DNA of 63,775 nt, counting the filler, from Atractiella rhizophila (Eukaryota): NCBI GenBank assembly GCA_021432655.1. It is 4 parts of 4 records of this genome, joined end to end, with 100 filler letters (N's around TTAATTAATTAA, not from the genome) between each part and the next. Parts side by side here need not be neighbours in the genome. Positions count along the whole stretch, not along the records: positions 27,212 to 54,290 come from MU271749.1; 3 more parts are not named here. One strand, given 5' to 3'. Numbering within the stretch: position 1 is the stretch's first letter; each line of letters begins with the position of its first letter. This document shows, piece by piece, positions 1 to 63,775 of the stretch. The notes beneath the pieces are model-generated. The model searched no databases, was not told the DNA's origin, and worked only from the letters and a program-made list of their open reading frames with translations. A program made the position numbers and the translations under genes.

Positions 1-1212
1 GGTGTACCAGATTTCCAGCTTCTTTCCATCACGACACCTCTTCCTCCTGGGGTGCAACCCAGAAGGTTCTGGCCATCTTCATGTCCATTTTTGAAAGGAA
101 CTACCATGGCGAGCAAGAAAGTCATGGGAGAAAGAAGTGTGGTCGTAAATTGCCACAGGGTACACCTTAGCTTTCATGCACAGGGGAAAGGTGCATGACT
201 GTTAGACTTCCTCTACCCTCCGTTATTTTTGCGAATACTTTGAAAAAACAGACTGATATAGTACATTCGCCTGGACTGTACTATATCAATGTTGCGCACA
301 CGTCACTGAACGCGAAAGGAAAGTGCAGTAATTAAGGTCGCGAAACCATGCAGATTGATAACCCAAGCTCGAGGATCATCGACGGTATTCCAGATGGAGG
401 CAAGAGAGATTCATTCTCCATCTACCTCTTCAACTTTCTTGATCTCTCGTCAGTGGCGTTTATCGAAACCGCACGTCCACGCACTCCTCCTCACATCCGA
501 AGCAGCAATGCAACTCTGCCGCTAGACCGAGGATGACCAGGTGGTGAACCAACACGACAAGCAAACGAAGAACAAGCTCACTAGCTTTGAGCAGTCAAAG
601 AGGGGATGTGCATCGTAAGAAAGTAGAAATCAAACTCGTCTAATCTCCCCTTTGTTCCCTTCAACGCAGTGTTTGTACTTGCGAAAACTTCTCGCATACT
701 CTTTGCTTCCAACCTGTTGGGAGACAATGCCATAGCACATGTACGTCACACCGGCGCTTTATGATCCACGACCCCAGCTCTGACCAGGAAAGACTCACCC
801 GCTCCAATCATCCAGCAGCAGTTATCAAACCCAACAGTTTCAACTTGTGCAAATACTCCAAGAAATCCGCTGAATGTGGAGGTACTGTATTCCAGAGCAC
901 CAGAGAGGTCTTTATAGAAGTAGGTATATGATGATAGGCTGAAGGAAGATCAGGATCCGAGCAAAGTTCGAGGAAGTCGGCCACGCGTCGGTGACGTCCG
1001 TTGCATTGGGCACATAAGAAGGTTCGCAATTCGCCACGTTCTTCCAAAATGATCGTTCTTCCAGAATAACGGGTGTAATCAGATCTCCCCAAAGTCATAA
1101 AACCAACACTCGACCAAACAGGGCTTCGTTGAAACCTTGGAAGCTTAAAGCTCATTGAGGGCCGCATCGATTTATTCACTTCATTGATCAAATTTCTCCA
1201 ATCTTCGATAAC

Positions 1213-2481
1213 ATGTTTCATTTACCACCCTCTCCTACCGCTCAATCACCTTCCGCTTTACCAACTGAGCCGCTTCTCTCAGCCCCAGCGGCACTGACTG
1301 ATCTGCCACCGCAAAGTCCAGAGAGCTGCAAGTTCTCTACCTTCGGTTCTGTCAATCTTCCCCCAAGCCCAAACGATAAGTCTGAAGAGCCCGCGTACCG
1401 TATTGCTAGTTTTCCCAGCTCCGACTGTCTTCAACATGCAGAGGTTGGGCAGGACTTTACGGTCATGCCCAAATCCATTTTTAAATTTTCATGAACGAGC
1501 TTTTTAACAATTCTGCAACCGCGGACATCATTTTCCGAATCCAGTCCCCATCCTCCTCAAGCGATTACGAATACCTCTATGCACAGCGCAGCATCTTGAC
1601 TGCTCGTTCTTCATACTTTGCTGAAAGTACGCTGTGCTTCTCTTTCCTACTACCATCAATAGCTCAAATGAATGTCGTGGATGGAAAGCGTTGAACACTA
1701 AACAGAAAAAGAAAACGAAGAAGGGAAAGGGACAAGTGGGGGAAACGAAGAGTACCGTGGATGGAGCAAAGGAGATCTCAGTTCAGAGGATGCGATATCG
1801 AACCTTCTATTCCTTTGTCCGCTGGTTGTACAGCGGGTACGCCCTCCATTTGCTGCACTTAAGGCAACTGGTGGTATCACCATCCAACGATATGTGTACG
1901 TCTGCAGAAGCATTCACTTCGCCACTCCGTACTTCACAGCACCCTATGACCACTATGAAGCCCAACTGGTAGAACTGGATAGAGAGAATGGAGCGACACA
2001 TTGCAATCCGCTTGAGGTTTACGTCTGTGCAGATCGTGCGTCTATTCATGCCACTGCTATTTGCGAGACTGATCCTTGAAATCAACTTAAAACAGGATAC
2101 GGAAGCGATGATCTCAAACGTCTTGTGCTTAAATCTCTTCCACAGTGCCTAGGAGGCGGACTGGCGTTTTCTCTGCTTTTCTCTCCCTATGCGTTAGCAT
2201 ACGAGGATATCAAACAGTGCCTCCTGGGATACATAAAAGAACACATCGTATGTCACATCCATGCCACCTCCCTCTCCCTCTGTATATTCCATTCATCCAT
2301 TGATGCCGTATATTCTGGAAAGGCCGAGCTCAAACTGTCGAAGGATCTTGTAGACCTGGTTCTCAACCGCCCAACTGGGTTGGACATGGAGTTGGACGCG
2401 ACAATGGTTGGGCTGAGATTCAGGGATGACAGAGCGGCACAAGCGTGGAAAGATGTGTTGGAAATTTTGATTGGTGCTTGA
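1213..2481 (+). CDS. BTB/POZ-domain protein (multi-exon)
   Basis: Exons read ELFNNSATADIIFRI...YLYAQRSILTARSSYF, then YRTFYSFVRWLYSG, then CNPLEVYVCADR/YGSDDLKRLVL. This is the fungal BTB pattern. The start may be 1213 or 1491. Confidence 0.7.
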
Positions 2482-2863
2482 CTTCGGATCCCGTTGCGAT
2501 TTGCGAACTATTAAAGGAAGGAGTGATTGGCGGGCTTCGTTGTATAAGGTTTACTGAGCCGAGATAATGGGTGCCAACTCACTAAACTGGAACGACGGGT
2601 CAACATCGACACTCTGAAATTCACGTCAGCTCAAGCCACAATAATAGTGGACCGCACCTGCGAATGAGTGCTTAAATCCCCCTCCTGACCAAGCATCTCC
2701 ACCCGCTTGTTAGCACTTGCCGGAGCAAGGCAGTCACGGTACACATTCAAAATTCTGAGTCTCTGCTCCCTGAATCTAACCATCATTCTTTCTCCAGATC
2801 CTCCTATCATAACCAATACCTAACCCCGACCCTGGACCCATTCTCTCAGGTCAACAAACGAGT

Positions 2864-5337
2864 ATGACGAAGAGGAGGACAAAGAAGACTAGAGGATCCA
2901 CGCCACTACCCGCCACTCCCGACGCGTCTCAAAACCCAAAGCCAGAATATCAACAAGGGGCAACGCCAAGGAATATGCCCCCGAACTTCAAACTGCTGCA
3001 GCGCAACCTGCAACTAGGTGAACGATTCAAGTCGGAATCACCAGTCGTGGTGTTGGAAGATCTACATCCAAACATAGATGTCAAGATCGAATTGCCAGTC
3101 GAGCTAATGACCTATAAGGCAGCAGATTGGAAGGATGATTGTGCGAAGATGGGCGGAGTTCTGATTCACCACGAGATCGAGCCTCCTGTGATAGCGTACT
3201 CGAACATTTCGCTGTCATTCGAATTCCAAGACCAACTTCAGAGTGCTGCTTCGGATGGGAACACGCAACTAGCACGAAACGCTGCCTACACTCTCGGGGC
3301 TAGACCTCGCTGTTTTGTCTGGAATCTGTTGATTGATAAAGATGGAGATAAACAATACTCTTGGAGTAATTGTATGCGTGGTGGGCACTTTCGGGGACAG
3401 CCGAAACGCCTCGAAGACCACCACTTCAAAGAAGTCGCGCGAACCATTGCAAAGTTTGCGAAAGCGAGCGAGGAACAGATGGGATTTCTCAACATCTTTG
3501 ATCACGACCCAGCGTGGCACTTCACCTGGGAGTTAGACTGTCGGTCTCGAATTGAGGAGCCAGTGAATCAGTTATTCGGCTCAACCCCCCCCGCCAATTT
3601 GCCCAACGTTCCGCTACGCTCAGTAGAGCCAACGTTCGCGTCTGCAGTCACGCCGTCGTCCACAATGCTTCTTCCTTCCCAATTTATCCCAAATCCCAAA
3701 CACAAATTTAAACTGGACCTAACGGACGTTTGAAGGGATGGCATGTAGTTGGCGACAGCTCCGAGTTCAAGCCTAACTGGGTGCAGGAAATCCTATTTCG
3801 TTCATATTCCATTGCTGGCAGCGGAACGCAAGTTTGGATGTGCGAGCTGGAAGGAGGAAAGTATGGTGTCATCAAGTATGTGTGGCTGACGAATATCCTG
3901 TTGGAAAGGTTGGAGGAGCACGTCAAACTTTTCGATCATTGGAGGAGCCTTTGGAAGACCCAACCGCCACGAAAGCTCGATGGATTGCCAGCGGATGCGA
4001 TGGATTTGGAATGGTTACGACACGCTCCTCGTCTCATTTTTTCTTAGCCTAATCTTTCAACTAGAAACCTCCTGTCCAAGAATGCTCTCTGGAAGGGCAG
4101 CGATGTTTCAGAGGTCATGGAGACAGATCGAATTCTCATTCTCATCTACCATTCTACGGCCGGCCTCCCTCTTTCTTCAGCGAAACATCTGGACGATGTC
4201 CTCGACGCATTCAAAGGTGTCTTAACGCGTGCGTGCTCTCTCTTTGTTTTGCGGCTCTCGCCTTAATGTGTTGACAGAATTGGCCAAGCTGAACGATCAC
4301 GACTTTGTCCATCGAGATGTTTCCTATGCCAACATGTTCATCCGCGAGTTCCAGACGGGTGCGGATACTGGGAATACTCCAGTTGTCGGATGGTTGAATG
4401 ATTTTGACTTCTCGATACAACATGAGAAGATCAAGGACAAATTTCGTTCAAAGCCACATCCACTTTCAGTGAGTACTGTAGCTCGCCCTGCTCTCCATAT
4501 GTTTGTTGAGTTGACTTCATGAAGGGAACCTTTGTGTTCCTGTCTCGGTGCGTACTGAACGCTTTGACGAACGAATATAAGTACGAGCAGTCGGTTATGG
4601 ACGACATCGAGTCCGTGATCTACTGCGTTACCTACCTACTTTTTCTGCAACTACTATCCGGAAACTAAAAGGCAGCTGGGACCACTCCTGAAGCGAGATT
4701 GGAGCCACAAGCACGAGACGTCGACAGGAGAAGGGTCGGGAAGAAAATTCAGTAGCTCCAAAGAACCTGGGACCAAGGAACCGAGATCCAAGAAACAGAG
4801 GGCAACGGCGGGGGATCTATCCTCAACAATTCAGGGAAACAATCCATTCGCCAAGACATTCCTTATCCACTTCAGCGGTGGTCGGACCCAACGAATGCCT
4901 TGAACGCGAAATTGCGTCTTCTCGACAATTTGGAGTCAGACGACGTGGATGTTTTTACCGACCGATTGAAGCAACATCTAGTCAATGATGAGGCTTGGGA
5001 CCGAGAGCATGTCGTACAGCTACTTTGGGAACTCACCCAGCTCACCCAGCCGCTTCAACTTCCCATGGCAGATGTTGAGCGGCGCAGGAATTGGGCCACC
5101 CTCTTTCCTGATGGATGCAATCAAAAAGAAGTTGTTAAGAACATCGTTAGAAAGAGGTGCACGCTTTGGAGCGGGGAAAAAAGAGATTTAACGGGGAGCT
5201 GTAGGTTGGCTTTGTCTCGAACAGCTGAACGAGATGTAACGTCCACTAAAACGATCCTTCTGAAGCGTTCTGCCTTGGAAATCGCTATCGTACAAGCGGA
5301 CTTTTTGAGTTGTTTCCCAACGCACGTGCACAATTAG
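2864..5337 (+). pseudogene. FunK1-family (fungal-specific) protein kinase, disrupted
   Basis: Motifs SIAGSGTQVW, VIKYVW, FVHRDVSYANM, GWLNDFDFS, GTFVFLS and DDIESVIY. Interrupted by a frameshift at ~3730, TAG at 4045-4047, TAA at 4666-4668 and a further frame change near 4870-4900. The 3' end is uncertain. Confidence 0.75.
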
Positions 5338-5804
5338 AGTTCAACAATATTGCTTGTATTTATTGCATCATGTAAAATACAACGTTACAACAATTTCAGT
5401 TATAGACAATTTCGCCTTTCAAGCGGCAGTATCCGCTCCACACCCTCTCAATTGAGCATATTATGCATTACGGGCCTGCTCTGTAGATTCTCGCGTTTCT
5501 GGCGGTACATTTAGAGAGGAGGGAGGGTCAGTCCCAGTTCCTTCATATCCAGCTCCCTCTGCTGGTACAGTATGCCCATCGATGGGTGAGGTTGGATGAT
5601 GTGAATGGGTGTGAGTCGTGGCAGGCCATGGCAGGAGGGACCGAAAGTGAGGAATGGGGGATGAAGAGAACATTCGTTCTTTGATATTTCATTCGCTCAA
5701 AGCCCACATACTAATTATACCGACAGATACGCAACGATTTGATTAATATTGATTATTGGTTGACCAATATGCGTCGATGCACGTTGCTCTGTAGCTTTGT
5801 TTAA

Positions 5805-5996
5805 ATGGCTACAACTTTTGCACCAGTACAGCTCAGCCTGTGGCCAAAGCGTGAATGGGACTTGGAAGACGAGGCGGCGGAGGTGGAAGAAGTACCTGCG
5901 AGCATCGACAGGATTAGTTGGCCACCAAAGAAGCTATTGAAGTATGAGGCTGCGGACTGGAAGGACGAGAACTCGCTCGAGGCTTGGATGGAATAG
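5805..5996 (+). pseudogene. Fragment resembling the N-terminal region of the FunK1 gene
   Basis: KLLKYEAADWKDE matches ELMTYKAADWKDD in the 2864 ORF, followed by an early stop. Confidence 0.45.
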
Positions 5997-6298
5997 TTGT
6001 ATAGAGTATGTACATGGTATTCATTTGAGCAGAGTACATCCCAGCATTTGTTCCCAAATCGCCGGAGTCCAGATACCGCAAAGTCGATAAACATTTGCGG
6101 GCTACAGAGAATCCTACTACTTGACCCAGCGTGAAGTAAACCTTCATGTTTGGCCAATTCGAATATATCGTTGTTATTCGAGTTCAAAAAAACTCAACAG
6201 TGCGCCACAAACCAGTTGTTAAATAATGCGTACTCTATTCGCAACATGATTACATTTGCTTCAATGGGCATGTTGAGGAACTTTAGGACTAGGAAACA

Positions 6299-8070
6299 TT
6301 ATTTATCAGAGTAAAACGGAGTTCTACGAACGGGCAAGTCACCCTCAAGAAGGTACACATCAAAGTACTGCGATTCCAAAGCAAGCTCTTCACCAACGCA
6401 AATGGGATTGAGGCAAAACTGGCTTTCCGGCGCATTCTCTTCCATTCCAACAATCTGGCAAACGTTACGGTGCATTGTCAGGAAGAGATCGTGATAATCG
6501 CCCAAAAATGCGTGAAATTCGATGACAAGCTTTTGGTTACCTCTACGCGTTTGTTTGGAAAGAAACGAGAAGAGGGAAGAGAGATCGATGTAACAGCCCA
6601 TCAGAGCTAATTGTACGAGATTTGGACAGTCTAGAGTATCGAGAAAGTTGGGACTGAGCAGACCAGACCATTCGTGACCACCGTCAAGTCCGAGGACGGA
6701 GAGCGAATTACAGGCAGTTACTGCGTCGTCCAAGTGATTTGAAAAGCGGTACATCTGCGGTTCTTTTTGTAACCTGTACATTGGACGAACTTCGACAGAA
6801 AGGAATTGTAGGGACTGTGATCGTTTTCGGATGACGCTTGAAATGACGGAGTCGTACTCAGTACCTTCGTTGAAAGTTGAGAAACCGAAGCCGGTTCCGT
6901 CCTGAGAGAATATGCTCTTGAGTAACTGGTTCAAGGTGGACACCCTCGCTCCTCGGCATGAATGAAGGACGAGCTTCCCAATGTTGTGGATTTGTTGACC
7001 GGAGATATCTAAGGGTATTTGCTCCTCGAAATCCCATCCGTCAAGAGCCAGAATATCCGGATTCCATCCTGCCTGCGCCATCTTTATGAGATAGAGGAGG
7101 TCTTCAAGGCACCATCTTGGGCGCAGTCGAGGGCCAGAGGCGACAGGAGCAAAAATATTGAGGCGTCTGAGCCGCGACAAGGCTCCAATAGCGTTTAAAA
7201 GTTTTAGTTTCCTCTTTGGGACACTAGGGGGATCGGCCTCGATCCTGAGGAAATTAAGCCTGGTGGCATGCGAAAGGACGTCGATGATAGTTGACCAACT
7301 GCCGGGGCGAATATTCTGTTCGTCAACGCATAATTTTTGCAAATGGGCGGTCACCATGCGAGGATATCTGTTTAAAGGAGAGAGGGTCATTAAACAGGTC
7401 TGTTCTTCGGAAGGGATGGTGAGGCTAGCCTTTGAAAGAACATAGCAATGTCGAATCGTTTCACCTCTGCCTGATCCCACTGTATTATCAGCCGACAGCC
7501 TGAAGGACCAAGCGTCCAATCGGTAATGTCCGATCCAAGGATTGAGCATTGGATATCCAAACCGATTCTTGAGAACCTTCTGCATGTTTGTCGAATGCCT
7601 TGAAGGCGAACAAAGCCGGAAAGCGTACGATGACCCAGACGAGATTCTTCGTAGGTGACAGTCAAGCTGAGGCAAAGGTGGACAAGCTCGTCGGGAAGAG
7701 TACAAAAAGGGCGATCCTCCCATTTTTCGAAGAGGAACATACTGTGGACTATCGATTCGGCATCGGGAATGTGATCAAGAGGCTGAAGATGGAGTTTTGC
7801 GGCGTCGAATGGTGCCGAACGGTCAAACTGGTCGATGTCCGTCTCAAAACATGTATCCATTACACCCATAAATTTGTCAACGGAGACATTTTTGAAGAAA
7901 TTGGAGTCGCGGTAAATAGCCGCTCTCCTGCTAGAAGAAACTTGGATGGATTGTAATTGTTGTGTAGAGTCAGGTTCACAGCGGAATAGAAGACCAATCA
8001 AGCTGGCCATCTCTCTGGATTCGCGCCACCTGAAGTATACCGTGGCTGGAAGCGAGTTGTTAACAGGCAT
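6299..8070 (-). CDS. F-box protein with LRR-like C-terminus (probably two exons)
   Basis: F-box-like PFCTLPDELVHLCLSL...IRQTCRRFSRIG in ORF 7390-8070. It continues into ORF 6299-7723 (LSRLRRLNI, LQFLSV, LSVLGL, CPNLVQLALMGC), probably through a ~65-nt intron near 7400-7465. Confidence 0.6.
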
Positions 8071-8860
8071 TTATCCTGACCAGTTTCCCGGGATGATCTA
8101 CATCCCACTCACGGCTTTACGCCAGTCCACCTCTACTTTCCAGTATTGTCAGTGGGAAATTCCTGGCGGCGCCGCTACTTCCATTTGCTCCACTTGCTGT
8201 CTGTTCCCGCAGGACAAGTTGCGCCGAGCAACGCCTGAGGAAGCGCAAAGCGATCGCTCAATTTGGAAAAGCGCAGCCTTTACAGTTTGTAGAGAGACAT
8301 TCTCTTACAGTGGTAGAATATGGTCACGATCCTTTACTTTCACAGATGATATGAATGTTTGAAAGAGAAAAGGGAGTGTAGCCGTTAGCTTTCTCACGTC
8401 AAGATGCACGATGGACGAACTTTTGCAGGTGACGGGTGGTGATGGAGCTTTATACGTCCCGGAGATGGAGTAAAAACTGGGCTTTATGCGGCATACATGT
8501 AAAGGTCGATCTCTCCCCCAGCTATCTGTAAGTACCTTATTAGTTGGCAAGCAAAGCTCTGATATGCAGTTATCTGTGGCACTCGCTTTTTGAGCGGTCT
8601 GAAAGGAATCACAATGAGGTGGACAAGTAGAGGGACCGCCTCAACCCAGCGGGCCACCTAGGGCCTTCACTTTATACAAGCATGCGAAAGGATATCAATG
8701 CGATCATCACTGTATACCACGTCGATTGAAAGAGGAAAGCCGTACGACATTGCTTAATTGAGTCCCATTCTAAGTATTCCGTTTCGTATCATCAGTTCTT
8801 CCTAGTTCTTCACTATATCACTCCCCACTTCCATCATTGATGGCACTTCCAGTCCTCTTC

Positions 8861-8890
8861 AGAAACTTCCGGAACCTTCTGGCACTTTCT
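8861..8890. promoter_or_regulatory. Heat-shock element (HSE) upstream of HSP104
   Basis: aGAAa cTTCc gGAAc cTTCt gGcAc tTTCt: four perfect alternating nGAAn units plus two more in register, ~200 nt upstream of the HSP104 ATG. Confidence 0.85.
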
Positions 8891-8898
8891 GCCTCACA

Positions 8899-8906
8899 TG
8901 ACGTCA
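8899..8906. promoter_or_regulatory. CRE/ATF site TGACGTCA
   Basis: Perfect palindrome next to the HSE in the HSP104 promoter. Confidence 0.55.
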
Positions 8907-9078
8907 CAAAGAAAGCAAACTCTCGAATGAGCTGGATTGTTGTCGAATCCTTTGTTACCTTGTTATATTATCACCCAATCATCTCACACCATCCAGTCAG
9001 CCACCCATTTACTGTAAGAACACTCAGAATACCACCCACATCACTCATCAGCATAACATTCAGCAGTAGATCATAGCG

Positions 9079-12000
9079 ATGTCCAACTTCCAATTCACAG
9101 AAAAGGTATTGTTTACTCCCTTTTTACTGTTAAAATATTAACTAACATGTATCCAGACAAACGAGAGTCTTCGCAGCGCTATCTCCCTCGCAAAAGAACA
9201 TGCACACTCGACATGTGCGCCAGTGCATGTCGCCTCCACTCTCCTTTCCGAGGAGGGGGGTGTCCTCCCATCGATCCTCTCCAAATCCGGCGCGAACAGT
9301 TCTCTCCTCTCCCGCTCTCTGAATCGGCTCCTTGTTCGCCTACCATCCGTCTCTCCTCCTCCCGAAGAAGATCCAGCATTCTCTCAAAATACAATCTCAG
9401 TCCTAAAAGCCGCTCAAAAAGCTCAAAAAGCGCAAGGGGACGAGTACATCGCACAGGATCACATCGTGCTCGGACTCTTGTCCGATCATTCTTTCCTCTC
9501 AGCGTTGCAGGAGGCAGGAGGGAGCAAGGAGGCGGTGGAGAAGGCGACGAAGGCCTTGAGGGGTGGGAGGAAGGTGGAGACCAAGACGGCGGAGGAAGGT
9601 TTTGACGCGCTCAATAAATATGCTATCGATTTGACCTCCCTTGCTGCGGAGGGAAAGTTGGATCCCGTCATTGGGAGGGATAATGAGATTCGGAGGGTGA
9701 TCAGGATTTTGAGCAGGAGGACGAAGAATAATCCGGTGCTTATTGGTGAGCCCGGAGTAGGGAAGACTGCTGTGGTTGAGGGTCTCGCACAGAGAGTCAT
9801 TAATCGAGGTTCGTTTTTCCTTCCTGTCTACTCTTATCAAAACTGATGATGGTTGATCCGGATGTGGACAGATGTACCGGCGAACTTGCTTGGCAAGATC
9901 TTCTCCCTCGACATGGGAGCTCTCATGGCTGGCGCATCGTACAAAGGACAATACGAAGAGCGAGTGAAGAGCGTCTTGCAGGAGATCGAGAAGAGCGAGA
10001 CATCAATCATACTCTTCGTAGATGAGCTACACCTCATCATGGCTGGCAAGGATAGCGGAGGAGGGATGGATGCTGCAAACCTTCTCAAGCCCATGGTACG
10101 TCACGTCGCCCTTCTCTCCGTCATTGTAGCGATATTGATTCATGTGCGATATGTACAGCTTGCTAGAGGCCAGTTGAGAATGATCGGCGCGACGACACTC
10201 GCAGAGTACCGAAAATACATCGAAAAGGACGCAGCGTTCGAACGTCGATTCCAACAAGTGCTAGTAAACGAACCGACGGTCCCTGAGACAATCTCTATCT
10301 TGAGGGGCATCAGGGAGAAATACGAAGTGCATCACGGCGTCAACATACAGGATGCAGCTATCACCACAGCTGCTCAACTTGCACATCGGTATTTGACTAG
10401 TCGAAAGCTCCCGGATAGCGCTATCGATGTCAGTCACTCTCTTTTTCGATAATATGTAGACAGCGTGCTGATACCTGATCACAGTTGATTGATGAAGCTG
10501 CTGCCGCCGTCAGAGTCACGAGGGACAGTCAGCCAGAGGCGATAGATAAGTTGGAGAGGGCAAAGATTCAGCTGGAAGTCGAACATCACGCACTCGAGAA
10601 GGATTTGAAACTTAACAAGAAGGATGAGGAGATCAAGAAACGAATCGACGAGGTCAATGCCTCCATCGCCAAGGTGAGTTACATCTCTAATGTTATTAGA
10701 CAGCGACGTTAATTATGCGTTGATTACGATAGATTGACGACGAACTCACACCACTGAAGAGCGCTTATGCAGCGGAAAAGAGTCGCGGAGACGAGATCCA
10801 GCGACTTCGACAGCGGTTGGACGAGTTGCGAGCGAAGGCTGACGATGCCGAGAGACGGTACGACCTCGCGAAGGCAGCTGACCTCAGACATTATGCCATC
10901 CCTGACGTATCTGCGAAGATGGAGTCGCTCGAGAAGGCGAAGAGGGCGAAGGACGCGCAGAGGGGAGGTGGGATGGCGGGAGATACCGTAACACCGGATG
11001 CGATTGCAGATATCGTGGCGAAGTGGACGGGCATTCCGGTTAGCAGACTCAGGACGACGGAGAAGCAGAAGCTGTTGAGGATGGAGAAGGAGCTGGGGAA
11101 GGCGGTTATCGGACAACCGGAGGCTATTAAGGTATATCATGCTTCTTTCTTATGAGATATGACGCTTACTTGCATGTTGGGTTGGATAGGCGGTTTCGAA
11201 TGCCATCAGGTTGAGCAGGTCTGGTCTTGCGAACAACAACCGACCTATCGCCTCGTTCCTCTTCTGCGGTCCCTCTGGTACTGGTAAGACACTGTTGACG
11301 AAGAAGCTTGCTCAGTTCCTGTTTGACTCCGAGGACGCCATCTGTCGGATCGACGCGAGCGAATATTCAGAGAAGCATGCCATCTCGAGGCTGATTGGTA
11401 GTCCGCCTGGATATGTCGGACATGAAGAGGGCGGACAATTGACGGAGTGGATCAGGAGGAAGCCGTATTCGATCGTGCTCGTCGATGAGGTCGAGAAGGC
11501 TAGCAGGGAGTTTACCACAATCTTTTTGCAGATCCTGGATGATGGCAGATTGACGGATGGACAGGGAAGGGTACGTATTCCTTCTTACCAATTCTTCAAT
11601 TTAGTTGTTACAAATGCTTACTGGTATGGGTTTACGGACAGGTCGTCAACTTTAGAAACACAGTCATCTGCATGACCTCCAATCTCGGCGCTCAATTCCT
11701 GAATGATTACGAAGCAAATGGGGAAGCCGTTCCCCCGCATGTCAAGGAACTGGTGAACGGAGCCATACGGGCACACTTTGCGCCAGAGTTCATCAATCGT
11801 CTGGATTCCATCATCATCTTCAACAAGCTGTCGAGGAACGAAGTGAGGTCGATAGTCGACGTGAGGCTGCAAGAAGTGCAGAAGAGGTTGATATCGAACG
11901 GAAGGAATGTGACAATCGAGGTGGATGATGCCGCGAAGGACTATTTGGCTTCGCACGGTTACAATCCTGTGTATGGAGGTGAGCTCTCCATATCTTACTT

Positions 12001-12248
12001 TCGCATTCAATATCTAACACAGACATTGTTTTACAGCGCGCCCACTGAACCGTTCAATCCAAAATGAACTCCTCAACCCGCTCGCCCGCTTCCTCATTGA
12101 TGGGTCAATCCTCGATGGGGAAACAGCGAAAGTGACGTGCGATACTAGAGCCAACCGACTCGTGATTATCCCCAATCATTCTCCGACGGATATGGATGTG
12201 GACGAAGATGGAGACGATGAAATGGTCATTGAAGAGGTCGACGATTGA
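9079..12248 (+). CDS. HSP104: Hsp104/ClpB AAA+ disaggregase (multi-exon)
   Basis: [32 protein letters not shown] (Walker A1), [26 protein letters not shown] (Walker A2), [23 protein letters not shown] and PEFINRLD. Ends ...MVIEEVDD*. Confidence 0.97.
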
Positions 12249-12724
12249 ACATTTTCATAGTGGTTCCCACGATTATTTCTTCAAAAGTTGGAAGACTTGT
12301 TTGTTTATGGTCTCTGTTCGTGAATCTGTTCAACAATTGTATACAAATGGACAAAAGGTAATTGCAACTGCAACGTGAAAGTAGAGTTTGCTTGTATACT
12401 TCCATCAAACTCATGACCATATTGTACTTTCGCCAACTCAAAGAAGGGATAATTGATGAATTCCAGTTTATCGATCTCTCATCGGTCCGTCCATGTCGGC
12501 ATCACTGACGCCTCAATCATTTCATCAAATCTGGCACTTTTGAAGTACAGTGTCAAGTGACCCTACCTCTGTCCCCTTCGACAGCGGGGCTCAACACGTG
12601 TGGCTTGTTCTATCGATCGCTGCTCACGAACGGCCTTCAATACTTCATGTTAGTTCATAAGCTTCAATCCCCATAGTTTCGTATTCAAAATGTGCTCATC
12701 TCACTGTGGACAATCACGGGCAGA

Positions 12725-13897
12725 ATGGGTCAAGCTGAGTCGTCCTACGCCAGTGAGCAGACAACGCAGGCAAGATTTGATCTATCTCTTTGGTCTTTAT
12801 CTTCGTATCTAACCGAGCATTATATAGACAGCCGTCTTTTCTCAGAAGGCGATCCAGCAATCCGCCACCCTATTCCATGGCTCCCAGGAGCCAGACCCGA
12901 AGGCGCTTGTCCATCTCATCACCGCAGAGCCATTAGAGTCTGGCTCATTTCGTCGAAATACCCTCCACCTCTCCATTCTTCCATCTTTCCTATCGCGCCT
13001 ACTCCTCTCAATTCACACGCTCCGGATCACCTTTGTCTTACCTCTTCGATTCATGCTTAAATCTCTAGCTGAGATGCCCTTGAAACTCTCCTATTTCTCA
13101 CTTGAACCTCTCGAAAATGCAGCTGAAACCAATGGAGTAACCAATCTTTCGGTTATCTTAGACAAGGTGAATGTTGTGGGCACTCTTGGCGAGCCTGCAA
13201 CTGTCGATTCGGACTATGTGTCCTTCACTCGCACTTTCCCTCTCCTCTCAGGCAGTCGCTCCCAGGCTATCTTCGTCCCGGTTGCATTATATTCCGACGA
13301 CGAACAGCGTTTTGTTCCTGTCAGTGAGGACAAATCTTCATCCTCCACATCCAACCGAGCTATTGTTCAACTCTCTCTCTCCTCAGCTCCAGGAATGTCT
13401 CCCTGCCCCATTTCGAGCCTACCTAATGAGATCCTCTCTCTCATTTTTGAGTTCCTCAAAGCCGGCAAAGGCACGATTCCCGATCCCATTCTCTTAGACG
13501 TCTGCCATCTATGGAGAGCTGTTTATGCTCCTTTTTGGTACTTATCTGCTTGGAAGGTGGAGGAAAAACATGCTCTCTTGCAGCTGTATCCTGGCGCTGG
13601 ACGTCCTTGGAAAACACTTGACTTTCGTCACTATACTAACGTTGGGACTGCAAAAGCCGTCATACTGGGCTCGCCGAATGTTACCGAAGTGTGGCTGGAT
13701 GCAGTTTGGAATGAAAAAGAGGCGAAAATGGTGTTAAATGCACTTGAAGGCTTGAAAGCGTTGGAGAAGGCAATTACCTGCGATATTTTCGTATCCGGTT
13801 ATTTTTCGGAGAATGGGATGAGAACTCGATATGGGATCTCAAGAGGATAATCTGTGGGTGCGAGAAAAACTACTGTGTGGCTTATGTGGAGGAGTGA
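12725..13897 (+). pseudogene. F-box family paralog A, internally deleted and frameshifted
   Basis: Aligns with the genes at 15956 and 18501 (FTRTFPLL, ISSLPNEILSLIF, GSPNVTEVWLDAVWNE). It jumps at ~13770 to the family C-terminal motif LFFGEW in another frame, ending at TGA 13895-13897. Confidence 0.7.
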
Positions 13898-14265
13898 TGG
13901 ACGGCACACATGGATTTTAGATTTCCAGAAAACATGACGTCGTCAGGAGATTATCATATTCACTCAGTCTCTGCCACAAACCGGCAGAAGCCTGGATAGC
14001 AGAGTGGAGTTGCAGTGTGATCCACACGGACAGCTTAAGACTGAAATGTTAGCTCGTGCTTACTTCCAAGCTGTCGGAGTGGTCTCCAAACTCCGCACGT
14101 CTGTAGGAGTGACAGAAAACGAATCGTTGTAGTTCTCAACACAACGCCAACTACAATGGAAGGAGTGCCAAAAGGATCAGAAAGAATGCTGACCCAAGAA
14201 ACATTTCACAAAGAAATATTTGAGAAATAAACGTGCTGAAAAATCATCAAGTTGAAGACTGAATC

Positions 14266-14699
14266 TCAATGGCCTTGGTCATCTCCCTTCCTCTTGAACC
14301 AATCAAACATCTTCTTGACCTTAGGAACGGTGTCATCCTGCGTGACCTTCATTTGCGCCAACGCGATGTTCAACTGATCTTCCATTTTGCTAATTTGATT
14401 CGCCTGGGTTTTGATTTGTGCTTCTTGGGCATCGATCTGTGCTTCCTGAGCCGCGATCTTTGCTTCCTGGGCACTGATTTTGTCGCTGTGAATATGACAC
14501 AGCTGCTGAAGGGATTCGTGCAGAGATTCGGATGCCCCTTCCAGGAATTTATTTGTCCTTTCCAGATTCCCGATTTGAACGTGAAGAGATTCGTTTGCTC
14601 TTTCCAAAGTCCCAATTCGAGCCACTAGACCCGACAACTACGCTTTCTCATTGGCCAATCGGAATCAAGGTGGCGAACTCTCACTTCGTTGAATGACAT
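14266..14699 (-). CDS. Small coiled-coil protein; 5' end may extend further
   Basis: Heptad repeats ISAQEAK/IAAQEAQ/IDAQEAQ/IKTQANQ. An intron (GTGAGA...TAG) at ~14638-14684 joins an upstream exon ending MSFNE. Confidence 0.55.
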
Positions 14700-15955
14700 T
14701 GGTGTCGAAGACCCCTCTGGTGCCTTCCTGCCTTTTTCGGAATCGTTGGACGATGTGGAAAAATAAAGGGAATTCTTGATCACTCGACAACTACTACTCG
14801 TAGACTTGACAAGGATGTCGTTGGACGACAGCCAGGACTATCACAATCACAGACTTACCGGAGGTTTCTGAGCCTCAAGGATGCCTTCAGGCTGAGTCCA
14901 CTCTCAAGAGTGGTAGCGTACTAAGGACGGTCAAGTTTGGGATAGCGAATTCATTACTGAGATGGAGAGAACCTACGTCAGCGAATGTTCAGCTGGCGCT
15001 GGATGGCTGTCAGCATTTTGGAGCATCGAGTTGTGCATCGAGTTGAGCTGAAGACCGATAGGGCCGACTCACTTGATTGAAGGCTTACCACCTTGACCTT
15101 CCTTCCGCCTTCACTGCTCCAACCGTTCCATTCTCCGTCGTCTTCCGTCTCCCATTCCTGCTACAGCTCCTCCTCTACTCCGCCAACCTCGCAAGTCAGA
15201 TAGATGCTTGCCTCCACCCACTTCCGAGTCTTTTCCCCAGTTAGTCACCTTGAACTTGAACTGCCCGCTGTATAATGATCACGAGGTGCTTCTGCCCTGC
15301 CCACCGTGGTTGAATTGGAAGTTGTGTCAAATTCATATCCTCTCTCACGTCGATTGGAGGTCGAAGTCGTTTCGAAGGCACAGGTGTAGCCGCGTCGCGA
15401 ATGATTTCCTGATTGTGGCGGGGTAATTTAGGTAAAATTGCAAACCCGGAGTGTGCAGTCTGAGAGGTGCGCTGACAACTGTGTTGCTGCTGTATGAAAC
15501 TAACGATTGAAGTTGACGAGGACAGGTAGTCGTGGCGAACAGAGCACTGTAATGCAGGGGTGAAGAGAACCAGATTCGCCGTCGTTCGTAATTGGCTTTG
15601 GAGTGTCCAAACCTCACTGTTGTTCATCAATTCCTCCCTCACTCAGGTGTGCTAATTGTTGCATCCTAAGTTCTTCGTCATTTTGTTGTACCGTGGACGT
15701 TATGCTGACACAAAATTTCATTGCAGCCTGCCATACACAGAACACTGTCACTTGTCTTGCCAGTCCAGCCAGGAACGATGTGGCGTGCAGCATCTCTCTT
15801 TGCACACCCGTAATGTCGCACACGAATTCTTTGGCGAACTGGCTTATGTCGGCAGGCCCTTCCTTTGGCCGTAAGCTACCGAGTCTGACATGAGAGTCCG
15901 GAGTCTTACGTGGCATTCCATCAGAATTTTGGATGAATCAGAATACAGGGTATCA

Positions 15956-17768
15956 CTACTGCTCCTCCTCCGAGTTCCCAGGCTCCCAAACACCAGACCG
16001 CTTGCTTACTGTGCACTCTCCTATCGTTCTGTTCGCATTCAGGATCTGCTCATCGCGCCATTCTCCAAAGAATAAGACAAGATCAAGATACCACCCCATT
16101 GCCTTTCCATCAACACGGTCCCCTCTCATGGTCCCCCTCACCCGCCAATCCCCAAAGAACCAGCGGATGAAGTCTGGGAAGTGGAGCGCGTCCACTACGC
16201 AGTACTTGACTCTTATACACCATATCGCTGTTGCATTTCTTAAGGTGCTGAAGAACCGGCGGGGAACCATGTTTGAAGTTTCTTCGCCCCCGTCGAGGAC
16301 CAATTTGGTCAGCTGCGTGAGGTGTGATAGGTCGAGCGGAATGGGAAGGATGGAGGTCTTTCCATCAGCTGAAAAGGGGGCCAGCTCGATTCTGAGATAA
16401 TCCAGAAGGGGTGGCAGGGGATAGTCCATGATGGAGTGAGGGAGAGGACACAGATGCGAGAGATGCAGGTGGCGGAGTGTGCGCAGGAATGAAAACGATG
16501 CGAGAGGTGGGTACTTGTCAAGGTCTAGGGATTCCAGGCCAGGAGGGAGAGGGAGGCCAGATGATGCTGGAGCGGCGGAGTCCTCCACGTCGTAAGCTTC
16601 AAGCCGTTTGATCCTGTTACCCATCCTCTGCATAAAGTTCTCGACCTCCTCCCTTCTCCATTTTCTCAAGCCCTTCTTTCTAAAGGTAACAGCATCCACT
16701 CTTTTCAGACCTTCAATCGCGTTCAACAAAATCTTTGCCTCTTCTTCATCCCAAAATGCATCCATTCGCACTTCTGTGACATTCGGTGAGCCCTCGATGA
16801 CCTCTTTGACCTTCTCAACGCTGACACTTTCATCAAATATCAGTCCTCCCCACAGACGTCCGGCACCAGGATTGAGTTTCAAGCGGGCATACCCTTTGGC
16901 CGCAGAAATAACTTCTTCCCAGTAAGGCACAGAAACAATCTTCCAGAGCTGGCAGACATCGGGCAGGTTGGAAGCGGAGCTCGTTCCCACGAAACTGAAT
17001 ATGAGAGAGAGGAGTTCGACAGGCAAACATGAGATTGAGCATGGAACAACACCTGGTGGTGTGCGGGCCAAGAGCTGGATAATAGTGACCCTTGCGTCGC
17101 AGAGGGATGGGAGGGATGGCAACTGGTCGTTAAAGACAGGGACATAGCACTTTTCATCTTCAGAGCAAAAGGCTACAGCGACGTAGATGGCTTTCTCGCG
17201 TTGGAGAGGAAACGTGCGTGTATATCGATGGCAATTTGAATCTAGTGAATTGACATGTGATGCGACATCTTTTTTGGCACCTCGTTCGGGAATCAACCCA
17301 CGCCCTTGGTCGTCCGTAAAGGTTACTGTGACATTTTCCCTGCCGATGGTGACGCAAAGATTCGCTACACCATCCTTCTCGACGACATTGTCGAGGCTTC
17401 GGAGTGACAAATAGGACAATTTCGAGGACATGCGTGCAAGATCCCCATTTGTGAATTGCTCAGGGAAGACGAATGAAATCCGGAGAATGTGAACCAACAG
17501 AGGTAGGTAAGAGATGAAAGTGGGGAGAATGGAGAGGTTGAGCAACATGGGAGTGTTGTTCAATATTCCTCTTCCAACACGTGGGGTGATGACATGGATC
17601 AGCGCCATCGAGTTTGGGTCCCGAGCGTCATAGCATGAGGGAGATGCTCGTTGCTCAATCACTTTATGGGGAAAGCCAGGCAGACTAGAGCGCAAAATCA
17701 ACGTTAAATGAGAAGAGGCAAGCAAAAGAGGTCAAATCAGACCTGATTCTGGATGAAACTTCATGCAT
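15956..17768 (-). CDS. F-box/LRR protein, family paralog B (apparently intact)
   Basis: Long ORF with F-box ISCLPVELLSLIFSFV...VCQLWK and LRRs (LESLDL, LRHLHL, LDYLRI, LTKLVL). A short first exon is predicted at 17768-17743 with a 58-nt intron at 17742-17685. Confidence 0.75.
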
Positions 17769-18500
17769 CTCGACCGTTCGAGGCACGATAAAGACAATGG
17801 AAATTCTGAGCTGTCCAGTCCGAACCGTCGGTAAGAGAGTCCTGATATCGATGGATTATGATGTCGCGATTAAAACTTGAACATTGAATGTCGAGAAATC
17901 GGAGGATGTGGGATGCCTCCGTTCGATGCGGCGAACTCCGAGGTTAAGGGAGGAGAGAGCGTTGGTCACAAAGATGGAAACATGGAGCTCTAGAGTGGAT
18001 TAACTCATGGACGTGGGGAACGGACACTGGACAATTGGAACCTCCCATGAAGTGGCGTCCAGATGCAAAGGTGAGTCAGGGAGGCACCAATCGTTGTCAG
18101 GACCATAAGCGGTTGTGGTTCGAAAGTTCCCTTCAATGGTAGAGTTGCCTCCTGGTTCCTACCAGCATGCGCAGAGGAGTGGAGGTGTAGGTGCGAAACG
18201 CGAAGGGTTTGTGACCTTAATTCGAGAAAGGTCAGCCTGCACGAGCCCAAAATCAGAAGACAGTCCTGAATTGAGAGAGTCAGTTTAGACTTGAAAGAAG
18301 TCCAGAAATATCAGAGAAGATCTGGAGCACACGACTGGCTTCAGCACCTGGTATCTGTTTCGTCAAATTTGCACGAAGGGATTCAATCTTCTTATCTCAA
18401 AGACTGCTTCGTTTCTATGTTCTCCTTAGTTCGTGGTATCATCGAGTGCCTTGAATGATATGTTGATAAAAGCACACTGCAGAACACAATATCCGTCCTT

Positions 18501-20274
18501 TTACTCCTCAATTTTCGCAATGATCCGTTTGCTCACCGCAGATTCTTTCATTCTCCTCCTAGCACTTCCGACCACCTCCTCATGCCAATTCCCAAAGAAT
18601 AAAAAAACATCAAGTACCATTATCCTCCGATCTCCATCCGGCAAATCTTCCTCCTTCCCTCCCCTCACACGCCAATCACCGAAGAACCAGGATATAAAGT
18701 CCAGGAAGTCGGACGAGTCCACAACACAGAACGACAACTCTACGCTCTGTAATGCTTTTGCATTTTTTAGAGTGCTGAAAAACTGGCTGGAAACGAGGTT
18801 TGAGGTTTCTTCGTCGCCGTCGAGGGTTAGGAACCTGAGATGAATGAGATGTGATAAGTCGAGCGGAGTGAGTAACGTCGACGCTGTGTCGCCATCGAAG
18901 AAGGGGGCGAGCTCGATTGTGAGATGTTTCAGTCGAGGAGGAAGTGGGTAGTCTAAGATCGAGGAAGGAAGAGGACACATGTTAGAAAGTTCGAGATGTT
19001 CGAGTGAGGATGGGAGATAGAGTGATGGGAGTGGGGGATATTTGTAAAGGTCCAGCAATGTGATGCTAGGAGGTAATTCAAGCCCCAGTGATGTCGAGGG
19101 TGTTGAAGAGGGAGAAGAGTCTCCCAATTTGTAAGCCCTAAAGTGTCTGATCCTGTCACCCATCCTTTTCAAAAAGTTCTCCACCTCGTCCCTCCTCCAT
19201 TTCCTAGAACCCTCTGCAAAGGTTACATCATGCAATCGTTTCAATCCTTCAATTGCCTTCAACACAATCTTAGCCAGCTCTTCATTCCAAAATGCATGCA
19301 CCTCCACATATGTAACATTCACCGCGCCAACTATGACCTCATTCAGCATCGCAACGCTGATACTTTTCTTGAACTTGAGTCCAGTCCATAGTCGTCCGGC
19401 ACCATCATAGACTTGTAAACGCGCGTGAGCCTCCTCCGTCGAAGTAGGTTGGCGCCAAAAAGAAACTGATATGGTCGCCCAGTCCTCGCACACTTCGGAG
19501 AGGAGGGGAGTGTCGTTGAACGTCATAAACCCGAATATGACGGCGAGGAGCTCAGTGGGCAAGCGCGAAATAAACCCTAAAGGTGGGGAGAGCGAGAGCT
19601 GGATAATGCTGGCATTTGTGTCTTGAATGGATGGGAGGGGGGATCGTTCTTCATCGCCGATTGGGACGAAGCACCTTTTGTCGCTGGAGTATAAAGCGAC
19701 GGTGGCGAAGATGGAATCTTTCGCAAGGAGAGGAAACGTACGTGTGAACGGCTCCGTGTATGGCGGTAAATTGTTGGAATTGATGTAAGAGTTGATGTTT
19801 GGTGAAATGAGGATTGAATCGAACCTTGAACCAACATCTGATTCGACGTCCGATTCGAAATACGCATGTCGTCCGACCACGGCTACTGTGACATAGTTGT
19901 GGTTGAAGGTGACGCTAAGACTGAGTATACCGTCCTCGTCGACTGGACTTTTGAGAGAATCAACGGAGATATAGGATAATTTCGTGGGCACGAGTGCAAG
20001 CGACCGATGTATGAATCGACGAGGTAAGACAAAGGTAATACGGAGAGCATGAACGTGCGGAGGCAGGCAAGGTAGAAAGGAGGGCAGTACGGAGATGTGG
20101 ATCGAACTGCAGAGTATGGCGGGGGTGATGACATTGACGAGCGCGTTCGAGTCTGAGTCCTGAGAGGGTTGATATGAGGCAGATGTTAGGTGTTCATGTT
20201 AGATGACAGGAGGAGGGAAAAGAGAGATCAGACTGCACCTGCGTTGCCTCCCCTGTCGACGAAATCTGAATCAT
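18501..20274 (-). CDS. F-box/LRR protein, family paralog C (apparently intact)
   Basis: F-box ISRLPTELLAVIFGFM...VCEDW plus LRRs. The main ORF has no early ATG; predicted first exon 20274-20239 (MIQISSTGEATQ) joins in frame through intron 20238-20160 (CTAAC branch, CAG). Confidence 0.72.
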
Positions 20275-22047
20275 CCCGACAGCTCGAGGTCAATGGGACA
20301 AAAATCGAGCCTGCGAGATCGAACAAAATGAACCTGGCTTCTGTGAGAGAATAGTGGTGATGTCGATAGATTGTTTCCCCATTGGGGATGGAAGTATTTT
20401 GAATACTCTCTCTCTTGTCCTGGAGAAGTTGACGTTAAGAAGCCTCTGTCCTTTGGCGATGAATGAACCATTCAAGGCTAGATTCAAGCGACAGGTGTGG
20501 GGAACGAACCTGGATAGCTTGGAACATAAGATGGAAGCAAGGACAGAATATGCGCGTCCGTACCTGACTTCTCCATTGACAACACTCTACTGCGAAGGCG
20601 AGAGCATACTAAGAAATCGCCAGTTTGTGAGGACCCGGAGAACAGCAGGCACCACCATTCCGATGATGCTACGCGTGTCCTCTTTCTGTGTGCCGGAAAA
20701 CACACGGAGAGGAGTTCAACAGAGACGTCATTGAATGGAAGCGCGAACTTGCTTGGGACGATTTGGCATCCTTCCACTTTCTTTTTGAGTCCGTCATTCA
20801 GTCCCTCGATGCGTCCAACCTAGCCGCTCTGGATTCATCTCAATCCTCCGCACTCCGTCTCCTCACCTTTCCCATCCTCACCCCTTCACAAGCTTCACCG
20901 TCCCTCAGCAGCACAATCGTCTCACAGTGCCAAATAAAGGGGAGATCGGGTAAGGTCGAATCCGAATCAACGTTCATCCTCACACCGTGACACAGGACTA
21001 GAATTGGAACGACTGCGTCGAGCAGGACAAAACTCGTAAGGGACGGAGTCGCGGTTCACTGTTTTAGAACAGTTTACCTTCGACAACCTGCGAGACCGCG
21101 CAATCGTTTCTCCAAAACCCCTTCCCACCACCCAGGCAGACCGATGCTGCAGTAGCTCTCTCCCACGGCCACCCAACCCCACTTCTAGTACCCCCTCCTT
21201 CAATCCTCTCTCACCACCCCTTTTTCAGTTTCCCAACAGTACCTTCCCAACAGCAGTACCCTACTCCAATGCCTCCTTCTCTGGCATCTAGCACACCTCG
21301 AGTCCTAACAAAGATATTAGAGGATGCGGAAACGGAAGGCTGCCCTAAGTTCGCTAAGACCTTCCTGTGAACGTGCGAAGGGAGATCGGAGTGTAGGACG
21401 TCGAGGTTGTTGATGCGTGCTCACTGAGTCGTTCGACGCGGTCCTGCCCGAGTTGTCGACACCGAAAGCTTTCGTGTTACGGTCACGGACTCGTATGCAG
21501 GGGTAATAACATGGACTAACATCCTCGAGCCTGAGAGACCTTAGGATAGATTTCTTGCAATCATTTTCCAAAGGAAGAGTTGCCAGAGCCCCTAATCAAG
21601 TGGGGAACTCAATTATGCCTCGTAACATCATCACCAGACCAAATATCGAACCATCTCGATCGCCACATTTCGAGGCAGGATTCGAAACCGTGAGACGCTC
21701 CAAAGGAATTGTTTGTGGGAGAGCTGTGATGTTTATTTCTGAATTGGTGGCGGAGGAAGGAAGTATACGTCGCAAGCTTTACGACCCGTGGACTGCAACG
21801 ACGACAGGCCAGAGTGTTGGTGAAATAGTTGATGGAAGCTGGACTTAGCTGGACAACGTTACCAGAGATGAATCGATGAATATTCGATGAATCGTTGCAT
21901 GACCACGTTATCTTAGAAGAGTGCTTTTGAGATCGCGTGACCGTCCCGTCTTGTCCCGTCCTCCATCGTGACATGTCAATGCCAGTGGTATATAATCGTG
22001 GGAGTTGCCTTCCTGGTTTTAACAGTGTGATAAATAGTTAACATCGG

Positions 22048-23400
22048 ATGGAGGTTACTTTCGAAGATGTCAAAGAGGCAGCGGAAAGAATTAGGTGTGG
22101 AACATCTTCCATCTTTCCAATCGCCTTTAAATCTTTCGTCTCGTTTCCCGTTTCTTGCCTTGACTCGGAGACCATGCCATATTTCATCTCTAGTGCATGA
22201 CTTGAGCGATATGCTTACGTAGATTACAGACCGTTTGTTAACAGAACACCTGTCTTAACGAGCACCACTATCGACAGTTTAGCGAGCACACATCTCTCCT
22301 CATCCGCGAATCCATTACGCATCAAGATCTTCTTCAAATGTGAGAACTTCCAAAAGATCGGCGGTGTGTCCTCTTTCAATCCATATCATGGAAGAGTGCC
22401 TTAATGTGAACGGAATGACATAGCGTTCAAATATCGAGGAGCCACCAACGCTATCTTGCAGCTAATCTCCTCTCCCGATCCCACGCAAAGCGTGATCACC
22501 CATTCTTCTGGAAACCACGCTCAAGCGCTCGCGCTTGCGGGTTCCCGACATGGTCTCCAAGCACACATTATCATGCCCTCCACCGCGCCAGCAGTTAAGA
22601 AGGAAGCCGTGATCGGGTATGGAGCGGCGGTACACGAGTGTGAGGCAACTCTGGAGTCGAGGGAAAGAAAGATGCAGGAGGTCATGCAAGAGCTGGAGAA
22701 AAGGGGGAAGAACGCTACTTTCGTTCCACCCTTCAATCATCCACATATCGTCGCTGGTCAAGGAACCGCAACGCTCGAATTGTTCGAGGAAAGAAACGTG
22801 CATGTGATGATGGCGCCCGTTGGAGGTGGAGGTTTGTTGAGTGGCACGGCGATCGCGGCGAAGGGCAAAGGAGATGTGCTCGTTGTTGCCGCAGAACCTG
22901 CAGGTGCGTACCTTACAACTCAGTCCTGTGATGATCATTTGATGAACATCCTTGCCTGAAGGTGCGGACGATGCATTCCGCTCGTTTTATGGCCAGGAAC
23001 TTGTCCCGTCCACCAACCCAAGGACTGTAGCTGATGGACTACTCACGTCGCTTGGAGATGTCACTTACAAAATTGTAAAGGAGAAGGTGGATGCCATCTT
23101 TACTGTAGAGGAGCAAGAGATCATGTGCGCTTTCCCTTACAGTTCCGTCAGTGTGGTATTTATGAACCCATCTGCTGTAGACGGGCAACAAAGCTAGTTT
23201 GGGAACGAATGAAGATGATCATCGAGCCTAGTTCTGCTGTCCCTCTGGCAGTGGCATTGTACTCTGAGAAATTTAAGGAGTATCTTCAAGACTGGGCACA
23301 GAAGAAGGGGCAGGACGAGATAGATATTGGTATTATTGTCAGTGGTGGCAATGTAGACTTCAAGCGGATGGTAGACCTGTTTGATACTCTCGAGCAGTGA
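22048..23400 (+). CDS. PLP-dependent serine racemase / threo-3-hydroxyaspartate ammonia-lyase (SRY1-like), multi-exon
   Basis: RTPVLTS, FFKCENFQKIG/AFKYRGA (PLP lysine), THSSGNHAQALA, AGQGTA, PVGGGGLLSG, IEPSSAVPLA and SGGNVD. Confidence 0.92.
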
Positions 23401-24002
23401 CCTTTGCTGGAGGAGTTGGGACGAACTGGATGGCACGCAGGGGAGCTCTCAGATAGTCCACAATCAGCATTACAGTTGTCTCACTCGTGGTTGTTGAAAA
23501 TTACGATCGTTCCTGATCTATTGCAAGCCTTCCTAGTAGTTACGTGCCGTAACCCGTCCACGCGATGGATTTCCTTCTTCCAGGTCTGCATTTTACGTTC
23601 ACGGGGGTTCACGGCGATATTTCTTTGCTGAGCAAGCAAACGCGGGCAATCGGTGACGTGCAAGAAGTACTGGTGTGCTTATTGTTACATAGTTGAAGAC
23701 GGAGATACTGTATCGAATAAGGGCATGAACAAAGTAAGTGACGCTTTCCAACTCTGCTGCACAATGCGTACTTTGGTTGCGGCCGTTGCAAGCTTGGTGA
23801 TTCACTCTGCCGAACTTGCTTCGACACTATCCTTCTTCAACTGAACCTTCATATAATGTGTTGATGTTGGTGCTCCAGAATGGTTGCGTTTCTCTATCAG
23901 TTCCTTATTCTCAACAAAAAAATAACCATAGTCTACAGTATCAGCGTGAGTACTTGTCCAATGATCATCGTAATGATTTTGCGACCTGAGTGAGACCTGC
24001 AG

Positions 24003-24816
24003 ATGTTTTTTGCTCTCCTTCCATCTGTTGGGCTGGCGTCTTTGTCTGTAGCGCTTTCTGTTCCTGGTACGCCTGTTGATGATAGTCAAATTATGCTGAC
24101 CATCCACTCAGTGTCGTATTCAAAGCTTTCTACCTTCGAGCCAGAGTCACCTAGTGTACCGAAGTCATCATTGACATGGACCTCTCTCCGCGATGAGAGC
24201 TTAGTGAATTGGAACGGGGGATGGAACGATTCAACATCACCATGCAACGCCAGCGATATCTCGAGATTCGCTCAGGGAACTAATAACTCTTTACTTCCAT
24301 GAAAGCCGTCTTCAACGTCCAAGGTTGCTTTTTCTTCATTTGCCAATCCGTTGCTGAGCTGTCTCAACAATACCAGAGGGCCATGGACTCTATATAAGTT
24401 TGCGAGCCTCGATTCATACCAAATACCGCTTTGGCTTTGCTCCCTCTCTTTACATCGGAAGTTCCACAGCGGGAACCCCTGAGGAGGACGAAACCTGCGC
24501 CGATGGCGTTGCTTTTGAGAATAATGCTCCAGGTGTTGGATCAGTGCTGGTGGAGATTGTGGGATACGGCTCTGCTGCAGACAGTGAAATGCTTCAACCG
24601 AGGCAGGATCAAACACCGTTTTGGTTGAAGGTGGACGGCATTTGGTACGTTCTCCTGTCCTCTACTTTAGTTTGGCACCAACTTTGGATTAGGAGGTACG
24701 ACCTTCCGAAATCATCTGACACATCAACAAGTTCGGCTGCTCTAAGTAGACGCCTCGCAGTGCCAACTTGTTATACAATAGCGGCACTGATCGTTTGGTT
24801 TTATTCTTTTACGTGA
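24003..24816 (+). CDS. Hypothetical secreted/surface protein (signal peptide, hydrophobic C-terminus); one apparent frameshift
   Basis: Hydrophobic N-terminus MFFALLPSVGLASLSVALS, Ser/Thr stretch then hydrophobic tail (IAALIVWFYSFT), canonical introns, and a frame break near 24290. Confidence 0.5.
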
Positions 24817-25139
24817 ATGGCTCTGTTTGAATGATTGTGGACGACAATGGACTACTGTGTTGACTGCTTCAAGGACTATTCGCTGTGGAATGTTTAGACT
24901 GATAAAGGACTCTACATTGAATGATCTTTAATCTGTGCTTGTGAACGAGAAGCTGAAAGATTATCAGTATAATGACCCTGCAGATGCATTGCACGTTGAT
25001 ATTTTACATGAAATTTCCTAATTATGACCTTGACAACATTCATCCGTCAGGGTATAAATGATTGTTCACTTGGTTTGAAGTCTGAGGCATATATTTTGTG
25101 TGGCAGGCGTCCAGTGAACAGTAAAAGGTGTGAAGGATA

Positions 25140-27007
25140 CTAAAGGGTTCGCACTTTCTTGATTGTGGATGGCGCTGAATCGTCCCAATCCTCCGCGATA
25201 GCGGCCAGAACACCAGATAAATTGGGAGGTGTGGCTGCGGGAGTCGTAGGCATTGTACTGAAAGGTGACATCGGAGGAGAAATAGTCACATTGACTCTCC
25301 TTGCGAGAGCGGAGAGAGGAGATTCAGAGCTGGATGCGGAACCTGAGGTCTGAGAATAGTCCGACGAACTGGCTCTACTGTGAGGGTAGGTTGTATTTCT
25401 CGACGTGAGCCCTTTGAACGGTGCAAACTGTGCGTGCGGCGAAGTCGACTTGTTTCCATCGCGGAGGAAGAGGCGTTGAAAGACATCACGAGCAGTCTCA
25501 AATCCAGAATCCCGTCTCTCGTTCAAGTTCTCGACCTTCGAGCTAAGATGTAGCCTTCAATCAAAACGAGGGTGGGCAAAGACGGACCTTTAACGATCGA
25601 AGCAGCTTCTTGCCGTCCAAATACAATGGAGAATGCGCACTTTTTTTCCGTCCCCTCCTCTCTGGTAAGATATTGCTCTCGATGCTAACTTGAATAGGTA
25701 CGCCAATGACCGTATTCTTCAAGACCAACGTGCATGGTCCAATGGATCCAGGCATACGAGGATGACATCGCGTCTGTGTTGCGTTGCTGCTTTCATGGAC
25801 ATTAGGCTCGAGGTCGCTCGGACGAGGATTCGTAAATGTCATAAATGATTCGATGCATGTTTCATCCTCGTTCTGGCTGGTGAATCTGGTAGGATCTGCA
25901 GAGGAGACGAGGGGTTATCGCATTCGACCGCCCATTCCAGAAGGTGGAGAACACGAATAGTGTAATTGCCGCCTCCAAAAGTATAGCCCATGAANNNNNN
26001 NNNNNNNNNNNNNNNNNNNNNNNNNNNNNNNNNNNNNNNNNNNNNNNNNNNNNNNNNNNNNNNNNNNNNNNNNNNNNNNNNNNNNNNNNNNNNNNNNNNN
26101 NNNNNNNNNNNNNNNNNNNNNNNNNNNNNNNNTATGTGTGCAGAAACTTGTTGATTTCTGCGACTGCCACCGTTTGGCGAGAGAGTACGTCGCCGGTATG
26201 TGATTTTGCTTAAGAAATGCGTAAAAAGCTAGTTTACAAAGTGAAGAAATGATTCATACGAATAGCACCTCCCTATCTCGATTTAGAGCTTGTTTCTACA
26301 ACATAGGGAAGAGTTCTCACAGGTACGAGACGGGTCATGTAAGAAACATGAAACCCTGGCTTCTTGGGAGGTAGGTGGAGTTCAATCTCGGCTGAATCAT
26401 CTGAGACAGGAGACTCGGGCCTCGAATTAGGCCACTGGAATTCAGCTTCAAGTTTAGGCGTGGAATGCGTCTCTCGAGACAGTGACGAGTTTGACCATCG
26501 ATCCCGAGCTTGATTTTGGAAGGGTGAGAATGTAGGCGATCGTAATGCAGATTGGGATGCGAACGAGGACGCCCTGGAATGCGTTGTAGATGATGGCGGT
26601 GAAGATGTTGATGAATATCTTGGGCGAGTGATACCCATCTTTTTCAGTGATGACTGTCGTGAAGGATGACGGCTGGAGGTTTGCTTACCAAGTGTAACAA
26701 TAAGCATGTGGTGAGGGCTTGGGGGCAGACTGGCTGGGGCACTCACATTGGTCGAGGGCGATGAACTCGAGGAGCGCTGGTGTCGCCTACTCGGCAGGGA
26801 TGATCGGTCTGAACTTATGGATTGCGAAGTAATAGTCGAAGAAGAGCTATTTCTTGTCATTCTGAGCGAAGGAGATCCATCGGAGCTGCTAGGAAGGTAG
26901 GAGGGCTCATGGGATGATAACTCCAGCTTCCGCTGTTTCGAGTGGGAAGTTCTGCGGGAATTATATTGTGGTGGGTATGGGAGCTTTGTCAGGGTCCATC
27001 CAAGCAA
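25140..27007 (-). CDS. Hypothetical Ser-rich protein spanning an N gap
   Basis: Collinear minus-strand Ser/Pro-rich ORFs (26273-27007, 25862-26170, 25140-25526) with intron-like gaps. No family recognised. Confidence 0.4.
25995..26132. other. Assembly gap (138 N)
   Basis: Run of N with no linker. Confidence 0.99.
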
Positions 27008-27111
27008 ATGTAAGGAAGTTCTATATATTTACGTGTCAGACATTGCCAAATCATGGCTCGAGCAAACAAACAAACCGATAGAGAGCCGCGTCCACAGGAA
27101 TAAGCGGGTCG

Positions 27112-27211
27112 NNNNNNNNNNNNNNNNNNNNNNNNNNNNNNNNNNNNNNNNNNNNTTAATTAATTAANNNNNNNNNNNNNNNNNNNNNNNNNNNNNNNNN
27201 NNNNNNNNNNN
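27112..27211. other. Artificial contig spacer N44-TTAATTAATTAA-N44
   Basis: Exactly 100 nt with a six-frame stop core, identical to the two other spacers. Confidence 0.97.
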
Positions 27212-29032
27212 TCATTCCGTGTACCTTCTGTTGGTGGTTCTGTTTTCGTTTCCAAGCCTCCTTCCGTGTCATTCGCAGGTCGGGGACTGGCAGCCCGTCA
27301 CGATCCGTGTGGCACAGCTCGTCTCTGAACTCAACATTGCAGCAGGAGAACTTCGTGCAACATAGCTACCGCTCTACTCCGTCAAGGACGGGTGTGCAAT
27401 TACCGTCGCTGGTCGCTGAGGACTTTGTACTACCAGTATATCTCAGTATCGGTAGCGATGCCTTCACTCCTCCCCAGTACCACCAGGATGACAGGCAAGA
27501 AGCGATTGCATTGATAGGGGAGATGGATGGTCCGAGCAGGTCCGAGACTGATCGCGCCAAAGCCAGGCATTTGAGGGGGATTGACTCACTTCTGCCTACT
27601 ATTTGCTGTATAACGGGGATCAACTAGCAAACATTGGTCGTTAGCATGGTCACTTGGCCTGTAATAGAAGCTAAATAATCAGCTGCTTCGCGCCGTGAAT
27701 GTAGACATTCGTTTTTTTTTGTGTGGCCATTCGCTTGGGATTTAGGAGTCAGGAAGGCCATCACTTGAGCCGACGTGCCATGTATTTCGAAGTCCTCAGA
27801 GCTGTAAAGCCGTTGTTAAACGAATTGGCACACGATGGCCGGCCGAACAATGCTTTGCGAACCTAGCAAACAGCCTAGTGTGATGAAAAAACATTACTTC
27901 GATCAGACGGAAGCCAACATGGTTGTCCTCAACAACCACTGAATGGTATCCAGCATATGCTCTATGATATCTAGGGCAGAAGAACTTAGAATGCAATGCA
28001 CACTGCTCTGTCAATATCGGTTAGAGTCATCATCCCTTCATGATTGAGAGTGAAATAAAAGCACGCGATGGTGGAAAGCGAGGAAGGAACACAAGATCCA
28101 GATCCATACTGTGGGGAGCACGGAACACATTGGTAAATGTCAACAAGAAACCAATTATTCGATAGTGAGATCTTCTCGCTTCCGACTGAAAAGTGTTAAA
28201 TGAACGGAAAGGGCTCGAGGAGAACAAAGACGACATTGTGTACTACTTCTCCGAATCCCTCACGCGCCTAATCACAGAGACTGCACTTCTTGACCTTCTT
28301 ATGGCGGGAGATCCTTTAGCAAGCACCTACGATGTTCGAATCTCCTTTCCTCCTCTCACCGTTACGCGCTGTTGGGTGGGAGAAAAAGAAATTGACCCCA
28401 CGAACTCTTTCAATAGCTGGCTATTGGGACAGAGTTGCGTTGGAGTTTGCCGCTTTGGTAATTTACTTCCCATCCATAGACAAAGCTCATTGCTCCTCCA
28501 GCGGTAACAAACAAGAAAAGACCAGCTACGATCAAGGAACATTTTATCAGCTGCAGGACGAGGAAACAGATGAATTCAGGGAAATATGACCCTCTTGCAC
28601 ACTTATGCAGAATGATGAAAGAAGCTGGGGGTAGTCGATAGCGACTGTCCAGGAGGACAACCATCTGTTTATCTAGGTTTTTCTGTCTGTGTGTTAGTAG
28701 CATTCTGTGATATGATCATCCTATCTTAGAAAAGTCGTCTCTCTCGTTTATGATGTGCCACCTCACTCTCGCGCATTCGCCTGTGTGAGTGGATGTCGGA
28801 AACCCTGCTTGGGAGGTTACCTCCCTATGACTACAGAACTACACGAAGCATCGTGTTCTGCCGAGTAAGACGAGTTCTACAACATTATGCTAAGAGAGCG
28901 AAGATTGTCTATTCCACTAAATGGTACGCCGAGAATTCGTATCTAACTGGAAACCACTCCTGTTCGATATTGCAATTACCACAAAAACCAATATCAACTA
29001 TGAAAGGGCTTACAGGCACTGTTGATCCACCC

Positions 29033-29209
29033 TCAAGACCCAATACAACGCTTCACTTTGGTTCCCTCCCATGGGCAGTATATCGGACCCTCCGTTGGGC
29101 TTGGCTTGGGTTTGGCTAATCTGCTTGTCGGAAGCTCAAGATCTTGAGGAGCAGGGAGAGCCGCCACGACTATAAGGAGGGGAAAGAGAAAAGCGAGAAG
29201 CTGCATCAT
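29033..29209 (-). CDS. Small secreted peptide precursor 1 (58 aa)
   Basis: MMQLLAFLFPLLIVVAALP signal peptide-like start; C-terminus PIYCPWEGTKVKRCIGS*; paralog at 30069; predicted 5'UTR intron 29263-29210. Confidence 0.8.
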   Translation of the reverse strand: MMQLLAFLFPLLIVVAALPAPQDLELPTSRLAKPKPSPTEGPIYCPWEGTKVKRCIGS

Positions 29210-30068
29210 CTTCGTATATGGCAAGATCAGCCTCGCAAAGAGAACGAGAGTGGTATGGCTCACAAAAGCTCAGCGCAGAGAGGATGAAGGGCTTCCTGTG
29301 GTGCTGACGGTAAGGGTAATAAATACCAGGAACACTTGCTCGTCCTTTTAACTGTACATTTTCCCAAACCTTTCCTAACGTTTGTGGGTCTCTGACTCCG
29401 GAACAACTGTACGGGCAACAAGGGCCAAGCCACATCCAAGAGAAATTATCTCCTGTGCTGGACAATGCTATTGAATTCCTTCGGGAAGGCCGAATGCGAA
29501 TTGTGGAACACAAGGCAGTTATTCCGAACTCGGTATCATCCCATCAAAAGCAAACAATGAGCCAATATCAACATCCGATGTTGGGACACAACTCAAACAG
29601 ATATGTCAATGATACCCAAAAGCTCTGAGCGGTAGAATTCAACGTAGCAAAGGTGGCAGCAACCTTATTCGCTTTCGTCTCCAACGCAAAGAGAAACAGA
29701 ATGGATGCAAGGATGAGCTCTCTCATCTGGGTCAGTCACGAGAATGTTCGATGAGTCATATTGTTTTCTTCCTTGAGACAGTACAGAGAACGCGTTATCT
29801 AAGAATTCACTGCTACGGCACCACCTGATAGAACAATTACAAGTTGTACTCCTAGCAAATGAAGCTATTGCGAAAACTGAGCCAGAACAAACGAAGAACC
29901 GCATGACGAGAATGAAGAGAGTGACAATGACAATGGTCCGTTCCACTGCTCCGCGAATGTCAAAGAGTGGAAAGGGGCTTGGGCTTCATCCGAGCAGGAT
30001 AGGCACTTGTCCATGAGAGTTAGCAAACATTTTGATCTTGACAGAAATCTGTACATGTGCGAAGCTCC

Positions 30069-30254
30069 TCAAGAGCCAATGCAGCGCTTCGCCTTAGTCC
30101 CGTCCCATGGGCAATACTTGGGACGGTTGGTGAAGAGCGGTGTCGTCGTAGTGGCAGTAGCGGAGGTAGTAGTGGAGGTAGTAACGGCTGCCTTAGCAGT
30201 TGGCAAAGCTGCGCCAAATGCGACGAGGAAAGAGAGAAGAGCGACGACTTTCAT
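30069..30254 (-). CDS. Small secreted peptide precursor 2 (61 aa)
   Basis: MKVVALLSFLVAFGAALP signal peptide-like start; Thr-rich linker; C-terminus PKYCPWDGTKAKRCIGS*; predicted 5'UTR intron 30323-30258. Confidence 0.8.
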   Translation of the reverse strand: MKVVALLSFLVAFGAALPTAKAAVTTSTTTSATATTTTPLFTNRPKYCPWDGTKAKRCIGS

Positions 30255-32669
30255 GAGCTTCACGCAGAGAAACACGTATCAGGCTTTTCGGCTCTGAAAG
30301 AGAGAAGACAATCAACGGCTCACGAAAGCTGCAAACAATGCTATGGATTACTCAGGATGACGAAGCGTTGAGCAAGGGAGTGCTATCTGCGAAGGAGGTG
30401 CCTCTTTTAAGGCAATTTGCAACGTTGGTGGGTCTTCATGAAAAAAGAGCGGACCTGAGCTCTCCGCAGACGACAAAAACATCCCGCATTCAATTGTCTC
30501 TCAGTCCACCGCACTGCCTCCCTCCTGTTCGCTGCCATAAATAGTGAGGGAGGAAGGAAAGTCCAAAACTTTATTCGCTAATGACCAGGATTTACATGCA
30601 AACATGGATAGATCTGCCACGGCACGGCGTAACCGAATTATTGAACATATTGAATGCCAGATTGAACAGTCCACGCACCGCGCACACGAGAGACCCTGCA
30701 TTCCAACCGATAATGCTCACGTTTGTCAGCAGATGCTGCGGTTTAACACCAATCCCCAAACAACTCCTGCATATTCTTCACCTGCAAGGACGTCGATACC
30801 ATGACACTACGGTTTGAATGAAATGAAAGGAATGAAAGGAAGATTTTGAGGTTGTTCAAACCGTCTCATCATCCCGTGCCACGGAGTAAAAATAAGGTTT
30901 GGCCTCTGGCCATAAAACTAGGCTTAAAGAGAAACTCTCGATCTCAACAAATTCGAAAGGGCAGGTTTGTCTAGATATTCTGGATGGTATCTTTATGTAT
31001 CAGGAAGACCAGAATGAAATCTGGGAAGACACAGTGTCCACCAAATCAGCATTGCTACTTTCAACCCTGTCTCTGAATCCGAGTGTTAATTCGTGCTCTT
31101 CGAGCTGTTCCTATTTCACGCCGGTGTCTGATTATTGTCAGAACAGTTTAACTTCACGCATCAACACAGTCAACCACGCAGAGGAATGTCGCTTGTCGGT
31201 TGGATGGCATTTTTGGGTGCCACCAGTAATCCGAGAAATATTTCATTCCGTCATCCCGGTCAGCCTGCTTTGGATTTTGCTTTCTCCCTCCGCTACTGTA
31301 TTTACCTACAGATGCTCTAAGAGCTCACGGCTAAAATCAATCGCTTGAGTCCAAGTTGGTTTTACAACTCTGAGTTTAGACGAGCCTGCGCAATCTCCAA
31401 AAGGAAAAAAGCTTACATTAAGCTACCAAGCTTCTACCCTTGCGACAAATCTTTGACCCAGTCTTCCACTTCAGAAGTCTGGCAAAAGCGCGCTAGTTGT
31501 AGCGTTCTCTAGTTAGCCTTCAGCAACTAAACCTCCTCACCTGTGAGAGACCTGAACCAAACTTTCGTGTATTCCGATTGTAGAGGAGAAGAGACTGTCT
31601 TGAGGAAGAGTCGGGTAGGCTGGATCCGAGAGGAAGCATGAGGTCGGCAGAGTGAAACAGTCTTCAGAACCTCTTCATTTTTTGGGTACTCACGTGTGTT
31701 TTCCTTCATGGGAACTCCCCTTTGCATTGGTGTGTGTCATCCAGTGGCCTGTGTGAGCACGTCTATGTCTGTGTAGATTCGGCCGGCGCAAAAACCAGGC
31801 ATTCCACAGCCCAACCCATCCAAAGTCTGCAGGCAGCTGCAAATGTAGCCTTGTAGTAGACTTATCGCGGTAGAGTCATTAAATGCTTTCAACATTCATT
31901 TCAGGTGTGTTCAGCCTAGCATTCGTGATACTGCTTGAATGAGACTCCGTCTTACTTGGGAAGCTGTGATGCTTGTTATGTCGCACGAGAGTGTCACGTC
32001 CTGCCTTCTTCCAGGTCAACTGCAGTTCATGTTTTTGTTCATCTCACGAGAGCACCGATCTAACAGGGTCACGACAGTGGGCCTCGGCTCGTTCTCCGAC
32101 CTTTGAATGGGAGTTGGAGAATCCAGCTTCGGCTTCAAGCCGTTTGGATAACCTTCCAACATTCTCCTAGATTCTCCACAGATATGAATGTCAGAACTTT
32201 GGGCGGGGCTTCCTCTTCTCCCCTCTAGTCTTCTGCCGGTGTCGTCCCCTTCTTGTCGCTGTCTCTAGTCTGCAGGCTCAAAGCCGCTTACTCTTGTACT
32301 GCCCAACCTAATCTCCGCACGCCAGCAAATCTTGGGTGACTTCTTTTCGTGATTCTCACGCTCACCACTTATAAAAGCCAGACCGGGCGAGACCGTTGCA
32401 CTTCCCCTCAAAGTCAACGGACAGCAGATTACAGCACTCGCCTCAACGGCTCTCATCGTCAATCTTTCACCCTAAAGGACCTCCGCCCATCTGATCTGCT
32501 CACTGTGGCGAACTGGGACATTCAGATCGGTGGAGCTGTTGACGGACTTCTTCAATAAGGTCAAGCAAGCTCTGCACAGGGACACCACCGGCTACAAATA
32601 ACTCTCATTCCCCTTTGTTCTCCAGCGCCAACCTCCTCGATAATCCTTGCAGCGAAATTCATTGACGGT

Positions 32670-34515
32670 ATGAGTTCTGCCACAGACTCGCCTAGGCTGG
32701 AAGAAAAGGGTGGGATGATCGTGAGTATTAGGATCCTTGGGAGATCCCCCGCACTAGCTTTTTGACTGACCAACGCCATCTAGGCTGTTGCAGTGGCTGC
32801 TACAATATCAGCGGTAGCCTGCAGCTCTTTATCTCTCTACATCGCTTTCCTCTTCTACCAAGTCAAGCGCTCGGAAAACAAACGATGGGCTCCTGAAGTC
32901 CAGCTGAGGACGAAGTTTTTACGGACGCAGTCGGTTCCTCTTCCTTCTTTAGCACACTTGACATCTAAGCTGTGCTGCTCCAGGTTTGGACTCTTGTTTA
33001 TGAATCTTTTGCTTGCAGACCTTATCCAATCAATAGGTAGGCGATAGGGGAATTGTAAGATTTATCTCAGTGATGGCATAGGTTTTGCTCTCAATTTTCA
33101 TTGGGTCGCACAAGTTGGCTACATAGACGAAACCGATTCCACCTGCCAAACACAAGCAGTTGGTGAGCACCAGTTAGCTCAACGCACGAATATCTCTAAT
33201 TGAACTTTTTACAGCGATCGAAGTTGGAGATGTCGCGTCAGCACTCTTTGCGCTTGCAATCTCTGCCCACACGGCTTGCATTCTTGCCTTTCGTTACAAG
33301 CCACCAAAGTGGTCTGTTTGGGTCGTAATAGCGAGTATATGGGCTCTCGTCATCACTCTCACTGTCAGCTCCCGCATCCCCCTTGAAGGCGTCAGCTCAT
33401 TGGCCTATAGGTTATTGGACCCGAGGCACTGGAAAGAAGCAAGGATGGACAGTTTTGTGAGTTGCCTCTATATCAATGTTGATCGACTGAAGAAGGTGGT
33501 AGATGGTAACGCTGGTGCCTGGTGCTGGATAGCCCCCGCTTACCAAGATGAGCGATTGTATTTGCACTACCTCTTCGTCTTTATCAGCAGTGCGTCTTTC
33601 TTCTACTACTCTGATCTATAACTAATACGGGCAAAGTGTTTGGGAGTTTTACTCTTTATACGCTCTGCGGTCTTGCCCTTAAACAAATATGGCCTTTCAA
33701 TCGCGAGCTTGCTATTATCCAACGTCCACCGTCGGTTTCTGGCACGCAGTCCAGCGGGAGCTCTGGAAACCAACGTGGGAGTAGACAAGACACCGTCCAA
33801 ATGAGGGATCTCCCGAGCTTTGCGAGATTGGAGAAAATGGCACGAACGATGATTTTTTACCCCATAGTTTTCAGCTCCCTGGTTCTCCCTTTGAGTGTTT
33901 ATCGACTGGCGGTGATGAACGGTCATAAGGTACGCCCTACTTTGACTGTAAGGCGATTTTGCCATTGATAGACCGACTGCAGTGGAGTCTAAAAGCGTTA
34001 TGTGCAGCTGGCTTTTTATACACGACCTGTGGTGTTGCGTGCGTTTCATTGACTTTGCGTTTTCAACCTCAGGCTAACCCTACATCCTACAGAGATGTGA
34101 TTATCTTTTCCTTGACGTGCGTCCTGCCTCGACCACCTTCCAAGCTTGAGCTAAAATGTAACCGTTCTTTAGGCGCAACATCATAGAAGTCAAACGGCAC
34201 CGGAAGTCAGGCTCGTTAGGCAGTGGCAATAACCGAAGCGGAATCCACGTTCATCGAATCCAAACAACTTTCATTGATATGCCAAATGCAGAAGATGATC
34301 TCAAATCACCTCGTTCACCGAGAAGCTGGAAACATGATTCATCGCCAGATAGCTGGAAACACGATTCATTGGATCCCGACCAACAATTCGTACTTCAAGA
34401 AGGTGGGACGTCGCCGACAAGTCGGGATCATCCAGAGATGACACCGTCGAACCCTACGCCTCTGATGCCTGTTTACCTTCCACCACACTATATAACTCGA
34501 CCTTGTCCAGATTGA
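32670..34515 (+). CDS. Git3/Gpr1-type G protein-coupled receptor (7TM, many introns)
   Basis: Spliced exons give NLLLADLIQSIG, TCQTQAV..EVGDVASALFALAISAHT, GNAGAWCWI, RLYLHYLFVF, MIFYPIVF..LVLPLSVYRL and DVIIFSLT. These are hallmarks of fungal Git3/cAMP-receptor-like GPCRs. Confidence 0.85.
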
Positions 34516-36162
34516 TGTCCTCACATTGTGAGGCGGCGTGCTTTAGGTATTCGCGCTGTTGAAGGAAACCTAAGTTGTCAACTTTTTTGTTGCAGAAGTC
34601 TTTCGTTCATCTTGCAATTAGTACTTTCGTCAGTACGCTCCTTCTCGATTTCATTCACAACCCAAATGTTGTAACAGCGATAGTGCACAAAAATCATAAA
34701 CTACTAGACGCGAACCTGTAGGTCTGACTTGCCCTATGCACAATCCGGGAGAATTACGCATCTGAAAGAGCCACCGAAAGGTCTCAGAGATGCTGATCAA
34801 AATTGACATGCATTGTCCGATCTCAAGCAAATCGAGAGTATGAAACGTCCACCAAATGTCTATTCCTCCCAGTTGCTGTACCATTCCATCTAAACGCTTT
34901 GCAACTGAACACAGACTACATTTCTTTCATCCTCATGCTCTTATCGTTCGGGAGGTACCTAAAACGTCCCAAATGAGCATCATACGTGGTGTGAAAGAAA
35001 CAATATGAGCGCCCTCACCTCTAGGGATGCACGAGGAAGCGTCCGTAAACGCAGACAAGGATAGGAAGTGTTTGAAAGATGTTAACTAGGTATTGAGGCA
35101 TGAAAGGGAACTGTCGCCAAGCAGTAGGTAAGATGCTACTTAAAGTGACATAACTGGTTGATATCTTCGTCGCTGGACATATCCAAATGTCGGATTAGCG
35201 CTCATATGCAGATATTAATGAATCTAGAGGAAATAAGTAGACAACTCTCTCACTTATAAACTAAATGTCAATCAAAAACGGGAAGAGGTGCTTCCGCCAA
35301 CTCCGCCCACACAGCAGGTTGGATGGGAGGGTAAACAATACGTTCAATTTACATCATATAATTAGGGTGCTAGAGTGAATACATCCCTTTTTGCAACCCC
35401 TTGCCTGTTCCTGTCAGACTGCCAATGTTTGACCACGAAGAGAGGGAATCGACGCTGAGTAAAATGGCACTTTTAACGATAAAACAGTGATAAATAGCTT
35501 GAACCTAAGTGTTGGCGCGCGTACAGTCAAAAGAAGTGGGCTGGAGGACACATTTTATAGACAGCTGTGACAATCGACGTGGATTCATAAAATAATCCTT
35601 ACAAATTACTAGTAGGTTGGGTTCCATTTGGCCCTGTTGGGCATTCATGTTTGTAAAGTATTTGGTCTACATCTTTCGTATCGATATGATTGCTTCCTAA
35701 GAGGATTCAACATCAATATAATGTCCAAGGCACCTGCACAGTGCAGACAGTCTCCAAGTGCTTTCGTACGCCGGTATGAACAAGACTCTCCTAATCACCC
35801 GCTTTCTAGCGTGTTTCTCGAGGCACTCAAGCAAGGTACACTCTTTGGGCTCTTTTAACACTTAAACGACCCATTGCTGCTCATGCTGATCTGTTAAATC
35901 CTGATGAAGAACGCACCATTTGTCACTCATCCGTTCAAGGCACCTAGGCCTTTTTTTGACATGCATTGATGCTTCACATTCTCCTCCTCTCTCTTCTTAT
36001 AGCTTAAGTCTCTCTTCCTCATTTTCAGTGTAGAAAACCTCGTTGTAGCACTCGTGGACCTGACAGTCAAGCCATTTTCCGGCCACCAAAAAGTTTCCCC
36101 CACACCACCTCACAGACAACCACACGTATAATTTCGCTCTGTTGAGCCTAAAACATCGCATA

Positions 36163-37392
36163 ATGTCGCGTCGCGCCTCCACCTCTCTTCTTCGGCCATT
36201 TCTAGCTCAAAAGCGTACATTTTACGCTCCAAATCCTTCCCCAACACCACTCCCACAACCGCCAGCTGAGTTCGCGCTGTACAAGCTTTCACTGGATGTC
36301 ATCAAGGCGGACCAAGAAAAGAAACGAGCTCAGATCGCTGAGCTACGGAAATTGAAAGGGAAGGAGCCTGGGGAACTGAAGGAGATTGAGCAGACTATTG
36401 AGTTTTTGGAGGTTGAGAGTGAGGTGAATGATCCTGAGGTGAGGTGGAAGTTCAGAAATGGACTGGGTGCGTTTACCTTTTTGCTTCTCTATGCAAATAG
36501 CGGTGTTGAGTGCCTTGAAATGGTATAGTGGATTGGAATAAACCCGTATACCGGCATCTTGCAGAACTCGCCTGGCGACAGAATGGACCATTATCTCGGC
36601 TGGTGCGTCTCCATGTCTTCCTTCTTCCCATATTTTTCATTACTCATTGAGTGCAGATGCAACGCATAACGACAATGTCACTTCTACCCGATCTTCTGCC
36701 TACGGATTTCGTCCCTTCTGCAGACCTGTCCATTCGTTTGGCGGACGAGAAGGGTCAGCTTACAGAGGTTGCACCAGGCACTTTCCTGCCCATCAGTGCC
36801 ACCATAGACGCTCCAGTGATCAACGTCATGCCTTTTGGAACGAAGGAAGAGCTATATACTCTTCTCATCGTTGATGCAGACTACCCACATCCGGAAGAAG
36901 ATACATTTAGGTGCTTTTTGCATCAAGCTGTGTATGTTTTGCTTTCAAGTCAAGTAGTATTGAGCTTAGTATGATTCATGACACAGGTATAATCTCCCTC
37001 TTTCGATACACACAACAGACGTCGACCTCTCTGCTCCTCCGTCTTCATCTTCAGCCGTCACACACTTTTCCTACCTGCCTCCGCACGCGCAAGAAGGTAC
37101 ACCGTATCACCGTATAACCTACCTCCTTCTGCGCCAGTCCTCTCCCATATCCAAAGACGACAATCCCCTCCCAGCGACTCGTGCACAACCGCAAACGTTT
37201 GTGCGCGAGCTCATTTCCCAACATGGGATGGAGGCAGTGGGAATGTCTTTCTTCCGTCAAACTCATCCGGAGGTCAAGGATGAGGAAGGATGGAAGAAGG
37301 CTCTGGAGGTTTACGAGAAATTGCAAGGAGAGAAAGAGGTCATTATACAGAAATTCGGATGGGTTAAGCCGGAGAAGAAGAGGAAGAATTGA
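36163..37392 (+). CDS. MRPL35: Mitochondrial ribosomal protein mL38 (PEBP domain)
   Basis: Presequence-like MSRRASTSLLRPF, then SEVNDPEVRWKF, PVYRHL, MQRITTM..LPDLLP, YTLLIVDADYP and YLPPHAQEGTPYHRY. Confidence 0.88.
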
Positions 37393-38971
37393 ATTGCATA
37401 TCTGCGTTATCACCTCTCACTGCATGTCCCTTTTCAAGCTCTTGGGAGATCACACTATCTATGGATTCTGCTTTGTTCATTAGAAAGATGTTCGGTGATG
37501 GGATTGCCTTTTGATATTTGGAATTCCGTATTCGCGCTCAACCTAGTGCATTTCTACTCTCCATGCTGTCCATATCCCATTCTTGGTACTTGCAAGCTTG
37601 ACGCCTTGTACTTACATGAGGCTGTTGCTCGGGCTGGCCGCTCAAGGCGATATTCTTCCCGTTAATCACCACCCGGACATTCTATATTTGGTCGGCCTTC
37701 TCTTCTGCAAGTTCTGCTCAACCAGCATCCCACTTCAGTCCCTCGTTTCTTTCCTTCAAGAGCAGCTTCTTCAAGCACCAACCCCTCCTTTCCTCCTCCG
37801 CATACCTCACACTTGTTGTTTACTTGACAAAAGGTTCCGACGCCGAGAATCTGCGGCGCGCACATCCTCCCGCTCGTCCAAGAAAAGCACCATCGACGAC
37901 AAAAGCGCTCGACGTTTCGACGTCACCCTTTCTGGGGTCCTTACATTCCTGCATTCCTCGCTACAGCGGACGTGATTCCCTTCGGTTGTAGGAGTAGGCA
38001 AACTCTGTAGGGATACGTAAATAGGAACGAACGTGGTGAGTCTCTCTTTCAGTTGAAACGTTCTAGGAGGAGACAGGACATGGAGACGTTTTTCTTTGTA
38101 ATGTGGTATTGGGACGAGTCTCGTTGAGAATAACTGGACTTTGGACAATTGCTTGGAGGATGGTGCTCATTGGTTCTCATGCTCCGATCACCTGTTATTG
38201 GAGGAAGAGCGAGTCAACAGTTTGACTTTTCGCAAGGAGTGCTTCCACTTGAGAATTGTCAGGGAAGTGGTAGGAGCTGGTCTGCCTTCCGAATTGCTTG
38301 GGGTGCTGAAGACGCCATCTGCCAAGTCCCGTCGCCAAACCGGAGCGGGATAGCTGCGAGCAAGATTATGCCATATGCCCTTGCGCACGTGCAGTCTGTA
38401 AGATTCACAGGTTTGCTTGCTGTCGCGCTTTTTTTTCTCAGGAAGATGTGAAGCCGGAAGTGCAGCTGTGGAAAATGGATCACATGAAATGTGGATAGAA
38501 GAGTCATACTTGCTATTCAATGTCCGCGGATTCTTGTTTTGAATTCGCCTTTGAGATGGGCCAGGCTAGAGAGCAAGCTTGCTCAACGAGCGAGTTGTGT
38601 TGAACAATGGTCATTGCGCACTGCCTGAAAGTTATAGATCCAACAACACTTCCTGTTTGGGAAGATGAGTGAAATAGATTTGACACTGGAAGGCACAATC
38701 GCGATTGGGAATTCCTTTCTGCCATCGCCATCGGCAACCTTGAGCACACAGCGCTCGAAAATCCTGCAAGGAAGCATTCTATCGTGCTGAGGAAGTTCCA
38801 AGATGTCTAGAATGTTGCAACCAGGTGCAACGTTCTCATCCGGCGCCTTTCGGCGCTCACCCTTGTTTCCAGAAGCAAGGCCGAAAAAGACACCGCTGAC
38901 TTTCGCGGCATAGAAAACTCTGCCTTCTTTTCTCTATCTTCCTTCAGCTCTTCGACCTTTCTCCATCTGCC

Positions 38972-40372
38972 ATGTCTACATCTACAACAGGCACAACACT
39001 TCCAGCTCAAACCAACATACCCGATGCGGACGCGAAATCTTCATCCTCACATTCTTCGTCCTTCCCTCTCGCGGCGATAATTGTCGTTGGGATCGTGGGA
39101 GCGGTTCTTGCACTCATTCTTTCTTACAAGATCTACCGCTGCCTCTGGCGGCGGAGGAGTGCTCCGTTGCCCGCATTGGATCGAAACTTGTTGGATAAGG
39201 AGGAAGCAGACTATGGGTACCCAGATCGTCAGCGTCCAGTCAGTACATTAGATGAGAAGGATTCTGGATTTTTTGGAACCGGCGGGTCGTCGCGGATGAG
39301 CTCTTTGGCCTACGAACGAGGGAGTGAACCGTCCACCCCACCTTCTGCACAAACCTCATTCGGAGGGCGTAACACACCTACACATCCCCCTGCTACGGCT
39401 ACGCTGCCTTCTGCCCACCAAAGGTACTCCTCCAGCCCTGGACCACAGAACCGTCATTCCATGTACGCCCTTGGAGGTGCAGGCGGAAGCTTTCCCCGTG
39501 CATCGGCCAGCAATCGACGCTCAATCTACGCCATGTCTCGTCACACTCCCCTTTCATCATCCCGTCCTGCCTCCTTCCATTCCCGTCCGTCCTCGTTTCA
39601 TGCTGCGCAGCTACAACCGCAACAGGTTCGCGCTCCCAATCGTTTGTCTGGCGCACCCCACTCCGTCTACTCCCAAATCGAAATTATTCCTCCGAAACCG
39701 CTAGGGAAGGAATATACCACGGTGATGGGGATAGAGAAGGATAAACTCGGATTTTCAGAGGCGAGCGGGATCGGGTTGCAACGAGACGACAGCGATTGGT
39801 TCCGGGAGCAGGTCAGGAGCGAGAGTCAGAGGACGGGTTTGACAGAGGAGGAGATTGGGCATGCAATGATGAAGAGGATGAGGGAGGACCCGCATTCGAG
39901 ACAGTCCAGCTACATGAGCCAACCTTCCTCATCCTCGCAAGAACAACCCAGTCTCAACTCGTCCTTACATCTTCCGACGGACGGGAACAGCTTCCCCTTT
40001 CAAGGACCTGATCCATTGGGCTCTACCTCTCGCGTGGCGTCCTCACCTGGCATCTCGAGAGGAGGAACGTTAAGAACCGGCGACTCTGGATCTTCTCAAG
40101 ACGACGACGAGTTCTTCCTCGCTGGTGCCAGTGCTGCCTCCCAACCAGACGATACGACCCGTGGACGTCCGAGTGGAAACACCAATTCGAGCATGAAGCG
40201 TAGTCCACTAGACCGCCTACAAAAACAGGCGGAGCGAGAATCGCGTCGGATGGGCAGCGATGACAGCACGGTTGAGGGAACTGTATCTTCTGAGCCTGTT
40301 GGAGCAATGCGAGAGGGAGAGGGACGAGAGGGGAAAGTGACCGAGGCTCTTGATATGGGCGGGAAGCGATAA
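38972..40372 (+). CDS. Intronless single-pass membrane protein with long Ser/Pro-rich tail
   Basis: 466-aa ORF with TM segment LAAIIVVGIVGAVLALILSY followed by basic RCLWRRRS. Confidence 0.75.
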   Translation: MSTSTTGTTLPAQTNIPDADAKSSSSHSSSFPLAAIIVVGIVGAVLALILSYKIYRCLWRRRSAPLPALDRNLLDKEEADYGYPDRQRPVSTLDEKDSGFFGTGGSSRMSSLAYERGSEPSTPPSAQTSFGGRNTPTHPPATATLPSAHQRYSSSPGPQNRHSMYALGGAGGSFPRASASNRRSIYAMSRHTPLSSSRPASFHSRPSSFHAAQLQPQQVRAPNRLSGAPHSVYSQIEIIPPKPLGKEYTTVMGIEKDKLGFSEASGIGLQRDDSDWFREQVRSESQRTGLTEEEIGHAMMKRMREDPHSRQSSYMSQPSSSSQEQPSLNSSLHLPTDGNSFPFQGPDPLGSTSRVASSPGISRGGTLRTGDSGSSQDDDEFFLAGASAASQPDDTTRGRPSGNTNSSMKRSPLDRLQKQAERESRRMGSDDSTVEGTVSSEPVGAMREGEGREGKVTEALDMGGKR

Positions 40373-41319
40373 TCTAGAAGGCGGTCGTGACGTTGCTCAC
40401 GCACCTCTAGCGTAAAGTCGGTTCCTCAGTCCGATTGTTAATGTTCCCGATAAGCTGATAAGACTCTAGATGATTCTGTTGTGGATCTCTGCTGCGCTCA
40501 ACCCTCACTTATCACTTGATTACCTTTCTAGTCCTGTTGTTTAAAAGATTTCATCGCACTCGCTCAATTAGCTGTAGATAGCACACCAACATTCTCGACA
40601 CTCGTAATACGGACTTGACTTGAATGGATTCGATTGTCCCTGCTCTTCTCTGCTCAATGGGACCTGTTCAACCTGATCATCCATCAAAGTTCTGCGGTTT
40701 AGATTCCTTTGGACAATCTTCCCCTATTCGTGTTTCATCTCCGCATGACCCCCTTATCGACTGCTCTTATATGTTCTGACCTTTCTTGTCTTCCGATGTC
40801 TTCAAGTTACTTCATTCAAGATGTTGTGAAATACTATTCGATTTGCAGTCTGATTTGGAAATGATTGGATATGAGTACATTTCATTTTTGACACCACAAC
40901 ATCCTACACTAGAGGCAAATGAAAAAAAGTTGACCAAAGAGTGATGTGATAAATTGAAAGAAAGAATTGTCCTTGTGTTTTGTCCATCAATAAAAGATTT
41001 TGTACAGTCCACGACGATCACAACAACTGCCACACGATATGCGTGTGTGCATGTGCAAAGGGTTTGACCTCTTCAGAATGTGGATGAGCTCCAACACGAC
41101 GGACGGTGAAAACCGCGATGCGTGAGGGGAAACGAGGTCCAACGAGCATCCAATCCCAGCCAGATAGGTCTGTAAGACGGTAGGTGCGCCTGCGAAGGAG
41201 ATGATAAGCGTGTGAAAAGATGACATAGGATGAAACATACGAGAAAGGTTTTCTCGCTCACATCCCGTCGACGTAACATATTTGTCGTACGCTTCCTACG
41301 AATAAAGGCATTTGACGAT

Positions 41320-42145
41320 TTAAGGCGCGAAGGAGACCCAGTGAGAGTTCGGGGCAGAATCGAACATCATCCCCTTGAGTTGTTCCCTGAGGCCGCTCTG
41401 GACATCCTTCTTCCTGATCGTCCGACTCTTCTGCCTCCTTTGATCGTATTGGAACTTCTCCATCTTCTCCATCTTTTCAGCGGCCAGTTTCTCCGCCCAC
41501 TCTTGCTCGTATGTTCCCAGAACCAGTCCGAGATCTTCATCCTCTTCCCGGATGCGCCAGTTGAGAGAAGCGAGGAGCGACATCTCCATGTTGTTGATTT
41601 CTTTGACGCTAAACATGCGCTTGGAGGCAATGTGGAATGATCCGTTCGCTAAATGAATCTCAGTCAGTGTTTTCCCCTCGTGCAGAATGAGTAAAACATA
41701 CAAAAACAGTCATCCATCATGTATTTCGAGGAAAGGATGGTAGCGGAGAGGAGGAGGGAGTGATAGAAGTTTGGGGGAGTGGGTGAGCTTGGATCGAGGA
41801 CGTAGGCGAGCGAGATGCGGCGGAGAAGATGGAGAGCCAGGAAGACGTAGGAATTGGGAATGGCCGTTCGATAGAGAAGATAAGCCTGCAATAACCTAAA
41901 TTAGGACTGATAAGCAGCGAAGAACATGAACACTCACATACCACTCCGCGACGGAGGGATCAGTTGCTGTGGATGATTGACCTTCGAGTGGAAAGAGGCA
42001 TGTAACGCTCTTCTCAGCGAAAAGGCAGATATCTGCATTGATCTCATATTAGCACCGTTCTTCTATCTTCCGATAAGGAGGGCAACTAACCTTTCCTTCC
42101 AAAGTATTTATCAACAACAGCGGCGTTGGTGAATTGCTTGCTCAT
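41320..42145 (-). CDS. Pho80/Pcl-type cyclin (multi-exon)
   Basis: Cyclin box: YLLYRTAIPNSYVFLALHLLRRI, LLLSATILSSKYMMDDC and MFSVKEINNMEMSLLASLNWRI. Confidence 0.8.
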
Positions 42146-43436
42146 TGGGATTCTAAAGACTCTTGGTGAAGTGTAGTCGTTTGTGGACTGATTTGGGTTG
42201 ATTAGGAGATGGGGAAGGGAAAGGCGAAGGTCTGGTTTATATGTTCGGGCTCTCGCTCGAACGAATCACACATCCCGAACTCATCAATAAAATAACGCGC
42301 GTCGCGGCTTCGCTCCGCTGGATAAATTGGGGGTTGCTGCGTGAGCCAACGCAGTTACGCCGAACACGTAGGGCAACGGCTTCGAACGGGCTCAATTCTC
42401 TCCTTGACAGACAATCACACCCAAGCCAAAATAAGGCTGGGCTCGTGAAAGTGGGTCAGTCGGACGCCTGAAAACATCAGGGACCACTCAGACGAACCGC
42501 TTCTTGCCAATGGTTTCAACAACTCCCATCCCCAACGCGCTACGATTCCGACGCGTTGGTGCCAATCTCTCGCTCGCTCGCAAGCCCAACGGCAAGCGAC
42601 AGTGACGACCTTTCCCTGCGGAGGCGGAGCGGGTCATCGTGCGGAGGCGAGGCTCCGGCGGCGAGCTAACGCGTCAGAAACTCCATAAACGTTGTTTTCT
42701 TCGGGCGAAGCGGATAAAAAGGCAAACGGGCACGAACTTGAGGAAAACGTTAGGGAAACAAAGGAAAGTGTCCGAAATGAGTCTCTTAGCAATGCCCGTC
42801 GGTTGCTTATGAGACCAACGGCAACCTCAATATTGTTGTCTGAAGCCAAAGGAAGTTAATGCGTTCAGCGGAAACATGAAGAGCAACTCTTCTCGAGCCA
42901 ACTTCACGATCTAGCATACGCTGAAGAGACAAAGCTGGGGACGCAAAGGACGAAGGAAAACGGGACAATTGACAATTGATGGGAGTTTGTGTCCTTTTCC
43001 GTCCCCAATCGTGCTGACAGTGGAGGTTTGCCATGTTTTTCCTCCCACTGCTGGCTGCTGGCAGCTGCCATTCCGTCCGATATCCCGGAGCACAATGAAA
43101 TCATTGACCAACGTTGACATATTGAGACTAGAACACACGATGGACACTTGTAGGATGAACTGTGTGGGATGGGATTTGGAGTCACGGTGGAAGGGAGAAG
43201 CCAGAAGCCAGAAGCTAGAACATGTATATCATTGCTGTCATTTAAGATGACCCCTAAGCGTTTCAGCATGCTCTTCCTTAAGAGTTACTCGACAGCATTC
43301 AGAATACTTGCAGACTTGCAGTGGAGGTGAGTTAAGGCGGAAGTTGAAGGCAGGAGACTTCCCGAAAAATTGTCTTCATTGGACGTGACAAAACATAATT
43401 CCCAATCTATTTACTTCCAACATTACAGGTAAATAA

Positions 43437-49094
<5,658 letters not shown>

Positions 49095-50291
49095 CTTCTG
49101 CCTTCAATCTCCTAGCAGGCAGGGAGGGGAATTCGGGAACGAGGAATAAAAAGAGGAAACAATTTGAGATGTAAAGTGGGTTTATATATGTAAGAGTTCG
49201 TAAGCAGCGGGATGGGAATCGCAGCCGAACTCGCACTCGATTTGAAAGGAGTTCTGCGTACGCAAGTGCACGGCTGTGGGTGTTGACCTTTGGTTTGAGG
49301 CTATTGAGGACAAAGACGAAGTTGGATCGTGTGGACCTGAAATACTCCCGAACGAAGCAATAATCTCGTTCCCAGACTATCCCTTCAACCTGGTTCGCGA
49401 GAGCTCAAACATGAACAAGTTTCTGCAAGAGCAAGGGACAGAACCTATAAAAAGCATTGATACTTACACAGTAAACACTGGACCGAATCACTCTGTTTCC
49501 AAGTCAAGCCCCGATCCCTCGATTGACTCTGACCGTGACGACGCTGTTGGGCTCGTCGTTTGCGAAAGTGGCGATTTGAAGGAGCTGGCATGTCTTCCGA
49601 TGCTGGTGACCTCGCTCCGTCGGCTGACGAGTGCCGGACCCCTGGATGCGCGAATGAAAAGCGCCGCTTTCGAAAACGGCGATTTGGGATTAGTTCAAGT
49701 CTGTCAAAGATCGACAAAGATGCAGGATATCCACAAGAATATTAATGGTCACCTTGAGAAATTGTGAATGGCAAGGGTTTGGTGAGAAGAACTGGAGGAT
49801 GAGTACAAGGGATAACGATGTCGAGCTGGATCCAGGACGGATGGGGATGAAGCAAAAGGGTGAACAATGCAAGCAGAGTTGGGCAACTAGCAATGCTGGC
49901 AAGCAAGATGGCTTGCACATGATGTAGTAAGCTCTTTTGTGTCTGTGAGGTCGGAATGAGAGGCGTCGTCTGAAATCGATTTCTCATCGTCGAGGCCACC
50001 ACATGCCCAAATGTGCGATGTGATCTTTGGCTTGCGACGCGAGGTATGAGAGTAATGACTGTTGGGCCGCTGTCACGGACCAATCCAAAATGTCAGGTTG
50101 GATAATAAACCGGTCTAAATGGTTGCTCGTTGCAATATCTACGAGATGTGCTGCATCCAAACAGTCATCGAAGCAGGTGCAAATACGCAAATTGGTCTGC
50201 AAAATCCGCCACAATGCTTCTGCATTTAACTCTCTTGTAAGCTGTGAGAATCTGACTTTTCATTTTCAGCCTTGTGGACCAAACATTACGC

Positions 50292-51673
50292 TCATACAGA
50301 CAGAGTATGTTCTACATGCTTATTGTACCTCCCTCCAGCAACACCAGCGGTAGCTTCTCTGATCTCTTTGTCTTCTTCATCCGTAATCGTTACCTCCAAC
50401 GCCTTTAGATTTTCCAATATCACCTGCGGTCGAGAGCTTCCAGGGATGGGCACAAAGCCATCAGGTCGCTGCTTCAGTATCCAGGCGAGGGAAAGCTGCG
50501 CAGGAGTCACACCTTTCTTCTCTGCGATGGATCTGAACTTGGTGACGAGCGCGTAGTTATGTTCCCAGTGCTCAGGCTACACCTACATTTAAACGGAAGG
50601 ATTGGGAAACAGTGGACTTTACTTACCTGGAACCTGTCATATTTGTGCCTCATATCCCCTTTGTGGATGTCCGTTGGCTTTGTCAGTGCTCCTGTGAGAA
50701 TTCCACGGCCTGAAAAGCGCAAAAATCAGTTCATCTTCTTCTGTGATCTCAAAGAACGAACTGAGCGGAGAGTAAGCTGCTATTGGGATGTCGAGTTCTT
50801 TGCAGGTGGCGAGTAAACCGCTCGCTTCCATGTCGCGACTAAACGGACTATACTCTTCTTCGAGCTGTAAATGATATGTTGAGCTAGACGCAGAGAGGGC
50901 TGAAAACGACGCACTATGGCGATGGGACAAATGGCATGTGCCTTCCTGACTGTGTTCGCGGAACATCTATTCGTGCACGTCAGCTACCTTCAGAGTTGGT
51001 ACGAGGAAAATCAACAGCATACTCTGATAGTCCGACGTAATCAAAGAGGCCCTCGTCGATCATAGCTCTCAAATCCTTCATCACCTGCTCGATGGGGACC
51101 TTAGGATCGACTATTATCAGCATGTATCAAAATTTGGCTCATGTTTGCAAGAAACAAGAGGGACGAACTCCTGGCAGGTTCGAAAAGATCCAATCGCTTG
51201 TGCTCTCCAAGCAACTCTGTTATCCTCCCAACACTCCTCCGGAGACCATCAGTCGAGCAATCTGGCTGGAAGGTCTTCATGCTAAATGCGCCTTTGACGG
51301 ATAGAAAGCATTTGCTCGCATATTCAGGATATTTGGTGAAAAATCGATTCAGGAGTTTGAGGTTCGCCTCCGTATCAGGCGGATAACCATAGAATTCGCC
51401 TGTGACCCGCAAGTGAGGAAGATGGACGGAAAGTTAAGTGCAAGGCATACCTGCGTTCAAGAAGGTAGCACCCGCATCAATGGCGGTTTTGATAGCTTCG
51501 AAAGCCTGCTCGTCGGATACAGGTACAGGTTTTCCAGTGCTATTGTAACGCGTCGTGAGTTGCGGATCGATGTGAAGAGGAGGTATTCACAGTCCCATCA
51601 ATCCGTACCCAATTCTCCCCACAGTCGTCGTTTTGTTGGGACCTTTGATCGTAATATTTTGCGCTTGAGACAT
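50292..51673 (-). CDS. Aldo-keto reductase, pyridoxal reductase-like (multi-exon)
   Basis: RIGYGLMGL, GEFYG, LSVKGA, LDLFEPAR, FDYVGLSE, EYSPF, AYSPL/GRGILTG, TPAQLSLAWIL and PIPGSS. Confidence 0.9.
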
Positions 51674-53444
51674 ATTTCACGGCAGATGATATTGTAATTG
51701 TGACTTGAAGTTCGCGTTTACGTTCGAAGTGGAATGATTTACTTTCGAGCGTTGAAGCATCCTCCTTTTATACGTTCCATTACACTCATTAGGAACTCCC
51801 CTTCGCGGTGCTACTCGTAGCCTAGTTGCCTCAATACAATCCTCCTGTAGTAAGCAAGCGCTATACTCGAATCTTCAATGCCGTTCCCATATCCGAGATC
51901 GGCTGAGGCGGGAGAAACTTTGGGATGAAGCCTCCGACAGCAAGGAAAGTGGAAAATGTTGCAGAGACTCCTCCGAAAAGGCAGGACTCGCATTTTGGGT
52001 CGGTCACGTAGTAATTCTGTCCACGCACTATGTCACTCGGTATTGCTAAGCTAAGCTTTCAGGTGAAAGGAGTGAACTTTCTTACTCAAAGCGCGGCCGC
52101 TTTGATACCGACTACTGTATCTATGTCTTAACATGAGAGCAGCAGAGTGTGAAACAGAACGCCCTGGGGCTAGCAAAGATGTTGTTCAAGGCACAGGTTT
52201 AGTTGCAATGCTTCAGGACTAGGTACAAAGCATGCAAAACAAGCTCAGGTTTAGAATAACCTGGATCAGTTTATCAAACTGTGTGCGGAAATGAGTGTGA
52301 AACTCACTGGCACCCTGGCCTCTGTGCATTTCATGTCAAGAGAGACGTTTAGCAGTTGATGTTGCTGCAGTCGGAGCCGATGATGCAGTCGCAAACGATG
52401 AAGCCCTGTCCCAGTTCTCAGGTCGAGCTTATTGCTCGACTTCAAAGGTACTTACTTGGTTGCCATTCTAGAACCCCAAGTTAGTCATATCATGCTAGGG
52501 CGAGAAGAAAAGACCTTACCAATTGGCACAACCTAGTTCCATCGTTTTCAACACAGACTCCTTCCTGAAGTAAAAAAAACGTCAATGCTGAAGAGAACCC
52601 AAGGATGGGATAAATTTACAATAACTTGCTGCAATGGGTTATAGTCAGCCTCTGAGCTCTAGAAAGAAAGAAATGGAAACAACTAACAGCTGAAGCAACG
52701 GCTGCAAAAGCGAAAGCGGCGAGGATGGCTTTGAAGTGCATATTAGCTGAGAGTGTTGAGCTTGAGAGTTGAGAGGTGTGTAAATAATGTGGTATGAGTT
52801 TGTGTTAAGTATAAGAGGCAAGGTTTCCCTGCTTTTATATCCATCCTTTGCCTCCCCTGTCCCCCGGAATTGAAAACTTGTGGAGTGAAGTCCTACGACT
52901 CCACCTGATGGAAAGAAAACCAACCCCCTCGTCTTGGTCAACGATATTGGATGGCAGTGAGTGACGTTGACAAACATTGGAGGATCCATGGGATTATTCG
53001 AAGCCATCGTCGGCTTATCCGGTGTATGGAGGATAGTCCCAAGGGCACAACGGCAAACCCAGCATCATCGTAAGATACTAAGGGGGGTCCCTCCTTAGAA
53101 GCACGACGATGCTGCTAACCTGTGCGTCGAAATATGTAGTTTCGACATAATAAAGATGAGCCGGGAGAGGCTAAGACGGCTTCCAGTGCTGAATAAGCAG
53201 CTTGGCAGTGAAATGTTACAAGATGAGAGTAGAATTACCACGGAGGTGGAGGGACCGAGCGCCCTGGATGTATCGATGTCACTGGTGAAGCATTTCTTAT
53301 TCAGTAATATATAGTATGGAGCAACGGAACTTGAACCTTGGTAATAAAGTAAAGTAAGCACGAAGAGGGCTCTCACTTTGCATATTCCTCTCTCACGCAA
53401 CCTGTGTCCTTGATGTCAACATTTCTCGAAGGAGAATTGAGTGC

Positions 53445-53449
53445 AAAAA
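53445..53449 (-). terminator. Pol III oligo-T terminator of tRNA-Gly
   Basis: T5 run 3 nt downstream of the discriminator base. Confidence 0.75.
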
Positions 53450-53452
53450 GGG

Positions 53453-53533
53453 TGCTTAGACGGGGAGTCGAACCCCGGTCCACTCGAACTTGCAACTTGG
53501 CAACGAGCGATTCTACCGTTGAACCATCTAAGC
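53453..53533 (-). tRNA. tRNA-Gly(GCC) with 10-nt intron
   Basis: Acceptor stem GCTTAGA/TCTAAGC, D arm GTTC/GAAT, anticodon stem GCTCG/CGAGT with loop TTGCCA, intron 53497-53488 after position 37, T arm CGGGG-TTCGACT-CCCCG. Confidence 0.95.
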
Positions 53534-53733
53534 TTGTTATGCTTTATTGTGGCGATTAACAATCTACGAGCTAAGTAACTCAAACAAGCTCATCCTGTGC
53601 TCATGCTCCTCAACGTGTTGCCAACATAACCGACTCCAACATCCAAGCGCTGTTCTCTCCTGAAAGGTCCAAACGGCAGGCCCTATTTCCTTCAACACCT
53701 TACAGCAATACAACTGTCCATCAGACGCACATC

Positions 53734-54290
53734 ATGGAAACTTCAATCCCACTCACTCCTCCCACCGCATCTCTCTCCCTCGCCGACGCTCCCGAATCCC
53801 CTCCTAAGTCGCCTCTCGAGCACATTGCAGCAGATATGGAGGGCACGGTAGATGTATCTTTGGACGATGGAGAGGAGGAGGACGTGCCTGTTACCCCCAA
53901 GTCTCCTCCAGCACCAATACTTGTACCTGTGGAGCCGATCGCCATCCAGCTCGCGCCGTCTACGCCTTCCAATACCTCTGCTCCGTTCGCTTTAGTAGAG
54001 CCAGAGACGCCGTCTGCTCCTGCGAATGTGCAATCTTTCAGTGAGAGGGATACGGAAGAAAAGAAACCAATGGAAAATGTGGAAACTGCGGAGAGCAGTG
54101 GATGGAGAAGGGAGCAGGAAGTTGAAGGAGATATCCATATTTATGGTATTCTCGTGGTAGGCTTCAATCATCTCATTGGGCCTGAAATTGGTGAGTGCTC
54201 TCGTTATTTCCTTGGCAATAGTGTCCGGTGCAATGCGCTGGCAAAAGCAAGCGAGAACTCTCCTCCTCATTTGGATCGTGACTTTCTTCT
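53734..54290 (+). CDS. AVL9/DENN-like protein, 5' part only (cut by spacer)
   Basis: Disordered N-terminus then IYGILVVGFNHLIGPEI, resembling the start of the Avl9 uDENN module. Confidence 0.65.
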
Positions 54291-54390
54291 NNNNNNNNNN
54301 NNNNNNNNNNNNNNNNNNNNNNNNNNNNNNNNNNTTAATTAATTAANNNNNNNNNNNNNNNNNNNNNNNNNNNNNNNNNNNNNNNNNNNN
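54291..54390. other. Artificial contig spacer N44-TTAATTAATTAA-N44
   Basis: Same 100-nt linker; unrelated genes are truncated on both sides. Confidence 0.97.
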
Positions 54391-54863
54391 AAAGAATGAA
54401 ATCACGGTACCTCTTCGTACTCCCCCTACTGTTTCAGGCACATATGTAAATAGCAGAAGCCGATTCTCGCACTTGATCATTCCGAAATGAACCTCTTGGC
54501 TTCCACTCTGCGGATTCCTCTCCATCACCAACCCAGTTTGGTCATAACAAAAGTTATCAAACACTCACCAGCAGCGGAACCAACCCTTCAAGCCCATCAG
54601 AGCCTTGATTGTAAAGGTGGACTTTGTCTCGAGTATCTCGATAACCCAGAATGAACCTGAACAGCTCCCAATCAGCTGAAGGAACATTCCAACATGACAC
54701 CATCGCACCAGTCAATCTTCCCATCCTGTGCCTTGATATCCTCATATGCTGAATCCCGAAAACATGAGCATTAGCGAAGATCCACAAAAGATGAGCTAGA
54801 AAACGAGCCGCGAAGTAAACGCGTACCTGCGGAAATGTTGGGGTCACTGAGATCGCAGGACAT
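54391..54863 (-). CDS. ADF-H (cofilin/coactosin-like) domain protein, 5' part only
   Basis: Spliced MSCDLSDPNISAAYEDIK..DW/FILGY..KVHLYNQGSDGLEGL...VHFGMIK..RLLLFTYVPETVGGVRR. Confidence 0.75.
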
Positions 54864-55150
54864 AGCTGCTTCCTGGACACGTAAGGCGAGACCAGAGGTC
54901 TTACTGCCTGACTTTGGAGACCAGAAAACCTTGGACGTTCTACGCGAATTGGCGTTAGGTTTCCGCCAGCCTTCCACACAAAAAGTCGATCGTTCCACTC
55001 CAGCTCAGCAAACTCCGGATATTCCGAATCGATATATACTCAAAAGAAGAGACTTTGTACTTTTTCTCTCTTGCGCTTGTGGAATATCTTCCGGAAGAGT
55101 TTTGCTAAGATGTACAAAGATGTAATGTATCTTGCCTTTGTAGCAGTATA

Positions 55151-55360
55151 GTCACGTGACCAAAGCGCGTCGCAAGAGCTGCATCAGGACTCATCAACTT
55201 AGTCTGGAGAGAAAGTTTGAACAAGGCATCACCAAGAGCATCACACGAGCATCACACGGAATCCCTGAGCCAGGGAGGAGTAAGAGGAATACACGATCCC
55301 GTTAAGGGCTACGAAATTTCACGCCAAATTGTCAGTAAGCATATTTGCTCCGTCACGCGT
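55151..55360. promoter_or_regulatory. Bidirectional promoter with E-box GTCACGTGAC (55151-55160) and MCB-like ACGCGT (55355-55360)
   Basis: Motifs lie between divergent ATGs at 54863(-) and 55430(+). Confidence 0.4.
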
Positions 55361-55429
55361 GAGTCCTCCAGCTGTTCGAAACCGTTTGTGTGCTCATTGA
55401 AGGAGAGCAGACAAGTTTCTTTGCTCAAC

Positions 55430-56696
55430 ATGCTCTCTACCAATAGCACACTAGCACCTTCTTCTTCTCTCTACCGGGCGAAGGGGGCCATCTTTGCGAT
55501 CTTTTCCGACGATGACCTCCTTGGCCAACAATCCGTACCGCAACGGTCTTTCGAGCCTGCTTCTTCTAAACCTATTAGAAAGGCAAAAGGAGTCTTAGGC
55601 GAACGCCAGACCTCATCAGGATCCGAAGTCAAAGTCTTTCTGGACAGCGGTGCGTCGTTTCTGAAAGCGGAAAGAAAGGGGGATGGCGTTGAGACTGGTG
55701 TGGATGACCTCGTTTCCGGTCTCTCCTTTGTAGAGATCAACGATGACTCGAACAAGGAGAATGCCTCTATGTTTCCTCCGGTTGTTTCCGGAAAGAAGAA
55801 ATCCGCGCTGACTTCAAAAGCTCCTTCGATGAAGAAAAAAGGGGAGCGCAACCCTCTCTCTTCCAAACCTATCATCACATCCGAGAAGCCCAAATCCAAA
55901 GCTCCCCTCACCTCAAAAAGTGTCGCATCGACCGAAAAGCGTTCAAAACCGAAGAAGACGCTGACGAGTTCCAATGGTATCTGCACAGGGACCCTTGTCG
56001 AAAAGGAGTTCCCGTGGCATCTCAACCCTGGTCTAAAAGACGAGAAGGACGAGATGGAAGAGCTCCTAAGAGCAGAGAAGGAGATGTTTGAGATGAAAGC
56101 TCAACGCGCCAAGGACGCCAATAGGATTGCGAAGGAGTTGACAGAAAGTCCGCTGGCCGAGATTACCAAGGCTTACACTGGTTCAGGTGCTTTCAAGGTT
56201 AGTCTGTTCGAATAACCTCTGAGCAGTTTTGATTGACTGGTTTGTGTCAAAGGTGCTTTGTGAGGACGATCCCGAAACCGTGCCTTTATCCATCCCTTCC
56301 CCTTTGCATTCCTCCGAAAGCCAAAGCAGCGCCGTATCCGTCCTCTCTGCCTCCGACAGCGATACCCCTACTTTCCCCACCAAGACGACCTCCAAACTAC
56401 CCCCACGTGTCCTCAAGACAAAGGAAGGCACCAACATGAAAGTGAAGGAGAGTGGCGGGTTGAAGGTCAAAGAGGGAAGGGTGGCTTTGAAGTCCAAGTC
56501 TGAGAATGGAAAGTGGGTTACCAAAAAGGCGGAAGGAAAAGTCCATTCAAAGTCGAAGGACGCCATTGACACTGAAAACGGAGCCCCGCGGAAGCTGGAG
56601 GGGAGGAGACCCTTGGGTCAGAAAAGCACCAACCCGCTCAGGCAAGGCCCATACGGTGTTCCTGTCAAGCAATCGGAGAAGAAGCGTTGGGTTTAA
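55430..56696 (+). CDS. Disordered Lys/Ser-rich protein with ABBA-, KEN- and D-box-like motifs (two exons)
   Basis: ORF from ATG 55430, intron ~56198-56252, second exon to TAA 56696. Motifs FAIFSD, SNKEN and RRPLGQKSTN. Confidence 0.65.
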
Positions 56697-57193
56697 TCTC
56701 GCCTCACTTTCTCCCCCTTGCCTATGCTAATTCCCTCCCTCTTCATGCAACTACGCGGTATGCCTCTACTATAGCATTTTCTTGGTCTACTTTTTTATCT
56801 GGTTTTCTTGATATGTCTCTTCTCTTTCTCTATCATGGCGTCTTCTTCGCATAGTCATAATTCACCTACATATCAGACAAGCAATGAGTACCTGTATCTA
56901 TCAAGCACTCTCCAATTGAGGCTAAAAGAATCGCTATCGCTACAATGTGTCCATGGCATGAATTTGAAGTCGACGCGTCCACACACGTGATGCTTTCCAT
57001 TCCATACATTCTAATTCTATTGCTCTAGTCCTGTGTACTATCGGGTAGTTACTTTCTCGGTTCTAGCTTCCACCAATAGAAGACGAGATTTTGTCGAGGG
57101 CAAGTTAAGAGGATTCAAGCTTGTCTGAACCCTTTCGCTCTCCCCGCACGACGTGGCAGAAGAACTGAACACTCTTTTCAAGTTCGCAGCACA

Positions 57194-58921
57194 ATGGGAG
57201 GAAAGAAGGCGAGCACCACGAAGGATGACCCGAAGACGTCAAAACCTGTCGACAGGATGGACCTGCACGAGTACTACGAGTTCGGTGGACCCATTGGAAC
57301 TTTCGCTATGATGACGGTCTTTCCAGTACTGATGTATTACTTCTGGATCTGCCTTCACTTCAACGATGGTAAATTGGCAATGCCTCTCAAGGGAGAGTCT
57401 GTTGGAGATGCCGTATTGCGCTGGTGGGGTTTACTTCAAGAGGTGCGTCAACTCTGTATATTCTGGGGAAGTCCGGTCATTGAATGAGCGTATCAAGCAC
57501 GCCGCTCCGACTGGAAGGGCTTTTCAGCTTTATGGAGGTCTCATGGTGTATCAAATTGTATTGGCGTTCATAATGCCGGGTTACAAGCAAGAGGGACTCC
57601 CAGTCACATCGCTTGGTTGGATTTCTTGGCCCATTCAGTGTCTTGGGCCCTGCTGACCTTGAGGTAGGTGGCAGGACGCTAATGTACAACTGCAACGCTC
57701 TGCCCTGCCTTTACGCGACGTGTGTCACGACAGCGGCCCTCCACTACTTTGACATTGTCCACCTTGCGGAGCTCATCGACCGGTTCGGCGAACTTATGAC
57801 TGTCTCCATGATCTTCGGCTTTGGTGTCGCTGCATTCTTCTACATCTTCACAATCGCTCGAGGAGAGCAAGTGCGCATGTCCGGAAATCTAATCTACGAT
57901 TACTTCATGGGCGCTGCTTTGAATCCAAGAATCGGAAGTGTCGACGTCAAGATGTGGTGCGAGGTCCGGATCCCTTGGGTTCTCATGTTCTTGATGAGTC
58001 TTGCTGGGGCGAGCAAACAATACGACACGTACGGATATGTCAGCCCCAATCAAGCATTTATGTGCCTTGCAACCGGACTCTACATCAACGCTTGTGCAAA
58101 GGTACCCCATCCTGTCCCAAGCGCGAACCAAACTCACAACATGGCAGGGCGAAGAGTGCATCCCACAGACCTGGGACATGGTGCACGAGAAGTTCGGATG
58201 GCTTCTTTCTTGTGAGCTTTGCTGGCATTCTTTGGCCTAATTGACACCTTTTTTCAGTCTGGAACCTGTCCGGAGTGCCGTTCATGTACACCTACTCCAT
58301 CGTTTACATGGCGACTCACAACCCGGAAGTGTATCGCTTTTCCACTTCCACTTACGTGCTTTTGTACACAACATTGATGGTAGCCCACATTATGTGAGTC
58401 CGATCCCTTTCGTTGAACAACACGCCAATCCCTGTGGCCAGCTTCGACACATCCATGGCTCAAAAATCCAAATTTAAGGCTCAACAAACCGGAACCTATC
58501 AACCGCGTTATGCTTTCCCTCAATGGCCGGGCAGCATCGTCAAAAACCCAACTTTCATCCAGACCAAGCGGGGAAGCAAACTGCTGACCGGCGGATGGTG
58601 GGCATATCTTCGCAAACCCGTATGTTCAACCGTCCCTTTTTACTACTCCCGCTGACCCAGCGCAGAATTACAGCGCCGATTCCGTTCAACTCGCAACTTG
58701 GGCATTGTGCTCTGGGTTCGGCTCCATTCTGCCTTACTGGCTTCCATTCTTCTTCTTCGCCATGTTGATCCATCGTTGTTCGCGGGACTTTGAGCGATGC
58801 TCCAAAAAGTATGGAGAAGATTGGGATCGGTACTGCAAAGTTGTTCCTTACAGGTTGGTGCCTCCTCTCTTGATGGGTCACTGGCTGATCGGGGTTCAGG
58901 TTCATCCCTTACGTTTACTGA
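57194..58921 (+). CDS. ERG4: Delta24(24-1)-sterol reductase (multi-exon)
   Basis: [73 protein letters not shown] and FIPYVY*. Confidence 0.95.
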
Positions 58922-59145
58922 AGCACTTCATTTATCTATTTATTGGAGGCGCTTGCAAAATGTGGCCAGACTGATCCATTACAAACTATCCTAACACAAA
59001 CTAGCAACATCTTGACAAAACTGCTGTTTCAAAAATCGAAAAAGTCACTGAAACAACACAGTCTGGACATTCGAAAAACAAAACACTGAGGTACTTGAAC
59101 GAAAGTATCCATGTCACAAATCGACATCTAAAATTCAAAGTCGAA

Positions 59146-60895
59146 CTACTCTTCAATCCCAAAGAGTCCCTTAACATCAGCTTTCTCCTCTCGTGCCTCG
59201 ACAGCTCCAGCTCTCACGCTCTTGGGACTCTTACTCCCCAAGAACCGCAAGCTCCCAACCTTGCCACCTTCCTGAGAGATGAAGGATCCTGGCGTGGATG
59301 GTGCAGTGCTACGTCGCATGGGGACAGGCGGCCAAAACCAAGACGCTGGGGAGGTATTAGATCGAGAAAGGTTGGAAGAAGAGGCGGTTGGTTCAGACTG
59401 CCAATCGTTTGGGTCGACGAGGACGGCATCTGAGTCCTCCGGCTCTTCAGCGACTGTGAGGGAAGAAGTGGAACCTGGGAGAGTTGTGGGGGACATCTTC
59501 GGGGTGGAGGCCAAGGAGAGGGTGGAGGAGCGACGAGATTTAACTGATACAGTATCGACGTCGAAAATGTCCGCCCATCGTTCGATCAGAGTCTTTACGA
59601 CCCCTCCAAGCGTCACTGGTCCATCTTCGGCCGTCTTCGATACCTCTCCGGTCATTATTGATGGTGGATTCGGCACCAAGCAGAGCTTCCCATCCAACTT
59701 GATGTCGTCCGACTTGAGCAGGACGGGAGTGATGCAAACCGCGAGGTTGTGCGAGTTCATCAGGTTCTTGGATTCCTTCTCCTTCACATCCGCCAGCAGA
59801 CGCATCACCTCCGCAAGCAGGACGCGGTTGCAGGCAGGCTCCAATCTCCCTACGATCTCACGCCGAATGTATCTCGTCGACTCGTCCGATGATAGCGGAG
59901 GACATGCCTGGATGGTTTGGTATGTCGAGCGGGGAAAGAGAGGACGGGGCAGCAGGCCAAGAAAGATCTTGATGAGAGACGAGGCAAGAAAAGGAGAGTC
60001 GGTAAAGGCAGATAGGTTGACAGGGTTCCCACGATCGTATGCTTCTTGGACAGAACGGACAACTGACGTCTTGGGAGAGCGCCGGAATAGACCTTCTGTC
60101 TCCAAACCTAAGCAAGATTGTTTATTCGTGACAGTTGCCCTAGAGAGAAGATGCGACAAACCTTCAGCGCGCAAGTGCTGGAAGCAATCTAGCAAAATAG
60201 GCGGCAGCCCTAATTGGCCCTTGTAACCCATGAGCTTCTCCAGAGGCACACCGAATTGTTTCTTAGGCTCCAATTTTGCCTTGAGAGAGGGTGGTAGCGT
60301 AATCCAGGTCTCTAGCTTAGCATTTACCTCATAGACCTGAGGAGGAATCTCAATCCTTCCAAAAGGGTAAGTTAAGCATAATGAAGACAGAGCCACATAC
60401 TGTGAGATGTCGACGCCTTGCGCCGCAAGAGCGGAAATGTTAGAGCACCTAGTTCCCATCGTCGTAAGTTGCAGCACACATTGACGGACATGACATGCCA
60501 TTTTATCTTGCGTGCCGTCTTGGGCGACAACAGGGTTGTAAGAAACAGGGTAAGTAGCATCTGTCGGCCCAAAGAGTGCTCAGTTTGGCAAAGTTTGCAC
60601 GTCTGTGATAAACGAACGAACCTTCAGCCATCCATATCGCTCGTTTCCTCCCACTATGTATAGGGCTTTGATATTTTTACGCGCCTCCCTTGGAAGGTTT
60701 AGATATGTCCGAGTGAGAAGGGTAAGCGGCGGAGGGTTCGCGACTGGATTGGCAAAGATGACCTATATAGGTCATTCAGACTGAGATCCAGTACAAGGTT
60801 TAACAACCACATACCACTTCATAATTCCCTCCCCAAAACACCTCTAATCGCCGTGTGATTCGTTGCATTAACCGGGATGGATCGACAGTGGACTT
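59146..60895 (-). CDS. BCH(CRAL-TRIO_2)-RhoGAP protein, 3' part (cut by spacer)
   Basis: NYEVV..FANPV..YRKNIKALYIV, IEIPPQVYEVN, FGVPLEKLMG, EGLFRRSP, ASSLIKIFL and NLMNSHNLAVCITP. Confidence 0.88.
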
Positions 60896-60995
60896 NNNNN
60901 NNNNNNNNNNNNNNNNNNNNNNNNNNNNNNNNNNNNNNNTTAATTAATTAANNNNNNNNNNNNNNNNNNNNNNNNNNNNNNNNNNNNNNNNNNNN
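60896..60995. other. Artificial contig spacer N44-TTAATTAATTAA-N44
   Basis: Same 100-nt linker; RhoGAP and EMC1 are both truncated at it. Confidence 0.97.
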
Positions 60996-62801
60996 GCCAA
61001 CTTCCAACATCTCACTCCCAACCCCAAATCATCCCCCATGATGTCCGGATCCACCTTTCCCTTCAAACAATCCATATACGGGAAGGCGATTGCGGTTCGT
61101 TTTCCTCTCCTTCCCTTCCTCCCCGGCTGCTCTGCAAATTCAAGTGTAACTTCTGATTGTCTTGACGTGACAGGCAACCATTGAACTCAAGCCCTCCGCC
61201 TCTGGCGCGCTCGCGAGTCGCATAATGATGTATACGGACCAAGGCACCATGCAGTTATGGCAGGAGGGAAGGGAGATGTGGACGCGCGAAGAAGGAATGA
61301 CAAAGTGGGGAGAAGGCAGGGTCGTCCTTTTGGAGGACCCTGAGGAAGTTGTGGAAAAGTTGGAACATGACGCAGCTGAGGTACGTTTGAATACGCTTTC
61401 TCCTTTTCAAAAGCGGAAGGGAAATGATATTCGGACCGTACCGCAGATTCCGTTGCCCTTCATGAGCCTTGCTGGAAACGTATCTCTTGCGGAAAGAACG
61501 GGAAAACCGATCGCTGTCGGCTCCAGCCTTAACGGATTGGTGCATGCGCTCGATATGAGCGAGGAGGCGAAAGGGAAGGTTCTCTGGTGTCTCTCGCTCG
61601 GTGCTGGTGTGGAAATCGAGAAGGTGGAGCGAGCGGAGGAAGGTGGACGCGTCGAGGTGTTCTCGAGGCAGAGGAGATGGACCATTGAAGCTAAGACCGG
61701 ACGAGTTATACTCGACCTACCACGTCCACCCGTGAAGAGATATGATGTCGAACCCAAGACTGTCGACGTAATCAAAAGTTCGTATCCCTTCCTTCTGCCT
61801 CGAACTAAAACCGTGAATGCTCATTTAAGCGACGTGGAATAGCTGTTGTTACTTCTCCTATCCGTACGCTCGGAGATGGCACGCACCTGGTGAAATACCT
61901 CAATCCACACCTCCAAGCACGCCTACTTGGCACAGCCCTCGAGATCGTTGATTCGTCGACAGGCTCTCTGATTGACCAGTACGCGGTGGCGGCGACGCAC
62001 GCTCTTCTTGCGGAGAACTGGCTCATCTTTACTTACGAGCCGAGCGAAGTCGGCAGATGGACTACCATCGTTAGTGTGGAATATTATTGGGATCAGAAAG
62101 AGTCAGGGTTAGTTTCGTTCTTTGTCCCTCGTCAGCCCACTGACTTAGCCATAATGTTGCCATTTCTAGAGTGATGAAGATCGAGCAAGCTTTCCGATGG
62201 GTCGGAGGAGTGAAGACACTTGGAATTACCAGTACGCGAATGGGAATCACGACAAAGAACCTGCTCGGTGTGTCTCTCCTTCCCATCTCGCAAAGTACAC
62301 ACGGCTGATTATGGTGGTGTTTGATATTTGAAGTGGCAACTGAAAATGGTCAAGTGTACAACATTCCACGCAAGTTCCTCGACCCACGTCGGCCGATCGG
62401 AAAGCCCTCGAAAGATGATCAGGAAGAGATGCTCATCCCTTACGATCCTGTCATTCCCCCCGAACCACGTTGGATCGTTTCAGGCCCTTCACAGGTACGT
62501 TTCATCTTTGTTCCTCACGACCTTCCCGGAGTGCTGACCGCCGACATCTCCGATGGCACAGGTGCTTGGTGTGGAAGGAGTCGTGTCTGCGCCGAGCAGG
62601 CTTGAATCTACATCCTTCGTGCTCGCTTATGGCGCGGATCTGTTCCTCGATACCGTGGCTCCCAGTCAACCTTTCGATATCCTATCGGACAGCTTTAATA
62701 AACATCAACTTGTGGGGACTATCGCTGGTTTGATGCTTGGGGTGGGCATTACGAGACCCATGGTGAAGAAGAAGCAGCTAAGGGCAAAATGGTATTCGTA
62801 G
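60996..62801 (+). CDS. EMC1: ER membrane protein complex subunit 1, 3' part
   Basis: WTREEG, KYLNPH, ENWLIFTY, TRMGITTKNLL, FLDPRRP, EEMLIPYDP, LESTSFVLAYGADLF and PSQPFDILSDSFNK followed by the C-terminal TM. Confidence 0.92.
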
Positions 62802-62884
62802 AGTACATTTACATCGTAATGATATTTGTTTGTTACATATCCTCCAAGCCAAGTCATTCTGAACGATAACGGTCGCTCTTTAAT

Positions 62885-63775
62885 TTACCAATGGGATAGT
62901 AGGAAGTCGTACATCCCTTTCATCTCGCTCGTCTCAGAGTCGTCGAACTCGTGATCCGCGCCGTCGATTTCGTCGTATACGTGTTCCACGCCAACCGCAC
63001 GCATTTTCTCGACCAACTTCATAAGAGGGTTCTTCAGAGTGAAGCTGCATACAGGAAGAGGAACTAAGCTCACCGACCGGGATTGTTCGACTCCAGCCCA
63101 AATATCAGCGGATCCATGTGTGACATACGTCTATGAAATCCATCGTCAACTAAACAGCGGGCTAGATATCAACCAGAGAGTAACGGACAGGTGGAAAGTC
63201 TTTCGTCAACCTTTTCGCCGGCACATGCTTCTCTTCATCCATCCTCAACAGCGTGGCCAGATTGCCTTCCTGGACCATCCACGAGTAGATGTTCCACCTA
63301 TCTCCGTTCCCAACCTCTCTATGAGGGTTTCGATACTCGCTCAACACCTCTCCTTCCACGTCGAGGTGTGCCGCTAAATCGGAGGTGTTGGATTGGGAGA
63401 AGGAAGGGCGGGGAGTGGTGAAAAAGGGACCGAGAGGGTTCGTGATCGGGTAGAGGCAGAGAGTGGATTTTGGTTTTGGAGATATGGAGGGGGAGAGTGA
63501 GAGGAGGAGAGCGAGGTATCCCCCTGCGTCCACTTGGATTGGCATGATCTGGCTCGGAGGAAGCAAAGAACGAACCTGCGGAGGATCCGCTCAAGGCGTA
63601 CCGCGTCCTGTCGAGTTGATACCCTTCTGGAAGGAGGGAGGGAAGTTCTGATAAGGTCCAGGAAATGGCGGATTCTCCATCTTCTATCACCTGCTGGAGT
63701 GTGGCTTGTGGTGCCAGACGATAGTCAGGGCATACGAGGGCGAAACCGTACTTTTCTGCCTGGCAACATCGTCAC
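62885..63775 (-). CDS. Alpha/beta hydrolase (HSL/esterase-like), 3' part
   Basis: PDYRLAPQ, nucleophile elbow GSSAG/GYLAL, HGSAD and DGADHEFD (catalytic His). The 5' end is outside the window. Confidence 0.85.

Follow-up and report, generated by a model that had tools for sequence, protein, structure and literature searches.

Two small genes on the minus strand

We analyzed a 63,775-nucleotide stretch of Atractiella rhizophila DNA (here, the window), the parts of which are joined by artificial linkers consisting of 44 N, TTAATTAATTAA, and another 44 N. Because the window joins separate contigs in this way, only positions 27212 to 54290 are the physical context of the gene pair described here. 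Two small open reading frames (ORFs) lie on the minus strand of this contig, in the place where the first-pass annotation had reported ORFs of 58 and 61 amino acids (aa). ORF A, the coding sequence (CDS) of gene A (29033 to 29209; 58 aa plus stop), encodes MMQLLAFLFPLLIVVAALPAPQDLELPTSRLAKPKPSPTEGPIYCPWEGTKVKRCIGS, and ORF B, the CDS of gene B (30069 to 30254; 61 aa plus stop), encodes MKVVALLSFLVAFGAALPTAKAAVTTSTTTSATATTTTPLFTNRPKYCPWDGTKAKRCIGS.

In each protein, a hydrophobic N terminus is followed by a spacer and then by a terminal stretch of 17 residues (here, the core), which reads PIYCPWEGTKVKRCIGS in A (29036 to 29086) and PKYCPWDGTKAKRCIGS in B (30072 to 30122). The spacers of A and B cannot be aligned with each other, that of A being rich in Pro and Lys and that of B in Thr, Ser, and Ala. 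The cores are delimited by the codon table, the alignment, and the substitution rates given below. They are identical at 14 of 17 residues, and 8 of the 14 codons for these residues differ synonymously between A and B, exactly the counts that the first-pass annotation had given. The three replacements are I/K, E/D, and V/A. Each protein has exactly two cysteines, spaced C-x9-C, and no His, and the charge of the core is +2 to +3, with little hydrophobicity.

As a control, all 314 ATG-initiated ORFs of at least 40 aa in the window were compared pairwise over their last 17 residues. Among the resulting 49,141 pairs, A and B score 14/17, and all other pairs score 7/17 or less. A six-frame scan of the window for the core motif and a tblastn search of the window with both proteins gave just A and B as core copies; the next-best tblastn match (E = 0.01) does not extend over the core.

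Transcripts and gene structure

Parts of the region from 28300 to 31000 are contained in 24 public runs from 18 studies, in shares of 0.08 to 0.36, and 4 of the runs are on record as RNA. Contigs were aligned from four runs (X24, X1, X2, and X8, the last being on record as a root metatranscriptome), and spliced contigs lie over the locus in all four. Contig depths are unsuitable for ranking expression, and a stretch that lacks contigs need not be silent. X24 looks like the organism's own run, and spliced contigs are found both there and in root samples. The other 20 runs each contain 8 to 20% of the sampled words, from which no conclusion on habitat or host is drawn.

All splice joints show CT..AC on the plus strand and hence GT..AG on the minus strand. 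Both genes have three exons, with the complete CDS inside the middle exon and both introns in the untranslated regions (UTRs). The 5' exon of gene A spans positions 29264 to 29340 as a minimum extent, one X24 contig continuing to 29735. It is followed by a 5'-UTR intron (29210 to 29263; joint 29209>29264 in X24, X1, and X2) that ends directly at the ATG (0 nt). The middle exon (29014 to 29209), seen in the same three runs, contains the whole CDS, and the 3'-UTR intron (28960 to 29013) begins 19 nt past the stop codon; its joint in X24, X1, and X2 (28958>29013, marked "cut +1") reads GT..AG after the cut is shifted by 1 nt. The 3' exon (28860 to 28959) extends to the limit of the contigs (X2 record 4 and X1 record 1).

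Gene B is built likewise. Its 5' exon (30324 to 30443) runs to the limit of the main contigs, which reach 30420 in X8 and 30443 in X24 (record 9), and its 5'-UTR intron (30258 to 30323; joint 30257>30324 in four of four runs) ends 3 nt before the ATG. The middle exon (30055 to 30257) holds the whole CDS in X24, X1, X2, and X8. The 3'-UTR intron (30006 to 30054; joint 30005>30055, again in all four runs) begins 14 nt past the stop codon. In the 3' exon (29736 to 30005), the contigs end at 29736 (X24), 29729 (X2), 29747 (X8), and 29784 (X1). Transcription is also seen at 29340 to 29735 and at 30416 to 30839, which may represent long 5' UTRs, read-through, or separate RNAs.

In the spliced mRNA, an in-frame stop codon lies upstream of the ATG, 2 codons away in gene A and 9 codons away in gene B. 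Because in-frame stops precede both ATGs and each CDS lies within one exon, A and B are complete small genes and not exons of longer proteins. The first-pass annotation had named a lack of transcripts and a splicing of the ORFs into longer proteins as outcomes that would speak against the pair. What we found is spliced contigs in four of four runs, those of gene B in all of them and those of gene A in X24, X1, and X2, with introns confined to the UTRs. A and B are almost certainly real protein-coding genes.

Copies in the assembly and genomic surroundings

Protein B is identical to P0003, which is encoded on a 27,079-nt contig corresponding to the N-free positions 27212 to 54290, and it is 98% identical to a hypothetical protein from A. 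rhizophila. Two further members, P0002 (58 aa, 88% identical to A) and P0004 (61 aa), have adjacent locus tags on one contig of 41,665 nt, and P0001 (61 aa) is encoded on a 31,197-nt contig of the same assembly. Because P0002 and P0004 are neighbors on another contig, the tandem A-B pair is present at least twice in the assembly, as haplotypes or as segmental copies. Protein A of the window was absent from the protein collection in the sequence search, for which reason the public annotation probably overlooks gene A at this locus.

Pfam scans were run on 206 stop-to-stop translations of at least 90 aa in the window and on the two peptides; genes that are split by introns or unlinked may escape such scans. 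On the physical contig of 27 kb (27212 to 54290), the Pfam cut-off is reached only by a full-size ABCB-type transporter on the minus strand (43.8 to 47.6 kb) and an aldo/keto reductase (50.3 to 51.4 kb), and no binding partner, tailoring enzyme, or otherwise informative neighbor is present there. No STE3 (PF02076) is found among the window ORFs, linkage being meaningful for 27212 to 54290 only, and neither UstY/DUF3328 nor oxidase tailoring genes are found by Pfam among the 206 translations. Pfam matches elsewhere in the window include Hsp104/ClpB, an F-box protein, a PLP enzyme, ERG4/24, RhoGAP, EMC1, and a hydrolase.

Conservation and selection

Five sequences (A and B of the window, P0001, P0002, and P0004), located on three or more contigs of the assembly, were aligned. 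The alignment has 25 invariant columns, including A-A-x-P, Y-C-P-W, G-T-K, and K-R-C-I-G-S. Within a type (A or B), no core replacements occur across the five sequences: window A and P0002 differ at 7 positions, all in the signal or spacer, and the differences among the B types likewise fall in the signal or spacer, with none in the core. The contigs of the four runs show variants at four CDS positions. When classified by hand, three of these are synonymous (E40 in A; V24 and D51 in B), D51 being the only one inside the core, and the fourth, A23T, alters the spacer and corresponds to the P0001 allele.

By the Nei-Gojobori method, the 17 core codons have a pS of 0.76, which is saturated, and a pN of 0.09, and the signal peptide region has a pS of 0.55 and a pN of 0.33. 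The case for selection is thus built on a single paralogue pair and on alleles, nearly identical to one another, from a single species. When A and B are aligned exon by exon and intron by intron, the CDS exon aligns with z = 14 against shuffles, and the UTR exons and 3' introns no longer align (5' exon, z = -0.4; 3' intron, -0.1; 3' exon, 0.4); the 5' introns barely align (z = 2.6). Because silent sites are saturated and only the CDS exon aligns, the duplication is old, and the core has been kept by selection and not by recent gene conversion, which the saturated silent sites rule out as the source of the similarity. By this comparison of their sequences, A and B are old tandem paralogues, and the core peptide is under strong purifying selection, as the first-pass annotation had proposed for the terminal peptide.

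Predicted secretion, processing, and fold

The best 10-residue Kyte-Doolittle window at the N terminus scores 3.01 in A and 2.96 in B. The N termini are almost free of charge, with at most one charged residue in residues 4 to 18 of A. On the basis of this hydrophobicity, a signal peptide is predicted for residues 1 to 17 of A (29159 to 29209, minus strand) and, with an AlphaFold helix in addition, for residues 1 to 16 of B (30207 to 30254, minus strand). In both cases, the proposed cut falls between AA and LP, as set by eye with the -3/-1 rule, and the A-A-x-P at the end of the signal is invariant in five of five sequences. The A and B precursors are very probably secreted, and it is fairly probable that their two cysteines form a disulfide loop.

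AlphaFold, when run on the five-sequence alignment, returned a model of low confidence (mean pLDDT, 56.8). It has a helix at residues 2 to 16 and isolated beta-bridges at residues 47, 50 to 51, 54 to 55, and 59, which amount to a weak, low-confidence hint of a hairpin. The ESM Atlas contains ORF B letter for letter but yields no usable feature match; its model has a pLDDT of 0.34, and the structural neighbors were disregarded.

A single dibasic site, K-R, exists in both window proteins. It lies between the two cysteines, within a K-x-K-R that is invariant in five of five sequences, and P0002 carries an additional KRR in its spacer. The first-pass annotation had proposed a layout of signal, variable pro-region, and conserved core. 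A signal-type N terminus, a variable spacer, and the core are indeed present; however, because no processing site common to the A and B spacers is found in the five-sequence alignment, we do not think that a defined pro-region is excised.

Search for relatives

A search of Pfam-A gave no family for ORF A and, for ORF B, just New_glue, at 19.5 bits and below the cut-off of 31. In a word-indexed search of 5.8 billion clusters, A. rhizophila proteins alone were recovered (one match among three candidates in one case and one among one in the other). A corresponding search of longer proteins (108 to 2000 aa) yielded 6,905 candidates, with none at an E value of ≤10, which is weak evidence. A profile search of 1,835,955,588 representatives, in which a relative sharing the core only would probably score too low, returned P0001, P0002, and P0005 only. 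P0005 (1,659 aa) was rejected as a relative, as it matches profile positions 12 to 48, which are the low-complexity, Thr-rich spacer. A phmmer search of the PDB with the last 30 residues of A gave no matches at an E value of ≤10.

In JGI metagenome contigs, a first scan produced 85 pattern matches, with no confirmed relatives, and 8 matches to the back-translated YCPW[DE]GTK were found, none of which continues x-K-R-C. Four of the eight (L002, L004, L006, and L007) represent an unnamed family ending in CPxC...YKYCPWDGTKL[ED] and a stop. This family shares with type B the nine residues KYCPWDGTK at the C terminus, but it has an upstream CPxC knuckle and a different preceding domain, and neither a signal peptide nor K-R-C-I-G-S is present in the stretch read. 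The terminus looks like a degenerate zinc-ribbon knuckle; we take these sequences as chance or convergent matches to the search pattern and not as relatives.

Five motif strings have no match in the full text of about 8.4 million papers, and none of the 13 papers listed, out of 15 containing the species name, deals with peptides, judged by title or the start of the abstract. Thus, the statement of the first-pass annotation that the peptides match no recognizable family is borne out in Pfam, protein representatives, the PDB, metagenome contigs, and the papers searched. The best reading of these searches is that A and B form a lineage-restricted family, so far seen in A. rhizophila alone.

Proposed product and role

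The best explanation of the pair, to which we assign a probability of roughly 55%, is that A and B encode a secreted disulfide-loop peptide that acts outside the cell. According to this proposal, the signal peptide would lead the chain into the endoplasmic reticulum (ER) and be cut at the invariant AA-LP junction. The spacer may be a disposable or glycosylated stalk rather than a precisely excised pro-region, and that of type B, being rich in Thr and Ser, would probably be O-mannosylated. Pairing of the invariant cysteines would give an 11-residue ring, C-P-W-[DE]-G-T-K-[AV]-K-R-C, followed by a short I-G-S tail. Once outside the cell, the product would present the conserved loop as its functional surface. 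The K-R in the ring would be either shielded, giving an intact loop or a loop directed at proteases, or cut by kexin, giving a nicked two-chain or a linear molecule. We favor the intact loop because C-I-G-S, which follows K-R, is invariant in the protein while two of its codons (those for C and G) differ.

With regard to the role, we favor a specific binding loop, acting either as a putative ligand or effector outside the cell or by engaging proteases specific for basic residues. A membrane-lytic antimicrobial role is ranked lower because the core carries a charge of just +2 to +3 and shows little hydrophobicity. That the product is an extracellular bioactive peptide of some kind is, in our estimate, slightly better than an even bet. 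It is unlikely that the C-x9-C loop, as the product of a lineage-specific gene pair without relatives, founds a new class of extracellular signal among fungal peptides (a ligand by which a root endophyte would address plant or fungal receptors) or that its disulfide-constrained K-x-K-R acts in the root apoplast as a canonical inhibitor or a decoy of proteases of the kexin, furin, or trypsin type.

A and B would be a new sequence family of a familiar type, the small secreted peptide precursor, and as such they are modestly novel. The view of the first-pass annotation, a candidate new peptide family, stands. The pair is one of many orphan families of small secreted proteins and is unusually well supported as real. 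A short constrained loop peptide is cheap to synthesize and assay. Should this one prove active, the few fungal secreted peptides characterized so far would be joined by a new sequence family. A. rhizophila lives in plant roots. The papers listed for this species, as far as their titles and the openings of their abstracts indicate, are mostly surveys of roots and the rhizosphere. Root metatranscriptome runs contain spliced transcripts that are nearly identical to these genes.

Alternative explanations

The alternative that survives best, though we consider it unlikely, is processing by kexin. Kex2 would cut after K-R, which would result either in a linear peptide ending in YCPW[DE]GTK[AV] after the action of Kex1, together with free CIGS, or in a two-chain molecule held by the disulfide. 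If this were true, the active species would differ from the intact loop. In secreted fungal precursors, Kex2 cuts C-terminal to KR, RR, or KK, and Kex1 trims basic residues (PMC9769878); the invariance of K-x-K-R in five of five sequences and its status as the sole dibasic site in both window proteins fit such a cut, and the KRR in the spacer of P0002 would be an extra site. Nevertheless, the C-I-G-S past the site is also invariant, with codons differing at C and G, which is unexpected for a discarded tail. Furthermore, a site within a tight disulfide ring may be inaccessible, and repeats are absent.

A little less likely again is a surface or cell wall peptide, that is, a very abundant product that would coat or modify hyphae in the manner of the Ustilago repellents, with the spacer as a glycosylated stalk and the Cys loop serving for attachment or self-assembly. 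The Thr/Ser/Ala-rich spacer of B and its sub-threshold match to the mucin-like New_glue (19.5 bits versus a cut-off of 31) point in this direction, but the spacer of A is not Thr-rich. Likewise, spliced contigs in X24 and in root samples would fit constitutive expression, but contig depths cannot rank expression. Ustilago repellent peptides of similar size have been described (PMC3133707). Against this reading, the sole conserved part of A and B is a short charged loop that is neither amphipathic nor repetitive.

It is improbable that A and B are precursors of a ribosomally synthesized and posttranslationally modified peptide (RiPP), in which Tyr, Cys, or Trp of the core would be cross-linked or modified to a macrocycle by tailoring enzymes encoded elsewhere. 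All of the aromatic and Cys residues of the core (Y, C, W, and C) are invariant, and a signal peptide and sites for Kex2 are also features of fungal dikaritin precursors (PMC9769878). However, the 206 window ORF translations of at least 90 aa include no UstY/DUF3328, tyrosinase, prolyl oligopeptidase, methyltransferase, or P450. A and B have one core each and no repeats, and it is the entire 17-residue stretch, not just a short core, that is conserved.

It is very unlikely that A and B encode an a-factor-type lipopeptide mating pheromone, in which C-I-G-S would be a farnesylated CaaX box and export would be carried out by an ABC transporter. With a classical signal peptide, the C terminus enters the ER lumen and is out of reach of the prenylation enzymes of the cytosol, and the hydrophobic signal peptide predicted for A and B would keep their C termini from these enzymes. 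Gly is atypical at the second "aliphatic" position, and no STE3 receptor is found among the window ORFs. This reading is already disfavored on these three grounds, even though the proteins are short and their last four residues are formally Cys followed by three others, the same contig carries, some 13.5 kb away, the gene for a full-size ABCB-type transporter (43.8 to 47.6 kb), and Pucciniomycotina as a rule have pheromone precursors of the CaaX type (PMC3236058).

Equally far-fetched, and already disfavored by the selection signal, is the idea that A and B are transcribed but functionless young ORFs: the family is indeed restricted to one species in every database searched, but around the core, with its pN of 0.09, neutral divergence has reached saturation, the gene architecture is common to both paralogues, and multiple copies have been retained.

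Comparison with known systems

Like the KEX2-processed repeat proteins (KEPs) and the dikaritin precursors (PMC9769878), A and B are small, with a predicted signal peptide at the N terminus, a dibasic K-R, and a presumed product that is short and conserved. KEPs are defined in the same source by several core repeats flanked by Kex2 sites, whereas A and B have one core per ORF, located at the extreme C terminus, and each window protein has one dibasic site, which is inside the core. They also differ from the dikaritin RiPPs (ustiloxin, phomopsin, and victorin) in that Pfam scans of the 206 window translations show no clustered UstY/DUF3328 or oxidase genes and in that repeats are absent.

Fungal small secreted (cysteine-containing) proteins and effector candidates (PMC4759460) share with A and B their short length, a signal peptide (predicted in A and B), lineage restriction, the lack of a Pfam domain, and origin in a plant-associated fungus, although they constitute an operational category and not a family. 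Most of these candidates are larger, folded, and fast evolving and contain several disulfides; in A and B, only a 17-residue tail is conserved, under strong purifying selection.

The lipopeptide pheromones of basidiomycetes, such as RHA of red yeasts, resemble A and B in being very short, in having a C-terminal product and a terminus of Cys plus three residues, and in occurring in multiple copies (PMC3236058). The pheromone precursors lack a signal peptide and adjoin STE3, in contrast to A and B, which have a strong predicted signal peptide and a second invariant Cys, with no STE3 among the window ORFs.

Cysteine patterns set A and B apart from two other groups. Fungal defensins and multi-disulfide antimicrobial peptides have six or more cysteines in their pattern, compared with two in A and B. 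Zinc-ribbon knuckle proteins have four ligands in two CxxC-type knuckles, compared with two Cys (C-x9-C) and no His here.

In animal host defense, single-disulfide C-terminal loops are represented by insect thanatin, the frog "Rana-box," and Bowman-Birk-like loop peptides. These differ from A and B in ring size and kingdom and show no sequence relationship to them (no phmmer matches in the PDB). The resemblance, which is an analogy only, is in the layout: a signal, a spacer, a cationic C-terminal loop that would be closed by one disulfide, and a short tail.

Exon architecture and transcription of genes A and B

In both paralogues, the middle exon corresponds almost exactly to the coding sequence (29014-29209 in gene A and 30055-30257 in gene B), with introns in the untranslated regions (UTRs) positioned 0 to 3 nt before the ATG and 14 to 19 nt after the stop codon. 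This common architecture is unusual, and it has been kept although the flanking exons of the paralogues no longer align. The 58-aa protein encoded by gene A (29033-29209) has no entry in a 15-billion-protein collection, but P0002, an 88%-identical copy from another contig of the same assembly, is present there; thus, gene A seems to be unannotated on its scaffold.

Among the contigs assembled from the public sequencing run X24, that of gene A extends across the entire intergenic stretch (29340-29735) and meets the gene B contig at 29735/29736, and a second run, X1, yielded a further contig between the two genes (29502-29643). Together, these contigs suggest that gene A has a long 5' UTR or that transcription reads through from gene B. 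Just upstream of gene B, another X24 contig is spliced on the minus strand, where a GT..AG intron (30614-30678) separates its two pieces, 30416-30613 and 30679-30839. This RNA (30416-30839) represents either a gene B isoform with a long 5' UTR or an independent transcript; its ORFs span only 34 to 44 aa, and none has a signal-like start. Near the contig end, a spliced X24 contig on the plus strand (28300-28501, with a GT..AG joint at 28456>28501) points to a further spliced gene in convergent orientation to gene A.

Other genes on the contig and composition of the window

The contig of genes A and B also carries a full-size ABCB-type transporter gene (43820-47552, minus strand), which is split by introns and encodes two sets of ABC_membrane and ABC_tran domains. 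Its distance to gene B is about 13.5 kb, and nothing ties the transporter to the peptides. An open frame of 490 aa (38900-40369, plus strand) had no match in Pfam or PDB; its ESM features weakly resemble those of Opy2/Mid2-type Ser/Thr-rich membrane sensors, with a score (0.89) below the 0.9 bar. A 41-aa ORF (52616-52741, minus strand) begins like a signal peptide (MHFKAILAAFAFAAVASA...) and may represent exon 1 of a further secreted protein.

The window contains three linkers (27112-27211, 54291-54390, and 60896-60995), each composed of 44 N, TTAATTAATTAA, and 44 N, in which TTAATTAATTAA introduces a stop in all six frames, as well as one plain gap of 138 N (25995-26132). It follows that the contigs of the window are joined artificially and that gene neighborhood across the linkers, and also across the gap, is not physical.

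Metagenomic frames resembling the core

Four metagenome contigs matching the back-translated core pattern (L002, L004, L006, and L007) contain a family of open frames ending in CPxC-x12-YKYCPWDGTKL[ED]*. This family has nine residues in common with type B, the gene B-like precursors; apart from those nine residues, it looks like a degenerate zinc-ribbon tail.
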